This document shows, piece by piece, positions 1 to 24,001 of a stretch of 24,001 nt of DNA (positions are counted from its first letter, which is position 1; every line of letters starts with the position of its first letter). The stretch comes from Bdellovibrionales bacterium (GTDB taxonomy: Bacteria; Bdellovibrionota; Bdellovibrionia; Bdellovibrionales; UBA1609). The DNA is taken from contig JAYUVI010000024.1 of the NCBI GenBank assembly GCA_043754135.1, positions 1 through 24,001 of the forward strand, written 5' to 3'. The position numbers and the translations under genes are program-made. The notes below the pieces were generated by a model. That model saw nothing but the letters and a program-made list of their open reading frames with translations. It had not been told where the DNA came from and ran no database searches.

Positions 1-2362
1 GGGCTTCAAATTCATTTTGATCCACCGTCAAAAAATGAAATCGTTTCACCTCTGCACGCCCCTCTTGCAAGACAAAACTGGTTTCGACATCAGCAATAAA
101 GGGCACCCCTTTCTTCGAAAGAATTTGTTTGTCTTTCGCGAACTGAGCCAATTTTTCGCCCATCATCTGGTCAATCGCATTTTCTTTTGTGTGCAACTGC
201 TTGGCCTGACTTTGCCCATTGGCCGTGAGATTCAAAAGCCAGTTTTTCGTCTGCGGGGGTGGAGTCTTCACCGCCACCTGTGCCGAAAGGACTCCGCTCT
301 CCACCCATTTTATGTTTTGAGGTGAAAAAAACTTCACCAACTCGAGGATCTGCATATTCTGCACAGAACCTTCTGCAATGATCAACGGTCGCGACATCAG
401 GTTTTGCACTTCAAGATGCGGCCAATTCATACCGCCCGAAAAAATTTCATCAATTTTAGCCTGACCGACGAAGCGCGATTTTGCATAGCTGCCGGCAAAA
501 CTTAAACCTTGCGCTGACAGTTGATCGCCATACTGGAACTCTTTAAGTGACACCCGCATAGTGAGTTCAGAATTCATGAGGATCGGCCAATTCGGCAGTA
601 GCCCCGTCGGCTCGGGCAATGACGCCATCCGTTTTTGAAACTGCTCCCATGATTCTTGCGGTGTGGGTGGCTGAGGTGTCGTCGGTGCTGCAGCGACAGC
701 GACTGGCACAAATCGATATTTGTTCAGGTTCGCCACCACATTACCTTTAAGGGTGAGCGCACTTTTTTCAATGGTGAATTCAGGATCTACGTCACCCATA
801 ATTGCGAGTTGCGAGTTGAGCGTACCATCCAGGTTAAGCGGCTTAAGCGTTTCTGATAGCTGACTCATCTCTTTTAATTTCACGTTAGTGAGTGACACAT
901 TCAGCTTTAAGCGTGGTTTCAAATAATCTTCAATTAAACCTGAAACACTAATTTGCCCTATGCGAGAAAGAAAATCTAAGTTCTGAATGCTTATATTGGA
1001 GCCTGAAACTTGTGAACGCATTTCGAAAGTCCCCAGCACTGGCGATTTTTTAAGCGGTAAAATATATGGTGCAAGACTCTCCAACGAAACGGGCGCTATG
1101 CGCATGATTAAATTGGCGTTGGTACTTTTTTGAATATTGATTTCACCTTTAGCCGTGAACAGTAATTGATCAAGGCGCACTTCGAGATTGTCAAAATTCA
1201 GCAATGGTCCATCACCCTGTGCTTTCGCGTTCAAATTGAGTGGTACACCGACCGGCTTAACAAAAAAATCTTTATAGTCGATGCGCAATTTCGTGGCGTC
1301 AGCCACGACATCGATACGCGGTAAAGTGAGTGCACCATCGTATTTGAACGCAAAGTTTAAAACTGGGCTAATTGGGCCCTGCACGGTTAAATCTTTCTGC
1401 CGTAAACTGATGTCGCCTTTAAGATTTTCACTGCGAACATCGCCAGAGATACTAATAGGCGCGCCGCCTTGTCTCTTAATTTCAATTTGGCCAATAATAC
1501 CGCCACTCCACTGCCCCGCCGGTAAAAAATCAGGGGGGATCGGCAGCTTTTCTATTTGTGGTAAGTCGACCTTCACAGACCAAGCCATATCTTGCGTGGC
1601 TAAATCCATACTCCCTTGCGCTAACAAGCCGACACCCGCGACATTGACGCTCATATCTGGAGTCGACAACCGCGACGCCGTTAAATGCAAATCCTGTGTT
1701 TGTATTTTCAACGGTACACTTTTCTCGCCTAAAACAGTCGGTAGCTGCACCACGTTCTGATATTGAATTTTTATTTTTTTATCGGGATTAAGCGCATCAT
1801 TAAGTTCTATTTTGAAACTTTCTTGACTGGTGCGTGCCATCGTCACCGCTGCTAACTTGCCCTCGATCATCTGCATCTGCTTCAACTCAAACTGCCCGTC
1901 TTGACCACTGAGTTGTACATTCACGCGCATACCTTGTGCAGATGGCGACCCCGTTCCTTCTGCTTGCGCCGCCTGCGGGGCATTAACTTGGTCGGCAGCA
2001 GAAGTCGGCAATATCGTTATGGAATACTTCATGCGCTCGAGTCGCACCTCGACAGCGAGCTCTTCAATCTCAGTTAAACTTTTAAACTGTGGGTGCACAG
2101 TGACTTCGACGAACGGCACTTGAATACTGAACGGTACAGAGGGGATCTCGGCCTTGACGTTTTCCAGGTGAACTTTCGGCGGCCACGTGTATTGCACTGT
2201 GAGTTTTTCGATCTGCAGTGGCCCGAGACCGGTTTCGGCGTATTTGTTTAATATAAAATCCTTGGCGTATGTGTTGAGCTGCGGGCGAAAGTAAATAGCG
2301 AGCACCACAAGGCCGACCAAAAGGAAAACATTAAAATAAAAATAACCTTTTAAAAACTTCAT
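1..2362 (-). CDS. AsmA-like (AsmA/TamB/YhdP superfamily) envelope protein, 3'-truncated by the window edge (>=787 aa)
   Basis: Not in the ORF track. Translated by hand: ATG at 2362 overlaps the TGA of the upstream gene (ATGA), and the frame has no stop down to position 2. It begins MKFLKGYFYFNVFLLVGLVVLAIYFRPQLNTYAKDFILNKY (single N-terminal TM anchor), followed by long amphipathic beta-strand-like sequence, a Pro/Thr linker (AAPTTPQPPTPQ) and an AsmA-C-like region (WPILMNSELTMRVSLK...LQEGRAEVKRFHF). The family call is from architecture. Confidence 0.7.
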   Translation of the reverse strand, partial: MKFLKGYFYFNVFLLVGLVVLAIYFRPQLNTYAKDFILNKYAETGLGPLQIEKLTVQYTWPPKVHLENVKAEIPSVPFSIQVPFVEVTVHPQFKSLTEIEELAVEVRLERMKYSITILPTSAADQVNAPQAAQAEGTGSPSAQGMRVNVQLSGQDGQFELKQMQMIEGKLAAVTMARTSQESFKIELNDALNPDKKIKIQYQNVVQLPTVLGEKSVPLKIQTQDLHLTASRLSTPDMSVNVAGVGLLAQGSMDLATQDMAWSVKVDLPQIEKLPIPPDFLPAGQWSGGIIGQIEIKRQGGAPISISGDVRSENLKGDISLRQKDLTVQGPISPVLNFAFKYDGALTLPRIDVVADATKLRIDYKDFFVKPVGVPLNLNAKAQGDGPLLNFDNLEVRLDQLLFTAKGEINIQKSTNANLIMRIAPVSLESLAPYILPLKKSPVLGTFEMRSQVSGSNISIQNLDFLSRIGQISVSGLIEDYLKPRLKLNVSLTNVKLKEMSQLSETLKPLNLDGTLNSQLAIMGDVDPEFTIEKSALTLKGNVVANLNKYRFVPVAVAAAPTTPQPPTPQESWEQFQKRMASLPEPTGLLPNWPILMNSELTMRVSLKEFQYGDQLSAQGLSFAGSYAKSRFVGQAKIDEIFSGGMNWPHLEVQNLMSRPLIIAEGSVQNMQILELVKFFSPQNIKWVESGVLSAQVAVKTPPPQTKNWLLNLTANGQSQAKQLHTKENAIDQMMGEKLAQFAKDKQILSKKGVPFIADVETSFVLQEGRAEVKRFHFLTVDQNEFEA

Positions 2363-3042
2363 TGCGACAATTTAAGCCGCTTAGGCCCTTCTTCTTCGTG
2401 ATTCTTTATGGGCTTGGTTTCTTTTAAAGTCGACTCAGGCCCTTTCGGCGCTTGCGGTATGGGACCCGTGATCTCATCACCCATAAAAGTCTCATATTTT
2501 TTATCCACTTTACGTTTGGTTAAACTCAGCTCACCGTTTAGCCCTATTTCTTTCTCCATTTGCTCAAGAGTTTGCACGCGCTGAGGCACATAACGTCGCT
2601 CAATGACCACGCCTTCTTCGGGGAACTTATATTTCAGCTGTTCGCGCTCTTCATTATAGCTTTTCACTGTGGTTTTGAGCTCTGTGAAAGACGTGCTGAT
2701 AATTTCTAGAGGGTCAATGGGTTTACCTTTTTCATCTAGAGCCGCGTGACTACCTTTTTTAGCTTCGATCATCTCCATAATTTTTCTGTTGAGCTCTTTC
2801 ATTTTGCTTTCGTAAACATTGAGCTTCGTGGTGCGTTTAGCCCATTCGCGGTCGGCACCATTGCCTGCGGGCTTGGCCGCACCCTCACCACCCTCGGCCG
2901 CACCTTCACCTTCGCCGCCCTCTTTGGGGGCCTCGTGACCGCCGCCGCCCTCCTCTGCCCATGTCGGTAACGGTGAATGTACAACCAGCGCGCACATCAA
3001 AACAGCACCGAAAAAAATTATATTACGCTTGATGAATAACAT
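2359..3042 (-). CDS. Hypothetical secreted protein with Gly/Glu-rich linker and coiled coil
   Basis: ORF track 2359..3063; I prefer the ATG at 3042 (GGGAG 4 nt upstream). It has a signal peptide (MLFIKRNIIFFGAVLMCALVVHSPLPTWA), a low-complexity segment EEGGGGHEAPKEGGEGEGAAEGGEG and heptad-like helices (KLNVYESKMKELNRKIMEMIE). It overlaps both neighbours. Confidence 0.75.
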   Translation of the reverse strand: MLFIKRNIIFFGAVLMCALVVHSPLPTWAEEGGGGHEAPKEGGEGEGAAEGGEGAAKPAGNGADREWAKRTTKLNVYESKMKELNRKIMEMIEAKKGSHAALDEKGKPIDPLEIISTSFTELKTTVKSYNEEREQLKYKFPEEGVVIERRYVPQRVQTLEQMEKEIGLNGELSLTKRKVDKKYETFMGDEITGPIPQAPKGPESTLKETKPIKNHEEEGPKRLKLSQ

Positions 3043-3613
3043 ATTGCTCCCAGAACACCTCAACCGGCACCGTACGCAATCGCTGCACGAGCAATGAAGC
3101 CTTCACTGCTGTTAAATCGCGAATGTCGATACGTCCATTACGCATTTTGCTCATAAGACTTTGAGCATCCCACAAAAAACGCGTGTCTGCTAAAATATCG
3201 ATGATCTGTTTACGCACTTCGCCGGTGTCGATCCCTAAAATACTAACATGAAAACGCAATGAACCTTCGCGGCCTTGCGACAACGTCGAATTACCAAACT
3301 CGACAACATCGCTCATGTCAGGTGACGCAAGTCTCGAGGCTGCCGCTGGTGTTGGTTCTAGAGTTTGCGGGAGTAATGACGCCGCTTCACTGGGCATAGA
3401 CTCGAGGTCCGCACCCAAATTTAATTCCGCTTCAAACTCTGGCGGTGATGGCGGTGAGTGCGATTGCGACTGCGAGAATGACGGAGAAGTATTTTCATTA
3501 TCTGTGGTCAGTGAGCCATCGAGTTCAAGTAACACATGCGCCCCGCACGATGCACACGTGACAAGACCGATGTCATCTTCAATAACTGCTTCACAAAGCG
3601 GGCACTTAGCCAT
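3023..3613 (-). CDS. Zinc-ribbon protein (CxxC-x13-CxxC) with acidic Pro/Ser linker and small C-terminal alpha/beta domain
   Basis: ATG at 3613, 13 nt after the secA stop, preceded by TAAGGG. It reads MAKCPLCEAVIEDDIGLVTCASCG, then a disordered linker (SPSFSQSQSHSPPSPPEFE) and a folded C-terminal ~75 aa. Confidence 0.75.
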   Translation of the reverse strand: MAKCPLCEAVIEDDIGLVTCASCGAHVLLELDGSLTTDNENTSPSFSQSQSHSPPSPPEFEAELNLGADLESMPSEAASLLPQTLEPTPAAASRLASPDMSDVVEFGNSTLSQGREGSLRFHVSILGIDTGEVRKQIIDILADTRFLWDAQSLMSKMRNGRIDIRDLTAVKASLLVQRLRTVPVEVFWEQYVIHQA

Positions 3614-3626
3614 GCCCTTATTATAT

Positions 3627-6419
3627 CTAAATTCTTTTGTTTTTCTTCTTTTCAAGCTTGCGGCGTTGGGCCCGATTCATTTTTGGACCATCGTCAGGGT
3701 ATTCACCCGACTCAAAACCAGTCTCGTCAACGTCGCCTGCGGTATTTTGCATCGGCATTCCATTACCACCCAAGCCTGGTAAACCACCACGCAACGGCGG
3801 TACGCCTCGCGGTGCACGAGCGCCACCACTGGCCGACCGTGGTGGGCCACCCGCCAGAGCACTCATATCTTGAGAAGCTTCACTACCTTGATATTTTAGT
3901 TTCTGAGCTCGAAGGTGGCGTTCGGCACGGTCGCGCATAGTTTGTTCAGTTTCTTCTGGTGAAGCCACACGAATCTTCAATATTTTTTCAATAACTTCAG
4001 CGCCTATTACGCGGTTCATTTGTTCGAAAGCTTTAAATCCTTCTTTTTTGTATTCCACCAGCGGGTCTTTTTGCGCATAAGCACGCAAGCTGATGCCTTC
4101 TTTCAATTGGTCAATGACTTGTAAATGATCCTTCCAGCGCGCGTCGATGGTTTGCAATAAAACCATTTTCTGCACTTGTGGCCAAAACTCGCCGGTCTCG
4201 GCTTTCTGTTTTTCAAAAACCGCTTTTACACTATCGCGAACAAGTGCAGTTAATTTTTCCGAAGTGATTGTTGCAGGGTCAAGCGCCGCTTGTATCCCAA
4301 ACTGCTGATTGAGCGCAACTTGCAAACCTTGAAAATCCCAACCCGCAGGTTTTTCAGATTCAGGAGCGAATTGATCAAGAATGTTCGATGTGACATCACC
4401 GAGCATATCGAGAATAATACGATCGATTCCTTCGCCCTTTAAAACTTCACGGCGCGTGCCATAGATGACGGTACGCTGCTTGTTCATTACATCATCGTAT
4501 TCGAGCAAATGTTTACGAATATCAAAGTTATGGCCTTCTACTTTTTTCTGTGCGCCCTCGATAGCGTTTGTCACCATGCGTGCGGTGATCGGTTCATCTT
4601 CGGGAACTTTTAAAAGCTCCATAATTTTTTGAATGCGCTCGCCATTAAATTTGCGCATCAAATCATCTTCAAGGGAGAGATAAAACTTCGACTCACCAGG
4701 ATCACCTTGACGACCCGAACGACCGCGCAACTGATTGTCGATACGCCGCGATTCATGGCGTTCAGTCCCGATAATGTACAAACCACCCGCCTGCAAAACC
4801 GCTTCTTTTTCAGCTGCACACTGCGCTTTATATTTAGCTAAAGCCTGAGCGTAACGTTCAGAATGAATATCGACTTCTGCTGTTGCCGTACCTATTTCTG
4901 TCTTAGTTAAAAACTCAGCGTTACCACCCAGCACAATGTCCGTACCACGACCGGCCATGTTGGTGGCGATGGTGATGGCGCCTTTACGACCCGCTTGGGC
5001 CACGATCTCGGCTTCGCGCTCGTGGTGCTTGGCGTTCAACACGTTATGCGTGATGCCTTCATTTTTCAGTGCCCGACTGATGCGCTCTGATTTATCAATA
5101 CTCACAGTACCGACAAGCACGGGCTGATACTTTTCGCGGCGATCAAGAATGTCTTTTACAATCGCTTTGTATTTCGCAGACTCGTTTTTATAAACAATGT
5201 CTTCTTCATCTATACGCGTGATATCTTTATTGGTCGGGATCACCGACACATCAAGATTATAAATTTTCTTAAATTCGACCGCTTCAGTTTCAGCCGTACC
5301 GGTCATACCCGAAAGCTTTTCGTACATTCTGAAAAAGTTCTGAAAGGTGATGGTCGCAAGAGTTTGGTTCTCACTGCGTACATCCACACCTTCTTTAGCC
5401 TCAACAGCTTGGTGTAAGCCATCACTCCAGCGGCGGCCCTCCATCAAACGACCAGTAAACTCATCGACGATAATGATTTCGCCTTCTTTGATCATATACT
5501 CAACATCGAGCGTGTAGAGGTGATGCGCTTTCAAACCTTGGTATATGTGATGCACAAGTTCGATGTGCTCAGGGTCGTACAAATTGCCCACGTTCAAAAG
5601 TTCTTCAGCTTTGGCGTTACCCTCTTCAGTGAGCGATACAGAGCGGGATCTTTCTTCCATCGTAAAATGCACATCGCGCTTTAACTGCGGGATCAATTTA
5701 TTAATCTGATAATAAAGATCTGTTGATTCTTCTGACGGGCCCGAAATAATAAGTGGCGTGCGGGCTTCGTCAATCAAGATCGAATCGCATTCATCAACAA
5801 TGGCAAAATGGTGCGGGCGCTGCACATAATCTTCAAGCGCAAATTTCATATTGTCGCGCAAGTAATCAAAACCAAATTCGTTGTTCGTACCATAAGTAAT
5901 ATCGGCGCCATAAGACTGCTGACGCTCGCGATCGCTCCGTTCGTGCACAATTGTGCCAGTCGAGAGGCCCATGAAATTGTAAAGCTGGCCCATCCACTCG
6001 CAGTCACGTTTTGCTAAGTAATCGTTCACTGTCACAAGGTGAGCGCCCTTACCGGTCAATGCATTCAAGTACATCGGCAGCGTCGCCACCAAAGTTTTAC
6101 CTTCACCAGTTCTCATTTCAGCAATACCACCACGATTGAGAACTAATCCTCCAATCATTTGCACGTCATAGTGGCGCATGCCCAGCACGCGTTTACCAGC
6201 TTCACGCACAACCGCGAAAGCTTCAGGCAAAAGCGCATCTAATTTTTCGCCCCGTGAATAACGCTCTTTAAACTCAGCAGTTTTTGACTGCAACTGAGGG
6301 TTGCTCAGCTCTTTGAAAGCAGCTTCAAAACTATTGATGCGAACAACGGCCGGCTGCAAACGCTTCATTTCGCGTTCGTGGCTCGTCCCCATGATTTTGG
6401 TCAGTATCTTTGTAATCAT
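3627..6419 (-). CDS. secA: Preprotein translocase ATPase SecA
   Basis: 930 aa with the hallmark motifs MRTGEGKT (Walker A), [61 protein letters not shown] and [25 protein letters not shown]. Confidence 0.99.
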
Positions 6420-6452
6420 CGAGTGAATTTAAACCCTTATGCGGTAAAAGAA

Positions 6453-6482
6453 TAGACGTTTCTTAATGTAAAATGCTAAATT
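6453..6482 (+). promoter_or_regulatory. Putative sigma70 promoter for the MNT-HEPN pair (-35 TAGACG, extended -10 TGcTAAATT)
   Basis: TAGACG at 6453-6458, an 18-nt spacer, TG at 6474-6475 and TAAATT at 6477-6482. The predicted start falls at about 6489, the A of the ATG. Sequence pattern only. Confidence 0.4.
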
Positions 6483-6488
6483 GGCCCT

Positions 6489-6851
6489 ATGGGAATCGCA
6501 CAAACACAGAAATTAACTGAATCAGACCCTGCTTGGCATGAAAGACTCAAAAAAATAGTGGCGCGTGCGCTACTAGTTGAAAAAAATATAGTCGTTTATG
6601 TATTTGGTTCCTACGCTGCGGGGCGCTTCACCTCTAGCTCTGACCTCGACATTGCTATTGTGATTCCTGACAATCTCAGCGTCAAAGATTTCTACAGTTC
6701 TCTATTTTCCGCAGGCCCTCTCTCAGATTGGCCATTGGATTTACTCATATTTAAAAAAAGTGACTTCGACAAAAAAAAAGAAATCGGCGGAGTGTGCTTT
6801 GATATCCGCGAATCAGGACTAGAAATCTACCCCAAATGGCAGGTCAAATGA
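6489..6851 (+). CDS. Minimal nucleotidyltransferase (MNT / MntA-like antitoxin)
   Basis: 120 aa with an exact GS-x10-DxD motif (FGSYAAGRFTSSSDLD) and a downstream third acidic residue in PLDLLI. The stop overlaps the HEPN start (ATGA). Confidence 0.88.
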   Translation: MGIAQTQKLTESDPAWHERLKKIVARALLVEKNIVVYVFGSYAAGRFTSSSDLDIAIVIPDNLSVKDFYSSLFSAGPLSDWPLDLLIFKKSDFDKKKEIGGVCFDIRESGLEIYPKWQVK

Positions 6852-7249
6852 CTCCCATCTCGCGCAAGTACAAAAAAGAATATGCTTTTGTTTTGCTTAA
6901 TATTGCGATCGGCGATTTAGAATCTGCCAAAGGTCTGGTTAAAAGTAATCAGGGGCGACCCGAAAACATGCTTTATGCCATTCAACAATCTATGGAAAAA
7001 TGCTTGAAGGCAGTTTTGATTTTTTATGAAATACCTATTCTGCATACACATGACCTTGAAGTTTTAATTTCATTGCTTGCCCCTAAAACTGTGCCACCTG
7101 AAGCTTATAATCTAGGGCAGTTTTCGCAATATGCATCTGTACGTCGTTATGAAGAAGGCCATGAGGAGATTTTGCCTAGCGATATCAAAGCCGCACTCGC
7201 TTTAGGTCAGAAAATTTGTGATTGGGCAAAGGCGCAGCTAGAAGTATAA
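6848..7249 (+). CDS. HEPN domain protein (putative toxin partner of the MNT)
   Basis: Start taken at ATG 6848 (ATGA overlap with the MNT stop). It carries the HEPN-type signature QQSMEKCLKAVL...HTHDLEVL and a C-terminal RRYEEGH (R-x4-H). All-helical, about 133 aa. Confidence 0.85.
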   Translation: MTPISRKYKKEYAFVLLNIAIGDLESAKGLVKSNQGRPENMLYAIQQSMEKCLKAVLIFYEIPILHTHDLEVLISLLAPKTVPPEAYNLGQFSQYASVRRYEEGHEEILPSDIKAALALGQKICDWAKAQLEV

Positions 7250-7284
7250 AAGGAGTTCAACCATGATGACCGTGTATGGTGCCA

Positions 7285-7325
7285 ACGTCCCGCCTTTCGC
7301 CGCGCTATGGCGATCAACGGGACGT
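7285..7325. terminator. Stem-loop between convergent HEPN and trmL genes (possible bidirectional terminator or stabiliser)
   Basis: ACGTCCCG (7285-7292) pairs with CGGGACGT (7318-7325); the inner TCGCC (7297-7301) pairs with GGCGA (7309-7313) around a 7-nt loop. It spans the trmL stop codon and has no clear U-tract. Confidence 0.35.
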
Positions 7326-7808
7326 AACACCCAGCTGCCTCACACCCTCGCCCATCACCATAGCCACGCAATTCGATAAATTAAAACTGCGAATTTTGCC
7401 CGGGAAAGGAATGCTATAAACCTGGTCAGAGAATTCAGCGAGAATATCTTTCGGTATGCCCGTCGTTTCGCGACCAAAAACCAAATGATCGCCTTCGCGA
7501 AACTCAATATCAAAAACTGTTTTCGCCGAACCTGTTTCGATCAAGTGAACGCGCGGGCGCTGCTCCGCAGGCAAAGTGGCCAACCACTCCGCTTTTGATT
7601 TGTAATAAGCGAGATCAAGATTGGGCCAGTAATCAAGCCCCGACCGTTTCACGGCTTTGTCGTCGATAGAAAAACCGAGCGGCCCCACCAGGTGAAGCTT
7701 TGACCACCAACCCACGCATGTGCGGCCGATATTGCCCGTGTTGTTGGGTATTTCGGGCTCCATAAGAACTATATTAAATAGAGTGCGAGGGTAAAATGCG
7801 CTTTTCAT
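7314..7808 (-). CDS. trmL: tRNA (cytidine/uridine-34 2'-O)-methyltransferase, SPOUT family
   Basis: 164 aa with IVLMEPEIPNNTGNIGRTC, LVGPLGFSIDDKAVKRSGLDYW, LVFGRETTGIP and RSFNLSN, all TrmL/YibK motifs. Confidence 0.95.
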   Translation of the reverse strand: MKSAFYPRTLFNIVLMEPEIPNNTGNIGRTCVGWWSKLHLVGPLGFSIDDKAVKRSGLDYWPNLDLAYYKSKAEWLATLPAEQRPRVHLIETGSAKTVFDIEFREGDHLVFGRETTGIPKDILAEFSDQVYSIPFPGKIRSFNLSNCVAMVMGEGVRQLGVTSR

Positions 7809-7851
7809 GAAAACGCATCTTTACATGGCCATAGATATATTTGGCAAAGCT

Positions 7852-8475
7852 TTAAGCCATTTCGGGCAAATAACGAGCGACTTCTTTCCCAAGACCGGTG
7901 AGGGCCAAACGACGACCTTTATCAACAATCAGTTCGAGCTTCATCAGCTCACGATAAAGTTCGAGATCGATGGGCACGATTTCCCGGCCCGAAGATCTAA
8001 ACAGACGACGCACATATGTGACTTGTCGATCGCTCAAGAGTTGCGGTAGTGCCGGCTGACTGCGCATATTCGCCAACCAATCGCCATAAGGAATTCGAGT
8101 CGCAGTTTTCGGTAGCTTGGTCGGGTTGATCGCATAAACCTGCGATAACTGTGAGCCACCATTAGCTAAGCGAACCTCAATATTCTCCTTAAAAAATAAA
8201 CTTTTTTCAGGAGCCATGACCGACACGCCATGAAATTCATCAAGCAATTTGTAAACGAGGTCTGGGGCCTGCAGTACAAGAAGCTCGCCCGGGACTTGGT
8301 CACCGCAATCAGGAGTCGTCGGCATTGTAAACACCGGGTACCCTGATGGCAGTCGATAAACCGTGCCACATGCATAGGCCGATGTTTTTTGCACAACATA
8401 ATTGCGAATTTTTGCGAAATGAACCATGCCCTCAACGAGCGATCCATACACGAATAGTGACAACTCACCTTGCAT
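7852..8475 (-). CDS. Gamma-glutamylcyclotransferase-fold (YtfP/AIG2-like) protein with C-terminal winged-helix-like extension
   Basis: Start taken at ATG 8475 (G-rich SD GGGGGGAAG upstream). It has LFVYGSL, YRLPSGYP, VPGEL, LLDEFHG, QVYAIN and IPYGDW, matching the YtfP-type pattern, followed by about 65 extra aa ending LMKLELIVDKGRRLALTGLGKEVARYL. Confidence 0.8.
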   Translation of the reverse strand: MQGELSLFVYGSLVEGMVHFAKIRNYVVQKTSAYACGTVYRLPSGYPVFTMPTTPDCGDQVPGELLVLQAPDLVYKLLDEFHGVSVMAPEKSLFFKENIEVRLANGGSQLSQVYAINPTKLPKTATRIPYGDWLANMRSQPALPQLLSDRQVTYVRRLFRSSGREIVPIDLELYRELMKLELIVDKGRRLALTGLGKEVARYLPEMA

Positions 8476-8621
8476 AATCTTCCCCCCCACAGAAAAGCTA
8501 AGCCGTAACGAGTCTGCTTTTTTCAAGAGCGACTCAAATATCAAATCGCCATCAAAAGCGCAAATTTCACGCACAGGATTATTTTCTTATCACCGCTTAA
8601 AAAAACTTGTGGAAAAGAAAA

Positions 8622-8635
8622 CCCTTAGGTAAGGG
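8622..8635. promoter_or_regulatory. Palindrome CCCTTA-GG-TAAGGG in the divergent intergenic region (possible operator)
   Basis: Perfect 6-bp inverted repeat with a 2-nt spacer, seen directly. Function is inferred. Confidence 0.25.
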
Positions 8636-8761
8636 CGCGACCGACTTTTTGCAAATTTAGAATTCACACAATTGCCCCATACGAAAAATCATGAGTACAA
8701 AATGTCACCTCCATTTTCAGAGAGAAGCTCGTGCGCTTCGCATCATTGTTTGGGAAAAGAT

Positions 8762-8790
8762 CATTTCAGCGTCAAAAGGATACTGAAATG
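8762..8790. promoter_or_regulatory. Inverted repeat CATTTCAG-N13-CTGAAATG just upstream of the sigma54-like promoter
   Basis: Perfect 8-bp arms at 8762-8769 and 8783-8790, ending 12 bp before the -24 element. Confidence 0.35.
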
Positions 8791-8802
8791 GGAAAATCTC
8801 AC

Positions 8803-8818
8803 TGGCACGTAAGCTGCA
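8803..8818 (+). promoter_or_regulatory. sigma54 (RpoN) -24/-12 promoter candidate
   Basis: TGGCACGTAAGCTGCA matches TGGCAC-N5-TTGCW with one mismatch and exact GG-N10-GC spacing. It lies 80 nt upstream of the lipoprotein ATG, in the right orientation. Confidence 0.6.
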
Positions 8819-8897
8819 ATCTCGGCAACTTGGTTTTGATTTTTAAATAAACCAAAAAAGTCGCGAGGACTTTTTAAACAACTTAATAGGGGGAATT

Positions 8898-9647
8898 ATG
8901 AAGCTAATTAAATTTGCTATGTCGAGCGCAGTGGCGGCGTCGCTGATCGCGTGCGGCGGTGGTGGTGGCAGCGGCAACGTATCTACTGGCGGTGTGGTGC
9001 TGACTCATTCACAAATCGCTGCTGATTTCGTTCACCGTTTGAATATCGACGCGGGTTTTGATGTAGAACTTGTGAAAACCAACACGCAGCAATCCGATTT
9101 CATTGTTGTGTACGATAATGATTACCGCACTTACGACGCATATGATTTATATGGTTACAACCCTGGTGAAAATATTTCGAGTTATTTGAATCAATATAAA
9201 GATAACTTTTACTACGACTTGATTCCCGATGGTCTCGGTTTCTATCAAGATGCACTAACTGGCATTGTGTTTGAAAAAACTCAACCCTCTTCTAAAGATC
9301 GTTTAAAAATGGCAGCACTTGAAGAAGGTTTGATGATTGATAAAGCTTCTGATGCTTTGAGTGTGCAATTTGGTTTGAGCCAAGAGCGCAGTCATGAAGT
9401 TGCAAAACTTGCAGTGATCTGGCAAAAAACTCCAAAAGAAAGAATGTCAGATGCAGATCACGACAAATTTGCTAAGGAAGTTCTTGGACACACAATCACT
9501 GAGTACAAAAACGCAGTGGCCAAAAAACTTGTAGGCAGTGGCGCAGAACTCAACCAACTCATCGACGATACCGCATCTCTGAACGGCGTGACTCCTGAGC
9601 AAATGAACCAAGTTCTCGACAATGTTTTTGGAGTGTCCATTAACTAG
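8898..9647 (+). CDS. Lipoprotein, unknown function (Tyr/Asp-rich N-half, helical C-half)
   Basis: SD GGGGGAA. Type II signal peptide MKLIKFAMSSAVAASLIA-C (lipobox LIAC) followed by a G5S tether. Segment YDNDYRTYDAYDLYGYNPGENISSYLNQYKDNFYYDL. Confidence 0.85.
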   Translation: MKLIKFAMSSAVAASLIACGGGGGSGNVSTGGVVLTHSQIAADFVHRLNIDAGFDVELVKTNTQQSDFIVVYDNDYRTYDAYDLYGYNPGENISSYLNQYKDNFYYDLIPDGLGFYQDALTGIVFEKTQPSSKDRLKMAALEEGLMIDKASDALSVQFGLSQERSHEVAKLAVIWQKTPKERMSDADHDKFAKEVLGHTITEYKNAVAKKLVGSGAELNQLIDDTASLNGVTPEQMNQVLDNVFGVSIN

Positions 9648-9674
9648 TTTCAATTACTAGCTAGGGAGGCTCAA

Positions 9675-12600
9675 GTGAAACAGCAGGTTAAGTTCGTCGT
9701 CGTAATGATCGTGACTCTAACCTGCGGATGGTCCACTTGGGCTGCCCCTGGTGCTGAACGTCCAGATATTATTCCACTCGATAATGTTCGCCCCGAAGCC
9801 ACAGACTTAGTGTGGAAGGGGCGAGTTCTTCTACCGCAAGAAGCGGCAAAATTAAGAGATAGCGGCACAGATCTTTCGACTATTGACCCTGACAATCGCG
9901 ACGATCTCTGGAAGCCCGACGGCCAACACCCAAAATTCCCGACCGATAGCTCACTTCAATTAAACCCTGATAAACCAGTGCGCTTTGTGGATTTCGTGGC
10001 GTCACCAGTGAAGACTTTTCGCTTCGTCATTCAAGGCGAAGACACCTCTGGCCGATCGCAAATGTACACACTGTTTGTGGCAAAACGCCTCCAAACCTAT
10101 TTATTAAGACGCAATCTCATGCGCAAACTAGGTTACTATGTTCCGCCAATGCAACGTCTGGCACGCGTAGATGTGTCTTTTAAAAATCGCATTCAAATTG
10201 ACGAATCGTTCTTGGGCGATAAACGCAATGGTATAACGTGGAACGCCCTCGGCGATAAAGAATGGATCCTCAACTTCGACGACAAGAACGCCACGACTCT
10301 ACAAATGCAAGATGTGTTGCTTGTCCCGATGAACGATCAATTCGTGAATTTAACTTTTGGCGTGATCAAACCTGACATTAATATGGGCCGTCGCATGATC
10401 AACGCGCTTATTGTGCCGTTCAATCTTGTAGATTTAAAGGAGTCTATCAATGGTTTTCGTTGGCATTCGGCTTCGATTAAAAGCAACTCCTTATATATGC
10501 CGCTTGAAGATGAAGAGCAGTTCACCACCACTATTTCAGATGCAAAATGGGCCATGGCGCGTGTTAACAAACTCACCCGCGCTGATTGGCAAGAGATCGT
10601 GTCTAACGGCTTAGGTTACCCTCAAGAAGCCCAGAAATTACTTGTTGAAAAATTAATCTCTCGCCGCAATGAACTCAATCGCCTCATGAAAACCGGAGTC
10701 GCTGACATTGAGTATAACCCCGCTATTTCTGATGGCGAAAACCTCATCGCCGGTGAATTGAGCAAGGGTGAGTGGCCGGGTATCGCATCTCGCTTAGCGC
10801 AAGTGGAAGACCCTTCACTCATTTCGGGCCCGGAGATGAAAGCCCTTTTAAAATCAAAAGGTATTTCAACGGTTATCGGTGAGCTCGTGAGCAAAATGAA
10901 TACGGAGCTCATCCCTAGTACCGATTTAAGTAAAATCGCTTTTGAAAAACAGCAGGACCGAGTAGTGGAAGACTTTACCCATTTTATTAAGACTGGCGAA
11001 AACGTGAGCCGAGAATTCGGAATGTGGGTCGAGCCGGTTTTTAAAGGCAATGTGATCGCTTCGCGCGAAGTCGTGGCCGGTACTTTTTTGGGTTCAGACA
11101 ACCGCGTACAGTTGGTCGATACTCTTGGCTTTCAAGTTGAAACCGGTCTTCACGTAGGCACCACGGGTTTACCAGCTGGCTTGAGTCTAAGTGGTGGCGC
11201 CCAGGTGTTCTACACGCGTCAGTATTCACATTTAAAGCCACTCCACAGCATTAAGATTTCACTCGAAGAGCCCTATCGTAACATTGTCGTACCGATGATT
11301 AAGCACGAGTGGGCGGCGGGTATTACGCCTGAAGATTTTGAATTGCGCACCGATGAAAAAGAAGAAGATCGCAATAAACGCATCACTGAAGCGGCCAAAA
11401 AATTTAAGACTGAAATGGGCGATGGCGAAAGCTTGATTATTTCAGACAGCATCGGCGGTTCAGCCAACATTCAAGGCGGCTACTCGTTTGCTGATCGTAT
11501 TCGGGCACAAGCCCAATTGGCCGCAAGCATGGTCACATTGAGTCGTTTGCATATCAATAGACGTGGGGATGAAATTCACGTCTACCGTGACTACGGCAAT
11601 ATAAAGTCGTTGCAATTTGTGATTTCACTCAAGGCGCATATCGAAATTCTTAATATGCGCTTCAAACTCAGCAAGGCTAAGGCAACTACCGACTTCTATG
11701 CGATGGATTTATCTGAAGACATAGACGAAAATCCTACTCTCGCTAACACTATGGCCGCCGTACGCAGTTTGCTCCTCACTAATAGTGTCGAGCGCGTAGC
11801 CGCCGTCGTTGAGCCGACGAAACTGGAACACGATTTAAAAGAATCGTCTAGGGACTTACGCTTCTTGATTTGGAATAGCTTCTCGTTAAAATCGCGAGAT
11901 AACCTGAAAATTACTCGCGCTAATGAAGTCGAGCCTGAGTATTATTTGCGGCGCTTGATTGGCTCGCGTTCAGGCAGAGATTATCAAACCGTCGCCGTTG
12001 ATTTGCTCAATGAAATTTTATTTGAACTCACAGATCACGACGTCAACATTAGTAACTCAACTAGCGGAGACCCCGCTGACACGGTGTTTGGTCGCTCGAG
12101 CGCACGATATTCGTTTTTCGAGGGCGAATACACTCCGAAAAATCCATTTTCAGAAATGTTCGTCGGCATTAACTACCGCTGGAAGGGTTGGTCCGCCGGT
12201 CGCAACGTAATTGAAACCATTGTCACTCGATTTTCAGAGCGTTTCGATTTTCAATTCTTTCATCCAGAAGCTTTTCAACAGGTAAAAGTAGCTGAGCTCT
12301 ACAATATGGATCTCACCCTTTCCATTTACGACCGTGGCGTTAAAAGTATTTTGAGTCTGCAACAGGGGCCTTTAACTCGCATTATTGAAAAACATTTTGT
12401 CGGCCGCAACCCGCGCCTTGAAACCCTCGAACTAAAAGCAAAAACCATTCGTACTTTCTTTGCCATTCAGGGTGGCGCGCTAAAGGCCATTCGCGAAAAC
12501 GATTACAACGACGCTGGCGATTACATTGTTAAACTGGTTTCATTGCTAGAATCTTGTCTCGATCACCAAGGCCTACTCGCGGCTGTTGGTGGATTGCAAA

Positions 12601-12794
12601 ACATTCGCATTCAGCCTGTACTTACCGGTTTTATGCGCGGTGAAGACGGTAAGTTTAGTGAAATCCCCATTGAGGGCAATGAAATCGGCCAAGTTGGCAG
12701 TGACCGCCCATGGGGTCCGATGACCACAACACAAAGGGACATCGGTATGACTGAAGCTGAATTCTTCGTTTATTGGTTGATGAGAAAAATATGA
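9675..12794 (+). CDS. Large secreted hypothetical protein (1039 aa); possible atypical-kinase-like N-domain plus beta-rich region
   Basis: GTG start with SD GGGAGG, signal peptide MKQQVKFVVVMIVTLTCGWSTWA, and an uninterrupted 3.1-kb ORF whose stop overlaps the S8 start (ATGA). The CDS is secure; the domain call is tentative. Confidence 0.85.
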   Translation: MKQQVKFVVVMIVTLTCGWSTWAAPGAERPDIIPLDNVRPEATDLVWKGRVLLPQEAAKLRDSGTDLSTIDPDNRDDLWKPDGQHPKFPTDSSLQLNPDKPVRFVDFVASPVKTFRFVIQGEDTSGRSQMYTLFVAKRLQTYLLRRNLMRKLGYYVPPMQRLARVDVSFKNRIQIDESFLGDKRNGITWNALGDKEWILNFDDKNATTLQMQDVLLVPMNDQFVNLTFGVIKPDINMGRRMINALIVPFNLVDLKESINGFRWHSASIKSNSLYMPLEDEEQFTTTISDAKWAMARVNKLTRADWQEIVSNGLGYPQEAQKLLVEKLISRRNELNRLMKTGVADIEYNPAISDGENLIAGELSKGEWPGIASRLAQVEDPSLISGPEMKALLKSKGISTVIGELVSKMNTELIPSTDLSKIAFEKQQDRVVEDFTHFIKTGENVSREFGMWVEPVFKGNVIASREVVAGTFLGSDNRVQLVDTLGFQVETGLHVGTTGLPAGLSLSGGAQVFYTRQYSHLKPLHSIKISLEEPYRNIVVPMIKHEWAAGITPEDFELRTDEKEEDRNKRITEAAKKFKTEMGDGESLIISDSIGGSANIQGGYSFADRIRAQAQLAASMVTLSRLHINRRGDEIHVYRDYGNIKSLQFVISLKAHIEILNMRFKLSKAKATTDFYAMDLSEDIDENPTLANTMAAVRSLLLTNSVERVAAVVEPTKLEHDLKESSRDLRFLIWNSFSLKSRDNLKITRANEVEPEYYLRRLIGSRSGRDYQTVAVDLLNEILFELTDHDVNISNSTSGDPADTVFGRSSARYSFFEGEYTPKNPFSEMFVGINYRWKGWSAGRNVIETIVTRFSERFDFQFFHPEAFQQVKVAELYNMDLTLSIYDRGVKSILSLQQGPLTRIIEKHFVGRNPRLETLELKAKTIRTFFAIQGGALKAIRENDYNDAGDYIVKLVSLLESCLDHQGLLAAVGGLQNIRIQPVLTGFMRGEDGKFSEIPIEGNEIGQVGSDRPWGPMTTTQRDIGMTEAEFFVYWLMRKI

Positions 12795-15700
12795 AAAATC
12801 CTAAATTGTTCTTCGTTAGTACCTTTACATCTTTATTTTGCTTTATAGCTTTTGGGCAGTCGGTGCCTACACTTGAGCCAGAAGCTCCGAGAGTTGAAAA
12901 AGTCACTGTTGTAGTCGAATTCAATGAACCACCCACGGCCGGTGAGCTGGCAGCGTGGGATCGCCGGGGCGTGAAGCTCGAGCGTATTAGCCCCTATCAA
13001 AATAATTATTTTAACCGCGCTTATAGAACTAAGATTAACTTCGCGGACGAAGGTACGCTCGCGAAAAGCCCCAATGTCAGAAAAGTTGAAGAATCACAAA
13101 AAATTATTCTACAGTCGGTGACGGAAGATCCACTTTACGCAGACCAATGGTATTTACAAAACTCGGGTTATGACGTACGCGAAGATATCACAGACATTCG
13201 CTCCGTTCTGCGCCCTGGTCAGGTTGAATTCGATATCGGCTTTCAAAAAGTGAAAATTCAAATTGAAGAAAATCTAAAAGAAGATGTGATCGTGGCTGTG
13301 CTTGATACCGGTGTGGATATTGAACACCCTGACCTTGCCGATAACATCGTAAAAAATGCGGCTGAGTGCGATGGCGATGGGCGCATACCTCTCGGTGAGG
13401 CGACTGAAGACAAAGATGGCAACGGCTACAAGGGCGATTGCGTAGGTATTAACCTCACCACGGCAGTAGCTACGCAAAAAAATCGTCCCTTCGATGATGT
13501 CGGTCACGGCACTCACGTGGCGGGAGTTATTTCGGCCGTTTCTGGCAATGGTCTTGGGCTTAATGGTTTGAGTTCGCACATTAAGATTTTACCAGTAAAA
13601 TTGATTGCTAAAGAAGAATCCAAACAGCGTGTTGCCCTCACCGATCGTGTCGCGGAAGGCATTTTATATGCAGTCGCGCGTGGTGCGAAAGTCATTAACA
13701 TGAGTATCGGCTGGCCTGTGGGTTGGAACACTGACCACGTCTACGAAGCCATTCTCGAAGCTCGTCGCCAAGGCGTATTCGTCGTTGCGGCAGCGGGCAA
13801 TAACAATCACCCTGTACCCACTTACCCTTGTAGTTATGCTCAAGTGATTTGCGTAGGCGCAACTCAAAATGATGGCGCACTGGCCGCATTTTCAAATTAC
13901 GGCGCACAAGTCGATATCGTTGCGCCAGGCGATCGCATTTTAAGCACTTTTCCCACAACTATGGTGCCCAAGTATTACTCTGTGAACGGTTACGAAATGA
14001 AAAATGGCACGAGCCAAGCGGCCCCGATCGTGGCGGCATCTATCGCGGCCCTTGCAGGTAGCCACCCACAAGATCGCTACGAAGAAAGTTTGGCGCGTTT
14101 ACTAGCGCAAACGCAAGTAGTGCGCACAGGTGATAAATACTATTCGCAAGGGCAAGCCCGAGTGGATCTCGCCCTCGCTCCGGTTGCGGCACCTGCATAC
14201 TTGCGTTTCTTATTTAAAGAAAAAGCCATTGTGTCGGTGAATCAACAGCGCGAATTTAAATTGTCGTTTGTAGTGCAAAATCTTTCGTCGCTCTCACAAA
14301 ATGTGAATGTAAAACTCACGACCCAAACGGTGGGCACGAGTTTTATACAAACCGAAAAATCAGTAGTGGCCGAGCCCTGGTCTAACGTGACTTTTGAATT
14401 CGCAGGACACGTCGACAATTTGCTGCGTGAACGCGAACTCAAATTTATCGCGAATATCAATGGCGTCGAAAAAAGAGCGCAATCAATTTTGGCGCTCGAG
14501 CTCGATCAAATGCCGAGTCTACAGAAATGGTCGATACAAAATTCAAAAGATATTAATAATCTTATTAGTGTAGCCGACGTTGATGGCCAAAATCCGGGTC
14601 AGTATTTTAGCAGCTTCAAACGCGCGGAAAGTGGCACAGGTATACAGCTGGTCTTGTGGGAAAAAACAAAAAATCAGCTCGCACAACGGGGTACATCTGT
14701 CTTAGCCGACCTTAAGACTCCGATCGGCTTATTCACCGGAGACGCCAATGCAGACGGCACAAAAGATTTAATGTTACTCGGTCTCAAGGCAGGCACTCCC
14801 AATGCAACTTTAATTATTTATTATTTTAATGGGCAGTTACAACCTCTGTGGCCGGCGCACCCTTATCTGCAAATCAGCGATGAAACCCCGATCTTCAACT
14901 ACGCGCGCTTAGCCGATTACCGGGCGGCGCGCTGGTTTCGCTTACCGGGTTCGGGTTTAGCGAAAGAGCTTCTTGTTCCCTCAATTATAGACAACGCTTA
15001 CAAACCGAAGCTCGATATGTCGCGAGATGAACGTCGTGGTCCGCTTGTAAAAGGTAGTCACGTTTACTACCTCGAGCCGCACTTGAAAGAGGATGGTTCA
15101 CCAGCCTTAAGAGCTCGTATCATCGACAGCTATAATTGGATGAAAACCATTCGCGATGCGCTTGGGCTTTATTATTATGAAGCCATTCAACCCCTGACTG
15201 AATTAGGTGACGGGCATTATCTTTTCTCCGCTGGCCAGTTGCTTAATGCACGATCCATTGAAGTGAAATTAGACAAACAGTTTACTTGGCGAGATCTGAA
15301 GTGGTCGCAAAATTTGATGGGCTATAGATATATAAAATCGGACGCTTATGATGTTACCCCGAATGGCCAACGCCATGAGCTCGATGCCATTTACGGCATC
15401 ATCACGTTGACTCGTTCACATTTGGTATTTGTTGATAGAACTGATCGCTCGCGTATTGTCGACCAGTACACTTTTGATTTGCCAGACGCTTCAGAACAAA
15501 CCCTCAACGCTCTGGTGGTGTCTCGTAGTCCGAATCATATCAAAGTTATACTCGAGTCATTGCAAAAACTTTTCGGCTTTTATGGTCAACCAGGCCAAGC
15601 TCTACAAGTGACAGCCAATGAACTAAGTCGGTCCACATTTTTCGATCAAACTTTCTCGCAAGTGAATTTGCCTATCCAAATGCGCTCGGGCGAAAGCGCT

Positions 15701-15934
15701 CTGTATGTGGATGACACGCAAATGACGAGCAATAACATTTACGTGCAACAGCTCACCGCACAGGCCGGCTTTTTCGCGCCACTCGCCACCAGCATCACAT
15801 TGAGTGAAAATTGTCGCCGCCTAAACCCCGCAAAATGGTCGGGCGAGAACTCTTATCGAATCAACGTTTTATGTCGTATTGGCGCGAAAAGTGATCAGAT
15901 GGAGATTCGTTCTCTCCCAATCGACGCCCAATAA
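12791..15934 (+). CDS. Secreted subtilisin-family (S8) serine peptidase with large C-terminal extension
   Basis: Start at ATG 12791 (ATGA overlap); signal peptide, then a prodomain-like segment. Catalytic triad: VAVLDTGVD (Asp codon 13304), HGTHVAGVI (His 13505) and NGTSQAAP (Ser 14012), with oxyanion AAAGN. The C-terminal ~600 aa include an Ig-like stretch and an FG-GAP/VCBS-like DANADGTKDL. Confidence 0.95.
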   Translation: MKNPKLFFVSTFTSLFCFIAFGQSVPTLEPEAPRVEKVTVVVEFNEPPTAGELAAWDRRGVKLERISPYQNNYFNRAYRTKINFADEGTLAKSPNVRKVEESQKIILQSVTEDPLYADQWYLQNSGYDVREDITDIRSVLRPGQVEFDIGFQKVKIQIEENLKEDVIVAVLDTGVDIEHPDLADNIVKNAAECDGDGRIPLGEATEDKDGNGYKGDCVGINLTTAVATQKNRPFDDVGHGTHVAGVISAVSGNGLGLNGLSSHIKILPVKLIAKEESKQRVALTDRVAEGILYAVARGAKVINMSIGWPVGWNTDHVYEAILEARRQGVFVVAAAGNNNHPVPTYPCSYAQVICVGATQNDGALAAFSNYGAQVDIVAPGDRILSTFPTTMVPKYYSVNGYEMKNGTSQAAPIVAASIAALAGSHPQDRYEESLARLLAQTQVVRTGDKYYSQGQARVDLALAPVAAPAYLRFLFKEKAIVSVNQQREFKLSFVVQNLSSLSQNVNVKLTTQTVGTSFIQTEKSVVAEPWSNVTFEFAGHVDNLLRERELKFIANINGVEKRAQSILALELDQMPSLQKWSIQNSKDINNLISVADVDGQNPGQYFSSFKRAESGTGIQLVLWEKTKNQLAQRGTSVLADLKTPIGLFTGDANADGTKDLMLLGLKAGTPNATLIIYYFNGQLQPLWPAHPYLQISDETPIFNYARLADYRAARWFRLPGSGLAKELLVPSIIDNAYKPKLDMSRDERRGPLVKGSHVYYLEPHLKEDGSPALRARIIDSYNWMKTIRDALGLYYYEAIQPLTELGDGHYLFSAGQLLNARSIEVKLDKQFTWRDLKWSQNLMGYRYIKSDAYDVTPNGQRHELDAIYGIITLTRSHLVFVDRTDRSRIVDQYTFDLPDASEQTLNALVVSRSPNHIKVILESLQKLFGFYGQPGQALQVTANELSRSTFFDQTFSQVNLPIQMRSGESALYVDDTQMTSNNIYVQQLTAQAGFFAPLATSITLSENCRRLNPAKWSGENSYRINVLCRIGAKSDQMEIRSLPIDAQ

Positions 15935-15956
15935 TAGTTTTTACCTAAAAAACTCC

Positions 15957-15988
15957 GCGGAGAGGGCATAAAGATTTGCCCTCTCCGC
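15957..15988. terminator. Strong hairpin closing the lipoprotein-S8 operon
   Basis: Perfect 12-bp stem GCGGAGAGGGCA / TGCCCTCTCCGC with an 8-nt loop, 22 nt after the S8 stop. The T-run lies on the minus-strand side (GGAGTTTTTT), not on the plus side. Confidence 0.55.
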
Positions 15989-16050
15989 AATATTGTGCGA
16001 TTTTAGCCCTTCAATTTTTATTAAAATCAGTACGCGCTTCTGGAGTGAAT

Positions 16051-16512
16051 ATGAGCGAACAGATGACATATATGGGTTATGAGTGGATCAGCGTTGAAGA
16101 TGGCGTCGTCACTGTGGGTTTAACGGAAGATGCGGTGGCTGACTTGTCAGAAGAAGTGACACTTAATTTACCAGACCAAGATGATATCGTAACGGCCGGA
16201 AAAATCTGCGCCGATATCGAATCCGACAATGGCAATTTGAATATCTATTGCCCCGTTTCAGGCACAGTGATCGAAGTGAATGAAGCGGTACTCGAAAATC
16301 CAGATCTTTTACAAGACGACCCGACAGACGAAGGTTGGTTGTTTAAGGTTGAAGCCGACGATCCAGATAAACTCGATAGTCTTTCATTGAAAATGCGCAG
16401 TCAAGACGATGAAGAGGACGATGACGATGACGATGACGAAGATGAGGATGAGGATGAGGACAGCAGCGACGAGGATGATGACGAACCTTCATCTGGCGAC
16501 GATGAGGAATAA
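16051..16512 (+). CDS. Glycine cleavage H-protein (GcvH)-like paralogue lacking the lipoyl lysine, with acidic tail
   Basis: ATG 16051 with SD GGAG. GcvH fold motifs EW..V....VTVGLTE, YCPVSGTVIEVNE, PDLLQDDPTDEGWLFKV. The canonical ESVK is ESDN here, so the gcvH symbol is withheld. Confidence 0.85.
   Translation: MSEQMTYMGYEWISVEDGVVTVGLTEDAVADLSEEVTLNLPDQDDIVTAGKICADIESDNGNLNIYCPVSGTVIEVNEAVLENPDLLQDDPTDEGWLFKVEADDPDKLDSLSLKMRSQDDEEDDDDDDDEDEDEDEDSSDEDDDEPSSGDDEE
16405..16509 (+). repeat. Low-complexity GAY/GAR trinucleotide tract encoding a poly-Asp/Glu tail
   Basis: GACGATGAAGAGGACGATGACGATGACGATGACGAAGATGAGGATGAGGATGAGGAC... encodes DDEEDDDDDDDEDEDEDEDSSDEDDDEPSSGDDEE. Confidence 0.9.
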
Positions 16513-16566
16513 TCGAACACAAGATCGAGATTGGGCGAAGATTGAACGAGGATTATTTAAAGAATT

Positions 16567-16941
16567 ATGAGCACAAGACGCGTGATCATTCGCCTTGATG
16601 GCTATGCGGCGCGCACGACCGAGTTAATGGCGGTAAATGTACCGAAATCGACGCGAATGTATAGCACCTTAAGGTCAGCAGGTATTTTCTGGAGCTGTGC
16701 TTTCGCTGCGATTTTTGTACCCATGTTGCATTTTGTTCTGGTACCTGCATTTATTCTGGCCGGTTTTTTCTTCGCTGCTAATAGTTATCTTGACGACGAG
16801 CGCTTGCAAATAAAAAACCCCGTGAGTTGCGGGAAGTGCGACGGCCTTTTGGTGTTAGTGAATGACAATGACGTCTTTCCGAAATGGGCGCGTTGTGAAA
16901 AATGTCAGGTCGAGCATCGATTTGACTTAAACAGGGAGTAA
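16567..16941 (+). CDS. Small membrane protein (hydrophobic hairpin) with C-terminal zinc ribbon
   Basis: Hydrophobic stretch AGIFWSCAFAAIFVPMLHFVLVPAFILAGFFFAA, then CGKC-x19-CEKC. Confidence 0.75.
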   Translation: MSTRRVIIRLDGYAARTTELMAVNVPKSTRMYSTLRSAGIFWSCAFAAIFVPMLHFVLVPAFILAGFFFAANSYLDDERLQIKNPVSCGKCDGLLVLVNDNDVFPKWARCEKCQVEHRFDLNRE

Positions 16942-16944
16942 AAC

Positions 16945-17337
16945 ATGACTCAAGACAGTTTTAAAAAATTTCAGAGCGTACTTTTGGTATTAGTAATGGT
17001 TGCTGGCGGATTTATGTTCGCTTCGTCGGCTTCAGCATTTGCTTCTGAAACGGTGAAAGGCGCTAAAAAAGATTTGTCACAGTTTAAGACTGAAATGAAT
17101 ACGAAGCTTGAAAAAATAGAAGATGAACTAAAAGAATTGCGTGCTAACGCTAATGAAAAAGGTAGCGATGCAAAGAAGAAGACAGTCTCTGAGCTTGAGC
17201 AAATGCGCGATAATCTGCGCGCCAAAGTAAATGACTTAAGCGAAGACAGCGGCGACGCCTGGCAGAAATTCAAAAAAGGCCTCGCTGATTCGGCTGATGA
17301 ATTGAATGCTAAAATTCAAAATGCTTTAAACAAATAA
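16945..17337 (+). CDS. Secreted all-helical coiled-coil protein (resembles small general-stress / apolipoprotein-like proteins)
   Basis: SD AGGGAG, a signal peptide ending ASAFA, and amphipathic Lys/Glu-rich helices (DAWQKFKKGLADSADEL). It starts 3 nt after the previous stop. Confidence 0.75.
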   Translation: MTQDSFKKFQSVLLVLVMVAGGFMFASSASAFASETVKGAKKDLSQFKTEMNTKLEKIEDELKELRANANEKGSDAKKKTVSELEQMRDNLRAKVNDLSEDSGDAWQKFKKGLADSADELNAKIQNALNK

Positions 17338-17361
17338 GAGATTGTTAACTATAATTTATTT

Positions 17362-17384
17362 AACGCTGTCAGCGCGACGGCGTT
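17362..17384. terminator. Short hairpin between convergent genes
   Basis: AACGCTGTC-agcgc-GACGGCGTT, a 9-bp stem with one G-U pair on the plus strand, in the 76-nt gap between convergent stops. No U-tract. Confidence 0.3.
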
Positions 17385-17413
17385 GGGCACATGAATTTTG
17401 TTGGGCCGCTCAT

Positions 17414-18871
17414 CTAACCTTCGTCGTCTGATTTTTTTTCGTCGGCTGATTCAGACGCCGCATTTTTTGAAGGGCCAAATTGTGAATTAGTAAATTCACG
17501 GCCATCCCAAGTATAAATACGACCTTCGCCCTCCATCACCGTCGCCACGTGCACAGGTTTTTGCCAAATAGCAAAAACGTTCTCCATAGTGGCTTTCATA
17601 TAATCAGGCTGCATGTCGACGCCTTCGTATAGGTGAGTGAGGAGCAGTTCGCCTTTACTATTAAAGTTGCCGTCTACAACGCTTATAATGGGCATGCCCA
17701 TGTTCGTGATCTGAAACAGAAACTTCTTTTTGATAATGCTAAAATCACGATTGTCGACTTCAAACTGACCAGTTCGTTTGTTAAACCGATAGACGAACAT
17801 TTTATGTTCATGGCAAAAATCTTCGGTCAGAAATTCGTCAATAAAAGTGACATCATTGTAGTCGCGACGCACCTGAAATATTTTTTCACGACCCTTGCCA
17901 GCTTTAGTATCCCAATTCTTTTTTGCATGTAAATCATCACATTCGGCCCACTCTTTGCCAAACTGACCTTTGTTCCAACGTTCTTCAATTTTTCTAAAAA
18001 GCTCGATGCCAATTTTGTACGGGTTAAAGCCTGATGGCGGCATAACGAGAGCGCCACTATGACGATCGGCAAAATCCACAATTTCGCAATCGTGCAAAAT
18101 CTTCTCCGTCATCAGCTTCGCATGCCAGTACGATGCCCACCCCTCGTTCATGATTTTAGTCATACCTTGTGGAGCAAAATAATAGGCCTCGTCACGCACG
18201 ATGCTCAAAACGTCGTACTGCCATTCTTGAAGAGGAGCGTACTCTAAAAGAAATTTCAAAACATCGCGACGCGCTCGTGGTTCTCCAAAGCCGCTGTCTT
18301 TTTGCCCACGCACGTCGCTAGCACTCATGAAATTTTCTAATGTTCGTTTCGGTGCCGGGCGCTTTTTGTAAACGCCGTGAGCATCGATGAGATTTTCGAT
18401 GCTTAAGCACTTATCCACAAAATCTTCGACTATATCCACACCGAGGTGGTCTATGTGTCGGCGTATTCGAATCGCGTGATTGGCCATTTGGTCGATCATT
18501 TTGCGATTGGTTTGCGAAAACCAAAGATTGTTTTTAAAAAAATCAGAGTGACCATAAACGTGAGCCATCACCAGTTTCTGATCAACGGTGTCGTTGCCCT
18601 CCATCAAATAGGCGTAGCACGGGTCATTATTGATCACGAGTTCATAAATTTTCGATAGCCCATACTCATAACTACGTGAAAGCTGTTCGAAATCCATACC
18701 AAATCGCCAGTGGGGAAAGCGCGTCGGGAAGCCCCCCTTAGCAGCCACTTCATTCAACTGCTTCGCTGTCACCATTTCAAAAACGGTTTCAAAAAAATCG
18801 AGACCAGCGGCACGGGCCTCGCCCATGATTTTTACGCGATATTTTTCAAGTTCGAGCGGTAAGTTAGCCAT
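17414..18871 (-). CDS. spoVR: SpoVR/YcgB family protein
   Basis: 485 aa with GFPTRFPHWRFGMDF, SKIYELVINNDPCYAYL, VMAHVYGHSDFFKNN, PQGMTKIMNEGWASYWH and NPYKIGIELF. Confidence 0.93.
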   Translation of the reverse strand: MANLPLELEKYRVKIMGEARAAGLDFFETVFEMVTAKQLNEVAAKGGFPTRFPHWRFGMDFEQLSRSYEYGLSKIYELVINNDPCYAYLMEGNDTVDQKLVMAHVYGHSDFFKNNLWFSQTNRKMIDQMANHAIRIRRHIDHLGVDIVEDFVDKCLSIENLIDAHGVYKKRPAPKRTLENFMSASDVRGQKDSGFGEPRARRDVLKFLLEYAPLQEWQYDVLSIVRDEAYYFAPQGMTKIMNEGWASYWHAKLMTEKILHDCEIVDFADRHSGALVMPPSGFNPYKIGIELFRKIEERWNKGQFGKEWAECDDLHAKKNWDTKAGKGREKIFQVRRDYNDVTFIDEFLTEDFCHEHKMFVYRFNKRTGQFEVDNRDFSIIKKKFLFQITNMGMPIISVVDGNFNSKGELLLTHLYEGVDMQPDYMKATMENVFAIWQKPVHVATVMEGEGRIYTWDGREFTNSQFGPSKNAASESADEKKSDDEG

Positions 18872-18873
18872 GC

Positions 18874-19971
18874 CTAGCGACCCCTGCCTAAAAACTCTTT
18901 TATCGACTGCATGATCTTTTCGCGATTTTCGATTTTACTAATGACCAAGCGTTCATCAGACACGAATGCTTTTTCTAAATCTTTTAAAAACTGCCCCGAA
19001 CCATATTTAGATTCGACTTGCCCGTAGCCAAACATATTTACACTTGGCAAAAAATAATCCTTTAATAAACCTAGGCAGATTCGCGTGTCCTCGCCACTCC
19101 AGTTGTCGCCATCACTGAAGTGAAATGGGTAAATGTTCCATGAGTGAATGGGGTAATCATCTTCAATAATTCTTTTCGCCAGTCTGTAAGCTGAAGAAAT
19201 CAAGGTCCCGCCCGATTCACTTGTCGAAAAAAATGTTTTTTCGTCAACTTCTTTAGCCGCGGCATCGTGAATAATAAAGCGCGTTTCAAGACCACGGTAA
19301 TTACGGCGAAGCCAGGTGTTGATCCAAAAACTTTCGAGACGCACGATCTCCTTTTGCTCATCACCCATTGATCCCGAAACGTCCATCATGTAAATGACGA
19401 CCGCGTTGGCTTGTGGGCGCGTGACTTTTTTAAATGTGCGAAAGCGCATATCTTCTTTAATCGGTATTACATTCGGGTCTTGGGCGTTGTAGCTACCTTC
19501 AGAAATTTGGCGCTTCAATGCTTCTTTATAACTCTGCTTGAACAAGCGTAAAGAGTTTGGCCCAATCGGCGAGCGGCCGGTATATTTCGTTTTCACGGTC
19601 TCAATGGTTTTCGAACCTTTTGGTTGAATTTTTGGCAACTCGAGTTCTTCACCCAAAATATCGGCCAACTCTTCAAGCGACACATCGACTTCGAGCATGT
19701 GTTGACCAGGCGCCTCGCCGGCCTGACCCTTACCATCACCTTGCTGACCTTGAATGGCTTCGCCAGGCTGACCCGAACCTTGCCCAACACCACCTTGATC
19801 TTTCGGACCATATTTGAATTTAGGAATTTCAATAGAAGGCACAGGTATTTTGACAAACTCTTTTTCTTGTTTGCCGATCATCTCACCTTGAGTGACGTAT
19901 TTTTTAAAATGCTGCTTAATTCGACCCTTGATGATTTCTCGAAATCGTCTGTGGTCTTCTAAAATGGACAT
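18874..19971 (-). CDS. yeaH: YeaH/YhbH family (DUF444) vWA-type protein
   Basis: 365 aa with [11 protein letters not shown], a Gly/Gln-rich linker ([10 protein letters not shown]), MIDAS-like [19 protein letters not shown] and [11 protein letters not shown]. It lies between prkA and spoVR. Confidence 0.92.
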
Positions 19972-20011
19972 GTTCGTTGTCCTCTAATTTATTAGTATCT
20001 CGACTACGAAT

Positions 20012-22102
20012 TTACTTTTTCTCTTTGACGTCACCGCGAGCAAAAATATTCGCTACATACTGTAGAACTTCGTGTGCCGAAACCTCATCATAGCCAAACT
20101 CTTTAATCAAGCGGGCCTTCACCTGCTCGATCTTCTCTTGGGTGTCGCGGTTTTCGGTCGATGACACTAAAGACGTGAGTTTAATAGTGTCACGTTGGTC
20201 TTCAAAAAGTTTTCGCTCGAGAGCCTTGTGCAAGCGATCGTTCGTACGATAGTCGAATTTTTTACCTTCAAGCGCAAGCGCTCCAATGTAATTCATAATC
20301 TCGCGTCTGAAGTCGTCTTTACGAGACTCAGGTATCTCTATTTTCTCTTCTACCGCACGCATGAGTCTTTCATCAGGCTCTTCGAGCTGCCCCGAAAATT
20401 GATTACGCACTTTTTCACCTTGAGTATACGCTTTCAGATTATCGATATAATTGCCACATAAGCGGCCCAGTGCGCCTTCATCAAAACTGACAGCCCGTTG
20501 TACTTCGCTCTTAATCACTTCCTCATACTCTTGTTTTACGGCACCAATCAATTCGCGATAATCATTACGAATGTCTTCGTTGTTGGCCATCAATGGGTGA
20601 TTTTTTAAACCTGATTCCAGTTCATTTAAAACCATGAACGGGTTCACCGAACCTTTATTTAACTGCTGCGCCAAAACTATAGCATTTGAAATTTTATCTT
20701 GAATGTACCGAGGGGAAATACCATCTAAACCTTCACGCTTAGCTTCTTTACGAAGCTCTTTCACATTGTCTTCGGTAAAGTTAGGCAATGATTTGCCATC
20801 ATACAATTTTAACTTCTGCATACGCGTGAGGTTGGCTTTCTTCGGCTTTTCAATACGCGTGAGAAGCGCCCACATCGCCGCCATCTCAATCGTGTGCGGA
20901 GCAATGCTCACGCCGCGCAAACGTTTTGAGTTAAAGTCTTTTTTGTAAATTTTGATCTCTTCGGTCCACTTAGTGATGTACGGGATATCAATACGCACAG
21001 TTCTATCACGCAAGGCTTCCATAAACTCGTTATCTTGTAAGCGACGAAATTCAGGTTCGTTCGTGTGACCGATAATCACTTCATCGATATGCGTTTGCGC
21101 AAATTTCTTGGGCTTCACCTTGTGCTCTTGCGAAGCGCCGAGCAAATCATACAAGAAAGCCACGTCTAATTTTAAAACCTCGACAAATTCAATCACACCG
21201 CGATTGGCAATATTAAATTCGCCGTCGAAGTTAAAAGCACGAGGGTCGGAGTCAGAACCATATTCAGCAATTTTGCGATAATTCAAGTCGCCCGTGAGCT
21301 CAGTGCTGTCTTGGTTTTTTTCATCCTTTGGCTGAAAGGTGCCAATGCCAATACGATCAGCTTCGCTCAACACCATTCTTTTTACACGCACGTGGTTGAA
21401 CACTCGCTCCACATTGCCATTGTATTTTTCGAGTAATTTTTTAAAGATAAATCGGCTTGGTGGGCACAGTTCGCCTTGAATATTAATACGAAAGTCGTCA
21501 CGGCTGCCGCGATTGAGTTCATCACATAATCGCGAGCGCATATCCTCAGGCACCAAGGTCAAAGGGTCTTCATGCATAGGACTTGGGAACACTCTCACGC
21601 CCTTACCGAAAATCTCTTCATGATCGCCGCCTTCATCGACCCATTCAAAAGTATATAAAGCGCCTTGATCCATTTTTGAATAAGCTTCGACGCCTTTTTT
21701 AATCATGCGACAAACTGTCGACTTAGCACTCCCCACAGGACCGTGCAGCAAAATCACACGTTTTTCGGCGCCATAGCCAAGAGCCGCTGCTTTTAAAACA
21801 TTCACTAATTTCATAAGTGGTACGTCGAGACCAAAAACCGCATCACGGCCACCGTTGTCTTCGTCATCAAAAAATTTGTAATGAACAACATGTTTTTTAA
21901 CGTCGACGTATTCTTCAGAGCCCTTTTCAACGATCAAATCGTAAAGTCTTTGAAAAGCATTACGCGTAATTTTAGGGTTCTTCTTCACCAAGTTGATGTA
22001 ATCGTTAAAACTACCAACCCAATTGAGGTCGCGGTACTCTTTTGAATTCTGCCAGTCGCGCAAAATCGATGAAAAATTGACTGATCCCCAATCGCCTGAC
22101 AT
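20012..22102 (-). CDS. prkA: PrkA/YeaG family AAA+ serine protein kinase
   Basis: ATG 22102 preferred (SD GAGGAG) over the TTG at 22120. It has Walker [69 protein letters not shown] and EGLDGISPR. Confidence 0.95.
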
Positions 22103-22179
22103 ATCCCTCTCCTCGGCCAAAGGTTAGGTAGCTTCTCTTATTTAATTATGACCTAGTTTCGCCTAATTGACGACGGCAC

Positions 22180-22244
22180 GTCTCAGAACTGGACGTACGG
22201 CTGATTCACACTGAAAAGCACCATCGTCTCAGTTTAAATCTCAG
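22180..22244. repeat. Three direct copies of RTCTCAG in the prkA leader/promoter
   Basis: GTCTCAG at 22180-22186, GTCTCAG at 22226-22232 and ATCTCAG at 22238-22244. Confidence 0.4.
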
Positions 22245-22247
22245 CAC

Positions 22248-22276
22248 ATTATAAGCTACACTTCGTTTGATTTAAA
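22248..22276 (-). promoter_or_regulatory. Putative sigma70 promoter for prkA-yeaH-spoVR
   Basis: Minus strand: TTTAAA (22276-22271), exactly 17 nt, then a perfect TATAAT (22253-22248). The predicted start is near 22241. Confidence 0.5.
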
Positions 22277-22313
22277 ACTATTGGACTCGTATCTGATACT
22301 TTTGGCATAAGAA

Positions 22314-22907
22314 TTACATTTTTTTTACTTTAAAAGAAGACGGCACTTTAAGTGTAAATGCTTTCTCAGGATCCTTCACTTTTGACTCAAAATCGAACAA
22401 GCTCATTTGCACACTGGCCTGGGTGTGTTCAAAACCAATAGTTCGCTTACGACCATCTCGCGAAATCCAATCGATCTTTAAACCTGTTTTTGAGTCATGA
22501 CAGGATTTTACCAACTTCTGCGCGTCCGCGATACAAACCCAATTTTTACCCGCCGGCATTTTATCAAAAAAGACACTATATAAAGCTTGCGGTTCAATCG
22601 GCACTCTTAACAAATCACGCAATGAAACCCGATTGGCTTTGGCGCGTAAAACTGATTTCTCATTCATATCGAGATATTCGAGATTGTCACCCACGACAAG
22701 CAAAGAGGCGAGGTGCGTACCCATGGTCGAAGTGACATCAATCCGCAATCGCTCTCCGTTCACGGCCTTGACCTTCACGTTAACTATTGCTGATTTAGAT
22801 TCTTTTTTATCATGAACAAGAACTTTGCCATCCCATTCACCTTCGTTGTATTCGGAAAAATTTTGCGGCGCAGTTGTTGCGCAACCGACTAAACACATAA
22901 AACACAT
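22314..22907 (-). CDS. Lipoprotein, LolB/LolA-fold-like (possible outer-membrane lipoprotein insertase)
   Basis: Lipobox LVG-C (Cys codon 22883-22881). The beta-rich mature region is GEWDGKVLVHDK...RLRIDVTSTMGTHLASL...LLRVPIEP...W. It lies directly downstream of a TPR gene. The start is ambiguous: ATG 22907 gives a very short signal peptide, and upstream CTG 22943, GTG 23018 and TTG 23051 are in frame. Confidence 0.6.
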   Translation of the reverse strand: MCFMCLVGCATTAPQNFSEYNEGEWDGKVLVHDKKESKSAIVNVKVKAVNGERLRIDVTSTMGTHLASLLVVGDNLEYLDMNEKSVLRAKANRVSLRDLLRVPIEPQALYSVFFDKMPAGKNWVCIADAQKLVKSCHDSKTGLKIDWISRDGRKRTIGFEHTQASVQMSLFDFESKVKDPEKAFTLKVPSSFKVKKM

Positions 22908-22926
22908 AGCTAAATAAAACGGGTTT

Positions 22927-24001
22927 TTACTCGCCTTTAACAGACGTGGGGGCGCGTTCCGGGGTAATAACTTTTTGAGTAGAGGCTTTCTTTTCGCCGA
23001 GAGAGAGAATTTTTGCACGAATCTTACTCGCTTTTGTTTGATCTTGTTCAACCGACACCGCCTTCAAATACATCTGTTTGGCTTTTTCAGAGAGCTCATA
23101 AACATAATAAGCATCCCCTAGGTGTTCGGCAATAACACTCTCATCAGAGCGAGAATGAACTGCGCTTTCAAGATATTGTATGGCTTCTTCAATACGACCC
23201 TGTTTGAATAACACCCAACCCACAGTGTCGAGAATGAAACCGTCGTTGGGTTGCAGTTTCATAGCCGCTCGAGCCAGTGATTCGGCTTCTTCTAAATTTT
23301 TATTTTGTTCCGCAAAGGTATAAGCCAAGTAGTTTAAGGCTTGCACATGCTGCGCATCGACTGCCAAAACTTTGCGCATTTCACTAATCATATCTTCTTG
23401 ACGACCCAACCGGTCGTACATGGAACCTAAATAAAATCGCAATTGAGTATTGTCAGAAAATTTCTCTGTGGCCTTTTCAAGCATCGCCACTCCCGCCTTG
23501 TACTCACGACGTTCGTCCAGAATAGACGCGTAAAATGCATAAAATTGTGGCACGTCGTCACGAATGGAGATCGCATTTTTTAACAATGTACTGGCGGCTT
23601 CAAGATCTTGTTTTTTGCGATACAGATAGGCTGAATGCACAACCGCTTCTTGATAATATGTGCTCGTGCTTTCAATTTTATTAAAATTGCGAATCGCCAA
23701 ATCATGTTTTTCGGTTTCCTCGTAAACTGCGGCTAAATAAAACCGAATTTTGTCTGAGTTGGGCGCTAAAACGATAATCTCTTCAAGTTTATCGATAGCG
23801 GCAGCATATTTTTTTTGCTCAATTAAAATCAACGCCACTTTCACTTTAACGTTCAAGTTTTGTGGCTCAAATGACTCGAGCACCTTGAGGTGTTTGTAAG
23901 CGCGAATGTAGTCTTCAGACTCGAGATAAACTTGACCCAATTGAAAGGCCACACTTTTCTTTGGGCCAAACTGCTCTTGAAATGATTCCAGTAGCTTTAG
24001 G
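22927..24001 (-). CDS. Tetratricopeptide-repeat protein, 5'-truncated by the window edge
   Basis: The frame stays open from 22927 to the window end (checked: ...LKLLESFQEQFGPKKSVAFQLG...). Many TPR units, and the typical C-terminal ALNYLAYTFAEQNKNLEEAESL...FILDTVGWVLFKQG...VIAEHLGDAY. Confidence 0.9.
   Translation of the reverse strand, partial: LKLLESFQEQFGPKKSVAFQLGQVYLESEDYIRAYKHLKVLESFEPQNLNVKVKVALILIEQKKYAAAIDKLEEIIVLAPNSDKIRFYLAAVYEETEKHDLAIRNFNKIESTSTYYQEAVVHSAYLYRKKQDLEAASTLLKNAISIRDDVPQFYAFYASILDERREYKAGVAMLEKATEKFSDNTQLRFYLGSMYDRLGRQEDMISEMRKVLAVDAQHVQALNYLAYTFAEQNKNLEEAESLARAAMKLQPNDGFILDTVGWVLFKQGRIEEAIQYLESAVHSRSDESVIAEHLGDAYYVYELSEKAKQMYLKAVSVEQDQTKASKIRAKILSLGEKKASTQKVITPERAPTSVKGE

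Follow-up and report, generated by a model that had tools for sequence, protein, structure and literature searches.

The locus considered here raises the question of what a GcvH-like protein can do after the loss of the lysine to which lipoate is attached. The gene is located at positions 16051-16512 on the forward strand of the window, i.e., the whole stretch of 24,001 nucleotides that was analyzed, and encodes a Lys-less acidic protein of 153 amino acids, with the stop codon at 16510-16512. The start is an ATG preceded by GGAG at 16042-16045, and it is backed by this motif as well as by the N-termini of the relatives, which follow the pattern M-x-[DE]-x-x-x-Y-M-G-Y-E-W. The initial annotation, made from the letters of the window, described a repurposed, non-lipoylatable H-protein paralog and suggested for it the role of a decoy or regulator of lipoate ligases or GcvT/GcvP, or of a polyanionic mimic or chaperone.

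The protein keeps the beta-sandwich of GcvH and is extremely acidic. Its residues 10-112 (16078-16386, forward strand) match the Pfam family GCV_H (PF01597) at 6.8e-26, with 91 bits against a cut-off of 22.2. In the AF2 model, the pLDDT exceeds 90 for residues 11-110 and falls to 52-65 in the tail, and the best 22 PDB matches found by Foldseek are all H-proteins. The solved H-proteins share 29-36% identity with the window protein, the alignment is gapless over residues 9-112, and the TM-scores by target range from 0.75 to 0.81. The net charge of the whole protein is around -52, of which the domain contributes about -25 and the tail about -27. NCBI gives the GcvH name on the basis of curated equivalog or subfamily cut-offs, and the protein stays below both of them: TIGR00527 is matched with 82.6 against the equivalog threshold of 115.85, and NF002270 with 96.4 against 117, which is too low for the name.

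The lysine is missing from the place where it should be found. In gapless HMMER alignments to 2ka7, 1zko and 3a8i, the residues I-E-S-D-N-G-N of the query stand opposite I-E-S-V-K-A-A, and codon 60 (AAT, 16228-16230) therefore puts Asn at the lipoyl-Lys position, in agreement with the initial annotation. This asparagine is a part of the remodeled hairpin tip E57-S-D-N-G-N-L-N64 (16219-16242, forward strand). Among the closest 120 database proteins the same column is occupied by N, S, A, Q, E or D and by Lys in none (0/120); it is free of Lys in every order-level genome locus examined, and over the wider relatives the residue varies freely (N/S/A/Q/E/D/G/R). Since close and distant relatives likewise lack it, the loss of Lys is neither an error nor a recent mutation, the two objections that had been foreseen for this reading. 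The hairpin of the paralogs has a conserved pattern of its own, with G61 present in 100% and D59 in 78% of the sequences, and the family as a whole is recognized by [DE]-[ST]-x-x-G without Lys together with an acidic C-terminus, which the window protein fits with E-S-D-N-G. Such conservation of the remodeled hairpin hints at a specific rather than a generic interaction.

The paralog family is largely restricted to a single order of Bdellovibrionota. In the maximum-likelihood tree, a branch with 97/90 support sets off the paralogs of the order and another with 100/99 support sets off the canonical copies. The window protein falls, in the tree that includes the canonical copies, within a 98/99 subclade together with genomes of the same genus and family. 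The tree test that the initial annotation had called for thus gives a clade of Lys-less copies, in genomes that have a canonical gcvH besides, which lends good support to its view of a repurposed paralog that cannot be lipoylated. A canonical-type GcvH, scoring 130-163 bits, is present in 119 of 120 genomes of the phylum that are at least 90% complete. Both copies occur in the same-genus genomes G036 and G118, the canonical one of G036 sitting in gcvT-gcvH, and the canonical gcvH of B. bacteriovorus HD100 is Bd0683, in Bd0683-Bd0684 (gcvT/gcvP association). The canonical gcvT-gcvH/gcvP system therefore coexists with the paralog in complete relatives. In the metagenome-assembled genome (MAG) of the window, neither canonical gcvH nor gcvT was found by HMM and tblastn searches; this is read as an assembly gap, since the MAG is 85.8% complete and the two genes lie side by side in another genome of the genus, and judging from the same-genus genomes the two copies probably coexist in this organism as well. 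The domain evolves under purifying selection (dN/dS 0.02-0.09), and the reading frame is intact at all paralog loci. Among metagenomic clusters, Lys is missing in 69 of the best 150 representatives, and these include sequences of Acidisphaera, of other Bdellovibrionota and of "Deltaproteobacteria" MAGs; the scores are much lower for clusters outside the order, and just 16 clusters reach an E value of 1e-30 or below. The literature search returned no relevant account of an acidic GcvH without Lys, be it from Bdellovibrio or from other organisms.

The window gene occupies the syntenic slot of the family, which runs from SpoU-GGACT through glnB-glnA, where present, and the paralog to SpoVR-DUF444-PrkA. 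According to Pfam and synteny, the ancestral locus is bounded on the left by the conserved SpoU methylase and GGACT genes (7314-8574, reverse strand), and on the right by the likewise conserved SpoVR (17414-18871, reverse strand), the first gene of the convergent SpoVR-DUF444-PrkA operon. In the window, glnB-glnA is missing from the slot, as in the same-genus G036, and a three-gene subtilase operon (8898-15934) is found in its place. A hairpin with a 14-bp stem (15955-15990) follows the upstream subtilase gene and precedes the GcvH-like gene; from its sequence, it is likely a terminator that separates two transcription units. No sigma-70-like site was found upstream of the GcvH-like gene in a promoter scan, and the Rfam scan of the window returned no riboswitch or other RNA family. 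Further downstream, a membrane protein of 124 amino acids with a C-terminal CxxC...CxxC ribbon is encoded at 16567-16941 on the forward strand; it belongs to no Pfam family and has 36% identity (tblastn) to the product of a 141-aa gene that follows the paralog at three loci of the same genus. Any link of this membrane protein to the paralog would be hypothetical.

Read from gene order, the paralog ancestrally closes the glnB-glnA (GS-I) cluster. It lies 10-110 bp behind glnA in the majority of the lineages of the order, the more diverged f25 copies among them, and this tight linkage could mean a nitrogen-specific role. The expression of Bd0266, the orthologue in B. bacteriovorus HD100, is relevant here. 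RNA-seq contigs of three studies span Bd0266 together with glnA, and the transcript of Bd0266 rises from 1.4 RPKM in the attack phase to 2163 RPKM in the growth phase, in which glnA reaches 269 RPKM, around eight times less (Karunker 2013 Table S1). The growth-phase transcripts of Bd0266 are at a level like that of ribosomal proteins. In host-independent growth, Bd0266 is induced 9.4-fold (p = 6e-19); glnA is also induced, and glnB is not co-induced (Lambert 2010 Table S1). Neither the ancestral linkage to glnB-glnA nor the strength of expression in the growth phase could be seen from the sequence of the window alone. At the protein level, Bd0266 is not among the rows listed in the tables of PMC12546842 and PMC10627809, which does not imply absence for a protein with few tryptic sites; nor does its absence from the small supplement of 10.1101/2025.09.24.678257 imply that the protein is absent.

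These data bear on the first alternative, in which the paralog, as the third gene of a glnB-glnA operon, is an accessory of nitrogen metabolism that binds or regulates GS-I or PII (GlnB), or acts in ammonium assimilation. PII is known to bind BCCP, a biotinyl-domain protein of related fold, and where both PII and the paralog are present they share one locus in nine of 12 genomes. The joint RNA contigs and the shared induction of glnA and Bd0266 in host-independent growth point in the same direction. Nevertheless, the paralog is kept under selection in 98-100% complete genomes from which GS-I and PII have disappeared and in which a type III GS is used instead, and the lineage of the window has likewise lost both. 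In f26, moreover, the paralog and glnB are located on different contigs, and neither the eightfold difference in transcript level nor the behavior of glnB fits a common function. An obligate partnership with GS-I/PII is rejected by the order sample, which holds 10-11 paralog genomes without PII and seven PII-bearing genomes without the paralog. The linkage to glnA may be inherited gene order, because SecA-SpoU-GGACT and SpoVR are equally conserved neighbors. A nitrogen-specific role is therefore rather unlikely, and the paralog was probably expressed ancestrally with glnA as a growth-phase gene, independent of GS-I/PII.

The second alternative is the decoy or regulator of the initial annotation, i.e., an apo-H mimic that occupies LipB/LplA/LipA or the P and T proteins. 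It could draw on the GcvH fold and on the shared surface residues E57, Y66, P68, E75 and N77, which are kept, and its targets would be available as the canonical partners of the glycine cleavage system in the same genomes. Against it, 32 canonical sequences and 27 paralogs of the same phylum were compared column by column, and around 13 positions that do not vary in canonical GcvH turn out to be changed across the paralog family: H10, Q29, G33, G44, F53, V55, V59, K60, A61, V62, S63 and N88, with L32 and S58 also changed in most paralogs. The canonical blocks H-E-W, A-Q..L-G, F-G-V and S-V-K-A-V-S-D and residue N88 are not found, and E11 is not conserved among the paralogs. The earlier statement that the H-protein pattern is otherwise intact consequently holds for the fold-determining residues (W12, G23, L40-P41, P68, G71, E75, N77, D90 and W96) and fails for the replaced invariants. 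Compared with canonical GcvH (PF01597, TIGR00527; T. maritima 1ZKO/2KA7, E. coli 3A7L/3A8I, and Bd0683), the paralog thus has the fold and the core residues in common, and differs in the loss of H10, Q29, G33, G44, F53, V55 and N88, in a hairpin of the type [ST]-D-x-G-[PN]-L instead of S-V-K-A-V-S with the lipoyl-Lys, in the D/E tail, in its membership of a separate clan, and in the absence of the gcvT/gcvP context. As previously noted for the window, no gcvT, gcvP or lipoylation gene was detected among its ORFs that were scanned with Pfam, and no association with gcv or lip genes was seen at any paralog locus examined. What disfavors the decoy is that the entire hairpin and the positions H-E-W and A-Q..L-G, which are invariant in the real substrates, are replaced, non-conservatively and in part by variable residues, the Lys site itself being among the freely varying ones. 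The transcript level, 2163 RPKM against 1542 RPKM for canonical gcvH (Karunker 2013 Table S1), would also be odd for a regulator, which leaves this role quite improbable.

The acidic tail is the second feature that sets the protein apart. It comprises residues 117-153 (16399-16509, forward strand), is disordered according to its pLDDT, and contains 29-31 Asp/Glu among 35-37 residues after around residue 117, so that the tail of about 35 amino acids described previously is borne out. The coding DNA is an imperfect tandem repeat of GAC/GAT/GAG at 16405-16484. Nearly all of the closest 120 database proteins carry D/E tails of 20-43 amino acids, and what is conserved in the tails is the composition (77-100% D/E) and not the sequence. 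A fixed aromatic anchor was considered and rejected, as F/Y/W occur in 56 of 111 tails at scattered positions and not at all in the tail of the window protein. The tail length among the relatives ranges from 0 to 43 amino acids, and several subclades end in just 3-10 acidic residues. For this reason the long tail is not essential for the core function of the family, which may reside in the domain or in the hairpin. Such a composition suits a third alternative, a high-capacity buffer of cations or polyamines, in which around 57 carboxylates bind Mg2+, Mn2+, Ca2+ or polyamines during intraperiplasmic growth; the extreme charge density of both domain and tail, the conservation of composition rather than sequence, and the high growth-phase expression are all in its favor. 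On the other hand, no metal-binding motif is recognizable, tail-less subclades occur, and a simple buffer needs no folded domain conserved as strongly as this one (dN/dS <0.1), which makes this reading distinctly unlikely.

The protein would remain a carrier, in glycine cleavage or a related shuttle, if lipoate or another modification were attached to a different residue, e.g., K51 or D59. K51 is conserved inside the subclade of the window and D59 in most of the family, and a sister clan in other families of Bdellovibrionota contains a second GcvH located beside a MiaB/RimO-type radical-SAM enzyme, and some of these GcvH copies keep the Lys. As to K51, proposed earlier as an alternative site, this residue is missing from most of the family and sits where the hairpin begins rather than at the tip. 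The loss of the canonical-invariant H10, the lack of conservation of E11, the failed NCBIfam equivalog cut-offs and the absence of a linked modifying enzyme at any locus of the order add to this, and a retained carrier function is very improbable. A decaying functionless duplicate, or a sequencing or assembly error at codon 60, has nothing beyond the Lys loss itself to recommend it and is refuted, with next to no probability left, by the order-wide family with intact frames and low dN/dS, the same substitution class in >120 independent assemblies, and the high expression.

The use of the GcvH fold outside glycine cleavage has precedents. An example is GcvH-L of Streptococcus pyogenes and Staphylococcus aureus (PDB 5A35), which is likewise a second, non-glycine-cleavage paralog with a new role, and which matches the window protein weakly in sequence (E = 2.9e-5) and at rank 21 in Foldseek. 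GcvH-L retains its lysine and carries lipoate (PMC12440151). Its operon contains SirTM and a macrodomain, whereas the paralog has no SirTM, macrodomain or LplA2 neighbors in the window or in the relatives, no Lys, and an acidic tail. Other GcvH folds outside glycine cleavage are the chlamydial TIGR03077 ("not_gcvH"), NF045810 ("GcvH_rel_desulf") and LbpA of sHdr sulfur oxidation. The window protein scores 50 against a cut-off of 144.05 for TIGR03077 and 33.3 against 150 for NF045810, and is a member of neither; the LbpA proteins, unlike the paralog, are lipoylated at a conserved Lys, as PMC6067878 and 10.64898/2026.10.01.755906 describe. A likeness in architecture is offered by the delta subunit of Bacillus RNA polymerase, in which a folded N-terminal domain is followed by a disordered acidic C-terminal region with a net charge of -47 that displaces nucleic acids (PMC7749165). 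Delta (RpoE, Bacillus subtilis) and the paralog both consist of a folded domain and a disordered, strongly acidic C-terminal region. The folded domain of delta is HARE-HTH/sigma-1.1-like and unrelated to GcvH; the comparison would be an analogy of mechanism and not of membership.

More likely than not, the paralog is a non-lipoylated, neofunctionalized GcvH scaffold with a polyanionic tail that binds basic partners, and the polyanionic mimic or chaperone suggested at the outset appears to be the most plausible of the earlier ideas. Such a protein would no longer carry lipoate and would stand outside the glycine-cleavage and lipoyl-relay shuttle. It would be a soluble cytoplasmic polyanion, in which the rigid GcvH fold may tether or scaffold the disordered Asp/Glu tail while the latter makes electrostatic contact with basic surfaces. 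The candidates for a partner would be proteins that bind nucleic acids or are basic for other reasons, toward which the paralog could act as a competitor, solubilizer or chaperone, like the acidic C-terminal region of the delta subunit. This electrostatic mechanism is drawn from composition and analogy, as the partner, the binding and the activity are all putative.

A more specific version of this reading is doubtful: as an abundant polyanion of the growth phase, the protein would handle a basic nucleic-acid-binding client while replication and ribosome synthesis surge within the prey. It would then correspond in bacteria to the acidic-tail chaperones of eukaryotes, or to the delta subunit of RNAP in Firmicutes, with the GcvH fold recruited as a tether. 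Candidate clients would be the Bdellovibrio histone HBb (Bd0055-type), ribosomal proteins and RNA polymerase. A histone is present in every paralog-bearing genome searched, the copy in the genome of the window having 84% identity, and it is co-expressed in the growth phase. A protein search with Bd0055 finds it in 105 of 121 genomes of the phylum and in all genomes of the order, whereas the Pfam PF00808 scan, which works at the edge of its sensitivity, finds it in 20 of 121. Such co-distribution does not discriminate, because all order genomes have a histone, whether their paralog is tailed or not. The predicted complex of the HD100 histone dimer (two copies) with the HD100 paralog received a very low score that counts neither way.

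The lost cofactor lysine and the acidic tail together suggest a putative new job for a protein that is probably mislabeled as GcvH in databases. The family carries the database name "glycine cleavage system protein H", and metabolic reconstructions of predators can for this reason mistake a non-functional carrier for GcvH; where a MAG is incomplete, like that of the window, the paralog could pass for the sole H protein. The family is also a clean case of a cofactor carrier that loses its cofactor site and yet stays under strong selection and is highly expressed. Bd0266 is an accessible target, being a gene of the model predator with high growth-phase transcripts whose name the literature search found in the main text of no paper. 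Identifying the partner of Bd0266 could bring to light a new role for the GcvH fold as well as a component of the growth program of the predator.

The 153-codon open reading frame at 16051-16512 (+), which starts with ATG and carries GGAG 5 nt upstream, encodes a neofunctionalised, selected and expressed protein of the GcvH fold, here called the paralogue. Its residues 10-112 match Pfam GCV_H (91 bits, E = 6.8e-26), and the significant phmmer matches among all PDB chains are H-proteins only. The best of these alignments (T. maritima 2KA7/1ZKO, E. coli 3A8I) run without gaps over residues 9-112 and set I-E-S-D-N-G-N of the paralogue opposite I-E-S-V-K-A-A of the solved H-proteins, so that codon 60 (AAT, 16228-16230) is the lipoyl-lysine position, as the initial annotation had proposed for Asn60. 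The paralogue is unable to carry lipoate at this canonical site. An AlphaFold2 model built from a family alignment of 30 sequences reaches pLDDT >90 over residues 11-110 and 52-65 in the tail, and the best 22 Foldseek matches of the model in the PDB are all H-proteins. The acidic tail described earlier is borne out: the chain from about residue 117 on consists almost entirely of Asp/Glu, for which an imperfect GAC/GAT/GAG repeat (16405-16484) codes. At pH 7 the protein has a calculated net charge of about -52, divided between the domain (-25) and the tail (-27). No gcvT, gcvP or lipoylation gene was found among the other open reading frames scanned in the window, in agreement with the same annotation.

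The loss of the lysine is a property of a family. Among 5.8 billion clustered proteins, 164 relatives were found, and in the best 120 of these the site holds N, S, A, Q, E or D, never Lys (120/120), so that no close relative points to a recent mutation. Nearly all of the 120 end in an Asp/Glu tail of 20-43 residues, replaced in a small subgroup by a short acidic peptide, and their names are those of Bdellovibrionales/Bdellovibrionota, cultured Bdellovibrio strains among them. When 1.84 billion cluster representatives were searched exhaustively with a profile, only 16 clusters reached E <=1e-30, which indicates that the family proper is small. Lys is absent from 69 of the best 150 representatives, and the names of a few of these 69 point to other Bdellovibrionota, 'Deltaproteobacteria' MAGs and Acidisphaera; Lys-less GcvH-like proteins, annotated as GcvH, are thus spread more widely than the family. 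Several metagenomic cluster representatives are much longer proteins (P0135, 1391 aa; P0150, 413 aa; P0185, 417 aa; P0189, 502 aa) that contain a Lys-less GcvH-like domain within the chain, or 2-3 copies of it.

Among 120 Bdellovibrionota genomes, each at least 90% complete, a canonical-scoring GcvH (130-163 bits, Pfam GCV_H) is present in 119, and many hold a second, lower-scoring copy. Of the 23 genomes in this sample that belong to the window's order, 22 match A1, the profile of the Lys-less family, strongly (>=113 bits). In a broader sample of the order, 23 of 41 genomes have a strong match, distributed over families f1, f2, f5, f26, f27, f30, f31 and part of f3 and f4, with none in f24 and f28. 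Two genomes of the window's genus (G036 and G118, 99% complete) each carry a Lys-less and a canonical copy, the latter directly after gcvT in G036. In the window's own MAG (548 contigs, 85.8% complete) gcvP is present, and canonical gcvH and gcvT were not found; their absence is read as an assembly gap, since the missing genes adjoin each other in the sister genome and the MAG is incomplete.

In a maximum-likelihood tree built from 73 distinct domains, the canonical Lys-bearing copies (support 100/99) stand apart from the Lys-less paralogues of the order (97/90), which form a clan alongside a separate canonical gcvH in the same genomes, the arrangement that the initial annotation had suggested looking for. 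The window's protein lies in a 98/99 subclade of the Lys-less clan. The tree is unrooted and therefore does not establish the sequence of evolutionary events. A third, separate clan (100/98) is made up of second copies carried in other families of the phylum (L076-L090, e.g., G083:C2, G037:C11, G079:C4). Most of them are without Lys, some retain it (E-I-E-G-E-K-Q-N-F), and they are typically followed by a ~420-aa protein with a HisKA domain only and then by a MiaB/RimO-type radical-SAM methylthiotransferase. A third GcvH copy, placed inside the canonical clan, is found in some Bdellovibrio genomes (L093, L094; G082:C1:2627885-2628193, G098:C5:181094-181438); in one, Arg replaces the lipoyl-Lys (S-V-R-Q-I-H-D), and one lies within an open frame of 288 aa.

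In most lineages of the order, the paralogue lies 10-110 bp 3′ of glnB (PII)-glnA (GS-I). The ancestral-type locus has a divergent GGACT-SpoU(-SecA) block on its left and often a convergent SpoVR-DUF444-PrkA operon on its right. Several lineages, including that of the window, have lost glnB-glnA from this locus; in the genomes checked (98-100% complete) the pair is gone genome-wide, a type III GS is found instead, and the paralogue is kept. In the window, the slot between GGACT and the paralogue holds a three-gene subtilase operon (8898-15934, +) encoding S8 subtilase proteins of 249, 1039 and 1053 aa, separated from the paralogue by a hairpin with a 14-bp stem (15955-15990). Within the 41-genome sample, 12 genomes have both PII and the paralogue (9/12 at one locus), 10-11 the paralogue without PII, and 7 PII without the paralogue. 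The glnB-glnA linkage is ancestral and frequent, not obligate.

The glutamine synthetase of the lineages without GS-I and PII is a type III-like protein of ~745-780 aa (G036:C5, G014:C1, G022:C1, G006:C43). In the window's MAG, the only GS seen is a type III-like fragment (C401:2-1192, -), and PII was not found. Since G118, of the same genus, has GS-I and no type III match, one GS type appears to have replaced the other repeatedly in a single order, and even in a single genus. Between secA and the SpoU methylase gene, an overlapping gene pair is inserted (6489-7249, +) for a small nucleotidyltransferase of 120 aa (NTP_transf_2) and a 137-aa protein with a HEPN domain. The pair has the architecture of MNT-HEPN toxin-antitoxin modules and is missing from this position in the relatives L002 and L006. 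Between the gene downstream of the paralogue and the SpoVR-DUF444-PrkA operon lies a gene for a 130-aa protein (16945-17337, +) that has a hydrophobic segment at its N-terminus and matches the sll1863-family stress-response domain of NCBIfam (8e-13). With the ancestral glnB-glnA counted in, these surroundings resemble a cluster of nitrogen and stress genes.

The orthologue in B. bacteriovorus HD100 is Bd0266 (NC_005363 254423-254839), next to glnA (Bd0267) and glnB (Bd0268); canonical gcvH (Bd0683) lies beside gcvT (Bd0684), and gcvP is Bd0692. In RNA-seq assemblies of three independent studies, single contigs cover glnA and Bd0266 at a depth of 50-167, against 0-14 downstream; such bridging is evidence of presence, not of a single transcript. 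The RPKM values of Karunker et al. 2013 (Table S1, PMC3627812) in attack and growth phase are 1.4 and 2163 for Bd0266, 1.5 and 269 for glnA, 48 and 1542 for canonical gcvH, 11 and 5041 for the histone Bd0055, and 10 and 3313 for ribosomal protein S6. In Lambert et al. 2010 (Table S1, PMC2797640), Bd0266 changes 0.96-fold on bdelloplast entry and 9.4-fold in host-independent growth (p = 6e-19), glnA 1.09-fold and 32-fold, and glnB 0.84-fold and 1.1-fold. Bd0266 is therefore a strongly expressed growth-phase gene, well above glnA. That the paralogue serves as a GS-I/PII accessory, as synteny and co-induction would suggest, is unlikely, because it is kept after the loss of both genes and exceeds glnA about 8-fold in expression. 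This excess, although contigs bridge the two genes (L098, NC_005363 254423-256326), points to an internal promoter or to transcripts of unequal stability.

A column-by-column comparison of 32 canonical and 27 paralogue sequences of the phylum qualifies the earlier statement that the rest of the H-protein pattern is intact, which holds only for the fold-determining residues. The shared core comprises W12, G23, L40-P41, P68, G71, E75, N77, D90 and W96. The canonical invariants H10 (of H-E-W), Q29, L32-G33, G44, F53, V55 and N88 are lost, L32 in most, not all, members, and E11 is not conserved across the family. The whole hairpin is exchanged, from S-V-K-A-V-S to [ST]-D-x-G-[PN]-L; Gly61 is invariant, and the residue at the former Lys position varies freely. 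The paralogue falls under both NCBIfam GcvH cut-offs and far under those of the 'not_gcvH' and Desulfovibrio-type relatives. Such wholesale replacement of the recognition hairpin makes a decoy for lipoylation or GCS enzymes quite improbable. A cation or polyamine buffer is an equally doubtful reading of the protein, and a cryptic carrier modified at another residue is very improbable; K51, the alternative lipoylation site named in the initial annotation, lies at the hairpin base and is conserved in the window's subclade only. Synonymous sites of the domain are saturated and its pairwise dN/dS is 0.02-0.09, which indicates strong purifying selection. A relic or an error is refuted by these values, by the conservation of the family and by the uniform absence of Lys.

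The preferred mechanism is a tethered polyanion, in which the GcvH domain would act as a scaffold or handle and the disordered D/E tail may compete for, or shield, basic surfaces of a putative partner. Its closest precedent is the RNAP delta subunit of B. subtilis, in which a folded NTD is combined with a disordered CTR (net charge -47) that is able to displace nucleic acids (PMC7749165). The tails of the family conserve composition (77-100% D/E), not sequence or length, and no fixed aromatic anchor was found in them. Against the tethered polyanion stand the still putative partner, the subclades almost without a tail and the conservation of the remodelled hairpin itself, which suggests a specific contact. 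As the client, the Bdellovibrio histone HBb or another basic nucleic-acid-binding protein, with the paralogue as chaperone or competitor, is a rather remote prospect. The histone occurs in all paralogue-bearing genomes, the window's MAG included (84% identity), but equally in those without the tail or the paralogue, so its distribution does not discriminate.

The fold and the family name GcvH were already known. The literature searched contains no characterisation of the Lys-less, polyacidic, glnA-linked clade, and 'Bd0266' is absent from the main texts of the papers searched; the members of the clade are annotated as GcvH. New here are the order-wide distribution and tree of this clade, the list of lost canonical invariants with the values of dN/dS, the finding that the paralogue persists where glnB-glnA has been lost, and the connection of Bd0266 to two published expression data sets. 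The paralogue probably stands outside glycine cleavage and the lipoyl relay, and may act in these bacteria through its extreme negative charge.
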